DNA of 64,000 bases from an uncultured Verrucomicrobiae bacterium (GTDB taxonomy: Bacteria > Verrucomicrobiota > Verrucomicrobiia > Limisphaerales > UBA11358), in contig CAWEAA010000003.1 in the NCBI GenBank assembly GCA_963806905.1, forward strand, positions 785-64,784. Direction: 5' to 3'. Positions 1 to 64,000 of this stretch are shown here, piece by piece. The notes beneath the pieces were generated by a model. The model did no database searches. It worked only from the letters and a program-made list of their open reading frames with translations, and was not told where the DNA came from. A program made the position numbers and the translations under genes. The stretch's first letter is position 1. Each line of letters starts with the position of its first letter.

Positions 1-518
1 TGTTTGAGGATTCGACCGGCGGAGTCGCCGCCGCAGCGTTCAAACTCGGTTTCGCGCATCAACAGCTTGGCGTGAAGGCGCTGAATGAAACGCCGCTCGG
101 CACGGTCATTGCCGCGCCGCCGCCGCGGGAACGCGAGTTGTTTTGCCGGAACGGTTTGAAATGGTTCGCCAAAATTACTGCCGGGAAGATTCACGCCACG
201 CTCAAAGAAATTGAAAAGCAGCGCTTGGTTTTATTGCGGGCCAAGCCGAAGCTGGATTCAGGAAAAACTCTGGCGCGGGAGCTGGATTTGGCGGCGCGGA
301 TGGCGGCGCAATCCTGCCGGTTCATGTTGTGGCAACAAGCGCGCGCCGCGCGCAAAACATCAGAGGCAAAACGGTTGGCGCGAAAGGGCATCCTTGAATT
401 GCGCAAGCTGGACAAGGAATTCAACGCTTACTGGCCGTTGCGAAACAAGGCCACGCCGCGGCATTGTTCGGCGTTTTTGAAATGGCGGATCCGGGACTTG
501 TTGGAGTCCAAACTTTAG
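1..518 (+). CDS. hypothetical protein, C-terminal part (gene begins upstream of window)
   Basis: Frame 3 is open from position 3 to the TAG at 516-518. Track ORF 72-518 is only its GTG-started tail. Helical, Arg/Lys-rich; no family recognised. Confidence 0.4.
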   Translation, partial: FEDSTGGVAAAAFKLGFAHQQLGVKALNETPLGTVIAAPPPRERELFCRNGLKWFAKITAGKIHATLKEIEKQRLVLLRAKPKLDSGKTLARELDLAARMAAQSCRFMLWQQARAARKTSEAKRLARKGILELRKLDKEFNAYWPLRNKATPRHCSAFLKWRIRDLLESKL

Positions 519-590
519 CTTTTTCCTCCACGCATGCCTAAGCTTGAGCTCCAATGCACGGAAGTGGCGCGTTTGAAAATGCCCATCGCG

Positions 591-1061
591 TTATTTTGAT
601 TTCGTCGGCGCTGCAGGCGCGCTGCTGGACGTGGCCGGCGTGCTAACCGGTGGGGCAACCGGCGTGCTGGATGGCGGTGTGACTGGCGGCAGGAGCAAAT
701 TATTCGTTGGCATTGCCGCCTGCGAATTCGCCGGTGCAACCGGCGGCGGAACGCTAATGGGTATTTGCGTTTGTTTTTGCTGCACCGCCTTTTCGAATTC
801 AGATCCGCTGTTCTGGTTGTGCAAGCGGTCTTGCACGTAACCTAAAACCAGGGCCAGCACGAAAAGCGCGATGGCGGCGTATCTGGTCGCTTGGGTCAGA
901 AAATTGCCCGTACCCGCGCCAAACAACGCGTCCGCCGCCGCGCCGCCGAACGCCACACCCGCCCCGGCGTCCTTCTTCGGCAGCTGCATCAATATCAGGA
1001 AAATCAGCAGCAGACAGTTGATGACCAGCAAAAACGTCAAAACTCCAGCAATGAAACTCAT
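591..1061 (-). CDS. secG: preprotein translocase subunit SecG with long Pro/Ser/Thr-rich C-terminal tail
   Basis: Two-TM SecG core (MSFIAGVLTFLLVIN...LMQLPKKDAGAG...GTGNFLTQATRYAAIALFVLAL). Lies 8 nt downstream of tpiA, the common tpiA-secG arrangement. Confidence 0.8.
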   Translation of the reverse strand: MSFIAGVLTFLLVINCLLLIFLILMQLPKKDAGAGVAFGGAAADALFGAGTGNFLTQATRYAAIALFVLALVLGYVQDRLHNQNSGSEFEKAVQQKQTQIPISVPPPVAPANSQAAMPTNNLLLPPVTPPSSTPVAPPVSTPATSSSAPAAPTKSK

Positions 1062-1069
1062 ACTCTATT

Positions 1070-1834
1070 TTATATCGAATTCTTGATGATGTCAGCAAAA
1101 CTTCGCACTTCGAGCGCCGCGCCCCCGACCAGCGCCCCGTCCACGTCCGGCTGGCTCATCAACTCGCGCGCGTTCGACGGCTTCACGCTGCCGCCGTATT
1201 GAATGCGGATTTTTTTGGCGGCGGCCTTGTCGAACATCTTTGTCAGCACATTGCGAATGAAGGCGTGAGCACCCTGTGCCTGTTCCGTCGTCGCCGTTTT
1301 GCCCGTGCCGATGGCCCAGACCGGTTCGTAGGCGACGATGGTTTCAATGGCCTGTTCCTTGGTCAAACCGGCGAGACTGCCGCGCACCTGAGTTTCCAGA
1401 ACTTTTTCCATCTGGTTGGCTTCGCGTTCGGCCAGCGTTTCACCAACACAAACGATGGGTTTGAGCGCGGTTGCGTGCGCCGCCGCCGCCTTTTTGGCAA
1501 TGAGCGCATCCGGTTCCTTCTGATACTGCCGCCGTTCGGAATGGCCGAGAATGACGTAACGCACGGAAAATTCCTTGAGCATCCCGGCGCAGATTTCACC
1601 GGTGAACGCGCCAAAATTGTTCTCGCTCATGTTCTGCGCGCCGAGGCGGAGATTGGAATCCAGAACCGCCTTCGACACCGACTCCATGGCCGTGAATGGG
1701 GGACAAACCACGATGTCCACCTCTTTGACGTTGGCCAGTTCCAGTTTCAGTCCGTTGACGAGGGCCAGCGCCTCGGCGACTGTTTTGTTCATCTTCCAAT
1801 TGCCGGCGATAATCAATTTTCGTTCTTTGTTCAT
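1070..1834 (-). CDS. tpiA: triosephosphate isomerase
   Basis: 254 aa full-length TIM with NWKMN, ILGHSERR, AYEPVWAIGTG and GGSVKP motifs. Confidence 0.95.
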   Translation of the reverse strand: MNKERKLIIAGNWKMNKTVAEALALVNGLKLELANVKEVDIVVCPPFTAMESVSKAVLDSNLRLGAQNMSENNFGAFTGEICAGMLKEFSVRYVILGHSERRQYQKEPDALIAKKAAAAHATALKPIVCVGETLAEREANQMEKVLETQVRGSLAGLTKEQAIETIVAYEPVWAIGTGKTATTEQAQGAHAFIRNVLTKMFDKAAAKKIRIQYGGSVKPSNARELMSQPDVDGALVGGAALEVRSFADIIKNSI

Positions 1835-1843
1835 GTTTTAAAT

Positions 1844-1896
1844 CGTTCTCGTTCTCGTCCTCCTGCTCGTCCTCGAACCTCGATTACGAGGAGGAC
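1844..1896. repeat. hexamer-periodic repeat plus small hairpin in the pgk-tpiA spacer
   Basis: cgttct cgttct cgtcct cctgct cgtcct cgaacc, followed by CCTCG-atta-CGAGG. Fills almost the whole 66-nt spacer. Confidence 0.6.
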
Positions 1897-1900
1897 AAAT

Positions 1901-3157
1901 TCATTTCTCACTCAGTGCCGCGACGCCGGGCAGGACCGCGCCTTCCAGGAATTCCAGGCTCGCCCCGCCGCCGGTGCTCATGAACGTTACCTGGCCACCG
2001 AGCCTGGCCTTGTTCAGCGCCTTCACGCTGTCGCCACCACCGATGATGCTCTTGGCGCCGTTCTTCTGCGTCGCATCCGCCACGGCCAGCGCAATGGCGT
2101 TCGTGCCGATGGCAAACTGCTTGTTCTCAAACAATCCCATTGGGCCGTTCCACAAAATCGTCTTCGCTTTCGCAATCTCGACCGAATACGCCGCGACCGT
2201 GGCGATCCCGATATCAAGCCCCGCCGCGTCGTCCGGGCAATTCATGTCCGTGTTCGTACGCGGATTCTGCCATTCGATGACCGGTTTGCCCTTCTTGTCG
2301 AGTTTGTCGGTCTTGACCGGCACGGCGACCACGTCGTCAACGGGCAAAAGGAACTTCACATTTTTTGTCTTGGCCTTTTCGAGCGCGGCCCTGGCAATGC
2401 CGGTCGCGTCCGGTTCCACCAGTGATTTGCCGGTCTTGTAGCCCTGCGCCAGCCGGAACGTGTAAGCCATCGCGCCACCAATCAAAATCGTGTTCGCCTT
2501 TTCCAGCAACCGGTCAATGACTTTGATTTTGTCCGAAACCTTTGCGCCGCCCAGAATCACGACGAACGGACGCGCCGGTTTATCCAATTCATCGCCGAGA
2601 AACTTCAATTCGCGTTCCATCAACAGACCGGCGGCGCACTTGCCGCCGCGTTTGGCGACCAAGCGAGCCACGCCCTCTGTCGAAGCGTGCGCGCGATGCG
2701 CCGCACCAAAAGCATCGTTCACATAAACGTCGGCCACCTTCGCCAGTTTCTCGGCAAACGCCGGGTCATTCTTTTCCTCCTCGTTGTAATATCGGACGTT
2801 TTCGAGCAACACCACGTCGCCGTCCTTCATTCCCGCCACGGCCTGCTCAACTTTTTCGCCGATGCAATCATCCACAAACGTCACCGGTTTGCCGAGCAAT
2901 CCGGACAGTTTGGCCGCAACCGGTTTCAGAGACATGGTGGCGTCGCGTTTGCCTTTGGGCCGGCCGAGGTGAGCGGTTAGAATGAGTTTGCCGCCCTTGT
3001 CCATCAAAAGTTTCAGCGTCGGCAGCGTGGCGACGATGCGCGTGTCGTCGGTAATGACCATCTGCCCGTCCTTTTCCTCGAGCGGCACGTTGTAATCCAC
3101 GCGCAGGAAAACACGCTTGCCGCGAACGTCCAGGTCACGAACTGTCAGTTTAGCCAT
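1901..3157 (-). CDS. pgk: phosphoglycerate kinase
   Basis: 418 aa full-length PGK (RVDYNVP, LTAHLGRPKG, GGGDS, STGGGASLE). Confidence 0.95.
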   Translation of the reverse strand: MAKLTVRDLDVRGKRVFLRVDYNVPLEEKDGQMVITDDTRIVATLPTLKLLMDKGGKLILTAHLGRPKGKRDATMSLKPVAAKLSGLLGKPVTFVDDCIGEKVEQAVAGMKDGDVVLLENVRYYNEEEKNDPAFAEKLAKVADVYVNDAFGAAHRAHASTEGVARLVAKRGGKCAAGLLMERELKFLGDELDKPARPFVVILGGAKVSDKIKVIDRLLEKANTILIGGAMAYTFRLAQGYKTGKSLVEPDATGIARAALEKAKTKNVKFLLPVDDVVAVPVKTDKLDKKGKPVIEWQNPRTNTDMNCPDDAAGLDIGIATVAAYSVEIAKAKTILWNGPMGLFENKQFAIGTNAIALAVADATQKNGAKSIIGGGDSVKALNKARLGGQVTFMSTGGGASLEFLEGAVLPGVAALSEK

Positions 3158-3467
3158 AAAATTGTCCTGATTCCTAAAAATTCAGAGATGGGAGGATAGC
3201 TTGGTGAGGCAGCGAGTAAAGTGAATTCAACGGATGCGATTTGTTGGCGCAATCCTCGGCCTTCAACCGGCATTAACGGCGGATTACGGATATGACACGA
3301 ATTTAGCCCCACACCCGAAACCCCAGCGCGCTCCGCGCTTTTCCATTGCAATTCCTGTTTTCCGTCCTACGGTGCCGTCAATCCGTATGGCGACGGGAAA
3401 AAATCAGAAGCAGGCTTCTTGCGGCCCGCGCGTCGGCTTCGTAGCCGATCTCGTAGAATGAGCGATT

Positions 3468-4289
3468 ATGTCCCTTGAAACCACACTCACCGACATCATC
3501 GCGCGCCTGCGCCAAGGCCGGTTTCCCAACGAACAGGCCATCTCTCAAGGCATCGTCTTGCGCGTGCTGCAGGAGTTGGGCTGGGACATCTACGACACGA
3601 CCTCCGTTTGGCCCGAATTCCAGACCGGTGAAGGCCGCGCTGACTTCGCCCTGTGCCATCCACCCTCCAAGCCCGCTGATTTCATCGAAGTCAAACCGCC
3701 CGGCAAGGCCGAGGACGGCGTTCGCCAAGCCCTCGAATACGCCTTCCATACCGGCGTGCCGTTCATCGTCCTCACCGACGGCAAGACATGGAGTTTCTAT
3801 CTGCCGGCGGAACAAGGCAGCTACGAGGACCGGCGCGTGTACAAGCTCGATCTTTTTGAACGCCCGCCCATCGAGGCCGCCGAAACGCTGCGCCGCTATC
3901 TGGCACGTGAACGGATTGAGTCCGGCGAAGCACTCGAAGCCGCCCGCAAAGAATACCGCAGCCGTAACCGCCGCACCCAAGCCTGTGCCGCAAGGCCCCC
4001 GTTTACATCCTACCTTGGAGGGTGGCTAGGAAAACGAAGGAGTGAAGTTTACACAGGCTGGCTCACGCCTCTGGAGATAAAATTAGACGCGAAGATCGTT
4101 GGCAACAGAGCAAAGCCCGTGCTGGACTTCAACTTTAGGTGGTTCAATACATTTAAGGCGGCTTCACAGCATCCCCCACGTCGCCACGAGGACATCACCG
4201 GCCGTTTATACCGCACTTGGGAACACGCAGAACTTTATCACTTGAATAGTCTAGCGTCTCTTCGGAAATCGCTGAAAGAAGGAGGATAA
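3468..4289 (+). CDS. HsdR_N-like PD-(D/E)XK nuclease-domain protein with unrecognisable C-terminal tail
   Basis: The N-terminal ~150 aa has the type I HsdR N-terminal nuclease layout (EGRADFAL...FIEVKPPGK...FIVLTDG). From about 4000 the DNA turns AT-richer and the protein becomes Trp/Arg-rich and unrecognisable. The stop overlaps the AGGAGG of the next gene. Confidence 0.55.
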   Translation: MSLETTLTDIIARLRQGRFPNEQAISQGIVLRVLQELGWDIYDTTSVWPEFQTGEGRADFALCHPPSKPADFIEVKPPGKAEDGVRQALEYAFHTGVPFIVLTDGKTWSFYLPAEQGSYEDRRVYKLDLFERPPIEAAETLRRYLARERIESGEALEAARKEYRSRNRRTQACAARPPFTSYLGGWLGKRRSEVYTGWLTPLEIKLDAKIVGNRAKPVLDFNFRWFNTFKAASQHPPRRHEDITGRLYRTWEHAELYHLNSLASLRKSLKEGG

Positions 4290-4293
4290 AATT

Positions 4294-5385
4294 ATGAATC
4301 ACAAATCTCGCGCACATAGCATCTCGTGGTTTCAAGATCAGTACAAAGACGGTCGTCTTGAACTTCGCCCGCCATTCCAGAGGAAACCTGTCTGGTCTGA
4401 CAAGCAACGCTGCGCACTGATCGAATCTATTCTGTTGGACATCCCAATTCCCGAGGTTTACGTGCAAGTTACGCAAGCTGATGACGGGACCGAGGAGTAT
4501 GGAGTTGTTGACGGCCAACAACGATTGCGCACCATACTGCAGTTTATCGGCATTGAGCGAAATGAGGAAGGGGGGGCAGAGGATAACAATAACAGCTTTA
4601 AACTCGAATGCCTCCCGCCGAACTCCCCTTATAAGGAAAAAGTTTTCACCGATATCACTGGCGACGCGCGAAGGAAGTTCTACCAATTCGAGATTTGTGT
4701 GCGTTATCTCTATACCGAAAACTCGCGGGAGGTCGAAGAGGTTTTCAAGCGACTCAACAAATATTTATTGCCGCTCAAGCCGCAAGAGCTTCGTAATGCA
4801 ACATACCATGGCCCATTCCCCAAGTTGGCAGAGCAACTTGCCGACGACGATTATTGGGCCGTCAATCGCATTATTAGCCCAGCATCGATTCGCCGCATGG
4901 GTGATATTGAGATGATGAGCGACCTTCTCATCGGCCTTTTACACGGGCCACAAGGTGGGTCATCCAAGGTCATTGACCAGTACTACGAGCAGTATGAGCA
5001 ATTTGAAGATGAGTTCCCGGAACAAAACCGTATCAAACGGTTGTTCATCAGGACCCTCGACGTTATCAAGCGCCTGTTCCCTGAGATTGCTGAAGTCCCG
5101 CGCTGGGGAAACCGCGCCGACTATTACAGCTTATTCGTCGCTATTGGCAATCTGCTTCAAGATCACAGCCTGTCGCGCAGTTCAGAGGTAAAAATTCGCA
5201 GTAGGCTGATTGAGATTGCGCAGGATATTAACGAACAGCTTGAAGACCCTTCGGCGGACACGAGTGAGCCGTCAAAAAGGTATGCTAGGGCGATTGAGAA
5301 AGCCTCAAATGACAAGGCACGCCGCGCAGACCGGCACGAAACCCTCTGCGGCATCATCAAGCCGTTTCTAAAAAAGAAAAAGTGA
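4294..5385 (+). CDS. DUF262 (ParB-like/GmrS-like) domain protein
   Basis: Signature FQRKPVWSDKQRCALIESIL...IPEVYV...VVDGQQRLRTI. AGGAGG lies 8 nt upstream of the ATG. Starts 4 nt after the preceding stop. Confidence 0.8.
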   Translation: MNHKSRAHSISWFQDQYKDGRLELRPPFQRKPVWSDKQRCALIESILLDIPIPEVYVQVTQADDGTEEYGVVDGQQRLRTILQFIGIERNEEGGAEDNNNSFKLECLPPNSPYKEKVFTDITGDARRKFYQFEICVRYLYTENSREVEEVFKRLNKYLLPLKPQELRNATYHGPFPKLAEQLADDDYWAVNRIISPASIRRMGDIEMMSDLLIGLLHGPQGGSSKVIDQYYEQYEQFEDEFPEQNRIKRLFIRTLDVIKRLFPEIAEVPRWGNRADYYSLFVAIGNLLQDHSLSRSSEVKIRSRLIEIAQDINEQLEDPSADTSEPSKRYARAIEKASNDKARRADRHETLCGIIKPFLKKKK

Positions 5386-5508
5386 CGGAGGGGATTGGAA
5401 CTCGCAATACACCATTTTAACTTCATAGCGTTCGAATGGCTAAAGGCTTTGGCACGCCGATTCGTTCCAAATGGTAGTCACTGAGTTGGTGTAACAGGAG
5501 ACAATCAA

Positions 5509-6486
5509 TCAGCGTCTGCGGACACGGTAATGTCCGCGCGGTTCAGCCAGGGCCATCGTGAGCTGGCTTTCCTCGACAGCCTCTTGCGGATAATCACTCA
5601 AATCGAATTCAAGCGCATCGCCTTCAAAGCCTGGGTAGAGCGCAGCGAGTTTCGGAATGGCAGTCCCGGCGAGGCGGAAATAATCTTTGTCAATTTCGAT
5701 CCCGACTGACCGGTAGCCTACCGCTTCAGCGGCGGCGATGGCTGAACCGGAGCCCATGAACGGGTCGAGCACCACCCCTTCGCCCAGGGGCAGCAGGGCG
5801 CGCACGATGATACGCATGAAATGCTGTGGTTTCAGGCACGGATGATCGGAAATAGCTTCCTCACGCTTGGGAGTTCGACCGCTGGGAACGACTTCGGGAA
5901 ATGGTTTGTCGGCGGAGAGGCGCCGCAAGCCGCCGGTTTTCCATTTTCGGAGGTTCTCAGCCACGGTCTTTTCGCCGAGCGGCTTCCGGAACAGCATCCA
6001 CGGTTCGTAAGCGCCTTTGGGTGTCACGCAAACTTCCGGGAATTCCTTCTCGGCATTTTTGGGACGGTCGCCGCCGCGAAAACCAAAATATAACCGCATG
6101 ACCGCCGGGCGAACCTCGTAACCGGCTTCGGCCATTGCTCCCTGCACGTGATGCTGAAGGATTGGGTGGCCAGCCACGCAAACATGCGCGCCCGGAAGAA
6201 GCGCCTCAAATAAAATCTTTGCCCAATCGCGAAAGAATGCCCGTAGTTTCTGTCTCTCCTCGTCGGTCAGCACGGTGAACCGAGGCAAGGGATCGCGCCT
6301 GTGTCCGCCGATGGCAGGAGGCAGCCGCCAGACGCCGCCGCGCCCGTTGCGCAGCTTGGACAATTCCTTCTCCGAGAATTCAATCAGCCCATAAGGCGGG
6401 TCAGTGCAGACTGCGTGAATGGTCTGCGGCGGGCAGCCGCGCAGCCAATCAAAGCAATCCGCGAGGTGAATCTCGTATTTCTTCAT
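5509..6486 (-). CDS. site-specific DNA methyltransferase (N6-adenine or N4-cytosine, beta-class motif order)
   Basis: Motif IV DPPY (CTDPPYGLI) lies N-terminal and motif I FxGxG (LDPFMGSGSAIAAAE) lies C-terminal. The track ORF starts at TTG 6495; the first ATG is at 6486. Confidence 0.85.
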   Translation of the reverse strand: MKKYEIHLADCFDWLRGCPPQTIHAVCTDPPYGLIEFSEKELSKLRNGRGGVWRLPPAIGGHRRDPLPRFTVLTDEERQKLRAFFRDWAKILFEALLPGAHVCVAGHPILQHHVQGAMAEAGYEVRPAVMRLYFGFRGGDRPKNAEKEFPEVCVTPKGAYEPWMLFRKPLGEKTVAENLRKWKTGGLRRLSADKPFPEVVPSGRTPKREEAISDHPCLKPQHFMRIIVRALLPLGEGVVLDPFMGSGSAIAAAEAVGYRSVGIEIDKDYFRLAGTAIPKLAALYPGFEGDALEFDLSDYPQEAVEESQLTMALAEPRGHYRVRRR

Positions 6487-6498
6487 CGCGCGCAATTT

Positions 6499-6546
6499 TC
6501 AACTATAGTCGAAAGACAATCAAGCTCATTCCTGTTATCAACTATA
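6499..6546. promoter_or_regulatory. two TCAACTATA boxes in the divergent methyltransferase/endonuclease spacer (candidate operators or -10 elements)
   Basis: TCAACTATA occurs at 6499-6507 and 6538-6546. Box 1 contains the palindrome ACTATAGT. Each box lies within about 13 nt of one of the two divergent start codons. Confidence 0.3.
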
Positions 6547-6552
6547 AACGAA

Positions 6553-7449
6553 ATGGATGCCAGGACCGTCATCGGCAATTTCGTCCGCCGTCTGCGCGAG
6601 CAAAAGAAATTAACGCAGGACGAACTGGCTTCGCGCACCGGCATCACTTACCAGTATTTATCCGGTTTGGAGAACGGACGCGAGAATTTTTCCATCGGCA
6701 TCCTCGAATCGCTTGCCAAGGCGTTAAATTGTCCGCTCCCACGACTCGTGGCAGGTGCGTTTGCCGGTCCGACAGCCATTTCGACAGGTGAAACAAATCC
6801 CGATTTTTTCCGTTCAAAAGTTCCGTTGCCGCCCGGTCTCAAAATCGCTCATCTGCAACGCGCCATGAACGACACGCAGCGGATTGTCTCGCTGATTAAC
6901 GCGAACCTCCTGGCCAGCAGCGCGAAACCGTTGCCGGAATATATCCAAGGCAACAACTTCAGCGGGTTGGTTTCCAACATTCTCTGCGATGCGATTCACG
7001 AGAACTCGCCGTACAAACATAACTCCGACCAGGCGTACCCAGACTTGATCAATCCCAAGGTTTTCGTGAAAGGCAAGCCGATTGGCTTGGAGGTCAAGTC
7101 AACCATCCAAGTCGGTAAGGGCGGAGAAAGCCACAACGGACATTCTGGTTGGCATCTCGTGGCGTGTTTTGCGATTGATCAAAAGACGGGCAACATTGGT
7201 TTCGTGCATGTCATGCTGGCCGTGCTCAATGGTCACAACCAGCCTGAGCCCGATTGGGTTTACGTGGGCAGCAAAGTGAACGTTGACACCGGCAGTCGCC
7301 GAACTGAGACATACAACACAACTTTGATCGGCACGACGAAACTTCGGGACGGTTCGGTTTACCTTGATCCCGTCGCAATCAATTTCAAACGCTGGCGACA
7401 GAGTCGTCGCGGCCCAATGCCACCATTCTCGATATTTGCCCTAACATGA
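6553..7449 (+). CDS. XRE-family HTH fused to a PD-(D/E)XK restriction-endonuclease-like domain
   Basis: The 5' part of track ORF 6301-7449 is antisense to the methyltransferase; the first ATG is at 6553. N-terminus is an XRE HTH (LREQKKLTQDELASRTGITYQYLSGLENG). C-terminus has a YPDL-x14-GLEVKS core. Confidence 0.6.
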   Translation: MDARTVIGNFVRRLREQKKLTQDELASRTGITYQYLSGLENGRENFSIGILESLAKALNCPLPRLVAGAFAGPTAISTGETNPDFFRSKVPLPPGLKIAHLQRAMNDTQRIVSLINANLLASSAKPLPEYIQGNNFSGLVSNILCDAIHENSPYKHNSDQAYPDLINPKVFVKGKPIGLEVKSTIQVGKGGESHNGHSGWHLVACFAIDQKTGNIGFVHVMLAVLNGHNQPEPDWVYVGSKVNVDTGSRRTETYNTTLIGTTKLRDGSVYLDPVAINFKRWRQSRRGPMPPFSIFALT

Positions 7450-7516
7450 TGGGTGAGACGTGCGGTAACGGAGAAGGCACGGTCGCCCAGCGGAAACCAC
7501 CGGCGTGCCAGCGCCA

Positions 7517-7978
7517 TCACAACGCGGCTGACAGTACTTTGAGACCGGCTTGTGAAACTTTCACGTCATCCTCGGATGGGCCTCCGCTGAAAGCGGCGAC
7601 TAATAGTCCGGTTTTCCCCCGGGTCACTACGCCGCCTTTCCATCCGTTCTCGCCGGTCATGGGGGGTCGCACCCGGCTGCCACTGTCCTTTTCAGTGGAC
7701 GCCATTTCCGCAGCCTTGGCATAGGCGATGGCGAGAAAGTTGCTCCCATTCGGACTCTTTTGGGATGGCCCGGCGGTCAAATTTCCCACCATCACCATTT
7801 TCGACGTCCAGGATTTGACGGTGTTGCCTTCGCTGTAGGCCACCACGGCAACGCCTTTTATATTGAGTTCTTCCGCGCGTTTCTTCATGGCCAGCAACGC
7901 AGTGTCCGCCAGCGCATCGAAATCCTTGACAGTTTTGTCACTCATATCAGGCCGGCATCCGGTCGAATTTTCAGTCAT
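7517..7978 (-). CDS. GlcG/HbpS-like (DUF336) haem-binding family protein
   Basis: GVAVVAYSEG...LLVAAFSGGPSEDD pattern. ATGA start/stop overlap with the upstream YceI-like gene. An alternative start is M12 at 7945. Confidence 0.7.
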   Translation of the reverse strand: MTENSTGCRPDMSDKTVKDFDALADTALLAMKKRAEELNIKGVAVVAYSEGNTVKSWTSKMVMVGNLTAGPSQKSPNGSNFLAIAYAKAAEMASTEKDSGSRVRPPMTGENGWKGGVVTRGKTGLLVAAFSGGPSEDDVKVSQAGLKVLSAAL

Positions 7979-8607
7979 TTCGGCGAGGCGCCGGCAATGC
8001 TGAGGGTGATTTCGATGGTGTCGGAAACCTTGTCTTCAAATTGGCCGGGGTTGATGTTGAAATCGCTGCGCTTGATGGTGAAGTTGGAACGGATGACCAG
8101 CAGATCGCCCTTCTGATTCGGCACGCGCTCGCCCAGTTTGTCCTTCAGATAGGTCAATTTCACGGGCACGGTAAGTTCCTTCGACACCCCCTTGAGCGCG
8201 AACGTGCCGGTCACGTCCGCCGTCGTGGTGTCGCCGGTGGTCTGTACATTTTTGAATTCCTTCGATTCAAAAACGATGGTGGGGTGCGTTGCCGCATCGA
8301 GCCATTTGTCGCTCAGCATGTGCTTGTTTTGCATCGGATTGGGGACGATGAGCGACGCGGTGGCCACGGTGATTTTACCTTTGGTTGCGCCGGGGTTCTC
8401 CGGGTCGAATGTGACCGTGCCATAAACGCCGCTGGCGCTGCCGTTGATGGACTCCAGCGGCGCGTCGAGTTTGAACCCGGCGTTGTTGATGCCCTTGGGG
8501 TCCTTGAAGTCGAACGTCAGCGGCGCGGCCAGCGCCACGCCCGACATGGTAATGAGTGCCAGAATGGTGAGTTTCGCTTTCATGGTTTGGTTCGGTTTGT
8601 GGATCAC
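7975..8607 (-). CDS. YceI family periplasmic protein
   Basis: Signal peptide plus YceI domain (HPTIVFESKEF, GTFALKGVSKELTVPVKL, SDFNINPG). Confidence 0.85.
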   Translation of the reverse strand: MIHKPNQTMKAKLTILALITMSGVALAAPLTFDFKDPKGINNAGFKLDAPLESINGSASGVYGTVTFDPENPGATKGKITVATASLIVPNPMQNKHMLSDKWLDAATHPTIVFESKEFKNVQTTGDTTTADVTGTFALKGVSKELTVPVKLTYLKDKLGERVPNQKGDLLVIRSNFTIKRSDFNINPGQFEDKVSDTIEITLSIAGASPK

Positions 8608-8855
8608 TTTGATTTTGCCGGAACAAAAATGGAAATGCCAGCCAGAATTCCCGCGCCCAGCAAGGCGGCGCCCAGAAAATCAACGCCAGGCACGAATTTA
8701 TCCTGCCATTGAACTCCTTCCAGGCCCGTGACTTCATCCACGACTTTCTTCGGGACGCGCGTTTTCGTCCAACCGCGATTCGCTCCGGCTGCCACCCAGA
8801 AAGCGATTGCGCCAACGATAAGAACCAAGGCGATGATGCGAAGGGTCCGTTTCAT
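8604..8855 (-). CDS. small membrane protein
   Basis: 83 aa with two hydrophobic helices. Its stop overlaps the YceI-like start (8604-8607), suggesting co-translation. Confidence 0.5.
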   Translation of the reverse strand: MKRTLRIIALVLIVGAIAFWVAAGANRGWTKTRVPKKVVDEVTGLEGVQWQDKFVPGVDFLGAALLGAGILAGISIFVPAKSK

Positions 8856-8872
8856 CGGTTCGTCCCAGTAGC

Positions 8873-9568
8873 TCAGGTCAGGTCGAACAAAATCACTTGC
8901 GCCGGCCCGGTTGATTCGAGAACCAGTTTGTTTTCGTCGGAAACCGCCGCGCCGTCGCCGGCCTTCAACGACTGGCCATTCAACTCCACGCCGCCCTCGG
9001 CCACCTGCAGCCAGCCGTGACGGCCAGGTTTTAAAGAGTGGTTGAGTCTGTCGCCCGCGCCGAGTTTGCCGATGAACACGTCCGCGTCTTGATTGATGGG
9101 TATCGAACCGTCGCGTCCTGATTTGGACGCGGCCAGATACAATTTTCCTGGTGCGGCCCCGGCAAAAGACCTTTCGGCGTAAGCCGGTTTCACGCCTTTG
9201 CGATCGGGCAAAATCCAGATTTGCAGCAGATGCACCGGTTCCGCCGGCGATGGATTGAATTCACTGTGGGTCACGCCGGTGCCGGCGGCCATGTATTGGA
9301 CTTCGCCGGGGCGGATGACACGGCCGTTGCCCATGGAATCCTTGTGCTCCAAAGCGCCGCTCAAGACGCAGGTGATGATTTCCATGTCTCGGTGCGGATG
9401 CGTGCCGAAACCGCCGCCGCCCGCAATGGTGTCGTCGTTAATCACCCGCAACGCGCGGAATCCCATGTGGTCCGGGTCGTGGTAATCGGCGAACGAAAAG
9501 GTGTACCAGGTGTTAAGCCAGTCAAAATGGGCGTGGCCGCGTTCGTCGGCTTTGCGGATTGTAATCAT
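8873..9568 (-). CDS. pirin family protein
   Basis: Pirin N-terminal signature RGHAHFDWLNTWYTFSFADYHDP...GFGTHPHRDMEIITCVL. The track start 9577 is TTG; the first ATG is at 9568. Confidence 0.85.
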   Translation of the reverse strand: MITIRKADERGHAHFDWLNTWYTFSFADYHDPDHMGFRALRVINDDTIAGGGGFGTHPHRDMEIITCVLSGALEHKDSMGNGRVIRPGEVQYMAAGTGVTHSEFNPSPAEPVHLLQIWILPDRKGVKPAYAERSFAGAAPGKLYLAASKSGRDGSIPINQDADVFIGKLGAGDRLNHSLKPGRHGWLQVAEGGVELNGQSLKAGDGAAVSDENKLVLESTGPAQVILFDLT

Positions 9569-9573
9569 AAGGT

Positions 9574-10224
9574 TCAAACGTAATGGACGAGGTCCTTGAT
9601 TTCAAAACGCACTTTGGGCAGGCCCGCGTATTTGTCGCTGGCCGCGCGATAACCCAGGGCACAGCAAACCACCGATGCGTAACCGCTGTTTCCCAAGCCC
9701 AGCACACGGTCGTATTCCGCAGGAACAAAACCTTCCATCGGGCAGGCGTCCACGCCGAGCACGGCGGCGCAGGTCATCAAGTTGCCCAACGCAATGTAGG
9801 CCTGCCGGGTGGCCCATTCGTGGGCGATTTGGCTGCGCGGCCCCTTGACGAGGTCGCCCAGCATCATGTCGCGGTAAAAATTGAGGGATTCGGCGGGAAT
9901 TTTTCGGATGTCGGTGGTGCGCGCGATGAGTTTGTCCACGTCCGCTTCGGTCATTTTGCTGCGGGCAGTGAACACGACGTAATGCGAACAATCCACGACC
10001 TGTTTTTGGTTCCAGGAATGGGGCAACAATTCGGCGCGCTTGGCCGGACTGTCTATGACGAGAAAACGATATGGCTGAAGTCCGTAGGAGCTTGGCGAAA
10101 GCACGAGTGCGCGTTCCAGGGTTTGCCAGACCTCCACCGGGATTTTCGTGCCGGGATCAAAAGCTTTGGTAGCGTAGCGCCAGTTCAACGCATTCAGGAG
10201 TTGCTGTGTGCCTGTGTTGTTCAT
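9574..10224 (-). CDS. nitroreductase family NAD(P)H oxidoreductase
   Basis: 216 aa with nitroreductase fold pattern (RYATKAFDP...LSPSSYGLQPYRFLVI...CAAVLGVDACPMEGF). Confidence 0.8.
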   Translation of the reverse strand: MNNTGTQQLLNALNWRYATKAFDPGTKIPVEVWQTLERALVLSPSSYGLQPYRFLVIDSPAKRAELLPHSWNQKQVVDCSHYVVFTARSKMTEADVDKLIARTTDIRKIPAESLNFYRDMMLGDLVKGPRSQIAHEWATRQAYIALGNLMTCAAVLGVDACPMEGFVPAEYDRVLGLGNSGYASVVCCALGYRAASDKYAGLPKVRFEIKDLVHYV

Positions 10225-10346
10225 AGTTCAATAATTTATTGTCCGCTGAAAATTGCATACCTCCGGAGAAAAGCAAATCGTGCTTTACGGAAAAGATTGT
10301 GCGCGGTTTTGACTTTTGCTGTCAAGCAGGCAAATTAAACATCAAT

Positions 10347-11915
10347 ATGAGTCTGCCTTTTGCTAGATTCGCCGTGGCCTGTGCCGCCGCCGGCACGCTG
10401 GTCGCCAGCGTTGCTGCCCGGGCGGCAACGGCCTGGGGTTACGTTCCGACGAATGCGTTTCCAAGCCTGGTGTTCTCCAACCCGGTATGCATCACGTCGC
10501 CACCGGGCGAAACGAACCGCCTGTTCATCGTCGAAAAACACGGGCGTACCGTTGTCATCACCAACCTGGCCAATCCGACGCGCACTATTTTCATGGATCT
10601 TTCGAGTCGCGTGAGTGTCGTTAACACCAGCGAGTCAGCCGATCTCAACAACGAGGAAGGCATGTTGAGCCTGACGTTCGATCCGGGCTACGCGACGAAC
10701 CGTTACTTCTATGTTTTTTACATGGGTCCGGCCACCAACGGCACGAGCGGCTTGCACGATATTTTGTCGCGCTTTCAGACCTTTGCGGGCAACCCCAATC
10801 AGGGTGACACCAATTCCGAGACCCGGCTCATTGCGCAATACGACCGTGCCAGCAATCACAATGGCGGTGACACGCATTTCGGGCCGGATGGTTATCTTTA
10901 CGTTTCGGCCGGCGACGAGGGCGATGAATACAACACCCTTGGCGATGCACAGCACATTGATCAGAATTTTTTCTCCGGCATTTTGCGGATTGACGTGAAC
11001 AAACTTCCCGGCAGTTTGCCGCCGAATCCAAATTCCGAGGCCGCCGCGACGACCAATTATGCCATTCCGCCGGACAATCCGTTCGTGGGCGCGACCAGCT
11101 TCGACAATCTGCCGCTCAACACCAGCCAACTGCGCACGGAATTTTGGGCCGTCGGGTTGCGCAATCCGTGGAGGTTTTCTTTCGATCCGGCCACAGGAAT
11201 CCTTTACTGTGGTGACGTCGGGCAAGATCAATACGAGGAGGTGGACATCATCACCAAGGGCGGCAATTACGGTTGGGCGACTTGGGAAGGTTCAAACAGT
11301 CCGCCCAGCGGCGTTTCCACCAACGGCCAACCGGTGCCGGTCAATCCGATTTTCCCCATCGTTACCTACGCTCATACCTCCCTCGGCGGTCCGGGGAACT
11401 GCGTCATCGGCGGGGCGGTCTATCGTGGTAGCCGGTTTCCCCAACTCTACGGTTCCTACGTTTTCGGCGATTACATCACCGGGAACATCTGGCGGCTGAC
11501 TTACGACAGCACTCAAGCCACCCCGTCGCAGCTGCTGTTTGTGGATCCGGAGGTGTGCGCCTTTGGCACCGACCCGTCCAACGGCGACATGCTTTACGCG
11601 AACCTGAAAAGCGGCAACAACTCTATCATCAACCGCATTATCTCAACCAATTCTGTGCCGCTCTTGAACAGCCTCAATATTTCCGGAGCCAATCTTGTCG
11701 TCAGCGGTACAAACGGCCCGCATGGCGGAAATTATTACCTTCTCACCAGCACTAACGTTCTGTCCCCGTTCACCAACTGGACGCGCGTTTCCACGAACCC
11801 GTTTGACGCCAATGGCGGTTTTTTTTCACGAATCCGGTCAATCCCAACACACCGTATCTTTTTTATCTGCTCCAGTTGCAATGACGCAGGTGGAATTGAT
11901 ATAAACGGGCGATGA
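10347..11915 (+). CDS. secreted PQQ-dependent sugar dehydrogenase (SGDH-type beta-propeller)
   Basis: Signal peptide begins at ATG 10347. Motifs HNGGDTHFGPDGYLYVSAGDEG, GLRNPWRFSFD, GDVGQDQYEEVDII, GGNYGW. The 3' end is uncertain because of the T8 run at 11819-11826 (see findings). Confidence 0.8.
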   Translation: MSLPFARFAVACAAAGTLVASVAARAATAWGYVPTNAFPSLVFSNPVCITSPPGETNRLFIVEKHGRTVVITNLANPTRTIFMDLSSRVSVVNTSESADLNNEEGMLSLTFDPGYATNRYFYVFYMGPATNGTSGLHDILSRFQTFAGNPNQGDTNSETRLIAQYDRASNHNGGDTHFGPDGYLYVSAGDEGDEYNTLGDAQHIDQNFFSGILRIDVNKLPGSLPPNPNSEAAATTNYAIPPDNPFVGATSFDNLPLNTSQLRTEFWAVGLRNPWRFSFDPATGILYCGDVGQDQYEEVDIITKGGNYGWATWEGSNSPPSGVSTNGQPVPVNPIFPIVTYAHTSLGGPGNCVIGGAVYRGSRFPQLYGSYVFGDYITGNIWRLTYDSTQATPSQLLFVDPEVCAFGTDPSNGDMLYANLKSGNNSIINRIISTNSVPLLNSLNISGANLVVSGTNGPHGGNYYLLTSTNVLSPFTNWTRVSTNPFDANGGFFSRIRSIPTHRIFFICSSCNDAGGIDINGR

Positions 11916-12520
11916 GTTCGCCCAAGCTTCGTATTCGTCGCGCCACCACCGACGACTTTCAAGGTCTCAAGTTACTCTGGAATTCGATGCGCCTGCCGGC
12001 GGATGAATTGGAAAGCCGGCTGACCGAGTTTCAAGTGATTGAATCCGCCGACGGACAAATCGCCGGCGCGATTGGCCTTCAAATCGTTCGCCAGCACGCC
12101 CGGCTCCACAGCGAAGCTTACGCTGATTTTTCCATGGCGGACGCGGCACGGGAACTGTTCTGGGAACGCATTCAGTTGATTGCCTCGCATCACGGCGTCT
12201 TCCGGCTGTGGACGCAGGAAAATTCGCCGTTCTGGAGCCGCTGCGGATTCCGAATCGTCATCACCGAAAGCCTCGTGCAGCTGCCGGAAGAATGGAAGCG
12301 TTTCGGAGGGAAATGGTACACGCTTCAGCTTAAAAACGAGGAGATCATCACCGCCGCTTTTGAAAAGCATTTGGCTGGTTTCGTGGACTCCGGAAAGGAA
12401 CAAGCCGCGCGTGTTTCTGAAAAAGCCCGCACCCTCAATACTATTATTATCGTCGTTTGCTTCGGAATTTTCTTCCTCTGTATGGCCGCCCTGATTTACC
12501 TGATCACACACCGACGTTAG
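11912..12520 (+). CDS. GNAT-like acetyltransferase with C-terminal TM helix
   Basis: Weak GNAT pattern (IAGAIGLQI...HHGVFRLWTQENSPFWSRCGF) and a hydrophobic C-terminus. ATGA overlap with the preceding ORF as assembled. Confidence 0.55.
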   Translation: MSSPKLRIRRATTDDFQGLKLLWNSMRLPADELESRLTEFQVIESADGQIAGAIGLQIVRQHARLHSEAYADFSMADAARELFWERIQLIASHHGVFRLWTQENSPFWSRCGFRIVITESLVQLPEEWKRFGGKWYTLQLKNEEIITAAFEKHLAGFVDSGKEQAARVSEKARTLNTIIIVVCFGIFFLCMAALIYLITHRR

Positions 12521-13425
12521 CGGTGCGCCGACGACAGCGTAAACCCGTCCGCGTGATACGAGCTGCGCACCATCGGGCCGCTGGCCACGTGGACAAAACC
12601 CAGGTTGCGCGCGACCCGGGCGTAGGCGTCAAAAACTTCCGGCGTAATAAATCCCACCACCGGCAAATGTTTCAGCGTCGGCTGCAAATACTGGCCCAGC
12701 GTAAGAAGGTCGCAGCCGGCGCGGCGCAAATCCTCCAGCGCGACCACCACCTCCTCCTCCGTCTCTCCGAGACCGAGCATCATCCCGGATTTTGTATAAA
12801 TCGTGTCGCCGCGACCGGCCTTCGCCCTGCGCAGCACGCTCAATGAGCGGTCATACGTCGCTCGCGAACGCACCAGCGGCGTGAGCCGCCGCACGGTTTC
12901 GAGATTGTGATTGAAAACATGCGGCTTCGCCGCCAGCACTGTTTCGATGGATTCGTCACGGTCGTTGAAATCCGGCACCAGCACTTCAACCACAATGCCC
13001 GGATTCAATTCGCGCACCGCTTCAATCGTTTTCCGAAAGTGCTCCGCGCCGCCGTCCGCCAAATCATCGCGCGCGACGGCGGTGATGACGATGTGCCGCA
13101 ACCGCATCCGCCGCGTTGCCTCGGCCACGCGCCCCGGTTCGTCAGCTTCGAGTGCAAACGGTCTGGCCGTGGTCACTGCGCAAAAGCCGCAGGCGCGCGT
13201 GCAGCGGTCGCCGGCAATCATGAAGGTCGCCGTGCCTTTGCTCCAGCATTCCCAATGGTTCGGGCATTTCGCGCTTTCGCAGACCGTGTGCAACTTCAGT
13301 TCGTCGAGCAGGCTGCGGGTGCGCGCAAAACTGTCCGAGGTGGGCAGCTTCGTGCGCAGCCATTCCGGCAGCCGCGGCCGCGATTTCAATTCAACAGTGG
13401 CCATTCGTCGGGCACAGATGACCAC
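12517..13425 (-). CDS. lipA: lipoyl synthase
   Basis: CESAKCPNHWECW and radical-SAM CTRACGFC cluster motifs; full length. Confidence 0.95.
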   Translation of the reverse strand: MVICARRMATVELKSRPRLPEWLRTKLPTSDSFARTRSLLDELKLHTVCESAKCPNHWECWSKGTATFMIAGDRCTRACGFCAVTTARPFALEADEPGRVAEATRRMRLRHIVITAVARDDLADGGAEHFRKTIEAVRELNPGIVVEVLVPDFNDRDESIETVLAAKPHVFNHNLETVRRLTPLVRSRATYDRSLSVLRRAKAGRGDTIYTKSGMMLGLGETEEEVVVALEDLRRAGCDLLTLGQYLQPTLKHLPVVGFITPEVFDAYARVARNLGFVHVASGPMVRSSYHADGFTLSSAHR

Positions 13426-13511
13426 AAACGGACCCTAATGTGAAGAAACGAATTGCGCCGATTGGCAGGAATTCAAATCGGAAGGATAGATTTGTGAAGC
13501 GCGCGCGAATT

Positions 13512-13823
13512 TCAGCCGTGTGCCGGTGCGCGCATGGGCGGCTGAAGTTCCTCCCAAAACACGGCGAGCTGCTCCGGCCCGAAATCCGCCAGCACTTTCC
13601 CGTCCACGTCAATCACGGGGGCCAGTTCCTGGCCGGACAAACGGATCATTTCGTCATAAGCCGCCTCGTCGCCGGTAACGTCAACGGTTTCATATTCAAC
13701 ACCGCGCTCATTCAGCCAGCGGGTCGCCCGATGACACCACGCGCAATAGGGTTTGATGAACAAGCGAACGTGTTTAGGTTTCACATTCCAAAAATCACCG
13801 GATTCCGGAATAAATGCAATCAC
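13512..13823 (-). CDS. glutaredoxin-like protein
   Basis: Thioredoxin-fold CxxC motif (FIKPYCAWCHRATRWLNERGVEYETVDV). Confidence 0.65.
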   Translation of the reverse strand: MIAFIPESGDFWNVKPKHVRLFIKPYCAWCHRATRWLNERGVEYETVDVTGDEAAYDEMIRLSGQELAPVIDVDGKVLADFGPEQLAVFWEELQPPMRAPAHG

Positions 13824-13918
13824 CCCAAAGCAGAAAGAAGCGCTGCTTCATGTAAGTTTAAGCTTCACTGAATTGCAAATGCCGCTCGTTGGATCAACGC
13901 ATCAGAGGATAACGAAAG

Positions 13919-14302
13919 TTACCCGCCGATCTGGGTCTTATATTTATCCGGCGACAGCAAGGCATCCAGTTCCGCCGGATTGCCCAGCTTGATTTTGAAA
14001 AACCAGCCGGCGTCATACGGTTCACTGTTCACAAGCGCCGGGTCATCCGCGACGGCCTTGTTGGTTTCCAGAATTTGACCGCTCAAGGGTGAATAGATAT
14101 CGCTGGCGGTCTTCACCGATTCCACCACCGCACAGGCGTCGCCGGTTTTTATCTTTCGGCCAACGTCCGGCAGCTCGACAAAAACGATGTCGGTCAATTC
14201 ATGTTGTGCGTGGTCGGTAATGCCCACCGTAGCGGTGTCGCCGCTGACCCGCACCCATTCGTGAGATTTGGTGTATTTCAAATCCGCTGGAATATTGCTC
14301 AT
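13919..14302 (-). CDS. gcvH: glycine cleavage system protein H
   Basis: [10 protein letters not shown]...[16 protein letters not shown] lipoyl-lysine motif. The track ORF's 5' extension (to 14365) only translates the repeat spacer; the ATG is at 14302. Confidence 0.9.
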
Positions 14303-14317
14303 AAATGTTTGGCCGCG

Positions 14318-14376
14318 GATTTCGCGGATGACACGGATTAAAAACATTTTCCTGAATCCGCGCAATCCGCGAAATC
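14318..14376. repeat. heptad-repeat hairpin in the gcvT-gcvH spacer
   Basis: Left arm GATTTCGCGGATgacaCGGAT and right arm ATCCGcgcaATCCGCGAAATC give a 12-bp outer stem and a 5-bp inner stem. Arms are built from CGCGGAT/CACGGAT 7-mers. Confidence 0.7.
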
Positions 14377-14382
14377 AGCGGT

Positions 14383-15507
14383 TTAATTTTTTCTGTAAAT
14401 CGGTTTCGGCACAACCATGGCCGGGCAGCGTTTGCCGCGAATTTCGATTTCAATCCGCGTCTGCGGCTTCGCCCATTCCGGCGGCACATAGCCCATGCCA
14501 ATGCCGATGCCGAGCGACGGACTTTGGGTGCCGCTGGTGACGCTGCCGACATTAACGCCGTTGGTCCAAATCGGATAATGCGGTCGCGGCGGGGCGGATT
14601 TTGCGCCCATTCTGAACGCCACCAGTTTTTTCCTGGTACCGTTCGCCTTTTGTTCGACGAGAACGGAACGTCCGACAAATTCACCTTTGTCCAGCGACAC
14701 AAAAAATCCCAATCCGGCCTCGATGGGCGTCGTGGCTTCGTCCAGCTCATGGCCGTAAAGCGGATAACAGACTTCCGTGCGCAACGTGTCGCGCGCGCCG
14801 AGGCCGCACGCTTTGATGCCGAACGGCTGGCCCACCGTGAGAATTTTGTCCCACACGTCCCGGATGGCTTCATCTGAGCCGACGATTTCAAATCCGTCCT
14901 CGCCGGTATAGCCCGTACGCGAAACGAGGACGCTGTGGTTTTCAAATTTGAACCCACCGATCTGATTTTTCTTTAAACCGGTCACGGCGTTGACGCGCAT
15001 GGCGGAATTGGACGCGCCGGGAAAACAATCGTTGATGAATTCACTGACACGCGGTCCTTGTACGGCCACGGCGGCATAGTTATGCGAGGCGTTGGTGAGG
15101 TTGAGTTCACCGGAATATTTTGCCGCCTGCGATTGCAGCCAGGCAACATCCGCCTCGATGCGCGAGGCGTTGATGATGAGAAAATAAACGCCGTCGGATA
15201 GTTTGTAGGCGTAAAGATCATCAATCACGCCGCCGAGTTCGTTGCACATCAGTGTGTATTGACCTTCCCCGGGCGCGAGTTTGCGGATGTCGTTAGTCAG
15301 GACGGAATTGAGGAACCCTTCCGCGCCCGCACCACCGACCGTTACCTCGCCCATGTGGGAAATATCAAAAATCCCGGCTGCGTTACGGACGGCGAGGTGT
15401 TCGTCGGTGATGCTGGTGTATTGAACGGGCATTTCCCAACCGCCAAAATCAATCAGCCTGGCACCGAGTTTCTGGTGAGCGGAAAAAAGAGGAGTACGTT
15501 TTAACAT
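14383..15507 (-). CDS. gcvT: glycine cleavage system aminomethyltransferase T
   Basis: 374 aa full-length GcvT (FGGWEMPVQY, ISHMGE, RTGYTGEDGFEI). Confidence 0.95.
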   Translation of the reverse strand: MLKRTPLFSAHQKLGARLIDFGGWEMPVQYTSITDEHLAVRNAAGIFDISHMGEVTVGGAGAEGFLNSVLTNDIRKLAPGEGQYTLMCNELGGVIDDLYAYKLSDGVYFLIINASRIEADVAWLQSQAAKYSGELNLTNASHNYAAVAVQGPRVSEFINDCFPGASNSAMRVNAVTGLKKNQIGGFKFENHSVLVSRTGYTGEDGFEIVGSDEAIRDVWDKILTVGQPFGIKACGLGARDTLRTEVCYPLYGHELDEATTPIEAGLGFFVSLDKGEFVGRSVLVEQKANGTRKKLVAFRMGAKSAPPRPHYPIWTNGVNVGSVTSGTQSPSLGIGIGMGYVPPEWAKPQTRIEIEIRGKRCPAMVVPKPIYRKN

Positions 15508-15591
15508 TTATTTGGGACACGAACTGCGCTAATGGACACGCATTAAACCAGGAAACATTTGCGAAAATTGGCGCAATTCGCGGATTCGCCA

Positions 15592-16308
15592 TCATCCCCA
15601 TTTCTCCGTTTTCATCTGTTCCTTCGGCACGCCGAGGCCGCGCAGGACAACTTCCTCGGCAAACTCAACGAGCGGGTTGGGGCCGCAGGCGTAGAATATC
15701 GTGTTCGCCAGGTCACCGATGTGCGCCTTGACCCAGTCCGGGGTGATGCGCCCCGCGCGCCCGTTCCAGGAATGTTCCGGCTTCAGGCGCGTGCAGGTGA
15801 CGTAAAATTTGAAGTTCGGATTTTGCTGCTCCAATTGCCGGAATTCATCGTTGAAAATAACGTCGCCCGGGGTGCGGACGCTGTACAGAACCGTGATTTT
15901 GGTTTCCAATTTCCGGCGCGTGGCTTCACGGGTGAAGCCGCGAAACGGCGTCACCCCGGAACCGCCCGCGACGCAAACCAGGTGTTTGTTCGGCTCATAT
16001 ACCGGCAAAAACTTTCCGACCGGCGGGAGGACGAATAATTTGTCGCCCACCTTGGCCCAGTCCACGATGCGCGTGCCCATTTTGCCGTCGCGTTTGACGG
16101 TGACTTCGTAAAAGCCGCGATCGAGCGCGCAGGAGGAGAGCGAATAGGCGCGTTTGTAATTCGGCGTGTCCGGCCAGTAAAGGGTGATGAATTGTCCGGT
16201 TTTGAAATCGGGGTTGTAGCCGTCCGGCCATTTGAGCCGGAGCGTCTTCACGTCGGGGAGTTCAGTCGTGACGGCTTCGGCCGCCATTTCAATCGCTTCT
16301 TTGGCCAT
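15592..16308 (-). CDS. FAD/NAD(P)-binding oxidoreductase (ferredoxin-NADP reductase-like)
   Basis: RAYSLSS FAD-binding motif and VCVAGGSGVTPF NAD(P)-binding motif. Confidence 0.75.
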   Translation of the reverse strand: MAKEAIEMAAEAVTTELPDVKTLRLKWPDGYNPDFKTGQFITLYWPDTPNYKRAYSLSSCALDRGFYEVTVKRDGKMGTRIVDWAKVGDKLFVLPPVGKFLPVYEPNKHLVCVAGGSGVTPFRGFTREATRRKLETKITVLYSVRTPGDVIFNDEFRQLEQQNPNFKFYVTCTRLKPEHSWNGRAGRITPDWVKAHIGDLANTIFYACGPNPLVEFAEEVVLRGLGVPKEQMKTEKWG

Positions 16309-16366
16309 AATTTAATTTCCGAGAATAAGAAAAAATTAGTCAATTCTCCGGCCGCCGGCAAGCGTT

Positions 16367-17183
16367 TTAAGCCGCTGCGAGCCGCGCGAGGACTTCCTGC
16401 GCGAGGAGTTCATACGCCGCCGCGCCGGTGCTGTATTTGTCGTAATGAATAATGGGTTTTCCGAAACTTGGCGCCTCGGCGAGTTTCGTGCTGCGCGGTA
16501 TCACGGTTTCAAAGACGCGTGCGCCCAGCAGATTTCGCACCTCGCCCACCACTTCGTTTGAAAGTTTCGTGCGGCCGTCAAACATCGTCATCACCACGCC
16601 GAAAATGTCGAGGCGCGGATTGACGCCTGCGTCACGCAACTGCGTCAGCACGCGGTTCATCATCGAAATGCCTTCGAGCGCATAATACTCGCATTGCAGC
16701 GGGATGAGCAGGCCGTCGCTCGCGGCAAAGGCGTTCAGCGTCAAAATCCCGAGTGACGGAGGGCAATCAATGAAAACCGCGTCAAAGCGCTGTGATTCCA
16801 GCACGGGTTTCAAAGCGGCGGCGACGCGAAGCAAATAGTTGTCCGAACGCGCCAGTTCCACATCTGCGCCGCACATATCCACTTCGCTGGGGACAACTTC
16901 CAGCCGCTCAAACGCCGTGCCTTTGATTTTGTCGAGGAGGCTGCCTTCACCGAGCAATACGCGATAAGCGCTGGCGCCTTCGGTCTTTTCCAGGCCGAGA
17001 CCGCTCGTGGCGTTGGCCTGCGGATCGAGGTCGAAGAGCAACACGCGCCGGCCGACCGCGGCCAGGGCATGCGGCGAGATTCACGGCAGTGGTCGTTTTC
17101 CCTACGCCGCCTTTTTGATTGGCGACCGCGATGACTTTGGTTGGCACCCGCCTGATTAAAGGCAAAATGCGGCGCGGATTCAA
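16367..17183 (-). pseudogene. ParA/Soj-type ATPase split by a 1-nt frameshift (possibly an assembly error)
   Basis: Fragments 16947-17183 (KVIAVANQKGGVGKTTTAVNLAA) and 16367-17044 (LLFDLDPQANATSGL...) join as NLAAALAAVGRRVLLFDLDPQ if one nt near 17069-17070 is removed. No parB gene is adjacent. Confidence 0.8.
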
Positions 17184-17209
17184 GCGCGCAACGAGGGAGC
17201 TGGCACAAA

Positions 17210-17695
17210 TCAGTTGCCCGGAAGGGAAAAGCTGACCGGCTGCGCCAAGGGGTTTTGCGGGCCGAAGATCGAAGCGACCGGTTCGAGGCTGAGAACCGGA
17301 TTCGTGCTGACCATCAAACCCGCCTGCGCAGGCGCCGGCGAAAGGACCGACGATGTCGCGTCAGCGAGAGAACCGGCAGGTTGCGTCAAAGCCGCCAAAA
17401 ACGTTGCTTTCGGCGTGCCATCAGGGCCCTCGGCATAAAGGATTCCAAACAACAACAGCAAACACAACGAGGAGGCAAATGCACCGGCAAACGCCGGTTT
17501 TGCTTCAAACACCTGGAGGAACTTCAACAGCCACGATGACCCGGCGATTTCCCGTGACTCAGCAGTTTCACCCGCGCGGATACGGGATACCACCTGGCCG
17601 GAAAAACTGTTGAAATAGCCTGGCGGTGGGATTTCATGCCGCTTGAGCGCCAGTAACCGGCGCAACGATTCGAAGTTGTTTTCGCTTTCGTTCAT
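17210..17695 (-). CDS. putative anti-sigma factor (single TM)
   Basis: ATG 17695 overlaps the sigma-factor stop (ATGA). Contains one TM helix (AFAGAFASSLCLLLLFGILYA). No recognisable domain; the call rests on position only. Confidence 0.45.
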   Translation of the reverse strand: MNESENNFESLRRLLALKRHEIPPPGYFNSFSGQVVSRIRAGETAESREIAGSSWLLKFLQVFEAKPAFAGAFASSLCLLLLFGILYAEGPDGTPKATFLAALTQPAGSLADATSSVLSPAPAQAGLMVSTNPVLSLEPVASIFGPQNPLAQPVSFSLPGN

Positions 17696-18324
17696 GTTGG
17701 CCCCAGGTAATCGGACAGAAACCCCTGCAACTGCTGCCTTGCGTAAAACAGCCGCGACCGCACCGTGCCGATATTGCAATCCATAATCTTGGCGATTTCG
17801 TCGTGCGACAATCCCTGCACATCATGCAGGGCAACGACCAATCTATGAGGTTCAGACAACTTCAGCATAGCCGCGTTCAATTTTTCCTGCAATTCCGTCA
17901 AACCGGCCTCCCGGCGCGGGGTTTTATCCGAAATCAACGCCATTAAATCCGGGTCGTGCTCGGCGTTAAAATCTAGGTCGTTCAGACTCATATGAGTGCG
18001 GTTTTTCCGTTGTTTCAGGAAATTAATCGTTTTATTGACCGCAATCCGGTAGAGCCACGTGTAAAAACTGGAGCCGCCTTTGAAGGATTTGAGCGCCTGA
18101 AACGCCTTGATGAACGATTCCTGGGCCAGATCGTTGGCGTCCTCGTGGTTGGACGTCATGTGATAAATCGTTGCATAAATGCGCTCCTGATAACGCCGCA
18201 CCAAATCATCGTAAGCGCCCAAATCGCCGCGCCGCGCGCGCCGCACTAACTCCTCTTCATCCACCGGCGCGGGCGATTCCGAGTCCTGTCGTGCGGCTGG
18301 TTCGGCCATAATCATAATTTCCAA
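17692..18324 (-). CDS. ECF-type RNA polymerase sigma-70 family factor
   Basis: Region 2 (YQERIYATIYHMTSNHEDANDLAQESFIKAF...FYTWLYRIAVN) and region 4 (LSHDEIAKIMDCNIGTVRSRLFYARQQL). The exact start is uncertain. Confidence 0.85.
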   Translation of the reverse strand: MEIMIMAEPAARQDSESPAPVDEEELVRRARRGDLGAYDDLVRRYQERIYATIYHMTSNHEDANDLAQESFIKAFQALKSFKGGSSFYTWLYRIAVNKTINFLKQRKNRTHMSLNDLDFNAEHDPDLMALISDKTPRREAGLTELQEKLNAAMLKLSEPHRLVVALHDVQGLSHDEIAKIMDCNIGTVRSRLFYARQQLQGFLSDYLGPT

Positions 18325-19377
18325 TTAAACAGCCAAAGCGCGCGTTTGTTGCGCCAAATAATCCGCCAGTCCCAGCAAAGCCGCGCGTCCGCCCGACTCC
18401 GGCAGGACGCGCAACGCCTGCCGCCCCTGCTCCAAATAGCGATGGATGACTTCCAGCGTCGGGCCAAGGGTCTCGTATTTGGCCAGCAATTCATTGACGC
18501 GCGGCAATGCCGCCAGCTGCCAGTTCTGCGCCATTTCCTCCAGCTCCGCACGGTCGGCGGCGCTCGCGCGCTCCCACGCCAGCAGCACCGGCCAGGTCAA
18601 TTTGCCATTCGCCAAATCCGCGCCGAGCGATTTGCCAGCCTCGGTCTCCGAACCGAACAAATCCACGCAGTCATCATAAACCTGATACGCCGAGCCGAAC
18701 GCCGAGCCGAATTGCCGCAACGCCGCGCGCTGTTCCGCCGAAGCATGGCTCAGAAATGCCGCCAAATCGCACGACAACGTGAACAACTCGGCGGTCTTCA
18801 TTTCGATGATGCGAAAATAATCGCGCCGCGAAACCTGAAACTTGCGGCGATGCTGCGTTTGCAGGATTTCACCGGCGCAAACGGTGTCCGTGGCCGTTGC
18901 CACCGCGCGGCAAACTTCCGGCGTGGGAAAACCCGCCGCCAGCTTCAATGCCTGCGCAAAGAGGCAATCGCCGAACAGCACCGCGATTTCGTTGCCCCAA
19001 TTCGCCGCGAGCGTGGGCCGGCCGCGCCGGATTTCGGCTTCGTCTATCACGTCGTCGTGGATGAGGGTGGCCAGATGCACCATTTCGATGATGACCGCCG
19101 CCGTCACGTGCGCGTCGGTCACTTTGCCGAGCGAACCCGCAGTCAGCGCCACCAGCATCGGGCGCAAATGCTTGCCGCCGCCCTTCAGGGCGTATTTGGC
19201 GTAGGGAACGATTTGCGGGTCGAACTCGTGCACCTGCCGGAGAAGTTGTTCCGTGACCGCGTGCAGAAAAGGCTCCACCGGTTCCACGAGATGTTTCCAG
19301 GAACTATTCGAATTGGCATTCGGCGAGCCAAGTATCGCTTTGGTCGCCACCTTTGATTCAGCCGCCAGCATTCGCAT
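18325..19377 (-). CDS. polyprenyl diphosphate synthase (IspB-like)
   Basis: Two DDxxD motifs (LIHDDVIDEAEIRRGRPT; YQVYDDCVD). Confidence 0.85.
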   Translation of the reverse strand: MRMLAAESKVATKAILGSPNANSNSSWKHLVEPVEPFLHAVTEQLLRQVHEFDPQIVPYAKYALKGGGKHLRPMLVALTAGSLGKVTDAHVTAAVIIEMVHLATLIHDDVIDEAEIRRGRPTLAANWGNEIAVLFGDCLFAQALKLAAGFPTPEVCRAVATATDTVCAGEILQTQHRRKFQVSRRDYFRIIEMKTAELFTLSCDLAAFLSHASAEQRAALRQFGSAFGSAYQVYDDCVDLFGSETEAGKSLGADLANGKLTWPVLLAWERASAADRAELEEMAQNWQLAALPRVNELLAKYETLGPTLEVIHRYLEQGRQALRVLPESGGRAALLGLADYLAQQTRALAV

Positions 19378-19511
19378 ACGAATCTACGGCGGCGGGGCGG
19401 TCTAGTCAAACTCGTTATATTTTGCGCCGACCAAAACAAAAGCCACCACTGGCGAATCCGCCTTCTCCGCACCGGGGAAGCTCGAACCGCTTGGGAAGCC
19501 TCGTTCCAGAA

Positions 19512-20234
19512 TTATCGCCGTCCGTCATACCACAGAGTGCAGGACTCGCGATGGTAGAGTGCGCGACGGTTGAACGCCACGTGCGCCAGCAGCTTGAGAT
19601 GGTCCCATATCGTATAAAGCCGCATCTTGCGCGCGGAAGTCACCAGCGGATGCCGATACAATATCACGATTTCCCGGCCCGTTTCCCGCGCAAGTTGTTT
19701 CAGCCGCTTGCTCAAATCCAGTTCCTCCGCCGCGAACATTTTGTCGTTGAACCCGCCAATTTTCCGGAACGACGCCGTCTCGACAAAAATGAATGAGCCC
19801 GCCAGCAGGCGCCCCAGCCGGCTGGACCAGTTCCAGGTCCACGTGAAGAAACCGGCCAATAAAAAATGCTCATCCATCTGGATCGTTGAGCCGCCGGCGA
19901 GACAACGGCCGGATTGGATTTGTTCGGCCACGTCCGCGAACAGTTCCGCGCTCGGCTGCGAATCCGCGTCCACAAAAATCAGCCAGTCGCCGGTGGCCGC
20001 CGCCGCGCCGGAATTCCGGGCGCGGGCAATTTGATTGACTGGCTCGAACATGACAGTCGCGCCCGCTGCGCGCGCAATTTCCGCCGTGCGGTCGGTGGAA
20101 TTGTTGTCACAGACGATGAGTTCAGCTTCCCAATGGTGTTGGGCAAAGGCTGCCATCGCCAATTTCACCGCCGCCAATGACAGAGCCAGCATCCGTTCCT
20201 CGTTGAACGCGGGAACAACGACCGAAATTTTCAC
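19512..20234 (-). CDS. family 2 glycosyltransferase
   Basis: GT2 N-terminus (KISVVVPAFNEE...VCDNNSTDRT...FVDAD). Confidence 0.8.
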   Translation of the reverse strand: MKISVVVPAFNEERMLALSLAAVKLAMAAFAQHHWEAELIVCDNNSTDRTAEIARAAGATVMFEPVNQIARARNSGAAAATGDWLIFVDADSQPSAELFADVAEQIQSGRCLAGGSTIQMDEHFLLAGFFTWTWNWSSRLGRLLAGSFIFVETASFRKIGGFNDKMFAAEELDLSKRLKQLARETGREIVILYRHPLVTSARKMRLYTIWDHLKLLAHVAFNRRALYHRESCTLWYDGRR

Positions 20235-20283
20235 GTACGCAGTCTGGTCGAAAACTGCGTATTGGAAAAGGAATTCAGCAAAA

Positions 20284-20314
20284 CTTAACCGCGGATTACA
20301 CGGATAACGCGGAT
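20284..20314. repeat. solo copy of the heptad-hairpin left arm, downstream flank of the GxxExxY gene
   Basis: cTTAACCGCGGATTACACgGATaacgcGGAT compared with aTTAACCGCGGATTACACaGATttcacGGAT at 20725-20755; the copies are in direct orientation. Confidence 0.7.
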
Positions 20315-20315
20315 A

Positions 20316-20716
20316 TTATTTCAAACCCGCATCATCAATATTCTTTCGCAGTTTTTCGTTTACCACACGTTTCCATTCAAGTTTGGCATTCTTAAAATTG
20401 AGGAGCAGTGCCACCTCCAAGCCGGTGATATTCAGATAACCGAGCATTTGAGCAATGTGGGTTTCGCTGAAGTCAGTGACGACATTTGGATCGGCAATGA
20501 CTTTGCCATCCACTATGAGATCCGGGATGAGCTTGCCAATGAAATGACCACGATAATGCACCGGATATTCAGCTGTTGCTCAACGGAGCAACTGCGTGCC
20601 TGCAACTCGATGACGAGTGCATTTTCATATAGCTTTTCGTCCAAACCGGGTTTGAGTTCATTTAGAACCGCCATGGCAGCGCCGATGATGCTTTCAGTGT
20701 TTTCTTTGTGGAGCAT
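20316..20716 (-). pseudogene. GxxExxY (PD-(D/E)XK_3 family) protein split by a 1-nt frameshift
   Basis: 20513-20716 encodes IIGAAMAVLNELKPGLDEKLYENALVIELQ (GxxExxY motif). 20316-20561 encodes HYRGHFIGKLIPDLIVDGKVI...ALLLNFKNAKLEWKRVVN. One extra C/G at 20561-20566 restores LNIPVHYRG. Confidence 0.75.
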
Positions 20717-20725
20717 GAAAAAAGA

Positions 20726-20796
20726 TTAACCGCGGATTACACAGATTTCACGGATAAATTCATCCCATCCGTGTCATCCGCGTAATCCGCGGTTAA
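20726..20796. repeat. heptad-repeat hairpin directly downstream of gap
   Basis: TTAACCGCGGATTAC (20726-20740) pairs perfectly with GTAATCCGCGGTTAA (20782-20796). The inner arms continue with CACGGAT/ATCCGTG units. Confidence 0.8.
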
Positions 20797-20813
20797 AAAC
20801 TTTGTTCAGCGGC

Positions 20814-21950
<1,137 letters not shown>

Positions 21951-22117
21951 TTACGGGCAACCGCCTCAGCGTCAATGACGAATTCTGGAACGGAATTGCC
22001 AAACCTAGAACATTTTTTGCAATCGGCTTTGGTTTCAAAACGTTTTAATCATGAACTCGGGAAAGATAAAGGGACGCGGAGGCAACATCCGGCCGGTCCC
22101 GGTGTTTATCAGGCAAT

Positions 22118-23629
22118 ATGGGAAGAATACTGACAGCCATAGTTTTGGTTGCGATGTCAATGGCGGTCACAAGTTGCCTCAACTTCACGGGCAGGGAAGC
22201 GTCTGCCGAACGTCACCCTCGAAAAGAAAACACCTACACCATCACGTCCGTCATTCAAATCCTTGAACCCGTCAATCCGGCCGACATGAACGATGATTTT
22301 CAGGGGGCACGCGTGTTGAGCCGGGACAAGAATTCCTGCACGGTGGAGGTGACTTACTTCCCGCTCTTTCAACCGGCCATTGGCGAGAACCCTGATTGGC
22401 GAAAAGAAGACGCCGGAATGACCCGCTATCTCAAACCGACACCGACCGAGAACTGGGACGAACCCATGCAACGCGAGCTCATCAAGGAACTCCGGCAGGC
22501 GGGCATCGATCCGGAGCGCTTGACTGACAAACAACTCGTCGAACAAGCCTCGCGGTGGGCAATGAAACGGGCGCATTCGACCGATGCCTTCGCGATCTGG
22601 TGCATCTATTACCCGGACGGCAAACCGGCCGTTTATCCGCCATTGCGGAAAGCGTTCGATCGGGAAAAACGGGACCCGAACTGGACCGATCAGCAAATGT
22701 TCGACCAGGAGGCACTTGGCCAGTCCATGTTTTACAACAAGGTTCATGGTTCCTGCACATCGTCTGCGGCATACCTGGCCACGATCTTTCGTGCCCTGGG
22801 CATCCCGACCCGCATCATTTTTTGCATTCCCCCATTCGACCCGAACGACGATGCGCAGGCCCAAATGTTTTATGACAACATTCATCATAACCGGGCACGC
22901 GAGACGGTCCGGGCGGCACTGGACGGCACGAGCGGTTTTGAGAACCATCTGTTCAACGAAATCTATGTTGGCCATCACTGGGTGCGGCTCAATTACGACA
23001 CCTTGGGGCAACCGGTTCTCGACGCCCATTATTTCGGGCTTCTGACCCACATTTACACCTGCTCCGACCTGAGCCAGGTGCCGTTGGCGCAGACCTGGGG
23101 GATGCGCTACTTCAGATACCCGGCAGACCAGCCGAAACTTTCCTCGGTGAATCCATATCGTCTGATCGCCGTGCACGACCATTTTGGCGCCAACGCACAC
23201 CTGGACAACCCGCCGGTTCGGTTGGCCGAATTGCGGACAGCGACAATCATCGGGCTTTATCCCAAGGGTTCTCCGGCGGTTCCGAAGTGGGTCACGGAAG
23301 ACACGTGGCAGAAAAGCAAGACGGATTTTCTTATCGCGTGCCGTGAATGGATTCCGGGTGACTACCACCAAATGCGCGCATTCCAGAAACGTGCCGGGCA
23401 TGATTTCCTGTTGACTGTACCGCAACACCCGGACGTCAGGGTGCACCTGAACGGCTTGGACCTGAGTACTGGCGACGGCAGCTTTCAGGCGTACGGCGCG
23501 CAAGTTGTCCCGGAAGACAGGGCCAAGCTTGTCCCCGGAGTCGCCTACAGCATTCAGCCGATCAACATCAGCGATACCTATCATTGGGCAATAGTACCGG
23601 ACTTGACACCGCTAACGTTGAAAGAGTGA
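22118..23629 (+). CDS. transglutaminase-like lipoprotein
   Basis: Lipobox (AVTSC). Transglutaminase core Cys (HGSCTSSAAYLATIFRALGIPTRII), followed by His/Asp candidates (GHHWVRLNYD). Confidence 0.7.
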   Translation: MGRILTAIVLVAMSMAVTSCLNFTGREASAERHPRKENTYTITSVIQILEPVNPADMNDDFQGARVLSRDKNSCTVEVTYFPLFQPAIGENPDWRKEDAGMTRYLKPTPTENWDEPMQRELIKELRQAGIDPERLTDKQLVEQASRWAMKRAHSTDAFAIWCIYYPDGKPAVYPPLRKAFDREKRDPNWTDQQMFDQEALGQSMFYNKVHGSCTSSAAYLATIFRALGIPTRIIFCIPPFDPNDDAQAQMFYDNIHHNRARETVRAALDGTSGFENHLFNEIYVGHHWVRLNYDTLGQPVLDAHYFGLLTHIYTCSDLSQVPLAQTWGMRYFRYPADQPKLSSVNPYRLIAVHDHFGANAHLDNPPVRLAELRTATIIGLYPKGSPAVPKWVTEDTWQKSKTDFLIACREWIPGDYHQMRAFQKRAGHDFLLTVPQHPDVRVHLNGLDLSTGDGSFQAYGAQVVPEDRAKLVPGVAYSIQPINISDTYHWAIVPDLTPLTLKE

Positions 23630-23653
23630 CATCTCTGATGGTTATTCCGCCTA

Positions 23654-24163
23654 TCACATGATTTCGGGAAAATTGGTGGATTGCGTGGACGGCGGCGGGG
23701 TGTTGGTTGATTGATGAACCGCCGGGACATTCGTTGATTGGAGGATTGTGGACGTGATTATCATGCCCTTTGAATCGAACACGGTCAGTTGATTGGTGCT
23801 GTCCAGCGCGATTTCCGGTTTGTCGTGGTAGCTTTTAATTTTGCCGCGTATCTCGATTGATTTTCCTTTCAGCGCATTTGCGTCGCCGTAAAAACTGCTG
23901 TGACCGTGGAAGATAACCACTGAAAATGGGGAATTAGGAAACGGCTTGTCGAGATTCAAAAATGTCACGGTGGGGCGGATGGTGACCTGCGCGACCTTGC
24001 CGGTCACAATCATCACCTCATCGTAATGGTTGGTCGCATCCGCCGTGCCGATTTTCAACGGTGCGGAAGCGCTGGTTTTCGACAGCGCGGGCGCGTTGGT
24101 GTCCGCTGCAGGCAATTTGATGGCGATGGTCAGGACGGCAAGAATCGAAAGCAATGTTCTCAT
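23654..24163 (-). CDS. secreted hypothetical protein
   Basis: Signal peptide MRTLLSILAVLTIAIKLPAA. Beta-rich body; no family recognised. Confidence 0.5.
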   Translation of the reverse strand: MRTLLSILAVLTIAIKLPAADTNAPALSKTSASAPLKIGTADATNHYDEVMIVTGKVAQVTIRPTVTFLNLDKPFPNSPFSVVIFHGHSSFYGDANALKGKSIEIRGKIKSYHDKPEIALDSTNQLTVFDSKGMIITSTILQSTNVPAVHQSTNTPPPSTQSTNFPEIM

Positions 24164-24222
24164 GCAAACAGTGGACGCGTTTTGCCCTGTTTCGGCAATA
24201 AAAAACGTTCTGTATCGCCATA

Positions 24223-24286
24223 CGCCTCGCCGAGGCGACCGGCGGAAGTTCCGCCTCCGGCGCGCGGACGGTTCGGCGAGCCGTCC
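24223..24286. repeat. REP-like cluster of three GC-rich hairpins
   Basis: CGCCTCG/CGAGGCG, GGCGG-aagtt-CCGCC and GGACGG-ttcggcgag-CCGTCC lie in a divergent intergenic region. Confidence 0.5.
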
Positions 24287-24434
24287 CTGCCAATTCTATT
24301 AAACGACGAAGCATCCCTGCCCTGAGCTTGCCGGTTCAGCGCGCTGGAATGTTGTGCGTTTTTTTGGCCTCGACAAGACCGTTCCCCGAACGAAAATAGC
24401 CGGACTTCCAAGACGGGAATAACGAAAGGAAAAC

Positions 24435-25157
24435 ATGAAGACGAAACTGTGGTACGCCATCATCATCGCCTGCGTTGCCGGGATGAACTGTCTGGCGGAG
24501 GACATTGCCACCTTGGACGGTAAAAAATATGAAAACGTCAGGGATGTCGCCGTAAAACCCGATGGCCTTTTTTTCGTGGCTGAAACGGAAGGCTCGCTCA
24601 AGGGGGTGAAAGTTCCCTGGAACAATTTGCCCGACGCCACCAGGCAAAAATATCATTACGACCCCTACGAGGTGGCGCTGGCCTTCGCCCGGCAAAATCA
24701 GCCGGTTTATCTGAAAAAGGACCTGGCGTTCTCGCTGGACCAACTGGAGACGGCCAAGAAAAAGGCCCAAGCCGAACACAAGCTGCTCGGCTTCATCATG
24801 GTGTGGGACAACATGTTTGTGCCTGGCAATCCAATGGGGGGACAAGGTGGCAACTCCTGTCTGTCCCATTTTTACGTTGTCTTTCACGACAACCTTGTGC
24901 TGGTGTTTGTGCGGCACGAAAGCGAACTGGGCAACGTTCCCGACGCAGTGAAAAAAGGGTTCAACGGTCCCGATGAAGGCGGATTTGCGCCAAACATGGC
25001 GGTGGTTACCGCGGATTGCTCGCAGTTTGTCTGCGAAATCCCCTCCGGCGGCGAACACTCCAACGGCCAGATCCGCGAACAAATCTTCCGCCAGAAGATT
25101 GCCGTTATCAAAAAGTTTCTCGAAAGCCAGGAAACCTCCAAAGGCCAGACCAAGTAA
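24435..25157 (+). CDS. secreted hypothetical protein
   Basis: Signal peptide MKTKLWYAIIIACVAGMNCLA. No family recognised. Confidence 0.5.
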   Translation: MKTKLWYAIIIACVAGMNCLAEDIATLDGKKYENVRDVAVKPDGLFFVAETEGSLKGVKVPWNNLPDATRQKYHYDPYEVALAFARQNQPVYLKKDLAFSLDQLETAKKKAQAEHKLLGFIMVWDNMFVPGNPMGGQGGNSCLSHFYVVFHDNLVLVFVRHESELGNVPDAVKKGFNGPDEGGFAPNMAVVTADCSQFVCEIPSGGEHSNGQIREQIFRQKIAVIKKFLESQETSKGQTK

Positions 25158-25198
25158 GTCCATGGCTTAAACCCCTGATCGGTTAGAATCAGCCACCC

Positions 25199-26182
25199 AT
25201 GAAAATTTTGTTTATTGGCGGCACCGGCAAAATCAGCACGGCGGTCAGCCAACAGGCGATCGCAAAAGGATTCGAACTCTATTTGCTCAATCGCGGGCTG
25301 CAGGGGAAAAATCCACCCGGCAGCCACAGCTTGACGGTGGACATCAACCAGCCGGATGCGGTCCGCGCCGCGCTGAAGAATTTGCAGTTCGACGCCGTCG
25401 TGGATTGGATCGCATTCACGCCGGAGCATATTGAACGTGACCTCGCGCTTTTCAAAGGCCGGACCCGGCAGTTTGTTTTCATCAGCTCCGCCTCGGTTTA
25501 TCAGAAGCCTCCCACCCATTACCTGATTACCGAGTCCACGCCCTTGCAAAATCCGTTCTGGGATTATTCCCGCGACAAAATCGCCTGCGAAGAGCTTTTA
25601 ATGCGCGCTTACCGCGAAGAAAAATTCCCCGTCACCATCGTCCGCCCGTCATACACCTACAACCACTATTTTCCCGTCGCGGTGGGCGGATTCGGCTGTT
25701 ACACGCTGGCCGACCGGTTGAAAAATGGCAAGCCCGTCATCGTCCACGGCGACGGCACATCGTTGTGGGTGATGACGCACGCCGAGGATTTCGGGCGCGG
25801 CTTTCTGGGATTGCTGGGCAATCAACAAGCCATCGGCGAGGCCTTCCATATCACCTCGGACGAAGTGCTGACGTGGGACCAGGTTTATCAGACCATCGCC
25901 GAAGTGTTGGGCGTGAAAGCCAACATCGTGCATGTCACGTCCGATTTTATTGTCCGCGTGGCGCCGCAGTTGACGGGGAATTTGTTCGGCGACAAGAGCT
26001 GGAGCACCGTTTTCGACAACCGCAAAATCAAATCCGTTGTGCCCGGGTTCAAGGCCGTCATTCCCTTCAGCGAAGGCATCCGGCGCGCCGCCAAGTGGTT
26101 CGATGCCGACGAAAAACGCAAGTGGCTGGATGTGACGGTAAACACCGAAATCGAGCAAATTCTGAAAGCTTACCAAAAATAG
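25199..26182 (+). CDS. NAD-dependent epimerase/dehydratase (extended SDR)
   Basis: MKILFIGGTGKIS Rossmann motif and a YSRDK catalytic Tyr/Lys. Confidence 0.85.
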   Translation: MKILFIGGTGKISTAVSQQAIAKGFELYLLNRGLQGKNPPGSHSLTVDINQPDAVRAALKNLQFDAVVDWIAFTPEHIERDLALFKGRTRQFVFISSASVYQKPPTHYLITESTPLQNPFWDYSRDKIACEELLMRAYREEKFPVTIVRPSYTYNHYFPVAVGGFGCYTLADRLKNGKPVIVHGDGTSLWVMTHAEDFGRGFLGLLGNQQAIGEAFHITSDEVLTWDQVYQTIAEVLGVKANIVHVTSDFIVRVAPQLTGNLFGDKSWSTVFDNRKIKSVVPGFKAVIPFSEGIRRAAKWFDADEKRKWLDVTVNTEIEQILKAYQK

Positions 26183-26203
26183 CCAGGTAGTGTCGATAAG
26201 GCG

Positions 26204-26211
26204 CGCCAGCG
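26204..26211. repeat. target-site duplication, left copy (CGCCAGCG)
   Basis: An identical 8-mer abuts the other end of the element at 29378-29385. Confidence 0.7.
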
Positions 26212-26341
26212 GGTAGTGCCTTAATTTGAATTGTTGGCTGGTTCATGCGGTGTTATATTCTGGCCGTGGGGGTGTTCGGTGTCGAACCGAATGCCGGTTG
26301 GATGTAGAGCCGCCAGCAGCTTCCCGCCACCCCCATGATTC

Positions 26342-27337
26342 TCATTTTCCGGTTTCAAGCGGTAGGCTCATTGTATCGCCAAATTTGGGGGCGGATATAT
26401 CGAGGCGTTGCTTAAATTCACTCCACGTTAGACAGCTTTTCATCAAAAAAACGGCGTTGGAAAGGTGCTGTTGTAATTCGGGCACGCCGATGTCCTCGGT
26501 TAAATGTTGGTGATGTTTCCTTGCTCGGTTTCCAGAAGGGGTTTTGGGGTTCACTTCCCGCAACTTTTTCAGGATTCCGGGAGCCAACCGGGAATATACA
26601 ACGTCGTTTGTCCAATGCCCTACATAAGACGGCTTTTGGGTTCCAGTGCTAGGAGGAAAAGCCACGTTTTTAAGTCGGAACAACTGTTTGTAAAATTCGT
26701 TTGGAAATCGTCGCGTCCATTTTGCCCATTCGTCTTTGATGTAAAGTTCCAATATCTTTTGTAGTGCCGCGCTGTCTCGCACCTCTTGGTATCCCGTGAC
26801 TTCATCAACCAACGCAATAATTCCAACTTTTGCCAAAACACGGGTGATGATTTCACATTGTTCTGCAACCTCACGCTGCCTCTTTCCAAGATTCTTTTCC
26901 CGCTTCCGAGCCTCCAATATCGCATCGCACAAACGAGGCAAAATCGTTGCTTCATAGGCCAGCGCCGATTTGCCGCCTCTGCCGGGGCGAATAAATCGCA
27001 ATGGGTCTAAAAGCTCCATGGCTAACTCGTTGTCAATGTAGGGTTTAATTGACTCACCTCCTAAAAATTCCTTTAATAACCCGCCATGGGATTGACCCAG
27101 CCCCAGAGCTTCCTGCATTCCGCGCCCCGATAAGACGCGCTTTCCGCCTTCTAGGACGTAGCATTCAAGCTCACGGTCTCCCAATTTCAATTTTTTGTCC
27201 GGTGTTCCAAAAATGGCTTTTGGAAAGCTCCATCGGACTTCCGCGCCCTTTTTGGCAATTTCGGTCAGACGTTCTGCGGACAAGGACTCTGCGCGAGCCT
27301 TTCCGCCCATTGATTGAATTGAATCATCAGTAAGCAT
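26342..27337 (-). CDS. P63C domain-containing (phage-type) protein
   Basis: GGKARAESLSAERLTEIAKKGAEVRW N-terminus. Conserved core IIALVDEVTGYQEVRDSAALQKILELYI...FPNEFYKQLFRL...HHQHLTEDIGVPELQQHL. Confidence 0.7.
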   Translation of the reverse strand: MLTDDSIQSMGGKARAESLSAERLTEIAKKGAEVRWSFPKAIFGTPDKKLKLGDRELECYVLEGGKRVLSGRGMQEALGLGQSHGGLLKEFLGGESIKPYIDNELAMELLDPLRFIRPGRGGKSALAYEATILPRLCDAILEARKREKNLGKRQREVAEQCEIITRVLAKVGIIALVDEVTGYQEVRDSAALQKILELYIKDEWAKWTRRFPNEFYKQLFRLKNVAFPPSTGTQKPSYVGHWTNDVVYSRLAPGILKKLREVNPKTPSGNRARKHHQHLTEDIGVPELQQHLSNAVFLMKSCLTWSEFKQRLDISAPKFGDTMSLPLETGK

Positions 27338-27427
27338 ATATTGATTTTACCACTCGTTTCCCTTCTTGCAAGCAGAAAGTTGTAAATAGTTGTTGACTGC
27401 TTGCAGGAGTTCTGTCATCATCTTGTC

Positions 27428-28264
27428 ATGGCAAACATACTGAAAACCGAAAAGAAAGTGGCGGTGATTTCCATGCTGGCGGAAGGCGCGTCCATCCGCG
27501 CAGTTGAGCGCATCACCGGCGTCAACCAGAACACGATTATGAGCCTTAACCGGCGCGTGGGAGATGCCTGTGCAAAAATCATGGATGAAAAAATGCGCGG
27601 TCTGAATTGCAGGAATTTGGAAATTGATGAGATTTGGGGATTCATCGGCGCGAAGAAAAAGAACGCCGAGCGTGCCGGAGCTTATGGCGATGTCTGGACG
27701 TTCATCGCGCTCGACGCCGACACGAAGCTGATTCCGTCTTTCATTGTCGGCAAGCGTGACGCTTACCACGCCAAAGCGTTCATGGATGATTTGGCTTCCC
27801 GCATGGCATTGCGTGTCCAGATTTCATCTGACGCGCTGGCGGCTTATCCTGACGCATTTGACCGCAGTTTTGGGGCGGATGCGGATTACGGGCAGATTGT
27901 AAAAACCTACTCCGTCACCCCTCTTGGTAACGCAGCAGCACCCGCCGCCGTTCGGTATAGTCCTGCGGAAGTTGTGAAAGTTGAGCGCACGGTTGTTTCG
28001 GGTATGCCGGACATGGCGCGGATTACAACATCGCACATCGAGAAACAGAACCACACCTTGCGGATGCACTGCCGACGACTGACTCGCCTCACAAATGCTT
28101 TCAGTAAAAAATATGAAAACTTTCAGGCTGCGGTCGCGCTGAATTTTTGCTATTACAACTTCGTGAAAACGCATCTGGCAATCCGCATGACGCCAGCAAT
28201 GGCTGCTGGCATTGAAAAGAGCTATTGGACAGTTGCCGAACTGGTTGAACGATGTGGTGAATAA
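27428..28264 (+). CDS. IS1 family transposase (single-ORF type)
   Basis: HTH (SMLAEGASIRAVERITGVNQNTIM) followed by a DDE region (EIDEIWGFIGAKKK...DVWTFIALDADTKLIPSFIVGKRD...ISSDALAAYPDAF). ATG at 27428; the track start 27401 is TTG. Confidence 0.8.
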   Translation: MANILKTEKKVAVISMLAEGASIRAVERITGVNQNTIMSLNRRVGDACAKIMDEKMRGLNCRNLEIDEIWGFIGAKKKNAERAGAYGDVWTFIALDADTKLIPSFIVGKRDAYHAKAFMDDLASRMALRVQISSDALAAYPDAFDRSFGADADYGQIVKTYSVTPLGNAAAPAAVRYSPAEVVKVERTVVSGMPDMARITTSHIEKQNHTLRMHCRRLTRLTNAFSKKYENFQAAVALNFCYYNFVKTHLAIRMTPAMAAGIEKSYWTVAELVERCGE

Positions 28265-28298
28265 TCCTCCATAAAAAAACCATTAAGAAAGGAATATT

Positions 28299-28745
28299 GT
28301 GAAAGTTGAAATTTTTACTCTTTGTGAATTTGCAAATGCCGACCCCACCAATGGGAAAATAAACATCATGGGAACATTTGACCATATTATGGGTTTTCAA
28401 ACACCTGTTGTATTTCCATGCGCCATCGCTATTAGAATGAGATTTGGGATTGTTGAAAACGGAACCAAGAAAATCCGCCTCTCGTTTATTGATGCCGACG
28501 GCGCTCCCGTGATGCCCACGATTGAGATTCCACTCAATGTCCAAATAGCGGCAGGGGAGTTAACAGCCACTGTCCCGTGCGTTGTGATAATGCAGCAAAT
28601 AAAAATACTCCATTTTGGTGAGTATTCGATTTCGTTGGCGGTTGATGCGAATGAGGTGGCTGCAATTCCTTTGATTGTAAAGCGTGTTCAGGCACCACCG
28701 ATGCCGAACCTTCCGTTGCCTCCACCCCCGGCGCCTGCGCCGTAA
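28299..28745 (+). CDS. hypothetical protein with Pro-rich tail (IS cargo)
   Basis: GTG start preceded by AAGGAA. 148 aa, beta-rich (MKVEIFTLCEFANADPTNGKINIMGTFD), ending PPMPNLPLPPPPAPAP. Family not assigned. Confidence 0.5.
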   Translation: MKVEIFTLCEFANADPTNGKINIMGTFDHIMGFQTPVVFPCAIAIRMRFGIVENGTKKIRLSFIDADGAPVMPTIEIPLNVQIAAGELTATVPCVVIMQQIKILHFGEYSISLAVDANEVAAIPLIVKRVQAPPMPNLPLPPPPAPAP

Positions 28746-28853
28746 ACGTGTTCTTATGTTTCATATCGCTTATCGTAAAGACACTATCAGAGCCAAAGTG
28801 TTCAGTCAACGTAAAACAATTAGCAATCCAAGTGCCACAGCCAAAAAAACAAA

Positions 28854-29171
28854 ATGGCGAATAAACAGGACTATCTAGCCAGATTGCAAGTGACCGTTTC
28901 TCAGTTGCACAACTGCGGAGCGGTTTGGCGTGAATCTGTGCCTGTCCGCGAAGTGTTTCGCGGCAAGACGCTTTGGAATGGAGAAGTTGAAGTTTTTGAC
29001 CTGACCGGACATCCAAAAGCCAAACGCGCTTATGGTTGGTCACATCCAGATGGCGCGGACAATAAAACGGAACGATTCGTCACCGTGCTTGAAATTCCGC
29101 CGGTAGTTTCACCGGAAACAGCGGTAAAAATGTCGATTTATAGCGACATTAAGGGGGGACAAATAAAATGA
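28854..29171 (+). CDS. hypothetical protein (IS cargo)
   Basis: 105 aa (…GKTLWNGEVEVFDLTGHPKAKRAYGWSHPDG…). ATGA overlap with the next ORF. Confidence 0.5.
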   Translation: MANKQDYLARLQVTVSQLHNCGAVWRESVPVREVFRGKTLWNGEVEVFDLTGHPKAKRAYGWSHPDGADNKTERFVTVLEIPPVVSPETAVKMSIYSDIKGGQIK

Positions 29172-29368
29172 GAAAAAGCAATCCGCTTGTTTTGTCCGCA
29201 ATTTGGATTGGCGTGGGGGTATGGCTTGCTTTGGACGGCTACATCAAAATCGTCATTTTTTTGATCGCAGCAGCCGTTTTGATAGTAACGATTCAATTTG
29301 GAGTTGGGTGGCTTTTAGATAGAATTGGTCGGAATCGGGAGAAATCAAAAAATAAGAAATCAAATTAA
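29168..29368 (+). CDS. small two-TM membrane protein (IS cargo)
   Basis: 66 aa with two hydrophobic helices and a Lys-rich tail. The last codons and the stop lie inside the right IR. Confidence 0.45.
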   Translation: MRKSNPLVLSAIWIGVGVWLALDGYIKIVIFLIAAAVLIVTIQFGVGWLLDRIGRNREKSKNKKSN

Positions 29369-29377
29369 GGCACTACC

Positions 29378-29385
29378 CGCCAGCG
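29378..29385. repeat. target-site duplication, right copy (CGCCAGCG)
   Basis: Identical to 26204-26211. Confidence 0.7.
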
Positions 29386-29498
29386 TTTTGGACTGCGGTG
29401 GCCCTCCACCGCTTTGGAATCACGCTCAGCAGTCATCCGAACCAAAAGCGCCAGCCGCCGTCGCGCCGCGAAGGCGGAAGGTCTGGCGCACTCCAGAA
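29386..29498. repeat. REP-like two-hairpin element, copy A (its 5' end is displaced to 26200-26211 by the IS)
   Basis: ttggactGCGGTGGccctCCACCGCttt ... aaaaGCGCCAG...CTGGCGCactccagaa. A paralogue lies at 61063-61154. Confidence 0.65.
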
Positions 29499-29538
29499 CG
29501 CTTCGCGCATTCCTCGTCCCGCATGAAATCGGCCCTGC

Positions 29539-30468
29539 TCACTGGTCCTGCGCCGCCAGAAACCGTTCGGCGTCAATCGCTGCCGCGCAGCCCGCGCCCG
29601 CTGCGGTGATGGCTTGGCGATAAACATGGTCCGCACAGTCGCCCGCCACAAATACACCCGGCACATTCGTCATCGTGCCTTTCCTGGGAATGATGTAACC
29701 GTTCGCGTCCATTTCAATCTGGTCTTTGAAGATTTCCGTGCTGGGCGAGTGTCCGATGGCGACGAACACGCCCGCGCAGTTCAGAACAGATTCTACGCCG
29801 GACTTGAGGTTTTTCAATTTCACGCCGGTCACCTTGTCCTGTTTGGGGTCGAGAACCTCGGTCACGACCGAATCCCAGACTGGTTTGATTGTTTTATGAG
29901 CGTGAACGCGTTCGGCCATGATTTTGGACGCGCGCAATTTGTCGCGCCGGTGAATCAAGTGAATGACCGAACCGAAGCGCGTCAGGTAAAGCGCCTCTTC
30001 GCAGGCGGAATCGCCGCCGCCGACCACCGCGAGCGGCTGGTTGCGGAAAATTGGCAGTGCGCCGTCGCAGGTGGCACAATACGTCACGCCCTTGGTTTCC
30101 AGCAAATCCTCGCCGGGCACGCCGAGATGCCGATGACTCGCGCCGGTGGCGATAATGACCGTCTGCGCCTCGACCCGTTCACCATCAACGGTGAGGGTGA
30201 AGGGCCGTTTGGAAAAATCCGCCTTTTCAACGACGCCAAAGCTGGCGCGCGCACCGAAACGTTCGGCCTGTTTCTGCATCCGCGTCATCAATTCGTAGCC
30301 GTCCACACCTTCGGGGAAGCCGGGATAATTTTCGACGACACTGGTGGTGGTGAGGAGGCCGCCGGGTTGTTTGCCAGTGAGCACGAGCGGGGCGAGATTG
30401 GCGCGCGCCGTGTAAAGCGCCGCCGTCCAGCCAGCGCATCCTGAACCGATAATGACCACTTTTTCCAT
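29539..30468 (-). CDS. trxB: thioredoxin-disulfide reductase
   Basis: GSGCAGWTAA FAD motif, CATCDG redox centre, GGGDSACEEA NADPH motif. Confidence 0.95.
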   Translation of the reverse strand: MEKVVIIGSGCAGWTAALYTARANLAPLVLTGKQPGGLLTTTSVVENYPGFPEGVDGYELMTRMQKQAERFGARASFGVVEKADFSKRPFTLTVDGERVEAQTVIIATGASHRHLGVPGEDLLETKGVTYCATCDGALPIFRNQPLAVVGGGDSACEEALYLTRFGSVIHLIHRRDKLRASKIMAERVHAHKTIKPVWDSVVTEVLDPKQDKVTGVKLKNLKSGVESVLNCAGVFVAIGHSPSTEIFKDQIEMDANGYIIPRKGTMTNVPGVFVAGDCADHVYRQAITAAGAGCAAAIDAERFLAAQDQ

Positions 30469-30557
30469 AAGCCGCGAAAGGTAGTGCCGGAACTCGAAGG
30501 TTGCAAGCCGGAGCGCCGATTTTGGCAGCTGTTCAGTTGGAAATATAAATGGAAACG

Positions 30558-30944
30558 TTACGCGCGTTCTTGATACATGCGGGTAGCCAACATTACGAAT
30601 CCGACTGAGGCAAGAAGGAGAATCGGAGCCGCAAACGCTGCCATGACCAAGGGCAAACCCAGGATGTCATTTGCATCTTTTGAATCTGCCACCGCAAAAA
30701 ATCCCCAGAGCAGAAACAACAACTCAGTAATTATGAAGCTCGCACTGATGGACAACAATTTGGTGCGCACAAATCCAGCGAGCACTAATGAAACCAAGGC
30801 ATTCACCGCCAACAAATCAAAAATGAGCAAAAGCAATCCCATAACGCCCCAGACGAGCAAGAACTGAGCCACGCTGGAACCGCCTTGCCACGGCCGCGCA
30901 CTTTTATTCTCAATAATAAATGCGGCGATTTTTCCAAATTCCAA
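30558..30944 (-). CDS. membrane protein, unknown function
   Basis: 128 aa with about four hydrophobic helices. AT-richer than its neighbours. Confidence 0.5.
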   Translation of the reverse strand: MEFGKIAAFIIENKSARPWQGGSSVAQFLLVWGVMGLLLLIFDLLAVNALVSLVLAGFVRTKLLSISASFIITELLFLLWGFFAVADSKDANDILGLPLVMAAFAAPILLLASVGFVMLATRMYQERA

Positions 30945-30959
30945 ATATAGTCGGCGATA

Positions 30960-33710
30960 CTATCGCCATTCGTGTTTCGGGTATTTGCGCTGCAACTCGG
31001 ATTTGATGCGTGGATAGTGTTCGCGCCAGAAGTTTGCCAAATCCTGCGTCACTTGAATCGGCTTCATGCCCGGTGTCAAAATATGAACGACCACCTGAAC
31101 GCGGCCCATCGCAATCTTCGGCGTCTGCGTCACGTCGTAAAGTTCCTGAATCCGCAACGCGATGTGCGGCGACTGGTTGTTTTCGTAAACCACCTTTGGC
31201 GTGCGGCCATTCGGCAGTGACAGCCGTTCCGGCGCGTGCTTGTCCAGCAACTCCCGCTGCGCTCCAGATAGCCACGATATCACCAGCGGTTTCACTTCGC
31301 GTTCCTTGATGTCCTTGTAACTCACCGCACCGTGGCAGAGTTGTTCAATGATGTGTTTGCGGTCGTCTTCGGCAAACGGCGGAAGTTGGAGCTCGGGGCA
31401 ATGCCGGCATAGCAGATTCAACCGCGCCAGCCATTGCTCGACGGCGTGGTCCCAGTTCGGCAACGGCAACCGGCCCGCAATAATTTCATCAGCCAGCAAC
31501 CGTGCCGCGGCGTCGGCGGGCGGAGGCTCAATCCGTTTGGCGGATAACGCCAGTCCACGAAAACGTTCCAGTTCGGCGGCCTGAACTCGTTTGGTTGTGG
31601 CATCGAACTGGACGTGCAACTCGGATTTCAAGTCGTCAGGAAAAAGCACACGGAGCCATTCAAGTTCAATCGCCGTCGCCAGTGAAAGGATGGTGTTCAC
31701 TTCCCGGCCCTCGACTTCGCGAACTTCGGCAGCGACCAAAAGTTGGCTATGCTGCACGGCACTTTCCCGCGCCAGCACGCCGCGCCGATTATGGACCAAT
31801 TCGCAACGAAGCGTCCCCTGATCCAATCGCCGCGCCACGCGGTCGCTGAACCCGATAAGAATACATTTCTGCAACGCCTCGTCCTTAATCTCGCGCGGTT
31901 TGGTATCAAGCCCTTCGTCCTTGGCAATCCGCAGAAATTGTTCGAGCAACGGGCCGACTTGTCGCGCGGTGACAGCATGAATGCCGAGCTTGCGGCAGGC
32001 GTCGAGGCGGAACTGATTATTTGCGGCGTAACTCCACGCCCGCATCAGAATCCAGAAATCCGATGACGCCTTTTCACCGAACAAATCCTCGCGGAGTGAG
32101 ATTGTGTCGCGATCCACATTGCGCAGCAGCAAATCGCGTCCCTGCGTGAGGGCGGCGACGAGGCAGGCCTGATGGACGCAACCATATTCCTGCGCGGCGA
32201 GCAGCATTCGCGAATAACGCGGATGCACTGGAAACGCGAGCATCTTGCGGCCAATGGGGGTGATTTGTAGCGCAGGCTGGCAGCCTGCGATATCGCCGAT
32301 TGGCAATCGGCTGGATCGGGAATCATCGCCGCTCGTCCGCAGGATTCCATCCTGCGATACAGCAGATTGACAATCTGCGCTACCGACTGCATTGCGAACC
32401 TCTTTCACCGCCCCCAAATCGAGCAACAATTCCTCGGCGTGAGTGAGCGAAATTTCATCCGGCTTTTCCAGCCACCTGAATTTCCGCAAATCCTCCACGC
32501 CCGCCGCTTTCAAAGTCAGCACCACTTCGGCGAGATCGAGACGTTTGATTTCCGGCAACTGCTGCGGTGCGCGTTCGTCGTGTTCCGGCCGTGACCAAAG
32601 CCGGATGCAACGGCCCGGCGCGGTCCGGCCGGCGCGACCAGCACGTTGGTCCGCGCTGGCCTGGCTGATGCGTTCAATCAACAGCGTGTTGATGCCGCGG
32701 TTGGCATCGTAACGCGGAATACGCGCCAGCCCGCTGTCAATCACCAGCCGCACGCCGTCAATCGTGATACTCGTCTCGGCGACGTTGGTGGCCACAACGA
32801 CTTTGGGCTGGTCATAGCGCGCGACGGCAGCGTCCTGGTCGCGTGGCTGCAATTCGCCGTGCAGGGGCAGGAGAATGTAACCTTTCGATTCCGGCGTGTG
32901 ACGAATGGCCTCGATGGTTTGAGAAATTTCAAACCCGCCCGGCATGAACACCAACACATCGCCGCGTTCGCTGGAACGGACATGGTTGGCGAAAGCGTCC
33001 GCCGCCAATTCCCAGACCGGTGGTGGATTTGGCCCAAGCCGATGCGGCAGATATTCGATTTCAACCGGATAAACGCGGCCTTCGGAAGATAGAACTGCGC
33101 AGGAAAATTGCGAGTGAACAAGCCCCTCGCCCTGTCCATCTCCCCGCCGGGCGGGGAGAGGGTGGCTTCCAGCCGGGTGAGGGGTTGATTTAATTTCGTT
33201 CAGATATTCCTCCAACGCCCCGGCATCCAACGTGGCGGACATGACGGCGATGAGCAGGTCGGGACGAAGCGTTTCCTGGATGTCCAGCGCGCGGGCGAGT
33301 GTAATATCGCCGTAAAGATGGCGTTCGTGAAATTCGTCGAAGATAACCGCCTGCACGCCACGCAAGACCGGGTCTTGAATTAGTTGCCGAAGCAAAATCC
33401 CTTCGGTCTCAAACTTGATGCGCGTGGCATCGCTCGTCGCGTTTTCGAAGCGAACCTGGTAACCGACTTCACGCCCCAGCTCGACGCCGAGTTCCTTGGC
33501 CACGCGTGACGCGAGCAAACGCGCCGCCAGACGGCGTGGCTGAAGTATGACGACCTGCCCTTTGCCGAGCAGACCGTGCTTGAGCAGCATTTGCGGGACC
33601 TGGGTGGATTTGCCGGAACCGGTCGGCGCTTGCAGGATGAGCCGCTTCGTCGCCTTGAGCGCGGCGACGATGTCGTGCTCAATTTCGTAAATGGGCAATC
33701 GGTCACTCAT
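30960..33710 (-). CDS. hrpB: ATP-dependent RNA helicase HrpB (DEAH-box)
   Basis: APTGSGKST, DEFHER, SATLD, TNVAETSITI and QRAGRAGR motifs. ATG at 33710 (MSDRLPIYEIE). Carries two repeat-derived in-frame inserts (see findings). Confidence 0.9.
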   Translation of the reverse strand: MSDRLPIYEIEHDIVAALKATKRLILQAPTGSGKSTQVPQMLLKHGLLGKGQVVILQPRRLAARLLASRVAKELGVELGREVGYQVRFENATSDATRIKFETEGILLRQLIQDPVLRGVQAVIFDEFHERHLYGDITLARALDIQETLRPDLLIAVMSATLDAGALEEYLNEIKSTPHPAGSHPLPARRGDGQGEGLVHSQFSCAVLSSEGRVYPVEIEYLPHRLGPNPPPVWELAADAFANHVRSSERGDVLVFMPGGFEISQTIEAIRHTPESKGYILLPLHGELQPRDQDAAVARYDQPKVVVATNVAETSITIDGVRLVIDSGLARIPRYDANRGINTLLIERISQASADQRAGRAGRTAPGRCIRLWSRPEHDERAPQQLPEIKRLDLAEVVLTLKAAGVEDLRKFRWLEKPDEISLTHAEELLLDLGAVKEVRNAVGSADCQSAVSQDGILRTSGDDSRSSRLPIGDIAGCQPALQITPIGRKMLAFPVHPRYSRMLLAAQEYGCVHQACLVAALTQGRDLLLRNVDRDTISLREDLFGEKASSDFWILMRAWSYAANNQFRLDACRKLGIHAVTARQVGPLLEQFLRIAKDEGLDTKPREIKDEALQKCILIGFSDRVARRLDQGTLRCELVHNRRGVLARESAVQHSQLLVAAEVREVEGREVNTILSLATAIELEWLRVLFPDDLKSELHVQFDATTKRVQAAELERFRGLALSAKRIEPPPADAAARLLADEIIAGRLPLPNWDHAVEQWLARLNLLCRHCPELQLPPFAEDDRKHIIEQLCHGAVSYKDIKEREVKPLVISWLSGAQRELLDKHAPERLSLPNGRTPKVVYENNQSPHIALRIQELYDVTQTPKIAMGRVQVVVHILTPGMKPIQVTQDLANFWREHYPRIKSELQRKYPKHEWR
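32272..32378. repeat. array of four 17-nt palindromes inside hrpB
   Basis: GCAGGCTGGCAGCCTGC (32272-88), GCCGATTGGCAATCGGC (32295-311), GCAGGATTCCATCCTGC (32339-55), GCAGATTGACAATCTGC (32362-78). Confidence 0.8.
33123..33184. repeat. GC-rich palindromic element inside hrpB
   Basis: CCCCTCGCCCtgtccaTCTCCCCGCCgGGCGGGGAGAGGGTggcttccagccGGGTGAGGGG. Confidence 0.8.
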
Positions 33711-33929
33711 GCGCGTGCATATTCTAGCGCCTTGCGTGAAATGGGAAAAACAAAACGGTCGGTACACGAAAAGGAAACCGCTCATAGCGAAAAAGCGGAA
33801 TCTGTAACAAAACGACAAGATGAAAGTTGGCATTCAATTTGCGCTACGCTTTTGGAGGTAACGAGTCGAACTCGATTTAGATTTGTGCGTATGGGCGGCA
33901 AAGCTACAATTTAGCCGAGTGGGCATCCG

Positions 33930-35684
33930 ATGAACGAGAATTTACGAGTTTTCCAGCACTGGTTCTGGCTTTCACTGGCGATAACTATTTTGTTGGGAAT
34001 TGTGCTTCATATCGCGACTCGGCGACGGCATTTATGGCTGCGTTACACAGCGGCGGAAGCCGCATTTTGGCTTCGGCTTGGCCTTCCCAAAAAACTTGTT
34101 AATGCTTCGCGCCGTTTTTCCGAAAGCGGGAAAAATAAATATGCGCTTTGGATTCTAGTCATTGCTTGGGTTCTTTTAACTTCTCTCTGCGGAGGATTCT
34201 ATCTCTATTTCAAACACCGGCTTCCAAGCAAAAAACCGCCTGAGGCTGTGACGCTCTACGATATTGGCGCGGGAAAAAATAAAACCGGCGATTATCTCGG
34301 AGCGATCAGCAATTTTGCGAAAGCCATAGAGGTATATTCTAATTACGCTGAAGCCTACAGCTTCCGCGCCAGAGCTAAATATAATCTCGCCGATTACAAA
34401 GGTGCCATCACAGACGCCACCAAGGCTATCCAGTTGAACGCGGATTGGTCTCCAGCTTACAACGTTCGCGGTTTTTCAAAATTTTACCTCCAAGATTACA
34501 GGGGATCCGTTGAAGACTTTGATAGATTCATCAAATTAGACACCAGTTACGCTTACATCTATAATCAACGCGGTCTCGCCCGAGCTAACCTGACAAATTA
34601 TCCGGCGGCGATTGCCGATTTTACCAAAGCCATCAAGTTAAAGCCGGATTACGCGATGGCTTACTATGATCGCGGCCTGGTCAAACTGGGCATGACAAAT
34701 TATGCCGCGGCCATCGTGGATTTCAGCAATGCCGTCCAATTTCATCCGGATTTTCCCGATGCTTACAACCGACAGGGGCTTGCCGAATGGCATCTCGGTA
34801 ATTTTTCCAAAGCGATTGTTGATTATAACAAAGCCATCGAGTTGGACCCTGACTTTTGGCCGCCCTGCAATAATCGCGGGCTGGTCAAAAGCGACCTCAA
34901 TCATTACGCGGAGGCTATTGTTGACTATGATAAAAGCATCAACCTGAATCGCACCAATGCGATCGTTTATTTTAACCGCGGAATGGCCAAGTATCATCTC
35001 GGAAACAACGCAGGGGCGATTGCAGATTACCAAAAGGCCATTGAATTGGAGCCTGCCGACGCTTCGGTTTATGCAAATCTCGGGCTCGTTCAAAACGATC
35101 TGTTCCAATTTGAATCCGCGTTAAGGAACTATCGAAAGGCATTGCAGTTTAATTCCGTCTTGGACGAATGCAGGTTTCGCATTTGGTTGATCCTTTCGCG
35201 CTCAGACGACCGGCCCGGAGCCACAGAAGATCTGAAAGAATATCTGGATTCTCAAAAGCATAAAAAATTTACTTGGTCCGAGGCGGTGGGATTTTTTCTG
35301 GTAGGGGAGTTTTCTGAAAAAAGTTTCCTGGCTTGCGCTAAATCATCCGACGAAAAAACGCAAATCTGGTGGCGTTGCCGGTCAAGTTATTATGTCGGCA
35401 TGAAACATCTGGTTTCCGGAGACAAAGTCGGAGCAATGGATTTTCTGGAACAGTGCTTAAACACTCAGGAAACAAACTTATCAGAATACATCAGCGCCAA
35501 AGCTGAATTGAAAGCTCTGAAAAAAGTAATCCCGCCGCAATCAGCTACGCCAAGACCCAGCCGGGTTGGATTTCAGAATCCAGTTCAGTGGCCGGCACTT
35601 TGTGAAGCAGTTTTCTTTCAGCCAGAATGCCGATCATCGCCGCGTTGTCGGTGCACAGACTTTTTTCCGCGAGACGCAGCGTAA
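33930..35684 (+). CDS. TPR-repeat membrane-anchored protein
   Basis: N-terminal TM helices followed by about ten 34-aa TPR units (AEAYSFRARAKYNLADYKGAITDATKAIQLN...). AT-richer than the backbone. The 3' end overlaps tsaD by 140 nt and is doubtful. Confidence 0.7.
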   Translation: MNENLRVFQHWFWLSLAITILLGIVLHIATRRRHLWLRYTAAEAAFWLRLGLPKKLVNASRRFSESGKNKYALWILVIAWVLLTSLCGGFYLYFKHRLPSKKPPEAVTLYDIGAGKNKTGDYLGAISNFAKAIEVYSNYAEAYSFRARAKYNLADYKGAITDATKAIQLNADWSPAYNVRGFSKFYLQDYRGSVEDFDRFIKLDTSYAYIYNQRGLARANLTNYPAAIADFTKAIKLKPDYAMAYYDRGLVKLGMTNYAAAIVDFSNAVQFHPDFPDAYNRQGLAEWHLGNFSKAIVDYNKAIELDPDFWPPCNNRGLVKSDLNHYAEAIVDYDKSINLNRTNAIVYFNRGMAKYHLGNNAGAIADYQKAIELEPADASVYANLGLVQNDLFQFESALRNYRKALQFNSVLDECRFRIWLILSRSDDRPGATEDLKEYLDSQKHKKFTWSEAVGFFLVGEFSEKSFLACAKSSDEKTQIWWRCRSSYYVGMKHLVSGDKVGAMDFLEQCLNTQETNLSEYISAKAELKALKKVIPPQSATPRPSRVGFQNPVQWPALCEAVFFQPECRSSPRCRCTDFFPRDAA

Positions 35685-36654
35685 AACCTTCGCGTTGGCA
35701 CGCGGTTTCCAACTCACGGCGCAAGGCGCGGTTGCACGTCACGCCACCCGACGCCGTCACGCAACGCACCTGGTTTCGCTTCGCCGCACGGATGGTTTTG
35801 GTCACAAGCACCTCAACAATCGCTGCCTGAATGCTGGCGCACAAATCGCGCACGCGTTGCGCGTCATCCAGCAACTTCGGGTGGTCGCGCAGGAAATAGC
35901 GCACGGAGGTTTTCAAGCCGCTGAAACTGAAGTCGTCACTTGCGTCATGAATCAACGGGCGCGGGAAATCGAACGCTTTTGGGTTCCCCTGGCCGCCCAG
36001 CCGGTCCATCTCCGGTCCGGCGGGGTATGCGAGGCCCATCAACTTGCCGGTTTTGTCAAAACATTCGCCGGCAGCATCGTCCATCGTTGAGCCGAGCACA
36101 CAAAGTTTCAGTTCCGTTTCCACCAGCACCAGCAACGTGTGCCCGCCGCTGACGATGAGGGAAACGTTCGGTTGGAAAGCGGAAAAGTCGGCGGTGAAAC
36201 GTGTTGTGGTTTCACTTCCCCTCACCCGGCCTCCGGCCACCCTCTCCCCGCTCTGCGGGGCGAGGGACACAGCGGCGGGCGACGTAGTTGCAACAATCCA
36301 TGGCGAATACAAATGCGCCTCGTGATGGTGAATCCCGACGAACGGTTTGCGCAGGGAAAAGGCGACGGCCTGCGCGGCCTTGAATCCGACGAGCAGCGCC
36401 GTCGGCAAACCCGGGCCTTGCGTAGCGGCGACGGCGTCGAGCTGTCCGGGTTCCACGCCCGCTTCACTCAACGCGGCCCGCACGACGGGCAGGAGGTTTC
36501 TCAAGTGTTCGCGCGCGGCGAGTTCGGGCACGACACCGCCATATTCGGCGTGCAGTTTGACTTGCGACGAAACGACGCTGGACAAGACCCTGCCATCACG
36601 CACGACGGCGGCGCTGGTTTCGTCACAGGAAGTTTCGAGCGCGAGAATGGTCAT
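35545..36654 (-). CDS. tsaD: tRNA N6-adenosine threonylcarbamoyltransferase
   Basis: LALETSCDETSAAV, GVVPELAAREH, HHHEAH, VSGGHT and DDAAGECFDKTGKLMGL motifs. Confidence 0.9.
   Translation of the reverse strand: MTILALETSCDETSAAVVRDGRVLSSVVSSQVKLHAEYGGVVPELAAREHLRNLLPVVRAALSEAGVEPGQLDAVAATQGPGLPTALLVGFKAAQAVAFSLRKPFVGIHHHEAHLYSPWIVATTSPAAVSLAPQSGERVAGGRVRGSETTTRFTADFSAFQPNVSLIVSGGHTLLVLVETELKLCVLGSTMDDAAGECFDKTGKLMGLAYPAGPEMDRLGGQGNPKAFDFPRPLIHDASDDFSFSGLKTSVRYFLRDHPKLLDDAQRVRDLCASIQAAIVEVLVTKTIRAAKRNQVRCVTASGGVTCNRALRRELETACQREGFTLRLAEKSLCTDNAAMIGILAERKLLHKVPATELDSEIQPGWVLA
36218..36266. repeat. GC-rich palindromic element inside tsaD
   Basis: CCCCTCACCCggcctccggccACCCTCTCCCCGCtctGCGGGGCGAGGG. 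Confidence 0.8.
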
Positions 36655-36758
36655 GTTTGTCGTAGCGGCGCGTCGGCAGACCGCCGCATTTTCTTCGGGA
36701 AACTGAATTGTCCGGCTTTCTGCCGAAAGTCGCTACGCCTGTATTGCCGGAAACGCAC

Positions 36759-38081
36759 TCATTTTGCCGCTGTTCCTTCCGGTTTGGACAGATCGTCGTA
36801 AAGCAGGATGCCCCGGAGCAAATCCTCGGCGCGGGTGAGTTGCGGGTCCTGGATTTTTGAGAGTCGCACCTGATTGGTTTCATTGAGCGATTCAAATCCG
36901 CCGGGCGCGCGCTTGAATTGCAACAGGGCCTCCTCATCGTCGCTCATCGGCACGACGATGTCCGGCGTGATGCCGTGCTCGTGGATGACCCGGTGGCTGG
37001 GTGTGTAATACTTCGCCGTTGTGAGCTTGAGGGCGGAGCCGTCTTCGAGGGGAAAAATGCTCTGCACCGAGCCTTTGCCGAACGTCTTTTCACCGAGAAT
37101 GATGGCGCGATGCAAATCCTGCAGACAGCCGGTGACGATTTCCGATGCGCTGGCGCTGCTCAGGTTGACCAGCACCACGATGGGCATGCCATGCAATTCG
37201 TCGCCGCGTCCCGCCGACAGCCGGACGGAATTTTGCGCGGAGTCGCGGCCTTCGGTGGAAACAATCAACTGGCCGCGTGGAAGAAATTTCTGGCAAACGT
37301 TCACCGCCTCGTCGAGCAACCCGCCGGGGTTCCAGCGCAAATCGAGAATCAACGCCTTCATGCCTTGAGCCTGGAGCTTTCGCAATGCGGCTTCGAGTTC
37401 GTCGCCGGTTTTGTCGCCGAATTGGGCGATGCAGATGTAACCGATTTCGTCATCGTTGAGCGGGAATCCCTCTTTGCCGTTGATGTCCTCGACCATTTTC
37501 GTCTGAATGACGTCGCGTGTGAGCGTGTAACTCTTCACCATGCCGGATGACGGTCGTTGAATGGTCATGGTCACCTGTGTGCCCGCCTTGCCACGCAGTT
37601 TTTTCACTGCGTCCTCCAAAGGCATATTCACCGCGTCTTCGCCGTTGATTTTGATGATGCGGTCGCCGGCCAGGATGCCCGCGCGGAATCCCGGCGTGTC
37701 TTCCATCGGCGTGATGACGGTCACGTAATTGCTCCGCACCGTGACGTAGAGCCCGAGTCCGCCGAACTGTCCCTCCGTGTCATCCTGCAAGTCGTGATAG
37801 GCGGCGGGGTCCAGGAATTCGCTGTGCGGGTCGAGCACCTTGACCATGCCTTTTGCCGCCGCGTAAGTCAGGTCTCGATACGTCAGGTTCTGGCCGTCCA
37901 CGTATTCCGTGCGTACTTTTTGGAGCACGTCCGAAAACAAGTCCAGATTCTGATCCATGGTGTCGTTCTTCTCCGCCGCACGCGCAGAACCCAAATAAAT
38001 CCACGCACCGACGAGAAAATTCACCGCCAGCACCAAGATCACCAGACCGTAAATCAAACGACGTTTCATAAACTTCGGCAC
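36759..38081 (-). CDS. ctpA: S41 family C-terminal processing peptidase
   Basis: PDZ domain (GILAGDRIIKINGE) and S41 catalytic region (LVNLSSASASEI...GEKTFGKGSVQ). Confidence 0.9.
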   Translation of the reverse strand: MPKFMKRRLIYGLVILVLAVNFLVGAWIYLGSARAAEKNDTMDQNLDLFSDVLQKVRTEYVDGQNLTYRDLTYAAAKGMVKVLDPHSEFLDPAAYHDLQDDTEGQFGGLGLYVTVRSNYVTVITPMEDTPGFRAGILAGDRIIKINGEDAVNMPLEDAVKKLRGKAGTQVTMTIQRPSSGMVKSYTLTRDVIQTKMVEDINGKEGFPLNDDEIGYICIAQFGDKTGDELEAALRKLQAQGMKALILDLRWNPGGLLDEAVNVCQKFLPRGQLIVSTEGRDSAQNSVRLSAGRGDELHGMPIVVLVNLSSASASEIVTGCLQDLHRAIILGEKTFGKGSVQSIFPLEDGSALKLTTAKYYTPSHRVIHEHGITPDIVVPMSDDEEALLQFKRAPGGFESLNETNQVRLSKIQDPQLTRAEDLLRGILLYDDLSKPEGTAAK

Positions 38082-38205
38082 GCTATCATAAAAACATCCA
38101 AACTCGAAGAAAAACTCAAACCCGACTCTGCAACGCGCGTAGCTTGAGACTGCCGCCGGAGCGCGAGTTGTCCCAACTCGCAGCGCTTCCGAAAAGCCAA
38201 CCGCT

Positions 38206-38225
38206 GCGGATTGAGGACAATCCGC
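38206..38225. repeat. GCNGATTG/CAATCNGC-type hairpin in the ispD-ctpA spacer
   Basis: GCGGATTG-agga-CAATCCGC. Same stem family as two of the palindromes inside hrpB. Confidence 0.6.
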
Positions 38226-38258
38226 GCTCCGCTGGCGGCAAGCGCGTCGGCGGCGGTG

Positions 38259-38945
38259 TCAAGTTGCGCCTTTCCGCAACAACGACTCGACGAACGGGAG
38301 GTCGCCGGGCACGGTGACCTTGGGATTGGGCGCAACCCGCGAAACGAGCCGGACTGGCTGGCCGATCAATTCGCACGCCGCCGTGTCGTCGGTGAACACC
38401 AGTTTGCGCTGCCGCGCCTCCATCAATGCACGGCGGATGACTTCGACGCGAAACGTCTGCGGCGTTTGCACCGACCAGAGCCGCGAACGGTCGAGGGTGC
38501 GTTGCACCAACCGGCCGTCGGCGGATTCCTTGATCGTGTCCGTCACCGGCTGGGCGGCGACGGCCGCGCCGGTTTCTTCAGCCCGCTTGATGGTCGCTGC
38601 AATCAACTCCTCGCTTGTGCAAGGCCGCGCCGCGTCGTGAATCGCCACGATTTCCGTCTTCGCCGACAACGCCTCCAGGCCATTCCAGACCGAGTCCTGC
38701 CGTTCTGCGCCGCCCACGACGATGCGGAAGGGCTTTTGAAATTTAAATTTTGCCGCCAGTTTCTCAAACGCCGGCTGCATTCCCTTGCGCACGACCAAAA
38801 CGATTTCGCCGATGCACTTCGCATCGTTGAAGCGCCGCCACGTGTGCGCGACGACGGGACGCCCGGCCACTTCGAGAAACAGTTTGTCCACCTTCGGTCC
38901 CATGCGGGAGCCTTTGCCGGCGGCGACCAGAATTGCGGCGTTCAT
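38259..38945 (-). CDS. ispD: 2-C-methyl-D-erythritol 4-phosphate cytidylyltransferase
   Basis: ILVAAGKGSRMG and IHDAARP motifs. ATG at 38945. Confidence 0.9.
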   Translation of the reverse strand: MNAAILVAAGKGSRMGPKVDKLFLEVAGRPVVAHTWRRFNDAKCIGEIVLVVRKGMQPAFEKLAAKFKFQKPFRIVVGGAERQDSVWNGLEALSAKTEIVAIHDAARPCTSEELIAATIKRAEETGAAVAAQPVTDTIKESADGRLVQRTLDRSRLWSVQTPQTFRVEVIRRALMEARQRKLVFTDDTAACELIGQPVRLVSRVAPNPKVTVPGDLPFVESLLRKGAT

Positions 38946-38956
38946 TTGAAATAAAA

Positions 38957-40759
38957 TCACGGCGATTTGGCCGGTTGCCAATCCAAAACTTTTAACTGCA
39001 CCGAGCGATTGCCATTGAATTCGTTCATTTGTGGTGCAAACGCCAGGTCAAACTTCCCGACGGGCAACGATTCGTTGCCGCCGTTCCACCAAACCGCTTC
39101 CAACACCGCGCCGCCCGCAGCGCCGTAGCCGCCAGGCGGCGAAGGCGTGTCCGTCACCCACATTTTCACGTGCTGCTTGTCCGCGCCGATGCGCTGGAGG
39201 GGACGCTGATGGGCCAGGTTGCGCGCGCAAAATTGCACCGATGGATTTCCCTGGCCCGTCGGTTTCAACCGCGCCAGCTTCCCGAGCGATTCCAAAGTGA
39301 TTTCATCCAGCCCGACCTCCGCGTCGAGACGCAACGACGGTTGCAGGTCATCCGGCTTCAATGCGCGTTGCGCAAGTTCATTCAAGCGTTGCCGCAGCAA
39401 ATCAATCTTGTCCGGCTGAATGCTCAAACCCGCCGCCATTGCGTGTCCGCCGTGCCGCACGAGCAAATCATCGCATTCCCCCAACGCCGCGGCCAGATCG
39501 AAACCGGCGATGCTGCGGCCCGAGCCGCGCCACTCCCCGCCTTCGCCGCCAATGATAATGGTTGGGCGGTAAAATTCCTGCAACACGCGCGACGCCACGA
39601 TGCCAACCACGCCGATGTGCCAGAGCAACTGGCCTTCGACGATGACGAAATCAGTTTGCGGGTTGAATTTCGCCCGCACCGCGCCGATGACTTCCTCGAC
39701 CATGCCGCGTTCGATTTTTTGACGTTCGCGATTGCGCGCGTCGAGATTTTGCGCCAGCGGCATGGCTTCAGCCAAATCGCGTGCGAGCAAAAGTTCCAAT
39801 GATTCTTCGGCGGTTTCGAGGCGGCCGGCGGCGTTCAGGCGCGGCGCCAGCTGGTAGCCGACTTCATACGTGCCGATGGGTGCGGATGATTCAGCGACTT
39901 TCTTCAATGCGACCAGGCCGGGCCTCTGCGTTTTGTCCAATCGTTCCAGACCGGCAGAAACGAGAATCCGATTTTCACCGGTGAGCGGCACGAGATCGGC
40001 AATCGTGCCCAGCGCGACCAGGTCGAGCAGCGGCTTCAAATCGAATTCCAACGCCCCGGGCAGGCCGGTTTGGCGTCCGCGTTTGATCAAGGCGTGGGCC
40101 AGTTTGAAAGCCAGGCCAGCCGAGCACAGTTCGGTGGATGCAGTTCGGAGTTCGGAGTTCGGAGTCCGGAGTTGGACCTGCGGATTGACAAGCGCAACCG
40201 CTTCGGGCGCCGGATGTGAAACCTGATGATGGTCGAGCACGATGACGTCCACGCCGCGTTCGCGCAACGAGCGGATAGTTTCAACGGCCGTCGAACCACA
40301 GTCCACGGCCAGCAGCAACCCGGCCGGACCGGTCGAGCCGGAGCCTTGCGGTTGCGGGAATTTCCTGAGGCAATTTTCAACGGCGTCCTGGCTGAGGCCG
40401 TAGCCTTCGTCCATGCGATGGGGCAGATAAAAATCCACCTGCCAGCCGAGCGAACGCAAGACTTCAAGGAGCAACGCGGTGGAGGTGACGCCGTCCACAT
40501 CGTAATCGCCGAAAATGAGGAGCGGTTCACCGCGTTCGCGCGCGAGCAGGAGCCGGTCAACGGCGGCGGCCATGTCCGGCAACCGAAACGGGTCGGCGAG
40601 ATTTTTCAGCCGCGGCTGGAGAAAATTCGAGATGGCGGACGGTTCGCTTAAACCGCGATTGAGCAGGCATTGGGCGAGCAGCGGCGAAATCTTGAGTTGT
40701 GACGCCAATTGGCCGGCAAGCAACGGTTGCGGGGGCGCGAGCGACCAGCGAAATTTCAT
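38957..40759 (-). CDS. recJ: single-stranded-DNA-specific exonuclease RecJ
   Basis: DHH motifs (IFGDYDVDGVTS, AVDCGS, VLDHH) and DHHA1 (GGHAMAAG). Confidence 0.9.
   Translation of the reverse strand: MKFRWSLAPPQPLLAGQLASQLKISPLLAQCLLNRGLSEPSAISNFLQPRLKNLADPFRLPDMAAAVDRLLLARERGEPLLIFGDYDVDGVTSTALLLEVLRSLGWQVDFYLPHRMDEGYGLSQDAVENCLRKFPQPQGSGSTGPAGLLLAVDCGSTAVETIRSLRERGVDVIVLDHHQVSHPAPEAVALVNPQVQLRTPNSELRTASTELCSAGLAFKLAHALIKRGRQTGLPGALEFDLKPLLDLVALGTIADLVPLTGENRILVSAGLERLDKTQRPGLVALKKVAESSAPIGTYEVGYQLAPRLNAAGRLETAEESLELLLARDLAEAMPLAQNLDARNRERQKIERGMVEEVIGAVRAKFNPQTDFVIVEGQLLWHIGVVGIVASRVLQEFYRPTIIIGGEGGEWRGSGRSIAGFDLAAALGECDDLLVRHGGHAMAAGLSIQPDKIDLLRQRLNELAQRALKPDDLQPSLRLDAEVGLDEITLESLGKLARLKPTGQGNPSVQFCARNLAHQRPLQRIGADKQHVKMWVTDTPSPPGGYGAAGGAVLEAVWWNGGNESLPVGKFDLAFAPQMNEFNGNRSVQLKVLDWQPAKSP
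40128..40176. repeat. tandem AGTTCGG heptamers inside recJ
   Basis: agttcgg tggatgc agttcgg agttcgg agttcgg agtccgg agttgga. Translated on the gene strand as QLRTPNSELRTAS. Confidence 0.8.
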
Positions 40760-40770
40760 TTTTTGTTTGA

Positions 40771-40843
40771 CCGCAGATTACGCGGAAGAACACGGATTAA
40801 AAACGAAAATGAATCCGCCCTGGAGAACCATGCCATCCGCGAT
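40771..40843. repeat. degenerate heptad-repeat hairpin in the terC-recJ spacer
   Basis: CGCAGATTACGCGGAAGAACACGGAT - taaaaacgaaaatga - ATCCGCCC...CCATCCGCGAT. The loop resembles that of the gcv copy (taaaaac...). Confidence 0.55.
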
Positions 40844-41809
40844 TTATATTTCCTTTTCACGTTGAGCGGCGGTGACGGACAGCGCGATGGAAATCAGAAA
40901 TATACCGGCCACGACCAGCAGCGAAACGCCCGTGGGAATTTCGATTTGGAACCATTTCGGTTCATGCCCGTGCGGATCGAGCAGCATTTTCACACCGACG
41001 AAGACCAGCACAGCGGAGAGGCCGGTTTTCAAATGGCGGAAATAATTGATGGCGCCGACGAGCACGAAATACAGCGAGCGCAGGCCGAGAATGGCAAAGA
41101 CGTTCGACGTGAAGACGATGAAGGGCTTGGTGGTCACGGCGAAAACCGCCGGGATGGAATCCAGCGCAAAAATCAGATCCATGATTTCCACCAGCCCCAG
41201 CACGAGCAGCAGCGGCGCGGGCGGGAGCCGGTCAATCCCACTGTGCGAAGCCGGTTGATTCCAGCCATCGGCATTGGCTGTGGCAGGAAAAAACCGGCGC
41301 GCGAGCCGGATGGCAATATTTTGTTCCGGCTGCGCCTTCGCATTGCCGGTGAAGAGCATCCGGCCGCCGGTGAAAATGAGAAAGGCGCCGAGGACGTAAA
41401 GAATCCAGTTAAAACTCTGGATGAGCGTCACACCGAGCGCAATCATCGCGCCGCGCATGATGAGCGCGCCGAGAATGCCCCAGAACAGCAGGCGATGCCG
41501 GGCCTCCTCCGGCACGCGGAAATAGGCAAAGAGCAGCGCGATGACGAAGATGTTGTCCAGCGACAACGAAAATTCAATGACATAACCGGTGGCAAATTCA
41601 ACGGCTTCCTCCCGTCCACGCCACTGGCCCAGCGCCACGGCAAACAGGAGTGACAACGCAACCCAAACCGCGCTCCACGCCAGGGCTTCCTTGAATTTGA
41701 CGGCACGCGCGCGCCGGTGAAACAGACCGAGATCGAGCGCGAGAAAAAAAAGAATGCAAAGGATGAAAATCGCCCAATGCGACGGCGTGATGGCGATCGG
41801 GCCGGACAT
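40844..41809 (-). CDS. TerC family integral membrane protein
   Basis: TerC pattern (FSLSLDNIFV..., IFALDSIPAVFAVT) with about nine TM helices. Confidence 0.85.
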   Translation of the reverse strand: MSGPIAITPSHWAIFILCILFFLALDLGLFHRRARAVKFKEALAWSAVWVALSLLFAVALGQWRGREEAVEFATGYVIEFSLSLDNIFVIALLFAYFRVPEEARHRLLFWGILGALIMRGAMIALGVTLIQSFNWILYVLGAFLIFTGGRMLFTGNAKAQPEQNIAIRLARRFFPATANADGWNQPASHSGIDRLPPAPLLLVLGLVEIMDLIFALDSIPAVFAVTTKPFIVFTSNVFAILGLRSLYFVLVGAINYFRHLKTGLSAVLVFVGVKMLLDPHGHEPKWFQIEIPTGVSLLVVAGIFLISIALSVTAAQREKEI

Positions 41810-41821
41810 GGCAATGGAAGC

Positions 41822-44359
41822 TCAGGTCTTCACCGTCGCGGCGCCTTGCATCGTCACCTGCGACGCGCCGATGGCCGGACGCTCGCCCTTGTGCCACCAC
41901 AACACGAACGCACTGGAAATGAAGACGCTCGAATATGTGCCGGTGATGATGCCGATGAGAAAGGTGAAGGCGAAATCGTTGATGACGCCGCCGCCCCAGA
42001 TGAACAGGCAGGCCGTGGCAATGAACACCGTTCCGCTGGTGATGATGGTGCGGCTCAACGTCTGGTTCAGCGCCTGATTGATGACTTCGCGGAACGTGCC
42101 GCGCACGCCGAGTTTCAAATTCTCCCGGATCCGGTCGAAGATGACGACTTTGTCGTTGAGCGAAAAGCCGATGATGGTCAGCACGGCGGCAACGACGGTG
42201 GCATTGAATTCGCGCCCCGAAACGGCATTGGCAATGCAGTAACAACCAATGGTCAGAAACACGTCGTGCACCACCCCGACAATCGCGCCGACGGCGAAGG
42301 AAAATTCGTAGCGGAACGCGACATAGACCAAAATGCCGAACATGGACATCAGACAGGCGAGAATGGCTGATTTCTGGATTTCCTTGCCCACGGTTGCGCC
42401 GACCTGCTGACGTCCGATGGCCTTGAATTGCGCCTGCGGAAAACCCTGGACAAGCGCCTGTTCAACCTTCTGCTCCGAACCGCTGGAAGTTGTCACACGC
42501 AGCGTTTCCATGCCGCCGCTTGCGTCCTTTTGGTATTGGATTTGCGCGTCCTTTTCACCGGTGCCGGTTATGGCGGAACGGATTTCATCCACGCCAAGCT
42601 TTTGCGTGAAGCTGAAAACAGTGCTGTCGCCGCCCAAAAAGTCCACGCCGAACAGTTTTTCGCCACGCCCGATAAAACCATAACCGAGCGATAAAAAGAT
42701 AAATGCCCACGTGGCGATGAACAACGGCGTAGCCGCCTTCATAAAATTGATTTTGGCGCTTCGGATGATGTGGAGCATCGGGAGTGACTTCAGCCAGTTG
42801 CGGTCGAGCAACCAGTTGAAAATCAGCCTCGTCACCACCAGCGCGGTGAACAGGCTCGCGGCCACGCCAATGGTCAGCGTGACACCGAACCCCTTGATTT
42901 CACCGGTGCCCATGAGAATCAAAATGATGGACGAAATGAGCGTCGTGACGTGCGAATCCAAAATCGTGCCGAACGCGCGGGCGTAACCGGCGTCAATTGC
43001 ACCACGCAGCGATTTGCCCTTGGCGAGTTCCTCGCGAATGCGCTCGTAAATCAGCACGTTGGCGTCCACCGCCATGCCGACGGTGAGCACGGCACCCGCA
43101 ATGCCCGGCAACGTGAACGTCGCGCCGATAGAGCACATGACCCCGAGCAGGATGATGATGTTGGTGATGAGCGCGACATTTGCCGCCATGCCCGCAATGA
43201 AGTAATAGACCAGCATGAACGCGGACACGAAAAGAACGCCGTAAATCGAGGCCTTAATGCCGCTGTGAATGGAGTCTTTGCCGAGCGTCGGGTCAACATC
43301 GTTGATAAAATCGATCTTTAGCGGCGCCTTGAGCGGATTTTGCAGGACATTCGCCAGTTCCTGCGCCTCTTCGATGGTGAAAGACCCGGTAATCTGGCCG
43401 CTGCCGCCTTCAATCGGGCTTTGAATGTTCGGCGCGGAATACAATTCGCCGTCCAGGATAATTGCCATGCGGTGACCAACATAATCCCGCGTGGTCCTGG
43501 CGAATTTCTTCGCGCCATCATCGTTAAGCGTGAAATCAATCTGCGGTTCGCCCAGGTTGCCACGCACGACCATCGAGCTTTTAACGATGTCGCCGGCCAG
43601 TCCGTTCACCGGCTTTTTGCTCACGATGACCTGCTCGGTTTTCGGCGGCGCACCGCCGGGTTGCGGTTCGATGTGTTTGAGCAATACATATCCCGGCGGA
43701 ATCGGCTGATGATTTGCGATGATTTCGTCGCTGTCATCTCTCACCATCCGAAATTCAAGGTAGGCGGTCTTTTGGATTTGCGTCTTGGCGCTTTCCTTGT
43801 CGGACGGTGACAAGCCCGGCAATTGAATAAGGATTTTGTTGCCGCCGGCGGATTGGATGACCGGCTCGGCCACGCCGAAACGGTCAATGCGTTTCCGCAA
43901 CACTTCCACCGCCTGCGACAGCGCCGCGCTCGTCAAGTCCGACTGCGACCGCACATTGTTGGTGTCCGCGTAAAGGACGTTCGTATCCATCGAGACCAGG
44001 AACGACGTGCCACCTTGCAAATCGAGGCCGAGCTTGATCCGGCCCGAAGCGTCGCGCTGCAGCTGGTTCAAGATGAACGTGTTCGGGTAAAGCTGGTCCT
44101 TCGCACTAAGGAACGGGAAATACGGCTGGAGATCGTTCGTGGCGGCGGCCACCTGCAAACACGCGAATTCAGCATTCGTCCCGGCTTTTTGAAGCAGTTC
44201 CACCCGCGCCAGAATGTTCGTGAACGTTGCGTCCTTGTTTTCCGCGCGCCGGGAAAACTCCTGCACCAAATCGCGCGCGGTGGGCGGATAAACTTCGAAA
44301 AGTGCCCAGAGGATGATGCAGATGACGAGGATGAATCTCCCAAAATTGTTTCTTCTCAT
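41822..44359 (-). CDS. secDF: protein translocase SecD-SecF fusion
   Basis: 845 aa. SecD periplasmic and TM half followed by the SecF half (DFLGGDSTVFSF..., SLNDKVVIFDRIRE). Confidence 0.9.
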   Translation of the reverse strand: MRRNNFGRFILVICIILWALFEVYPPTARDLVQEFSRRAENKDATFTNILARVELLQKAGTNAEFACLQVAAATNDLQPYFPFLSAKDQLYPNTFILNQLQRDASGRIKLGLDLQGGTSFLVSMDTNVLYADTNNVRSQSDLTSAALSQAVEVLRKRIDRFGVAEPVIQSAGGNKILIQLPGLSPSDKESAKTQIQKTAYLEFRMVRDDSDEIIANHQPIPPGYVLLKHIEPQPGGAPPKTEQVIVSKKPVNGLAGDIVKSSMVVRGNLGEPQIDFTLNDDGAKKFARTTRDYVGHRMAIILDGELYSAPNIQSPIEGGSGQITGSFTIEEAQELANVLQNPLKAPLKIDFINDVDPTLGKDSIHSGIKASIYGVLFVSAFMLVYYFIAGMAANVALITNIIILLGVMCSIGATFTLPGIAGAVLTVGMAVDANVLIYERIREELAKGKSLRGAIDAGYARAFGTILDSHVTTLISSIILILMGTGEIKGFGVTLTIGVAASLFTALVVTRLIFNWLLDRNWLKSLPMLHIIRSAKINFMKAATPLFIATWAFIFLSLGYGFIGRGEKLFGVDFLGGDSTVFSFTQKLGVDEIRSAITGTGEKDAQIQYQKDASGGMETLRVTTSSGSEQKVEQALVQGFPQAQFKAIGRQQVGATVGKEIQKSAILACLMSMFGILVYVAFRYEFSFAVGAIVGVVHDVFLTIGCYCIANAVSGREFNATVVAAVLTIIGFSLNDKVVIFDRIRENLKLGVRGTFREVINQALNQTLSRTIITSGTVFIATACLFIWGGGVINDFAFTFLIGIITGTYSSVFISSAFVLWWHKGERPAIGASQVTMQGAATVKT

Positions 44360-44365
44360 GGCGGT

Positions 44366-44725
44366 TCAGGATGCGGATGTGTCGCTGCTTTCAAGAATGT
44401 CCGTCACGGAAGATTTGGTCACTTCCATTTTGGCGTCGGCAGAACGGAGCGAAACGGTTTTGTCCTTCACAGTGATGACGACGCCGATGATGCCGCTGGA
44501 CGTGACAACCTTGTCTCCGGACTTGAGGTTGGCGAGCATGCGGGCCTGCTGCTTGGTGCGCTGTTGCTGCGGGCGGAACAAAAGGAAATACATCATTACC
44601 CCCATCAAAACCAGCAGCATGATGGGGCTGGCAAAGAGCGACTGCAAACCGGTCGGTTGTGGCGGCTGCGCCGGCGCCGAACCGGGTGCCTGCGCCAAAA
44701 ACACGTTCAAGCCATTTAAATGCAT
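44366..44725 (-). CDS. yajC: preprotein translocase subunit YajC
   Basis: FLLFRPQQQRTKQQARMLANLKSGDKVVTSSGIIGVVITV core. ATG at 44725; the track's 5' extension is rejected. Confidence 0.8.
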   Translation of the reverse strand: MHLNGLNVFLAQAPGSAPAQPPQPTGLQSLFASPIMLLVLMGVMMYFLLFRPQQQRTKQQARMLANLKSGDKVVTSSGIIGVVITVKDKTVSLRSADAKMEVTKSSVTDILESSDTSAS

Positions 44726-44963
44726 AATTAAAAAGTGGTCGGGTACTTTAGGCAAATTAACGCAATTGGCAAGTGTTATCCGTCGTCTTTCATTCGGTGT
44801 TCCGCTTTTGAGGGACTTCCAGGAAAACGAGCGAAGGCGGGGTGAAAGAAATCTTCGACACATCCATTTTTCTGAAAGGATTTGAACCGACTTCTCCGAT
44901 TTTGCGGACCGGTTGAGCAGTTTTGTTTGGAGGTTGTCAGGCGTGACTTACGCAGAAATTCGG

Positions 44964-45542
44964 TCATGGGGGCGCAGATTGTTGCTGGGAAAGGGGCAAA
45001 AACCTCAAAAGTTGACCAAATGAGCGGATTATCAGACCATTGCGAAGCATGTCAGAACCCCCAAGAAACCATTTCTCCGAATGGCGGGAATACGAAGCAA
45101 GGGTGTTTAGAGAGGCTCGCAAAGAAACCAGCAAAGCATCAATTGGAAGGGGGTTGGGGATAGGTGACATATAAGCACCGTAAACATGACCGGCTTCACA
45201 ATTAAAACTAATTTTATACTCTGACAGGGACTGTTCAGTGCCAGCAAGAAACCACAATCCCAAAGTATGATTTCCAGGCAAAAGTTCGATATGTGTCGAG
45301 TTATTATAAACGAAGGCCTTCGAAACGTTTGTTCCATCAATGCTTCGAATTAATATGGTATGCCCGTTCATCATATCACGCGGAACTGTAAGCAGACCCA
45401 CCTCATTTGTTGCTCGTTGCGGGCCTTGATACCAATTGATGTGTTCGCCGGTCGTCCCACAGCCAATCCACAAAAGTGATATTCCCAGCAAGGCCGCAAC
45501 CAATGCCAATTTTTTTGCGATGAAATTGGTTGAGTTCGACAT
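44964..45542 (-). CDS. putative lipoprotein, unknown function
   Basis: Lipobox LLWIGC. AT-rich. The last ~60 aa look like read-through, so the 3' end is uncertain. Confidence 0.45.
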   Translation of the reverse strand: MSNSTNFIAKKLALVAALLGISLLWIGCGTTGEHINWYQGPQRATNEVGLLTVPRDMMNGHTILIRSIDGTNVSKAFVYNNSTHIELLPGNHTLGLWFLAGTEQSLSEYKISFNCEAGHVYGAYMSPIPNPLPIDALLVSLRASLNTLASYSRHSEKWFLGGSDMLRNGLIIRSFGQLLRFLPLSQQQSAPP

Positions 45543-45767
45543 ATTGCGTCTGAAACAAAAATAACTTTGCCGGGGGACGATTTTTTGTCACGCACGAAAT
45601 GCCGCGTTTAATGACTTCCGACGACGGTCACAACCTCCGGCTCAACCCACTTGTTGTGTTCCTTGATGAGGTCAACGAGCCGTTCTACCGCTTCGGCTTC
45701 AGGGATGTTGAACTTGATTGGCGTTTTGCCGACGTAGAGATTGATCTTGCCGGGTGCGCCGCCCACG

Positions 45768-45802
<35 letters not shown>

Positions 45803-46099
45803 ATTCACGATGCAACCCATGATGGCAATCTTCACGCCCTTGAGATGCTCCGTGCGCGATTTGATGCGCGCGGTCACGGTCTGGAGGTTGAACAGCGTCC
45901 GCCCGCACGACGGGCACGCGACGTAATCGGTCTTGAAGCTGCGACACCCGGCGGCCTGCAAAATGTTATAGGCCAGGCGCAAGCTTTGTCCGCCGCCAGC
46001 TTCGCCGCGTATGAGAATCGCATCGCCAATCCCATCTGCCAGCAATGAGCCGATGACGACAGAGGCGCGGAGCAGGGCAATTTTCGGCTCAAGAGGAAA

Positions 46100-46162
46100 C
46101 CCCTCACCCGGCTTCGCCACCATCCTCTCCCCATCCGATGGGGCGAGGGACGGGGTGAGGGG
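46100..46162. repeat. GC-rich palindromic element inside ispG
   Basis: CCCCTCACCCggcttcgccaccATCCTCTCCCCATccgATGGGGCGAGGGAcgGGGTGAGGGG. Confidence 0.8.
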
Positions 46163-46527
46163 CGCGGCCAAAAAATTGATGCAATCTTTCAACAAAATGG
46201 GATTGTTCCGGCCAAGCCGTTTCAACTTCGACGCCAGCAGACGGAATGCAGTAATAGCTGGCAACTTCACGCCATCCTTGACCGTAACAAGTTGGGTTTC
46301 ACAGTTGATTTCGAAATCCCGTGTTGGATCAATCTCGGCGACGTTCAAATCTTCGTAAATCGCCTCCGGTTTCACGTCGTCCTTGGGCCGAATCTTCGGT
46401 GCGACCTTGTCCCACGTGGCGCGGGTGACAACTACGCGGATGAGTTGTCCGCCGCCGCATTTGGCGCCGTCGGCAAGTTCAATTTCCGGCGTTTCGCGGC
46501 GCTCAAAGTGGAATGGGTCGAATGGAA

Positions 46528-46548
46528 ATTCGGAGTTCGGAGTTCGGA
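46528..46548. repeat. tandem AGTTCGG-type heptamers inside ispG
   Basis: aattcgg agttcgg agttcgg. Same unit as in recJ; translated as RTPNSEF. Confidence 0.7.
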
Positions 46549-47473
46549 ATCCTGAATTCGCAAGGATGGGGACCTGTGCCAGTAAATCGCGGCAGACTTC
46601 GATCTCGCGCGGCGAATCTTCCGTGAGCGAAACGCGAATCGTATCGCCCAAACCGTCGCAGAGCAAAGAGCCAATGCCGATGGCTGATTTGATGCGGCCA
46701 TCCTCGCCTTCACCCGCTTCGGTCACGCCGAGGTGAATCGGATAATTCCAATCCGGTCCTTCCTGTTCCAGCCGCGCCACGAGCAGGCGATAACATTCAA
46801 TCATCACCTTGGGATTGGACGACTTCATCGAGAACTTGAAGTTGTGGAAATCGTGCTGGCGGCAGATGCGGGCGAATTCCAGCGCGCTCTCGACCATGCC
46901 CAGCGGTGTGTCGCCGTAGCGATTCATGATGCGGTCGGAAAGCGAGCCGTGGTTCGTGCCGATGCGCAGGCAGCGTTTCAACCGTTTGGATTCAAGCACG
47001 AGCGGCGTGAATTTTTCTTCGATCCGTTTCAGTTCAGCGGCGTATTGCTCATCGGTGTATTCCTTGGTGGCAAATTTCTTGGAATCGGCGTAATTGCCCG
47101 GATTCACCCGCACGACCTCGACCCATTTCACCGCCTCCATGGCCGCTTCGGGCTTGAAATGGATGTCGGCGACAATCGGCACGAGGCATTTTTGTGTGCG
47201 CAATTCGGCGAATAATATTTTGCAGGTTTGCCGCGTCCTTGACCGTGGGGGCGGTGATACGGACGAGCTGGCAGCCGACGGCGACGAGTTCGAGCGTCTG
47301 CTTCACGCACTCGGCGGTGTCCATCGTATCGCACGTAAGCATGGATTGCATGACGACCGGATGGTCGCCGCCGATGACGACCCCACCGTGCGCCGGATCG
47401 CCGATGACGATTTCGCGCGTTTTCCGCCGCTGATAAAAGTACGGTGATTCGCAGTAGCGCATGGGCGAATTCT

Positions 47474-48916
47474 TCATCGGTGGGGGGCGAAGACAACAGG
47501 CACATCACGATTGTCACGCACACTGCGCACCCAATCGCCGGTGTCGAAAAACGCGATATAAACCATGAAGCTGATGAGCAGGATCGCAAAGCCGGTCTGA
47601 ATGCTGTTCAGGAATTTGGCGCTGACGGGACGGCGGCGGACGACTTCAAGCAACGACAGCATAATATGTCCGCCATCAAGCACGGGTAACGGCAGGAGGT
47701 TGATCAGGGCAAGATTCACGTTAAGAATGACACTGAACCACAGCACGCGCCGCCAGCCATCGTCGCTTTCAAAGAGATTGCTGTAAACCCGGATGATCAT
47801 CACTGCGCCACCGAGTTGTTGAACGCCAATTTCGCTCTTGCGCGCAAAAAGCGCATGGAGCGTCCCGTAAATCTGACCGACGCTCGCCTTGATTTGGTCC
47901 AGGGGACGGGGATGAACCAGCATGAAATTGGTTTCCTCCCCCCACGCCAGAATGCCGAGCGAAGGGCTGCTGTTGTTTGGTTGGACCGGTCTGACGGCAA
48001 GCAGCGTACGGTCGAACGTGTCATTTCCGTGGCGGATGGTTAGCGCGAGCGGTTTGACCGGACTATTGCTCATCACGTCCTCGGCGGAAACAATGGCCAT
48101 CGGACTGTAAATTTTCTGGCCGTTTAAGGCGACAATTTCATCGCCGTTGTTCAAACCAGCCAGCGCCGCCGGGCTGTTGCTCGCCACCTCGTCAACAATA
48201 ACCTTCATCGCGGGGTAAATCAGAATTTGACGCAGGGATTTGCGTTCATACCACTCGGTTGGTCGGTGATACGGTGCCGCGTATGCCATCTGCTCCTGGC
48301 CATCCCGGAGGTATTTGAGGGTGATGTTCGTGCCTTCGCTGGTGATGATGCGCCAGTTAATGCTGTCCTGCAGTCCCTGGTGAAGCCCTCCCGAAGCCGT
48401 CGGGAAAAAATGGGTCACCGGATGACCGTCAATTTCCAGAATCGTATCGCCCGGTCGCAAGCCCGCATTCCACGCCGGGCCGTCAGGATCGGCCCACCCA
48501 ACCGTTGTCGTATTGTCCGTCTCGTTGCTCGGACGGCCAACACCCCAAACGACAAACGCAAACATGATCGCCAGCAAAAAGCTGAACAACGGACCGGCGA
48601 AAGCAACGATGATTTTGTCCAGCGCGGAAACGTTCGGCAGTTGTTCCACGGGCGTTTCGCCCTTACCCTCGATGGCCTCCATCGTCGCCATTTGCGGCAG
48701 CGCGACATAGCCGCCGAACGGGAGGCAGCCCAGCACGTATTCCACGCCGTTGATTTTCTGTTTCCATAGCGGTTTGCCGAACCAGATGGCGAAGCGGTCA
48801 ATTTTCAGGCCGCGCCATTTGGCAGCCAGAAAATGTCCCAACTCGTGGACGCCGATGAGGAGGTTGAACAGCAGAACCACCTCCAACAGGATGAAAATGT
48901 ATCTCAAAATGGTCAT
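47474..48916 (-). CDS. rseP: RIP metalloprotease RseP (site-2 protease)
   Basis: HELGHFLAA zinc motif, PDZ domains, and a C-terminal NLLPLPVLDGGH motif. Confidence 0.9.
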   Translation of the reverse strand: MTILRYIFILLEVVLLFNLLIGVHELGHFLAAKWRGLKIDRFAIWFGKPLWKQKINGVEYVLGCLPFGGYVALPQMATMEAIEGKGETPVEQLPNVSALDKIIVAFAGPLFSFLLAIMFAFVVWGVGRPSNETDNTTTVGWADPDGPAWNAGLRPGDTILEIDGHPVTHFFPTASGGLHQGLQDSINWRIITSEGTNITLKYLRDGQEQMAYAAPYHRPTEWYERKSLRQILIYPAMKVIVDEVASNSPAALAGLNNGDEIVALNGQKIYSPMAIVSAEDVMSNSPVKPLALTIRHGNDTFDRTLLAVRPVQPNNSSPSLGILAWGEETNFMLVHPRPLDQIKASVGQIYGTLHALFARKSEIGVQQLGGAVMIIRVYSNLFESDDGWRRVLWFSVILNVNLALINLLPLPVLDGGHIMLSLLEVVRRRPVSAKFLNSIQTGFAILLISFMVYIAFFDTGDWVRSVRDNRDVPVVFAPHR

Positions 48917-48974
48917 GTTAAAGCGGAGTAACTATAGCAGTGAAATAATTTACTGCAATCTTTGCGCGAGGCCG

Positions 48975-50121
48975 TCAAATCGCCGCAGCTTCCCGCCGCG
49001 CCCAGGCGTCCGCCGCCAAAATTTGCTCCAGTGTGGGATGGGAAACGACCTTGTGCGCGTCCATCATGCGCCGGACGGTTCCGGTGATTTGCGGGAAATT
49101 GATTTTTTGATTCACGAACGCTTCGACCGCCACTTCGTTCGCGGCGTTCAATACCGCCGGCAGCGTGCCGCCCGCCTCCCCTGCCCGGCGCGCCAAGCTC
49201 AGCGCCGGAAACCGTTCCTCGTCCGGCTCTTCAAAGGTGAGGCTGCCAAGTTTGGCGAAATCGGTCTGCACACGTTCGCTCGGCGCGCGGTCGGGATACG
49301 TGAGCGCGTATTGAATCGGCAGGCACATGTCCGGCGTGGAAAGCTGGGCAAGCATCGCCCCATCCACAAACTCGACCAGCGAGTGGACAATGCTTTGCGG
49401 ATGCACCAGCACGCCGACGCGTTCGATGCCAATGTCGAACAGCCAGCGCGCTTCAATCATTTCCAGGCCCTTGTTGAACAACGTCGCCGAATCAATGGTG
49501 ATTTTCCGGCCCATGACCCACGACGGATGTTTAAGTGCGTGCTCGACCGTGATTTCGGCAAATTTTTCCCTGGGCCACTTCCTGGCGTCGCGAAACGGCC
49601 CGCCGAGGCGGTGAGCCAGAGTTTGCGGACGGAACCGGGAGGTTTCCCGTCGAGACATTGAAAAATCGCCGAATGCTCGCTGTCCACCGCCAGCACGCGC
49701 ACGCCATGTTTACGCGCCTCGCGCATCACGATTTCACCGGCCATGACGAGGATTTCCTTCGAGGCGATGGCAATGTCCTTGCCCGCGCGAATGGCGGCCA
49801 GCGCCGGTTTCAGTCCCGCTGTGCCAACGATGGCGATGAGCACAATGTCCGCCGCCGGCAGCGTGGCGAGTTTGATCAAACCGTCTTCGCCGGAATAAAC
49901 CCGCATCGTCGCCCCCCCAATTTTTCCAGCTCACGGGCCTTCTCCGGGTCGCTGATGGAAATCGCTTCGGGCCGGTGTTTGTGCGCCTGTTTGAGCAGCA
50001 ATTCGGCATTGTTGCCGGCGGCCAGCCCGAGCAGCCGGATGCGGTCCGGCAAATCCTCAGCCACCTTGACGGTGCTGGTGCCAATGGAGCCGGTCGAACC
50101 GAGTAAAACAACGTTTTTCAT
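48975..50121 (-). pseudogene. dxr: 1-deoxy-D-xylulose 5-phosphate reductoisomerase, split by two 1-nt frameshifts
   Basis: Three fragments: 49876-50121 (LLGSTGSIGTST), 49457-49906 (LAVDSEHSAIFQCL) and 48975-49658 (HPSWVMGRKITIDSATLFNKGLE...). The junctions lie at the C7 run 49912-49918 and at 49598-49608. Confidence 0.85.
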
Positions 50122-50143
50122 TTACGATTTACGATATACGATT
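50121..50143. repeat. left arm of the long stem enclosing the four-helix-bundle gene
   Basis: tttacgatttacgatatacgatt (TACGAT 7-mers). Pairs with 50538-50560 at 21 of 23 positions. The two A/C mismatches become G-U pairs on the minus-strand RNA. Confidence 0.8.
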
Positions 50144-50503
50144 GACGCGACCTGATGACGTTCGCGCGGTTTTCGCCGAGGTAACGATAATCGCCAGAAT
50201 TTCATCTGCTTCCTTCATCAAATTTCCCAGCCGTGCTGGTTTGACGAAGTTGTTGTCCACAAGCAATTCCATCCAGAACAAGGATTCATCGCACTCTTCT
50301 TCAACAATCCGGAGTTTGTTGATGAAATCTGAGTTTGATTTGGCCCGGCAGACGGCACGGTAATTCGCGCCAACAGAGGTTCCGCTGCGGAGCAGTTGTT
50401 TCCCCAACGTCTGGGCAATCCAGTTGCTTGGAAGCGCTGAGCAAAGTTTGACAACCCGGTTGGCATAAGCCTTCGTCCGTTGTTTCATTTCATCGCGCGT
50501 CAT
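50129..50503 (-). CDS. four-helix-bundle protein (23S rRNA intervening-sequence protein family)
   Basis: 124 aa (ANRVVKLCSALP...LGKQLLRSGTSVGANYRAVCRAKSNSDFINKLRIVEEECDESLFWMELL). AT-richer than the flanking dxr and cdsA. Confidence 0.8.
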   Translation of the reverse strand: MTRDEMKQRTKAYANRVVKLCSALPSNWIAQTLGKQLLRSGTSVGANYRAVCRAKSNSDFINKLRIVEEECDESLFWMELLVDNNFVKPARLGNLMKEADEILAIIVTSAKTARTSSGRVNRIS

Positions 50504-50537
50504 AAAATCTAAGAGTCAAATCTTCAGCCATCTCGTA

Positions 50538-50560
50538 AATCGTATATCGCAAATCGCAAA
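50538..50560. repeat. right arm of the long stem enclosing the four-helix-bundle gene
   Basis: aatcgtatatcgcaaatcgcaaa. Ends 1 nt before the cdsA stop codon. Confidence 0.8.
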
Positions 50561-50561
50561 T

Positions 50562-51482
50562 TCAAGGATGTGTTAAAATATGCCTCAAATACAAATACAT
50601 GATGGGCGCGTTGAATAAAAGACTATCGAGCAGGTCGAGAATGCCGCCGATGCCGGGAATCAACCTGCCCGAGTCTTTCACGCCTGCTTCCCGTTTGAAC
50701 AGTGATTCAATCAAATCGCCGATGACGGCAGCAATGCTCAGGACGATTCCGAGAATCACGGCGTGGAGGAGATTCATTCCGGTCATTTTCGCGCTGAAGA
50801 AATGCGCGAACGCCACACTCGCCGCCGTCGAAACCAGAATCGCACCGCCGAAACCTTCCCACGTTTTGCCGGGGCTGATGCGCGGGACCATTTTATTCCG
50901 GCCGATGAGCGAGCCGACGGCATACGCGCCGGTGTCACTGAATTTCGTCACGAGAATGAAATAAAGCACATAATATTTTCCGCCGTCGCCGATGCCGGGG
51001 AAGAAATTGATTTTCTGGATGAAGTTCAGCAACCACGGCACATACATCAGGCCGAACAGCGTCGCGGAAATGGCCGCAATGCCGGCCGTGTTGCTGCGTG
51101 AAACAAATTGCCGCACGCACAAACCGAGCACGAACAGGATGATGAAACCGGTTTCAAAATCGTTCACGCGCGCCGGGGAACCAGACGTGCCGAGATGCCC
51201 GGTCAGGTTCAAAAAAGTTCCCAGCATCAATAACAGCCCGCCGAACAGCCCGCACCATTTGAAGCAGACCAGGCTGCGCTTTTCGGCCAGACCGTAAAAC
51301 TCCGCCAGGCCGGTCATGCCCAGAACAACCATGATGAGAATGAACACGCCCTTGGAAATCAGGGGGCTGGTGGAAAACAAGGCCGCGATGATGACCGTCC
51401 AGAGAACCACCGAAGTGATCAATCGGCGGAGAAATACTTTTGACTTTGAAGGCGTTTGGGCCGCCACAGCCACGTCTGACAT
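50562..51482 (-). CDS. cdsA: phosphatidate cytidylyltransferase
   Basis: Multi-TM protein with the C-terminal CTP-transferase signature SLFKREAGVKDSGRLIPGIGGILDLLDS. ATG at 51482. Confidence 0.85.
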   Translation of the reverse strand: MSDVAVAAQTPSKSKVFLRRLITSVVLWTVIIAALFSTSPLISKGVFILIMVVLGMTGLAEFYGLAEKRSLVCFKWCGLFGGLLLMLGTFLNLTGHLGTSGSPARVNDFETGFIILFVLGLCVRQFVSRSNTAGIAAISATLFGLMYVPWLLNFIQKINFFPGIGDGGKYYVLYFILVTKFSDTGAYAVGSLIGRNKMVPRISPGKTWEGFGGAILVSTAASVAFAHFFSAKMTGMNLLHAVILGIVLSIAAVIGDLIESLFKREAGVKDSGRLIPGIGGILDLLDSLLFNAPIMYLYLRHILTHP

Positions 51483-51560
51483 GCAGGTGAAGGATAGCAA
51501 GCGTACGGGGTATTGCCAATTGCCAATTGCGGATCCGCCTTCCAAGGCGGAGGGAACATT

Positions 51561-51597
51561 GGAAATAAAAAGAGGCCGGGTCACTACTCCGGCCTCT
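51561..51597 (-). terminator. rho-independent terminator (minus strand)
   Basis: On the minus strand: AGAGGCCGG-agtagtgac-CCGGCCTCT followed by TTTTATTTCC. 9-bp GC-rich stem and a 9-nt loop. Confidence 0.6.
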
Positions 51598-51998
51598 CAA
51601 TGAGAACTAAGCGCTCAAAAATCCATTTTCGCAGTTGCGCTACTACGAACTTTCATTGGATGCGGCACCGCAGCTTTGCGCCTTACTAACACACGAAACA
51701 CTGCACGTTTGCACCTCAACTACGCGGTCACTCTACCAAATGCCCTGTTTCCCGCCAGTCACCAGTTCTGGTTACAAAAGAAACCGGGACTATAACTTTC
51801 ACAAACCCATTTAGTTTTCATGCCGAACAAAATCAATAACCCGGGGGAAAACAAGGGTTTTAGTGGATTTTGTCCGGGATATAAACTCCAGATTCCCCCG
51901 GTTCAACCAATGGTCATCTTCCACGGACTCGGGGATAATTCCAGCAAACTGTGGTTTGCCGTCAGGTCACGAAATGAAATCCACGCAAGTATTCGATT

Positions 51999-52625
51999 TT
52001 AACGGCGCAAGAATTTGGCCACGGCTTCAGTCCGGGTGCGAACCTGCAGTTTTTCGTAAACGCGGCGGATGTAGGTGTGGACGGTTTCGTAGCTGATGCC
52101 GAGTTTGTCGGCAATTTCCTTGTAAATCAAACCCTGGCTCAACAGATCGAGCACCTGCTGTTCGCGTTCGGAAAGATTTTCCGTGGTTTGCGCCGAGGCC
52201 TCGCTTTTTTGAAACGATTGCACGACCTTGCGGGCAATGTGCATGGTCATCGGTGAACCGCCCCGGCACACATCCTGAATGGCTTCCAGCAATTCCTTGC
52301 TGGAGGTGCGTTTGAGCAGGTAACCATTGGCACCCACCGCCAGCGCATTGAAAATATTTTCCGTGTCCTCATAAACCGTCAGCATGATCACCTGGGTTTC
52401 CGGAACCAGTCGCTTCAACTGCCGCACACATTCGACGCCGTTCATGCCGGGCAGATTGATGTCCATCAGCACCACATCGGGACGCACCTGTGGCAGGTCC
52501 TTCACCGCGTCCTCGGCATTGGCATACTGGCTCACGCAGCGAAAGCCATCGGCGCGGTTGAGCACGCGGGCGAGTGTCGCTCGCAGCTTGTCGTTGTCTT
52601 CCACGATGCAAACGGAAATGGGCAT
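51999..52625 (-). CDS. NarL/FixJ (LuxR-type) response regulator
   Basis: Receiver domain (VCIVEDND...DVVLMDINLPGMNG) and LuxR HTH (LSEREQQVLDLLSQGLIYKEIADKLGISYETVHTYIRRVYEKLQV). Confidence 0.9.
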   Translation of the reverse strand: MPISVCIVEDNDKLRATLARVLNRADGFRCVSQYANAEDAVKDLPQVRPDVVLMDINLPGMNGVECVRQLKRLVPETQVIMLTVYEDTENIFNALAVGANGYLLKRTSSKELLEAIQDVCRGGSPMTMHIARKVVQSFQKSEASAQTTENLSEREQQVLDLLSQGLIYKEIADKLGISYETVHTYIRRVYEKLQVRTRTEAVAKFLRR

Positions 52626-52635
52626 GTTCTCGAAT

Positions 52636-52671
52636 CTTAATCCTGGTCCTGATCTTAATCCTGATCCTGAT
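52636..52671. repeat. 2 x 18-nt tandem repeat in the kinase-regulator spacer
   Basis: cttaatcctgGtcctgat / cttaatcctgAtcctgat. Confidence 0.7.
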
Positions 52672-52706
52672 CACCAACACGTTTAAGAATACGATCTGGG
52701 TTAAGC

Positions 52707-55700
52707 TTAAGAAAGCTTTGAAATCGGAACGGTCAGGCGCACCAGCGTTCCGCCATCGGGTCCGGGGCCGATTGAAAATCCTCCGTGAAGGCCTTCCATC
52801 CGCTTGCGCATGTTGCGAAGGCCGTTTCGCGTCGCTGCCGCGCCCGTATCCGGGCTGACCAGCCCGCGCCCATTGTCTTCGATTTCCAGGGTGAAACAGC
52901 CCGGCTGCAACTGCAATCGAATACGGGCTTCGGACGCCTGGGCATGTTTGACCACGTTGTTGACGGCTTCCTTAAAGGCGAGAAAAACATTGTGCCGGAC
53001 TTCCGGTGGGATCGTGCTGGCCGGCAATTGGGCGGGCACGTCCGCCCGGTAACGCAACCCCGCCAGGGCGAAATATTCCTGCGCGTATTTGCAGATGTAA
53101 TTGACCAGGCCGTCCAGCGTGTCATTGGCAGGGTTGACCGCCCAGACGATTTCGTCGAGTGAGCGCGTCGTTTCACGCGCGGTTTGAGAAATCTGCTGGG
53201 CATGCGCTTCAATTTCCTCTGGCGCATTTTTGTCCGCCCCCGCCATTTCGCCCAACAACGCCACCTGGGTAAGGTTGGCGCCGAGCTGATCGTGCAGGTC
53301 GCGGGCAATGCGGGAACGTTCGCGTTCGAGCGCTTCCCGCTGTTTGAGTATCTGCAACTGGCGATGCAATTTTTGCGTGGAAAGGTAACGCACCACGGCA
53401 ATGATGAATCCCAGAAAACACACGATGGCCGTGGCGCGAAACCAGCCGGTCTCCCAGAATTGCGGTTGCACGGTGACGTCAAGGAAACTGCCGTTTTCAT
53501 TCCACACGCCGTCTTCATTGCAGGCGATGACATGAAAACGGTAATGACCAGGCGGCACTTCACTGTAATAGGCAACCCGCGTGTTGCCAACCTCCGTCCA
53601 CGCGGTTTCGCGACCTTCCAAACGGTATTTGAACCGCACTTCGTCTGGCGCGGTGAAATTCAGGGCCGTGTAATGAATTTCCAGTTGCACCATCAACTGC
53701 TTGTTCCCGGGCGCAATGGTGATGGATTGCGGCCACGCTGAAGCGAGCAGGTTGGTTCTTTGCTCATGTCCGTCAACGCGTACGGATTCGATCATGACCG
53801 GCGGCGGTCGCAGATTGGGTTTGAGTTCCGCCGGATTCACCGACACGAATCCTTTGACCGTGGGGAACCACAACCGGCCATCATGCGTGCGGATGGCGGC
53901 GGGCTGCGCGCCAATGGAACATTCGCGCGTTGGCAATCCGTCGGCCTCGCCGTAAGTCCGGCAGGAAATGGAGTTGGTCGTTCCCAGGGCGAAATCATCC
54001 AGCGATTTTTTTTGAATCCGCATCAAGCCCATGTTGGAGCCGATCCATAAATTGCCTTCGTCATCTTCGATGATGTAACCGATGCTGTTGCTGGCAAGGC
54101 CACCGCGGGCGGTGGAAAAGCGCGCCCACTTTCCATTTTGAAACCGCGCCAAACCGTGACCGGACGTTCCGACCCACAAAACGCCGTCTTTGTCCAGATA
54201 GAGGGCGGAGATGTCGTTGCCGGGCAGCCCGTCTTCTGTTTGCTGATAAGAAATGAATTTTCCGTCCTTGAAAATATTCAAGCCCCGGCCTTCCGTCCCC
54301 ACCCAAAAATTCCCTTCGGCATCTTCCGCAATGGCCCGAACGGCATTTTCGGACAGGCCATCCCGCGTCGTGAACATTTTCCAACTTTGCCCGTCCCGGC
54401 TTGCCAGACCGTTTTGGGTGCCGGCCCATAGTTTTCCGTTGTGATCCTGGAACAGCGCATAGACCCACGGGCCGAGAATTTCCGCGCCGGGCGCAGGTTG
54501 GAAACGATTGGTTTGAAATCGGAACAACCCTTCATAGAGCGTGCCCGCCCACACCTGCTGGCGGTCGTCAACCAGCACCGACCACGCATTTGACAAAACG
54601 CCCACGCCAAAATCCTGCACGGAATTCGTAAGACAATACGACAGTCCCTGGGCGTTGAAGGTGGTCCACAGCCCCCCCTGCGCATCCTCGGACAGGGAAA
54701 GCGCCGCCCAGGGATGAAGTTCCGCCGGCATGTTGAAAACTTTTCGTTTAACCCGATCCAGGCCGTCACCGTCCGTCCCCACCCAAAGATTTCCCTCGCG
54801 ATCCATGCACAAAGAAAGGACAAACGCGGACGATAACCCCTCGCCATCTGAAACCTGCTGGAATTTTCCATCGGCTTCATACCAAAAAACGCCGGCGCCC
54901 CGCGTCCCGACAATCAGGTTGCCGTCCTTGTCTTCGCAGGCGGCTTTGACCGGTAAATTGCCCCAGGGATACGCCCCGAAGTCTTTTTCCACTCCGCCGG
55001 ATTTCCACTTTTGGACCCGGCCGTTCATCAACCGCCAGATGCCACCGTTCCGGCTGGCCAGAATGAAATCCAACCTTTCTGCCCGAACCGACTCATCAAC
55101 CACAATTGCCCGTGAATTAAAATTTTCAGGACGGATGGAAAACATTCCGCTGACATCCGCGACCCAAAGCGCGCCGGATTTTTCAGCCGCAATCATCCGG
55201 CAAATCGGGGGGGTGGGAAAATTCAAATTCAACACCTCCATTTTCCCATTCTGATAACGGGCCAGATGCGAATCGGCCGTGTAAAACCACACTGTGCCGG
55301 TGGAATCTTCGCAGACCGATGTCAATTTGCCTTCCTGACCCGCGCGCCCGAGTTCAAAATTTTTGACTTTTCCATCCAGTACCAGACCCACACCCCCCTT
55401 GTCGGTCCCGACCCAAAGATTTGTGTGGCTGTCTTCGAACAAACAAATAATCCGGTCGCTATTGAGGCCGGGTGTGATTTCCTCGTCGAAATTGGTGAAA
55501 CGAATCCCATCAAAGCGCACCAGGCCGTTCAGCGTTCCCAGCCAGAGATAACCGTCCCGGGTTTGTATCACCGAAATGACCGAGCTTTGTGGAAGCCCTT
55601 CCCGGGTGCCCCAGGCATCCACAATGAAGTGCGAGCCGGGTTGGCCTGCCACGCCGGCAATGGCTGAAAAGGCGGAAACCGATTCGCACAACAGCAACCC

Positions 55701-55889
55701 GGCAAACAACAGCGCCCGGCAATACTTTGGCCTGCCCAATTTTTCGAATGATCCCAAGTGGATGTGAATATGTTCGGGAGAAGATACGATTCCCGGGGTG
55801 AACATGAAAATATTTTTTAAGAAATCGCTTGCCACGCCCGCGTGATGGGCTAGGTTACCTTTGCCCAATGAGAACTGGGTGCTCCGCAT
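52707..55889 (-). CDS. sensor histidine kinase with periplasmic beta-propeller/Y_Y_Y sensor module
   Basis: Repeated WVGTxxGL propeller blades, one TM, HisKA_3 (RIARDLHDQLGANLT) and an HATPase domain (LEIEDNGRGL). The exact start is uncertain. Confidence 0.85.
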   Translation of the reverse strand: MRSTQFSLGKGNLAHHAGVASDFLKNIFMFTPGIVSSPEHIHIHLGSFEKLGRPKYCRALLFAGLLLCESVSAFSAIAGVAGQPGSHFIVDAWGTREGLPQSSVISVIQTRDGYLWLGTLNGLVRFDGIRFTNFDEEITPGLNSDRIICLFEDSHTNLWVGTDKGGVGLVLDGKVKNFELGRAGQEGKLTSVCEDSTGTVWFYTADSHLARYQNGKMEVLNLNFPTPPICRMIAAEKSGALWVADVSGMFSIRPENFNSRAIVVDESVRAERLDFILASRNGGIWRLMNGRVQKWKSGGVEKDFGAYPWGNLPVKAACEDKDGNLIVGTRGAGVFWYEADGKFQQVSDGEGLSSAFVLSLCMDREGNLWVGTDGDGLDRVKRKVFNMPAELHPWAALSLSEDAQGGLWTTFNAQGLSYCLTNSVQDFGVGVLSNAWSVLVDDRQQVWAGTLYEGLFRFQTNRFQPAPGAEILGPWVYALFQDHNGKLWAGTQNGLASRDGQSWKMFTTRDGLSENAVRAIAEDAEGNFWVGTEGRGLNIFKDGKFISYQQTEDGLPGNDISALYLDKDGVLWVGTSGHGLARFQNGKWARFSTARGGLASNSIGYIIEDDEGNLWIGSNMGLMRIQKKSLDDFALGTTNSISCRTYGEADGLPTRECSIGAQPAAIRTHDGRLWFPTVKGFVSVNPAELKPNLRPPPVMIESVRVDGHEQRTNLLASAWPQSITIAPGNKQLMVQLEIHYTALNFTAPDEVRFKYRLEGRETAWTEVGNTRVAYYSEVPPGHYRFHVIACNEDGVWNENGSFLDVTVQPQFWETGWFRATAIVCFLGFIIAVVRYLSTQKLHRQLQILKQREALERERSRIARDLHDQLGANLTQVALLGEMAGADKNAPEEIEAHAQQISQTARETTRSLDEIVWAVNPANDTLDGLVNYICKYAQEYFALAGLRYRADVPAQLPASTIPPEVRHNVFLAFKEAVNNVVKHAQASEARIRLQLQPGCFTLEIEDNGRGLVSPDTGAAATRNGLRNMRKRMEGLHGGFSIGPGPDGGTLVRLTVPISKLS

Positions 55890-56033
55890 TTAAAAAGCGG
55901 GCTTCGGCGGGTTTCGGCGATGAAAATCGTGTGTGATCGCCGGACCCGCCGATTTTTTATTGCCTGCAAAAAACTTGTCGTCCGGGGCCAAAGCGGCATA
56001 GTAGCCATTGTTCAGAAACAGGCAGAATTGGCT

Positions 56034-56109
56034 GGGGTCGTAGCTCAGTTGGTAGAGCGGCTGGTTCGCAATCAGCAGGTCAGGGGTTCGAATCCCCTCG
56101 GCTCCACCA
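56034..56109 (+). tRNA. tRNA-Ala (anticodon CGC)
   Basis: 76-nt cloverleaf. Acceptor GGGGTCG/CGGCTCC with the G3:U70 alanine identity pair. D arm GCTC-AGTTGGTA-GAGC. Anticodon stem GCTGG/TCAGC with loop TTCGCAA. T arm AGGGG-TTCGAAT-CCCCT. CCA is encoded. Confidence 0.95.
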
Positions 56110-56111
56110 GT

Positions 56112-56165
56112 CTTCGCTCGGAGCGCAGCGCAGAGCGAAGACTGCCGCGCCGTAGCGTAGCGAAG
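56112..56165. repeat. hairpin-containing direct repeat, copy 1 (after tRNA-Ala)
   Basis: CTTCGCTCGGAGC-gcagcgca-GAGCGAAGACTG plus about 20 nt of weaker similarity. Repeated at 56489-56542. Confidence 0.7.
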
Positions 56166-56228
56166 GCGGGCCATGGAGAAAGGGCTGCAAATTAGACGCT
56201 CCGAGCTACGACTCGGCAAGCCAGTAAA

Positions 56229-56483
56229 ATGAATTTCTTTTATGTTTACATACTTTATATACTGCAAAGCAATGCCAAGGCCGGCGGTTTCTATGTCGGA
56301 TTCACTGAGGATTTGCAGGCACGCTTGAAGAAGCATAACGCTGGCGAAGTTCCGCACACGGCGAAGTCTCGTCCGTGGCGAATCAAAACCGCAATTGCCT
56401 TTCCGGAGCGCGAACGAGCCATTGAATTTGAACGCTATTTGAAATCGTCATCCGGCCGCGCTTTCGCAAAGAAACGACTTTGA
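56229..56483 (+). CDS. small GIY-YIG nuclease family protein
   Basis: 84 aa: FYVYILY...GGFYVGFTEDLQARLKKHN...RPWRIKTAIAFPERERAIEFERYLKS. Confidence 0.8.
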   Translation: MNFFYVYILYILQSNAKAGGFYVGFTEDLQARLKKHNAGEVPHTAKSRPWRIKTAIAFPERERAIEFERYLKSSSGRAFAKKRL

Positions 56484-56488
56484 TTAGC

Positions 56489-56542
56489 CTTCGCTCGGAG
56501 CAACGCGGAGAGCGAAGACTGTTGCGCCCAAGCAAAGCGAAT
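56489..56542. repeat. hairpin-containing direct repeat, copy 2
   Basis: CTTCGCTCGGAGC-aacgcgga-GAGCGAAGACTG. The stems are identical to copy 1; the loop differs. Confidence 0.7.
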
Positions 56543-56584
56543 CCGTCCGACCGCCAATGCAATTTTTCAGGTTTACATTCTCCA

Positions 56585-57409
56585 ATGAACCACCAAAACC
56601 AATCGCCATTAAAAGACAAATGGGTTTTAATCACCGGCGCTTCGAGTGGATTTGGCGCGGCGGCGGCGCGCGCTTTCGGCGCCGAAGGCGCAAAACTCCT
56701 GCTCGGCGCGCGGCGCGTTGACCGTCTGGAAAAAGTTGCCGTCGAGGCGCGCAAAGCCGGAGCGAGGGAGGCGCATGTCCACGAACTGGATGTGACAAAA
56801 ACGCCGAGCGTCGAAGCATTCATCTCTTGGGCAAAATCCAAAATCCAGTCTCCCGGACGCCCGACGCCAAACCCGGCGTGCCTGCATGTCCTGATCAACA
56901 ACGCCGGCGGCGCGCACGGCCTGGACACCATCGCCGAGGGTAAGGACGCGGACTGGGAGGCGATGATTCAATCGAACGTGCTCGGTGTATTGCGCATGAC
57001 GCGCGCGGCGCTGCCGCTCATACCGCGTGATGCCGGAGCGAGCATTATCAACATTGGCTCGGCAGCCGGCCACACGGTTTATGAGGGCGGAGCAGCTTAT
57101 TGCGCGGCAAAGGCGGGCGAATTGCAAATCACCCGCACGCTTCGCCATGAATTGTTCGGCGCGGGCATTCGCGTTGGCACGGTGGATCCCGGCCTCGCAG
57201 AGACGGAGTTTTCCCTCGTGCGTTTCAAGGGTGATGCCACTCGCGCGAAAAAACTTTACGAAGGCACCCATCCGCTGAACGCCGCGGACGTTGCCGAGAT
57301 TTTGGTTTGGGTAGCCCGCCGCCCGCCGCATGTGAACATTGACGAGTTGATTGTGAAACCGGTTGATCAGGTGGAGGTGGTGAAAGTGTATCGGAGAACG
57401 AAAATGTAA
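56585..57409 (+). CDS. short-chain dehydrogenase/reductase
   Basis: VLITGASSGFG cofactor motif, NNAG, and YCAAK catalytic motif. ATG at 56585; the track's 5' extension only translates the repeat. Confidence 0.85.
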   Translation: MNHQNQSPLKDKWVLITGASSGFGAAAARAFGAEGAKLLLGARRVDRLEKVAVEARKAGAREAHVHELDVTKTPSVEAFISWAKSKIQSPGRPTPNPACLHVLINNAGGAHGLDTIAEGKDADWEAMIQSNVLGVLRMTRAALPLIPRDAGASIINIGSAAGHTVYEGGAAYCAAKAGELQITRTLRHELFGAGIRVGTVDPGLAETEFSLVRFKGDATRAKKLYEGTHPLNAADVAEILVWVARRPPHVNIDELIVKPVDQVEVVKVYRRTKM

Positions 57410-57410
57410 C

Positions 57411-57488
57411 AGGATTGACGGACTGGTGGATACATGGATACGGCTTTTTCCCAATAATCCATCAACCCAATAATCCATTATCCGATTT
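57411..57488. repeat. short-period repeat block between the convergent SDR and lptF/G genes
   Basis: Four 8-mers GGATTGAC GGACTGGT GGATACAT GGATACGG (57412-57443), then CCAATAATCCAT twice (57451-62 and 57467-78). ATGGAT and ATCCAT are complementary. Confidence 0.6.
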
Positions 57489-58712
57489 TCAGATCCCGCG
57501 GTTCGCGCGCCAAAGCAGCACCGCGCCGACGGCTTGAAAAATGAAATTCGGCAGCCAGAGAATCAGGTGCGGCACAAATTCAGGCCGGGCGGACAGTGAT
57601 TCGCCCAGCATGATAAAGACGTAATAAACCAGCACCAGCATCAGCGCGATGGCGACACCGACATTGGTTTCGCGCCGGTGCACGCGAATACCCAGCGGAA
57701 TTCCGATGAGCGTGAACCCGAAACACGCGAATGAAAACGCGATTTGCCGGTTCATTTCCACCAGGACCGGCTCGGTCAAATCGCTCCGCTGTTTTTCCGC
57801 TTCGCGAAGTTGCGCGCGCAATTCCGCCGAAGAAGCCACCTCCACGCGCGGTAGCGAACCCAGTTTTTCCCCCAAGTCATTCATCTGCTCACGCAACTGC
57901 CAGAAAGTCATGTCACTGATCTTGGGTTTGTAAGTCTGGTTTGTCGCCACGTTAAGGTCGAAATTCAGAGTCAGTTCGGGAGACGAACCGATGCTGATGC
58001 GCGCCCCGTTGAAAGTGACCGTCCGCGCGTCAAACAAATGCAGAATGAGCTGCTTGTCGGGCAGGTCATTTTCGACCCGGCCGCGCGGGGCGCGCAAGGT
58101 TGTTTCCGCGTTGGACTCATTCCCGAATTTCAGGATCCGCACGTCCTCCAGATTGCCGCCGCGGTTTTTTGCCGCGTAAAAAATATAACCCGGAAAATCG
58201 TTGATGACCTTGCCTTCGGGCAATTGTACCTTGCCCAAATCGGAACCGAGTTCTCCCCTCAGGTTGATGTAGGCGACCCGGGAGCGGGGACCGAGATCCA
58301 TGTTGAACCATGCGCTGAGGCCGCAGCAAAACAGGCTGAGCAATAACACGGGTGAAATAAGCGAAAACAGACTGATGCCGCTCGCGCGGGCCGCGGTCAA
58401 TTCCTGATCGGCGCTGATCCTCCCGAACACCAGCAAGGCCGCGGTGATAAATCCCATGGGCAGGGCATAAACGCACGCAAAGGGAATCAGCAGTCCGACG
58501 GCTTTCAACACCAGCCACAAGCTCACCTGACCGCTGACCAGCAAAGGAAGAATTTCATGGAGCACGTTGAAGAGCAGCACCACAAACGTGAAAACCGCCA
58601 CCGTCATCAGCAACGAGACGAGGATTTCACGGATCAGGTATTTGTGCAGTGTTTTCACGATATGGGACGTGCAGCGCGAAAATGCCTGATTCTGCCGGCC
58701 AATCAAGCGCAA
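57489..58712 (-). CDS. LptF/LptG family LPS export permease
   Basis: LHKYLIREILVSLLMTVAVFTFVVLL N-terminus and the 6-TM YjgP/YjgQ layout. The start may be GTG at 58658. Confidence 0.8.
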   Translation of the reverse strand: MRLIGRQNQAFSRCTSHIVKTLHKYLIREILVSLLMTVAVFTFVVLLFNVLHEILPLLVSGQVSLWLVLKAVGLLIPFACVYALPMGFITAALLVFGRISADQELTAARASGISLFSLISPVLLLSLFCCGLSAWFNMDLGPRSRVAYINLRGELGSDLGKVQLPEGKVINDFPGYIFYAAKNRGGNLEDVRILKFGNESNAETTLRAPRGRVENDLPDKQLILHLFDARTVTFNGARISIGSSPELTLNFDLNVATNQTYKPKISDMTFWQLREQMNDLGEKLGSLPRVEVASSAELRAQLREAEKQRSDLTEPVLVEMNRQIAFSFACFGFTLIGIPLGIRVHRRETNVGVAIALMLVLVYYVFIMLGESLSARPEFVPHLILWLPNFIFQAVGAVLLWRANRGI

Positions 58713-58773
58713 CTTCGCGCAGCCAAATCCGCACCCGAATTGCCGGCAGCGGGAGAAAATTGTAAAACGCCGG

Positions 58774-59355
58774 TCACCAATCCTTGATGGCCTGGTTCGG
58801 ATTTTCCGGCTTTCCCTGCGGCTTCAGTTGTAGAACCTGTTCGCTGCCTTTTTGCGCGTCCAACAAACGCTTCGCCTCTTCCGGCGTCATTTGTCCGGCG
58901 GCGACTGGCTGGCCCTGTTCGTTTTGCTTCTCCTGCTGCTCGCCCGATTTTTGCGGTCGTTGCTGCTCAGCGTTTTTCTGGTCGGATTGTTTCTGTTCGT
59001 TCTGCTTTTGCGGCTGCGAATTCTGTTGCGCTGACTGTTGGTTCTGTTGCTGCTGATTCTGTTGGCTGTTTGATTTTTGTTGCTGCGATTGATTCTGCTG
59101 ATTCTGGTTTTGTTGGGACTGATTATTTTGCGATTGTTGCTGGCTCTGTTGTTTCAGCAATTCGTACAGCTTTTTCAGCTTCACATCATCGGGATACTGT
59201 TTCAGCCCGTCTTCCACCGACTCCAGCGCCTGGGGGATGCTGTTGGAAATGTAAAAATGCGCGCCGCCGTTGAAAAAATCATCGGCGGATTGGGCGCGGG
59301 CTGCCTGCCATGCCAGCAGCAGGCTAACGCTGATTGGGAGTAACAATCGCATCAA
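58774..59355 (-). CDS. secreted Gln/Asn-rich low-complexity protein (last gene of the Bat-type operon)
   Basis: Signal peptide, a short helical domain, then a long QQ(S/N)Q tract. The start overlaps the BatB-like stop. Confidence 0.5.
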   Translation of the reverse strand: MMRLLLPISVSLLLAWQAARAQSADDFFNGGAHFYISNSIPQALESVEDGLKQYPDDVKLKKLYELLKQQSQQQSQNNQSQQNQNQQNQSQQQKSNSQQNQQQQNQQSAQQNSQPQKQNEQKQSDQKNAEQQRPQKSGEQQEKQNEQGQPVAAGQMTPEEAKRLLDAQKGSEQVLQLKPQGKPENPNQAIKDW

Positions 59356-61022
59356 TGTCCTTCAGTTTTTTGGTGTAATCCTGGAATTTTTTGGCGGCAA
59401 TCGGATTGTTCAGGCTTTCCATGATTTCCAGCGCACGGTGATATTCATTGCGCCGGACTGCCTCGTCAGCCGCCAACTTGGCCCTGCGCATCGCTTCACG
59501 CAGCTGGGCAATCAATCCTATCTGCTTCTTCACAAACCCCAGATTGTAGGCGGCATCCACATCGTTCGTGCTCAATTCTGCCGCGCGCTCATAACTCTTG
59601 ACCGCTTGTTGCCAGGTTTCTTCCATCGCGTCCAGGCCTTCCGTGTCCGGCTCGAATTTGAGTTCGCCCTGGCGATACAGCGTGTTGCCCAAATTGTAAT
59701 ACGCCTGCTGTTGCAACTTCAAATCCGGCGACAAGGTCACCGTCTTGAAATCGTTCAACGCCGCGTCAAAATTTGTCGCGCGATACCCCGCCGCGCCCGC
59801 GTTGAAGACCAGACGCAAATCGTTCGTTTGAACTTCCGCCAGCCGTTCGTATTCCACCAGCGCATTGGTATAATTGCCGGCCTTGTAATCACGCCACGCG
59901 CTCGCCGGCGAGGCGGCGACGTTTCCGCAAACAGCCATCACCAGCAATGCCACCAGCGTTGCGACCGGAACGCCGGCCTCCGGCCCGGCTCGTTTCAATC
60001 CGCCATTGGCTTCACGCCGGGTCGGAGACCGGCGCTCCGGCAAAAACATTTCGGCCAGCAACAAACCAATTGCCGCCAGCAGCGGCCAGTGGAATTGCTC
60101 GTGATAGCGCCGTACCAGCCGTTCTCGCGACTCCGATTCCGGCAGCGGTGCAATGCCCTGTTCGTAAAGCGTGTCCATCGTGTTGGGCCGCAGCGGCAGA
60201 TAAAACCCGCCGGTTGCGCCGGCAATTTCACGGAGCAGCGTTTCATTCAAGTGCGACTTAACCACGTTGCCGTCCGGGTCTCGGATGTAATCCGGATTCC
60301 CGTTGGCGTCCTTGACTTGCAACAAGGCGCCTTCCGCCGTTCCAATGCCCACGGTGAAGATTTTAAGGCCGTCTTTGGCCGCGTTTTGTGCGGCTTCGAG
60401 TACGGCAGCTTCATTGACGTTGTCCTCGCCGTCGGTGAGCAGCACCAGCACTTTGTAATGATCGCCCTCCTTGAAAGCTGCCCCGGGCGGCGTTGATGGC
60501 CGAGGCAATGGCGGTGCCGCCCTGCGGAATCGTGTTCACGTCCAGCACCTCAACGCTCTGGCGAAACGCTGTGTCATCAATCGTCAACGGACATTCCAGG
60601 AACGCGTCGCCAGCGAACGCCACCAATCCAAGCCGGTCAGCCTTGGCCTGCTGCATCAAATCCAGCGCCGCAAGCTTGGCGCGCTCCAGGCGGTTGGGCG
60701 CAATGTCCTCGGCCAGCATGCTTTTGGAGGTGTCAATGGCCACCACAACGTCCAGGCCGCGCTGTTCGACTTTTTCCAGATCAAATCCGTGTTGTGGCCG
60801 GGCCAGGGCAAAAATCAAAAGCGCCGCCGCCAAAATCAAAAATGCAAAGCGCAATTTTCGTCGAGTTGGCGAAATTCCAACCATCAGTGATGAGCGCAGG
60901 CGCGCCTCGATGAATTGCGTCAGCAGTTTCTGCCGCAAGCGTTCACTCCACCAGAAAAACAGTGCCAGCGCCGGTGGTAAAACCAGCAGCAGCCACAACA
61001 GATTCAGGTGTTCAAATCTCAT
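59324..61022 (-). pseudogene. BatB-like VWA + TPR protein, split by a 1-nt frameshift
   Basis: 60411-61022 encodes the N-terminal TM and VWA start (VVAIDTSKSM...GGTAIASAINAAR). 59324-60508 encodes the rest (AAFKEGDHYKVLVLLTDGEDN...TPR). The junction is at the C4 run 60481-60484. Confidence 0.8.
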
Positions 61023-61062
61023 TTTTATTTTTATTCCGCCTTGATCACGGCGGTCATTCCTT

Positions 61063-61154
61063 GGCGCGACAGCGTCTTGGACTGCGGCAGCCCTCTGCCG
61101 CTTTCAAATATTTTGCGCGCCGGAAAAGCGCCAGAGGGCTGGCGCACTCCAAAA
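61063..61154. repeat. REP-like two-hairpin element, copy B (intact)
   Basis: ggcgcgacagcgtcttggactGCGGCAGccctCTGCCGCttt...aaaaGCGCCAGagggCTGGCGCactccaaaa. Confidence 0.65.
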
Positions 61155-61182
61155 TCTGGCGGTGTTTCATTCGGCAATCTTT

Positions 61183-62154
61183 TCATGGCAATCTCCGAAA
61201 TAACGTCTGTCCCAAAACGATTTCGATGAGCAAAATCGCCAGCCCGCAGCTCACGAACCAGGGGAACAACTCCTTGAATTGCGTGTATTTGGTGATGGTC
61301 GCCTCGGTTTTTTCGAGCTTGTCAATTTCCGCGTAGATGGCCTTGAATTTTTCGGAATTGTCCGCGCGATAATATTTGCCGCCGGTCATTTGCGAAATTT
61401 GCTGCAACGTGTCCTCGTCCGGCAGGTAGCCGGGTGGCAACCCCATCTGCTGGACGATTTCGCGGTTGCCGAGGCCGATGGTGTAAATTTTTACGCCCAA
61501 CGCCTGCGCCGCTTCTGTCGCCGTGATCGGATCAATTTTGCCGGAATTATTCCCACCGTCCGTCATCAGGACGATGATTCTGCTTTTCGATTTCAGCTCG
61601 CGCAACCGGTTCAATGCCGTGGTGATTCCGTCGCCAATCGCGGTCGCGTCCGAATTGATCGAGCCGATGCCGAGCCGGTCAACGGTTTCGAGCAAATAAT
61701 CGTGGTCGAGCGTCATGGGCGAGGCGATGAAAGCCTGCGCGGCAAAAACCACCAGGCCGATGCGGTCATTGGGCCGCCCTTCAATAAACTCCTGCAGGAC
61801 GGGCTTGGCCATGTTAATCCGGCTGATTTGACGGCCATTGATGACATAATCCCCGGTGTTCATGCTGCCCGACAAATCGAGCGCGCAGACGATGTCGATG
61901 CCGCTGGCCTTGACCATTGTATGGCTTTTCATCCAACGCGGTTGCGTCAGCGCGACGATGAACAACACCAGCACCAGCCAGCGCAGCGCCGCCAGAAACG
62001 CGCCCGCCCGGGAACGCCGGGCACGGGTCAAACCCACCAACAATCGCACCGAGGAATACAAAAACGCCGGCGGCTGGCCGCGCCGGCCTTTGAGCCAGGC
62101 CAACAACGGCGGCAACAGAAGCAGCAGAAATAAATATGGATGGCCAAAAGTCAT
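61183..62154 (-). CDS. BatA-like VWA domain membrane protein
   Basis: N-terminal TM helices and the VWA MIDAS motif (DIVCALDLSGSM...VLMTDGGNN). Confidence 0.85.
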   Translation of the reverse strand: MTFGHPYLFLLLLLPPLLAWLKGRRGQPPAFLYSSVRLLVGLTRARRSRAGAFLAALRWLVLVLFIVALTQPRWMKSHTMVKASGIDIVCALDLSGSMNTGDYVINGRQISRINMAKPVLQEFIEGRPNDRIGLVVFAAQAFIASPMTLDHDYLLETVDRLGIGSINSDATAIGDGITTALNRLRELKSKSRIIVLMTDGGNNSGKIDPITATEAAQALGVKIYTIGLGNREIVQQMGLPPGYLPDEDTLQQISQMTGGKYYRADNSEKFKAIYAEIDKLEKTEATITKYTQFKELFPWFVSCGLAILLIEIVLGQTLFRRLP

Positions 62155-62723
62155 GCGGACACCATCTCGCTGTGGACTGCGGACTGTGGACTGTGGACTT
62201 CTTTCGGTTCGGTTTCTTCAACCAGCCGCAGCGCGGAAGAATGCAATCCTCGCAACTCCGGTTCACCCGGTTCGTATTTGGCGAACTTCACGAGGTCGCA
62301 GCTCCCCAGAAATTCACCGAGTTGTGCCTTCTGCTCTGCCGCCAGCAAATCCGTGTCCTGCAACTCACGTAAAAATTCCTCAGTCGTCCGCTCCGGCGCG
62401 CGAAAATCAAAACGCTCTTCGAGATAAAACCGGATCGTGTCTGAAACCAGAATACAGAACTGCTTCGGTTGTGAAATCAAGGCCAGCGCTTCGTCTAATT
62501 TTTGCTTCGCGCGAACGTTCGCCGGCACGGGGGGTTCAACCGGCATGTTTGCTTTTCGCTTTTGCCACCAACGCCAGACGAAAATGCCAGCGGCCACGAT
62601 GGCCAGTGCGGCCAGTGTCCACCAAACCCATTCCCAACCGCTCGGAATCGCGACCGGCGGCTTGATGTCGCGAATGTCATTCGCGCTCGCAGCGGCAGCT
62701 TGGGATGTTGCGTTTGAAATCAT
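62151..62723 (-). CDS. DUF4381-like membrane protein
   Basis: DIRDIKPPVAIPSGWEWVWWTLAALAIVAAGIFVWRWW pattern at the usual position between DUF58 and BatA. ATG at 62723. ATGA overlap with batA. Confidence 0.7.
   Translation of the reverse strand: MISNATSQAAAASANDIRDIKPPVAIPSGWEWVWWTLAALAIVAAGIFVWRWWQKRKANMPVEPPVPANVRAKQKLDEALALISQPKQFCILVSDTIRFYLEERFDFRAPERTTEEFLRELQDTDLLAAEQKAQLGEFLGSCDLVKFAKYEPGEPELRGLHSSALRLVEETEPKEVHSPQSAVHSEMVSA
62171..62198. repeat. tandem TG(T/C)GGAC heptamers at the DUF4381/BatA junction
   Basis: tgtggac tgcggac tgtggac tgtggac. Confidence 0.7.
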
Positions 62724-62740
62724 GTTCAAGTGTTACGCTC

Positions 62741-62892
62741 GCCCTCACCCCGGCCCTCTCCCCCAGGAGAGGTGGAATCATTCACCGTCTCACAAAATAA
62801 CCTGCGACTGGATTTACCGGACGACTTCCGGTACAAAGTAAACCGTACTGTTGCTGTTCCCTCTCCCCGGGGGAGAGGGTCAGGGTGAGGGC
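62741..62892. mobile_element. MITE-like GC-rich palindromic element, long form
   Basis: Terminal inverted repeats GCCCTCACCCcggCCCTCTCCCC (62741-62763) and GGGGAGAGGGtcaGGGTGAGGGC (62870-62892) match at 20 of 23 positions. They enclose about 105 nt with an inner TACCGG/CCGGTA hairpin. Confidence 0.6.
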
Positions 62893-62922
62893 GGCTGTTC
62901 ACCGCTGTTTCTTTCGCAAATT

Positions 62923-63903
62923 TCATCCCCTCAATCTCCGTTTCTCCCGGTTCTCAAAGAATCGTCCCAAGGCCGCCGAGTAAGGTTCGTCCGTATGAAG
63001 TTGAATGGTGTCAATGCCAGATGACCGGAATTGTCGCGCCAGATCTTCATTCTGCTTTTGCTGGCGTAACGCAAACGCGTCGCGGCTGGCAGCCTGGCCG
63101 GTGTTGACCTCCAGAATTTCACCGGTTTCAGCATCCTCCAGGGTCAAACGGCCCATTGCCGGCAATTCAAGTTCGTAGCGGTCCGTGGTATGCACGGCCA
63201 CGACATCGTGGCGGCGGTTGGCCATGCGCAAGGCGGTTTGGAGCTCGGGCGGCAAGGGCGACGAATCGGAGCGCGGTTTGTCCCAAACCGCAGCAGTTGG
63301 TGAATGCTTGGCAGCTGCGAGTTGTGACAACTCGCGCCCCGTATTTTCCAAAAAATCCGAAATGACGACTGCGATGGCTTTGTGCGGCAAAACGCGGCCC
63401 ATGAATTCCAGTGCGTGGACCAAATCCGTTCCGCGCCGCTTCGGCTCCGAGAAAAGCACTTCCCGAATCACGCGCAACACGTGACCGCGGCCTTTGCGCG
63501 GGGGAACAAACTTTTCCACCTCGTCGGTGAACAGCAGCAGGCCGACCTTGTCGTTGTTGCGGATGGCGGAGAAGGCGAGCACGGAGGCGATCTCGGCGGC
63601 GAGTTCGCGTTTGGACTGGTTGCGCGAACCGAACAGCCCGGAGCCGCTCACGTCCACGACGAGGATGAGCGTAAGCTCGCGTTCCTCGACGAACTTCTTG
63701 ATAAACGGATGGTTCATCCGCGCAGTGACGTTCCAGTCAATGGCGCGCACGTCGTCGCCGGGCTGATATTCGCGCACCTCGTCGAAATTCATCCCCTGCC
63801 CTTTGAAGACGCTGTGGTACTGGCCCGCGAGCGTTTCGGTCACGAGCCGGTTCGTGCGCAGCTCGATCTGCCGGATTTTTTTGAGAATCTCGCGGGGAAT
63901 CAT
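62923..63903 (-). CDS. DUF58 domain protein (MoxR-associated)
   Basis: FKGQGMNFDEVREYQPGDDVRAIDWNVTAR signature followed by a VWA-like remainder. Confidence 0.9.
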   Translation of the reverse strand: MIPREILKKIRQIELRTNRLVTETLAGQYHSVFKGQGMNFDEVREYQPGDDVRAIDWNVTARMNHPFIKKFVEERELTLILVVDVSGSGLFGSRNQSKRELAAEIASVLAFSAIRNNDKVGLLLFTDEVEKFVPPRKGRGHVLRVIREVLFSEPKRRGTDLVHALEFMGRVLPHKAIAVVISDFLENTGRELSQLAAAKHSPTAAVWDKPRSDSSPLPPELQTALRMANRRHDVVAVHTTDRYELELPAMGRLTLEDAETGEILEVNTGQAASRDAFALRQQKQNEDLARQFRSSGIDTIQLHTDEPYSAALGRFFENREKRRLRG

Positions 63904-64000
63904 TTCAAATCAACGTCTTCCACTTTCCAGACGGCAATTTTGTTTCGTTTATCAATGACGACGTGAAGCAGAACCGATCCAAACTTGTATTGAACTCGAT
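63900..64000 (-). CDS. 3' end of an unidentified ORF coupled to the DUF58 gene
   Basis: The frame is open from the window edge (...RVQYKFGSVLLHVVIDKRNKIAVWKVEDVDLK*). Its TGA overlaps the DUF58 ATG (ATGA). Does not resemble a MoxR C-terminus. Confidence 0.3.
   Translation of the reverse strand, partial: RVQYKFGSVLLHVVIDKRNKIAVWKVEDVDLK

Follow-up and report, generated by a model that had tools for sequence, protein, structure and literature searches.

An intervening-sequence-like gene cassette enclosed by inverted heptamer repeats at the cdsA-dxr operon junction of an uncultured Verrucomicrobiae bacterium

The 440-nt spacer between cdsA and dxr in a 64,000-nt stretch of DNA from an uncultured Verrucomicrobiae bacterium (hereafter the window) consists in its entirety of a single unit, a four-helix-bundle gene placed between inverted heptamer arrays. 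With a probability of roughly 0.7, this unit represents an insertion cassette of the type known from rRNA intervening sequences (IVSs), which folds into a stem within the operon RNA, is processed by RNase III and carries a hitch-hiking cargo gene. RNase III processing and cargo expression are inferred, in the absence of transcript or cleavage data.

The inserted cassette spans positions 50122–50561 on the minus strand and, together with one copy of TGA, corresponds to a 443-nt indel when the window is set against L001, a relative whose site is empty. Upstream in the operon lies cdsA, coding for CDP-diglyceride synthase (50562–51584, minus strand; PF01148, 2.8e-54), with its stop codon TGA at 50562–50564. 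Immediately 3′ of this stop codon, the 5′ arm of the stem, as defined on the operon transcript (50531–50561, minus strand), is composed of the tandem heptamers TTGCGAT, TTGCGAT, ATACGAT and TTACGAG; TRF delimits it to 50533–50561 with a period of 7 and 4.1 copies of TCGTAAA. The 3′ arm (50120–50150, minus strand; 4.0 copies of ATTTACG with period 7 at 50120–50147 according to TRF) contains the inverted heptamers ATCGTAT, ATCGTAA and ATCGTAA, and its last letters are the A and T of the dxr start codon. Between the arms, the cargo gene (50129–50503, minus strand) encodes 124 amino acids of the 23S rRNA IVS protein family and has its stop codon within the 3′ arm. The downstream host gene dxr (48975–50121, minus strand; PF02670, PF08436 and PF13288) starts with the ATG at 50119–50121. 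In the window it is split over three frames by two single-base deletions, near 49910 and 49605, with Pfam matches on all three pieces. Since relative L081, a 99.4% identical short-read assembly, contains an additional base at either position and keeps the frame open, the deletions are probably assembly errors. The GC content amounts to 46–50% inside the cassette and to 55–63% in the flanks. The proposal of an earlier sequence-only reading, that one IVS-like cassette with an AT-richer four-helix-bundle gene fills the space from the cdsA stop to the dxr start, is hereby confirmed, including all minus-strand coordinates.

The two arms are far more complementary than expected by chance. Over 50121–50143 and 50538–50560, 21 of 23 positions form Watson-Crick pairs and the remaining two become G·U pairs on the minus-strand RNA, in agreement with the counts given previously. 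The weaker pairing suggested to continue beyond 23 nt was recovered by a repeat finder, which lengthens the arms to 50120–50150 and 50531–50561 (31 nt, 87% complementarity). Folding of the minus-strand RNA, proposed earlier as a check, likewise yielded the expected stem: in a 481-nt transcript both the MFE and the centroid structure close a 24-bp stem with two 3-bp extensions, at a z-score of -4.48, and none of 100 shuffled sequences folded as well. The arm score of 21 compares with a maximum of 13 in 2000 shuffles, and a chance origin of the arms was rejected. The folding energy of the arms alone is -40.4 kcal/mol in sense and -28.9 kcal/mol in antisense orientation. That the mismatches turn into wobbles on the transcribed strand is correct for the copy in the window but does not hold as a general rule, because 45 junction stems display 28 G·U against 22 A·C mismatches on the sense strand, beside 40 transversions. 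Strand-specific wobbling was consequently dropped as a sign of RNA-level selection, for which it provides no evidence as long as G·U is no commoner than A·C. An intrinsic terminator, that is, a short GC-rich hairpin followed by a U-run, was rejected as well: neither a U-run nor a terminator-like site is found at the 3′ arm, and the sequence past the stem reads AAAUGAAAAACG. A promoter scan detected no sigma-70-like promoter within the cassette, which is a weak test for Verrucomicrobia, and an Rfam search of the 64-kb window returned only tRNA-Ala.

The 124-aa product meets the cut-offs for family membership of both PF05635 (9.8e-17, 61.6 bits, cut-off 33.8) and TIGR02436 (2.6e-24, 85.5 bits, cut-off 24). 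Its residues 5–114 are matched by the entry PDB 2RLD from Bacteroides (five chains, 1.7e-17), and a 12-member profile also reaches 2GSC/XCC0516 at 0.0035. The cargo is a four-helix-bundle protein by virtue of this relationship to a solved family member; a predicted structure does not enter into the assignment. Across 16 orthologous cassettes, an omega of about 0.06 for the four-helix-bundle gene, compared to 0.14 for cdsA, demonstrates strong purifying selection on the cargo. Synonymous divergence of the gene is discordant with that of cdsA in both directions, with dS values of 0.034 versus 0.589 for the pair L012 and L024 and of saturation versus 0.286 for the window and L002. The history of the cassette is decoupled from that of its flanking genes, which indicates horizontal exchange or replacement. 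PF05635 also includes homologues of Avd from phage BPP-1 (PMC10053308), so that the protein could be conceived as an accessory subunit of a diversity-generating retroelement. This can be dismissed almost completely: the gene is surrounded by rseP, dxr, cdsA, a response regulator and a histidine kinase (Pfam) without a reverse transcriptase, the window contains no TR/VR-like direct repeat, and no reverse transcriptase occurs in the flanks of the 15 other genomes that carry the gene at the same junction.

Comparison of the cdsA-dxr junction across 80 Limisphaerales relatives revealed a series of states. In 14 relatives the site is empty and cdsA and dxr overlap as ATGA or GTGA, confirming the expectation that removal of the cassette leaves the genes abutting; another 13 have a spacer of only 5–19 nt. 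The same four-helix-bundle cassette is present in 15 relatives (81–97% amino acid identity), and in 12 others the identical junction is occupied by a cassette with CACAGAT-type arms and a GxxExxY gene of the PD-(D/E)XK type (PF13366, 1.3e-36). ORF-less solo hairpins of the same heptamers are found in L006, L022, L047 and L051 as well as in L015, and decayed cassette copies in L013, L075, L032 and L050. The loops of the solo hairpins align to the 3′ coding end of the four-helix-bundle gene, revealing decay of the cassette by internal deletion. Sister genomes in a CdsA tree differ in junction state. The cassette is shown to be an insertion, which some close relatives carry, others lack and still others have exchanged for another element.

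Hairpins without an ORF, of several repeat types, persist in many lineages both at the cdsA-dxr junction and at dxr-rseP, and the stem sequesters the dxr start region. Such a hairpin might be a device by which the host regulates the cdsA:dxr ratio, as an intercistronic stabiliser of the mRNA, an attenuator or a translational decoupler, with the ORF as a mere passenger. This explanation is improbable in view of the 14 relatives that manage without any spacer and the 13 with next to none, the differences between sister genomes, the stronger constraint on the ORF than on cdsA, and the occurrence of an identical architecture in unrelated operons across phyla.

A direct view of the insertion is provided by L001, which lacks the cassette but is 96.5% and 95.7% identical to the window in the two flanks. 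Where L001 reads CACCCGTGA directly followed by AGAACG, the window reads CATCCTTGA, then the cassette from ATTTGCG to CGTAAATGA, and then AAAACG. L001 and L003 are nested in a cassette-bearing clade and share the sequence CCGTGAAG with a GTG start, as expected from a deletion between two TGA copies, whereas the other 12 empty sites read ATGAA. Precise loss of the cassette is demonstrably possible. TGA (or TGAA/ATGA) is found at both cassette ends beside the terminal inverted repeats, and neither copy is dispensable, one being the cdsA stop and the other belonging to the dxr start. Accordingly, the flanking TGA cannot by itself be read as a target-site duplication, since selection alone would give the same picture.

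Operons with inserts of this kind are spread over at least seven bacterial phyla. The unrelated operons that share the architecture include accB-accC, fabD-fabG, hsdS-hsdR, RND pumps and defence operons. At the accB-accC junction of Xanthomonas (X. arboricola), an XCC0516-type gene is located between GGGAATC arrays (fold z-score -4.45). Among 16 plasmid-borne four-helix-bundle genes sampled from Cyanobacteriota, Chloroflexota, Spirochaetota, Bacteroidota and Bacillota, 14 have complementary flanks scoring above all 40 shuffles, 13 of them with period 7. Lack of complementary flanks at other copies, which would have refuted the sequence-only reading, is therefore not what is seen. Conversely, 866 kb of sequence contain 25 strong long-range inverted repeats, and 23 of them have genes from these small families between their arms. 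PADLOC reported nothing for the four-helix-bundle or GxxExxY proteins, although several plasmid copies are situated within defence operons.

Related elements are also found elsewhere in the window. A second cassette of the same class (20285–20796, minus strand) has its GxxExxY/PD-(D/E)XK gene downstream of the gene gap; the cargo gene is frameshifted near 20561 and matches TIGR04256 at 2.4e-35 once the ORF is repaired. Its parts follow in the order arm, 11-nt loop, complementary arm, U-run, ORF and second copy of the complementary arm, the arms being 9-nt repeats with a CGCGGAT/CACGGAT core. A solo hairpin without ORF at 14313–14381 (no strand assigned) consists of CGCGGAT-type 9-nt repeats as in this cassette; its arms measure 27 nt and its loop 15 nt. 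A further cassette, related to these yet of another build, is located at 56105–56541 (plus strand) and contains an 84-aa GIY-YIG gene (56229–56483; PF01541, 9.8e-13), which directly follows tRNA-Ala and lies between two direct copies of a palindromic 56-nt unit.

While arm complementarity is conserved, the arm sequence is free to change. Cargo proteins with 76% identity can be flanked by unrelated heptamers that are complementary all the same. Arm changes visible among the 16 orthologous cassettes are mostly one-sided, and shifts in heptamer copy number or register leave their alignment ambiguous. The cargo proteins of the window and of Planktothrix, 60% identical, have ATTTACG arms in common. 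Recognition of its own heptamers by the cargo was nevertheless rejected as a general rule, as proteins with 76–77% identity carry GGTCGGA, TAATTCG or a non-repetitive 44-nt arm.

These data bear on the possibility of a purely DNA-level mobile element, foldback- or MITE-like, in which a recombinase supplied in trans, or else the cargo, recognises the heptamer arrays as terminal inverted repeats and the RNA stem is incidental, playing no part in processing. Terminal inverted repeats with TGA on both sides, the precise presence or absence between genomes about 96% identical, the missing strand bias among wobble-type mismatches and the nuclease superfamilies to which the GxxExxY and GIY-YIG cargos belong would all be compatible with this view, as would three plasmid cassettes inserted antisense to their host operon (L095, L096 and L099). 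On the other hand, cargo genes are co-oriented with the host operon in 18 cases versus these 3, arm sequence is not tied to the protein, and homologous rRNA elements are demonstrated RNase III substrates (PMC4990558). The cassette comes without an associated transposase or integrase, and a catalytic motif is lacking from the four-helix-bundle protein. TACGAT-type arrays occur nowhere in the 64 kb outside the cdsA-dxr site, no near-identical second copy of the cassette is found in the window or the 80 loci, and the other four-helix-bundle paralogues in these loci share only about 28% identity and differ in their arms, leaving no sign of recent copy-and-paste. A DNA-level element thus appears unlikely, yet it cannot be discarded. 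MITEs and foldback transposons resemble the cassette in their terminal inverted repeats, some of which are likewise composed of short tandem units, and in their short duplicated end sequence, presence/absence polymorphism and decay to short palindromes. They differ from it in that the cassette is near single-copy, with diverged paralogues only, carries a conserved non-transposase gene, has no known cognate transposase and varies in its arms between closely related cargos; the MITE criterion of many near-identical copies is not met, within the limits of 64 kb and 80 loci that do not cover the whole source genome. Integron gene cassettes possess a single 3′ attC and form arrays beside intI/attI. 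An assignment to this class was rejected, given arms on both sides, a single cassette in a housekeeping operon and no integrase among the neighbouring ORFs.

ORF-bearing IVSs are also found in the 23S rRNA of Leptospira, Brucella and Haemophilus, besides Coxiella, whose copy resides in helix 45. An rRNA IVS is defined by its location in helix 9, 25 or 45 of 23S rRNA, or in 16S rRNA, and by its removal from the primary transcript by RNase III, after which the fragments stay unjoined. The Coxiella 23S rRNA IVS measures 428–444 nt and forms a 28-bp stem from terminal inverted repeats, with two to three tandem GACAGAT heptamers and a degenerate one where the stem meets an S23p/PF05635 ORF (PMC4990558). 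The likeness to IVSs claimed at the outset extends to each of these features: the window cassette has 440 nt and a stem of 24–31 bp, the ORF-side arm is built of heptamers (TTACGAT in the window, CACAGAT in the sister cassette that fills this junction in some relatives), and a PF05635/S23p four-helix-bundle cargo occupies the loop of both elements. Common to both are, moreover, a GC content below that of the host and a sporadic distribution among close relatives with horizontal transfer. In contrast to the rRNA elements, the window cassette resides at an intercistronic junction of an mRNA rather than in an rRNA helix. Its ORF is under strong purifying selection, unlike that of Coxiella, which is in decay and apparently not translated. 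Finally, RNase III cleavage at the first repeat was established for Coxiella in vitro, with ends mapped by RACE (PMC4990558), and is only inferred for the window cassette. The excised Coxiella RNA is degraded rapidly and S23p is seemingly not made; release by RNase III therefore does not guarantee cargo expression.

On this basis, the following route can be proposed for the IVS-type cassette. A self-contained unit of about 440 nt, composed of arm, small gene and complementary arm, would have entered exactly at the ATGA in which stop and start of the essential genes cdsA and dxr overlap, leaving a TGA on either side. Apparently without a promoter of its own, it is presumably co-transcribed with the operon. 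In the RNA, the 24–31-bp inverted-heptamer stem is predicted to fold and to re-juxtapose the cdsA stop and the dxr start. By analogy with the homologous 23S rRNA IVSs, this stem may serve as RNase III substrate, and cleavage would free the cassette mRNA and part the cdsA message from that of dxr. Cleavage is proposed to make the insertion tolerable in an essential operon and to allow expression of the cargo by hitch-hiking. Alternatively, a ribosome terminating at the stem base might re-initiate at the adjacent dxr AUG. Homologous recombination via the conserved flanks could account for spread among relatives, which leaves the origin of new insertions unexplained. Due to the lack of G·U bias on the transcribed strand and the three antisense plasmid cassettes, a role of the arms at the DNA level is not excluded.

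Beyond IVSs, the arms resemble several known repeats. REPs are imperfect palindromes of about 35 nt that are multiplied by RAYT transposases to hundreds of similar copies. REP/BIME elements likewise place long stems between co-transcribed genes, and the solo hairpins described here resemble them, but the arms of the cassettes are repeat arrays enclosing a gene. Intergenic heptamer repeats such as cyanobacterial STRRs and the GGGAATC arrays of Xanthomonas share 7-nt arrays in transcribed intergenic regions, often as inverted pairs, and GGGAATC is the exact repeat of the X. arboricola accB-accC cassette; here, in contrast, the repeats make up both arms of a gene cassette or of its remnant. Earlier work on these repeats, which in Xanthomonas include 70–75 convergent pairs (Rehm et al. 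2015, PMC4692102), treated them as SSRs that form G-quadruplexes and whose function is unknown, and drew no connection to enclosed four-helix-bundle genes or to IVSs. A link between inverted heptamer arrays and four-helix-bundle or GxxExxY genes outside rRNA was not found in the full-text literature searched, which does not exclude informal prior knowledge.

To our knowledge, IVSs have counted for 35 years as an oddity of rRNA genes whose origin is obscure and whose ORFs have no known function. The same element is now encountered in mRNA, with an ORF clearly under selection, and close relatives offer a natural series in which the site is empty, filled, replaced or decayed. This renders several questions experimentally tractable: the action of RNase III on operon mRNAs, the survival of a translationally coupled essential gene pair with a 440-nt insert, the role of the protein and the movement of the cassette. 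Culturable hosts are available with the Xanthomonas accB-accC junction and the Nostoc and Bacteroides loci. For annotators, the finding is a warning that such spacers are mobile inserts and not native regulatory regions. A broader interpretation, tentative and with a little less than even odds of being correct, is that ORF-bearing rRNA IVSs are the rRNA-resident minority of a much larger, cross-phylum class of stem-enclosed cassettes. Members of this class would have stems made from inverted tandem arrays of short repeats, mostly heptamers, and four-helix-bundle, GxxExxY/PD-(D/E)XK and perhaps GIY-YIG cargos. They would be inserted between co-transcribed genes, often at the overlapping stop/start of essential or defence operons, be rendered harmless by the stem through RNase III excision or stop-start juxtaposition, and decay into STRR-like arrays and Xanthomonas GGGAATC pairs. 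If true, a single explanation would account for the origin of IVSs, for the many copies in which these small protein families occur and for the hitherto unexplained over-representation of intergenic heptamer repeats.

The 440-nt spacer between cdsA (50562-51584, minus strand; PF01148, 2.8e-54; stop TGA at 50562-50564) and the ATG start of dxr (50121-50119, minus strand) harbors a single ORF of 124 aa (50129-50503, minus strand). Its product scores 61.6 bits against PF05635, '23S rRNA-intervening sequence protein' (9.8e-17; cut-off 33.8), and also matches TIGR02436, 'four helix bundle protein', at 2.6e-24 and 2RLD, a Bacteroides protein of solved structure, at 1.7e-17. The two ends of the spacer are formed by 31-nt arms with 87% complementarity (50531-50561 and 50120-50150, minus strand), each built from about four tandem heptamers; the arm score is 21, and 2000 shuffles give a maximum of 13. 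Folding of the minus-strand transcript closes a 24-bp stem in both the MFE and the centroid structure (z = -4.48), with its first base directly after the cdsA UGA and its end in the first two bases of the dxr AUG. The folding energy of the stem is -40.4 kcal/mol on the sense strand versus -28.9 kcal/mol on the antisense strand. GC content amounts to 46-50% in the cassette, compared with 55-63% in the flanks. A scan revealed no promoter-like sites inside the cassette, and no U-run is found 3' of it. The sequence-only reading, which had described a four-helix-bundle gene enclosed by complementary heptamer arms, was correct in every element.

The window dxr (48975-50121) is read in three frames, with two single-base deletions relative to L081, a 99.4%-identical short-read contig, near 49910 and 49605, one of which is preceded by a G7 run. 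A frameshift (about 20561) also interrupts the GxxExxY gene of the window (20316-20765). All of these have the look of assembly errors, from homopolymers or long reads, and not of pseudogenes.

The intervening sequence (IVS) in the 23S rRNA of Coxiella burnetii is 428-444 nt long and carries in its 5' region two or three tandem GACAGAT units and a degenerate one, followed by an S23p ORF (PMC4990558). Recombinant RNase III of Coxiella and of E. coli excises it in vitro, and RACE mapped cleavage on the 5' side to where the first heptamer repeat begins (PMC4990558). The window cassette agrees with this element in size, stem, heptamers and cargo family, which bears out the IVS likeness proposed from the DNA alone. 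In the definition used there, IVSs are those 'found in 16S and 23S rRNA genes' (PMC4990558), and location in an rRNA helix is the sole defining feature that the cassette does not meet.

A CdsA scan of genome representatives yielded 80 loci, most of them from MAGs labelled Verrucomicrobiota/Limisphaerales and a few under other taxon labels; cdsA and dxr were then located in each. The empty sites sought among these relatives exist: the spacer is absent in 14 genomes, where the stop of cdsA and the start of dxr share bases in CCATGAA (CCGTGAA in two), and 13 further genomes have spacers of 5-19 nt. The four-helix-bundle cassette with TACGAT-type arms is found in 15 genomes (81-97% amino acid identity), and 12 carry a different cassette at the identical junction, comprising a 134-aa GxxExxY/PD-(D/E)XK gene (PF13366, 1.3e-36) between GCCACAGATGAACACAGATGAAACACAGAT and its complement. 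A TACGAT/TATGAT heptamer hairpin with a loop of ~25 nt stands alone in four relatives (L006, L022, L047, L051), as does a CACAGAT-type hairpin in L015; hairpins of other lineages are built from GCAGAAT, GTGTTGGA, CAAAGnn, CACGGAT and nested CACGAAT/CGCGAAT. The loops of the solo TACGAT hairpins can be aligned to the last part of the four-helix-bundle coding sequence, at its 3' end (alignment A1), which makes these hairpins deletion derivatives of cassettes. One relative (L013) retains both arms, with the first six codons of the ORF fused to the last few, and three (L075, L032, L050) keep only 3' remnants. Between the window and its nearest relative, L001, the flanks are 96.5% and 95.7% identical, and the two sequences differ by a clean 443-nt indel, which equals the cassette plus one TGA. 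The window cassette is an insertion, and the cdsA-dxr junction an insertion hot spot. Other small ORFs, of 109 and 124 aa, occupy the junction in L037 (339-nt spacer) and L016 (390-nt spacer; product hydrophobic), without detectable arms or a Pfam match.

The junction state is patchy on the CdsA tree, and sister loci differ (window and L001, L029 and L063, L076 and L080). L001 and L003 are nested in a clade whose remaining members all have the cassette or its solo hairpin. Their empty sites read CCGTGAAG, with a GTG start, as expected after deletion between the TGA copies of a filled 'CCG TGA [cassette] A TGA AG', whereas the other 12 read ATGAAG or ATGAAA; a precise secondary loss of the cassette is inferred for both. 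By Nei-Gojobori estimates, the four-helix-bundle gene has a median omega of 0.06, compared with 0.14 in cdsA, and the value of 0.06 implies that the cargo is a functional protein and not a decaying passenger. Synonymous divergence of cassette versus cdsA is discordant in both directions (L012-L024, 0.034 versus 0.589; L030-L042, 0.037 versus 0.387; window-L002, saturated versus 0.286), thus giving the cassette a history of its own, by horizontal exchange or replacement. Recombination through the conserved essential flanks would most simply explain this history. The window element is considered an IVS-type, horizontally exchanged insertion cassette with a probability of about 0.9.

A tblastn search of PLSDB plasmids with the window protein returned 32 records, mostly cyanobacterial, including a 60% identical Planktothrix protein; 16 loci were examined. 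Complementary flanks, looked for at other four-helix-bundle copies, exceed all 40 shuffles in 14 of these 16 loci, with period-7 arms in 13. Examples of such arms are (TAATTCG)x4.7 in Dolichospermum (33/33 paired), (AAATTCA)x5 in Aulosira (35/35 paired), GGTCGGA in Nostoc punctiforme, GGAAAGY in Treponema and, identical to the heptamer of the window, ATTTACG in Planktothrix. Typically, the gene lies between two co-oriented operon genes, the arms adjoining their stop and start codons; host pairs include drmD-pglX, DUF1156-Swt1 HEPN, helicase-methylase, hsdS-hsdR and RND adaptor-permease. The DUF1156-Swt1 HEPN junction is filled in two phyla (L085, Gloeocapsa; L086, Chlorohelix, Chloroflexota) by cassettes that are 71% identical, with arms ATTTTAG/ATTTTGG, implying joint transfer of the cassette and the entire defence operon.

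The proteins of N. punctiforme, Dolichospermum and Nostoc UHCC0870 are 76-77% identical, yet their arms (GGTCGGA, TAATTCG and a non-repetitive 42/44 pairing, respectively) are unrelated, and all three sets are complementary. Pairing and not sequence is therefore conserved, although sequence alone leaves unsettled whether at the RNA or the DNA level. The sequence-only reading had drawn on mismatches that become G-U wobbles in the transcript; this argument had to be dropped, because mismatches of the wobble type are not biased toward either strand (on the sense strand, 28 G.U against 22 A.C; a further 40 are transversions). On the RNA side of the argument, cargo and host operon run in one direction in 18 independent cases versus three in which they do not, and the window cassette lacks both promoter-like sites within it and a U-run behind it. 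In these three (L099, an Anabaena cylindrica plasmid, L095 and L096) the cassettes are antisense to both neighbors, one lying between cas2 and cas1, and the heptamer arms are still well paired; the cargo is thus not expressible from the host transcript there.

Plasmid GxxExxY genes display the arm-gene-arm pattern in some cases, such as radA-GxxExxY of Bacteroides finegoldii with CACAGAG-type arms and a Sphingomonas gene between fabD and fabG. The X. arboricola homologue of the solved Xanthomonas protein XCC0516 is located between accB and accC. It is flanked by GGGAATC heptamers and a near-complement, predicted to form four 6-bp helices with 1x1 mismatches between them, from accB stop to accC start (z = -4.45). 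In Xanthomonas, arrays of GGGAATC, among them 70-75 convergent pairs per genome, have been described as G-quadruplex repeats of unknown function, without a link to such genes (PMC4692102).

The three strongest long-range inverted repeats of the window enclose four-helix-bundle, GxxExxY (20285-20796; arms of 9-nt CGCGGAT-type repeats) and GIY-YIG genes (56105-56541; two flanking copies of a palindromic 56-nt unit), and a solo CGCGGAT-type hairpin is located at 14313-14381. A reverse census of 866 kb (window and 80 loci; score >= 20, gap 200-750 nt) detected only 25 inverted repeats, 23 of which enclose genes of these three families. Repeat hairpins also occur at the next operon junction, dxr-rseP: three relatives (L042, L026, L044) carry a second four-helix-bundle gene, 28% identical, with AATGACG heptamer arms on either side; the AATGACG-type hairpin occurs in solo form in L015.

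The GxxExxY cassette of the window (20726-20796 and 20285-20314) is three-armed, consisting of a tight hairpin followed by UCUUUUUU, terminator-like and immediately behind the gene gap, then the ORF and a second 3'-arm copy. Its 5' arm can pair with either 3'-arm copy, which suggests alternative structures or insertion beside a pre-existing hairpin. The 84-aa GIY-YIG gene lies directly 3' of tRNA-Ala(CGC) (56034-56541), between 56-nt units that are direct copies, 80% identical, with the internal palindrome GTCTTCGCTC...GAGCGAAGAC. In 8 relatives, a homologue that may face either way lies 5' of cdsA, and that of L021 again adjoins a tRNA 3' end (CTCCACCA). Three heptamer arrays of the window lack an inverted partner: AGTTCGG x4.6 within recJ (40142-40173), encoding a repeated SELRTPN-like stretch, CTGTGGA x4.3 (62170-62199) at the 3' end of ORF 62151-62729, and TTCGGAG x2.9 (46529-46548). 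Two REP-like, GC-rich palindromes at 61077-61152 and 62740-62893 (TTGGACTGCGGCAGCCCTCTGCCGCTTT with its complement; CGCCCTCACCCCGGCCCTCTCCCCCAGG and, at a distance of 98 nt, its complement) have no relation to the heptamer hairpins; similar ones flank a HicB-like ORF in L079 (8785-9611). The dxr-rseP spacer (48917-48977) contains a promoter-like motif, GATTGCGG N17 TATAAT-like, followed by a small GC hairpin. This motif is conserved 5' of rseP in most relatives, so rseP probably has its own promoter; in many lineages CGTCCT hexamer-type and AATGACG heptamer-type hairpins are inserted between it and the dxr stop.

In the proposed mechanism, the cassette would be co-transcribed with cdsA and dxr, and the RNA stem would place the cdsA stop beside the dxr start, restoring the adjacency that preceded insertion. 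RNase III, by analogy with the homologous rRNA elements, would cut the stem, freeing the cassette mRNA and leaving dxr with a short, unstructured leader. This model would explain both the tolerance of a 440-nt insert between two essential genes whose translation is coupled and the exact filling of operon junctions by cassettes. Processing of the window cassette by RNase III, which rests on that analogy, could go either way; a contribution of stem-mediated re-initiation appears rather doubtful.

In a search of full-text literature, inverted heptamer arrays were nowhere tied to four-helix-bundle or GxxExxY genes that lie outside rRNA, and no IVS-type elements in mRNAs were described; informal prior knowledge is not excluded. 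Beyond the cassette in the window, the novel part is the possibility, held tentatively and at slightly less than even odds, that rRNA IVSs, heptamer-repeat hairpins and the high-copy four-helix-bundle and GxxExxY small-gene families may represent one element class.
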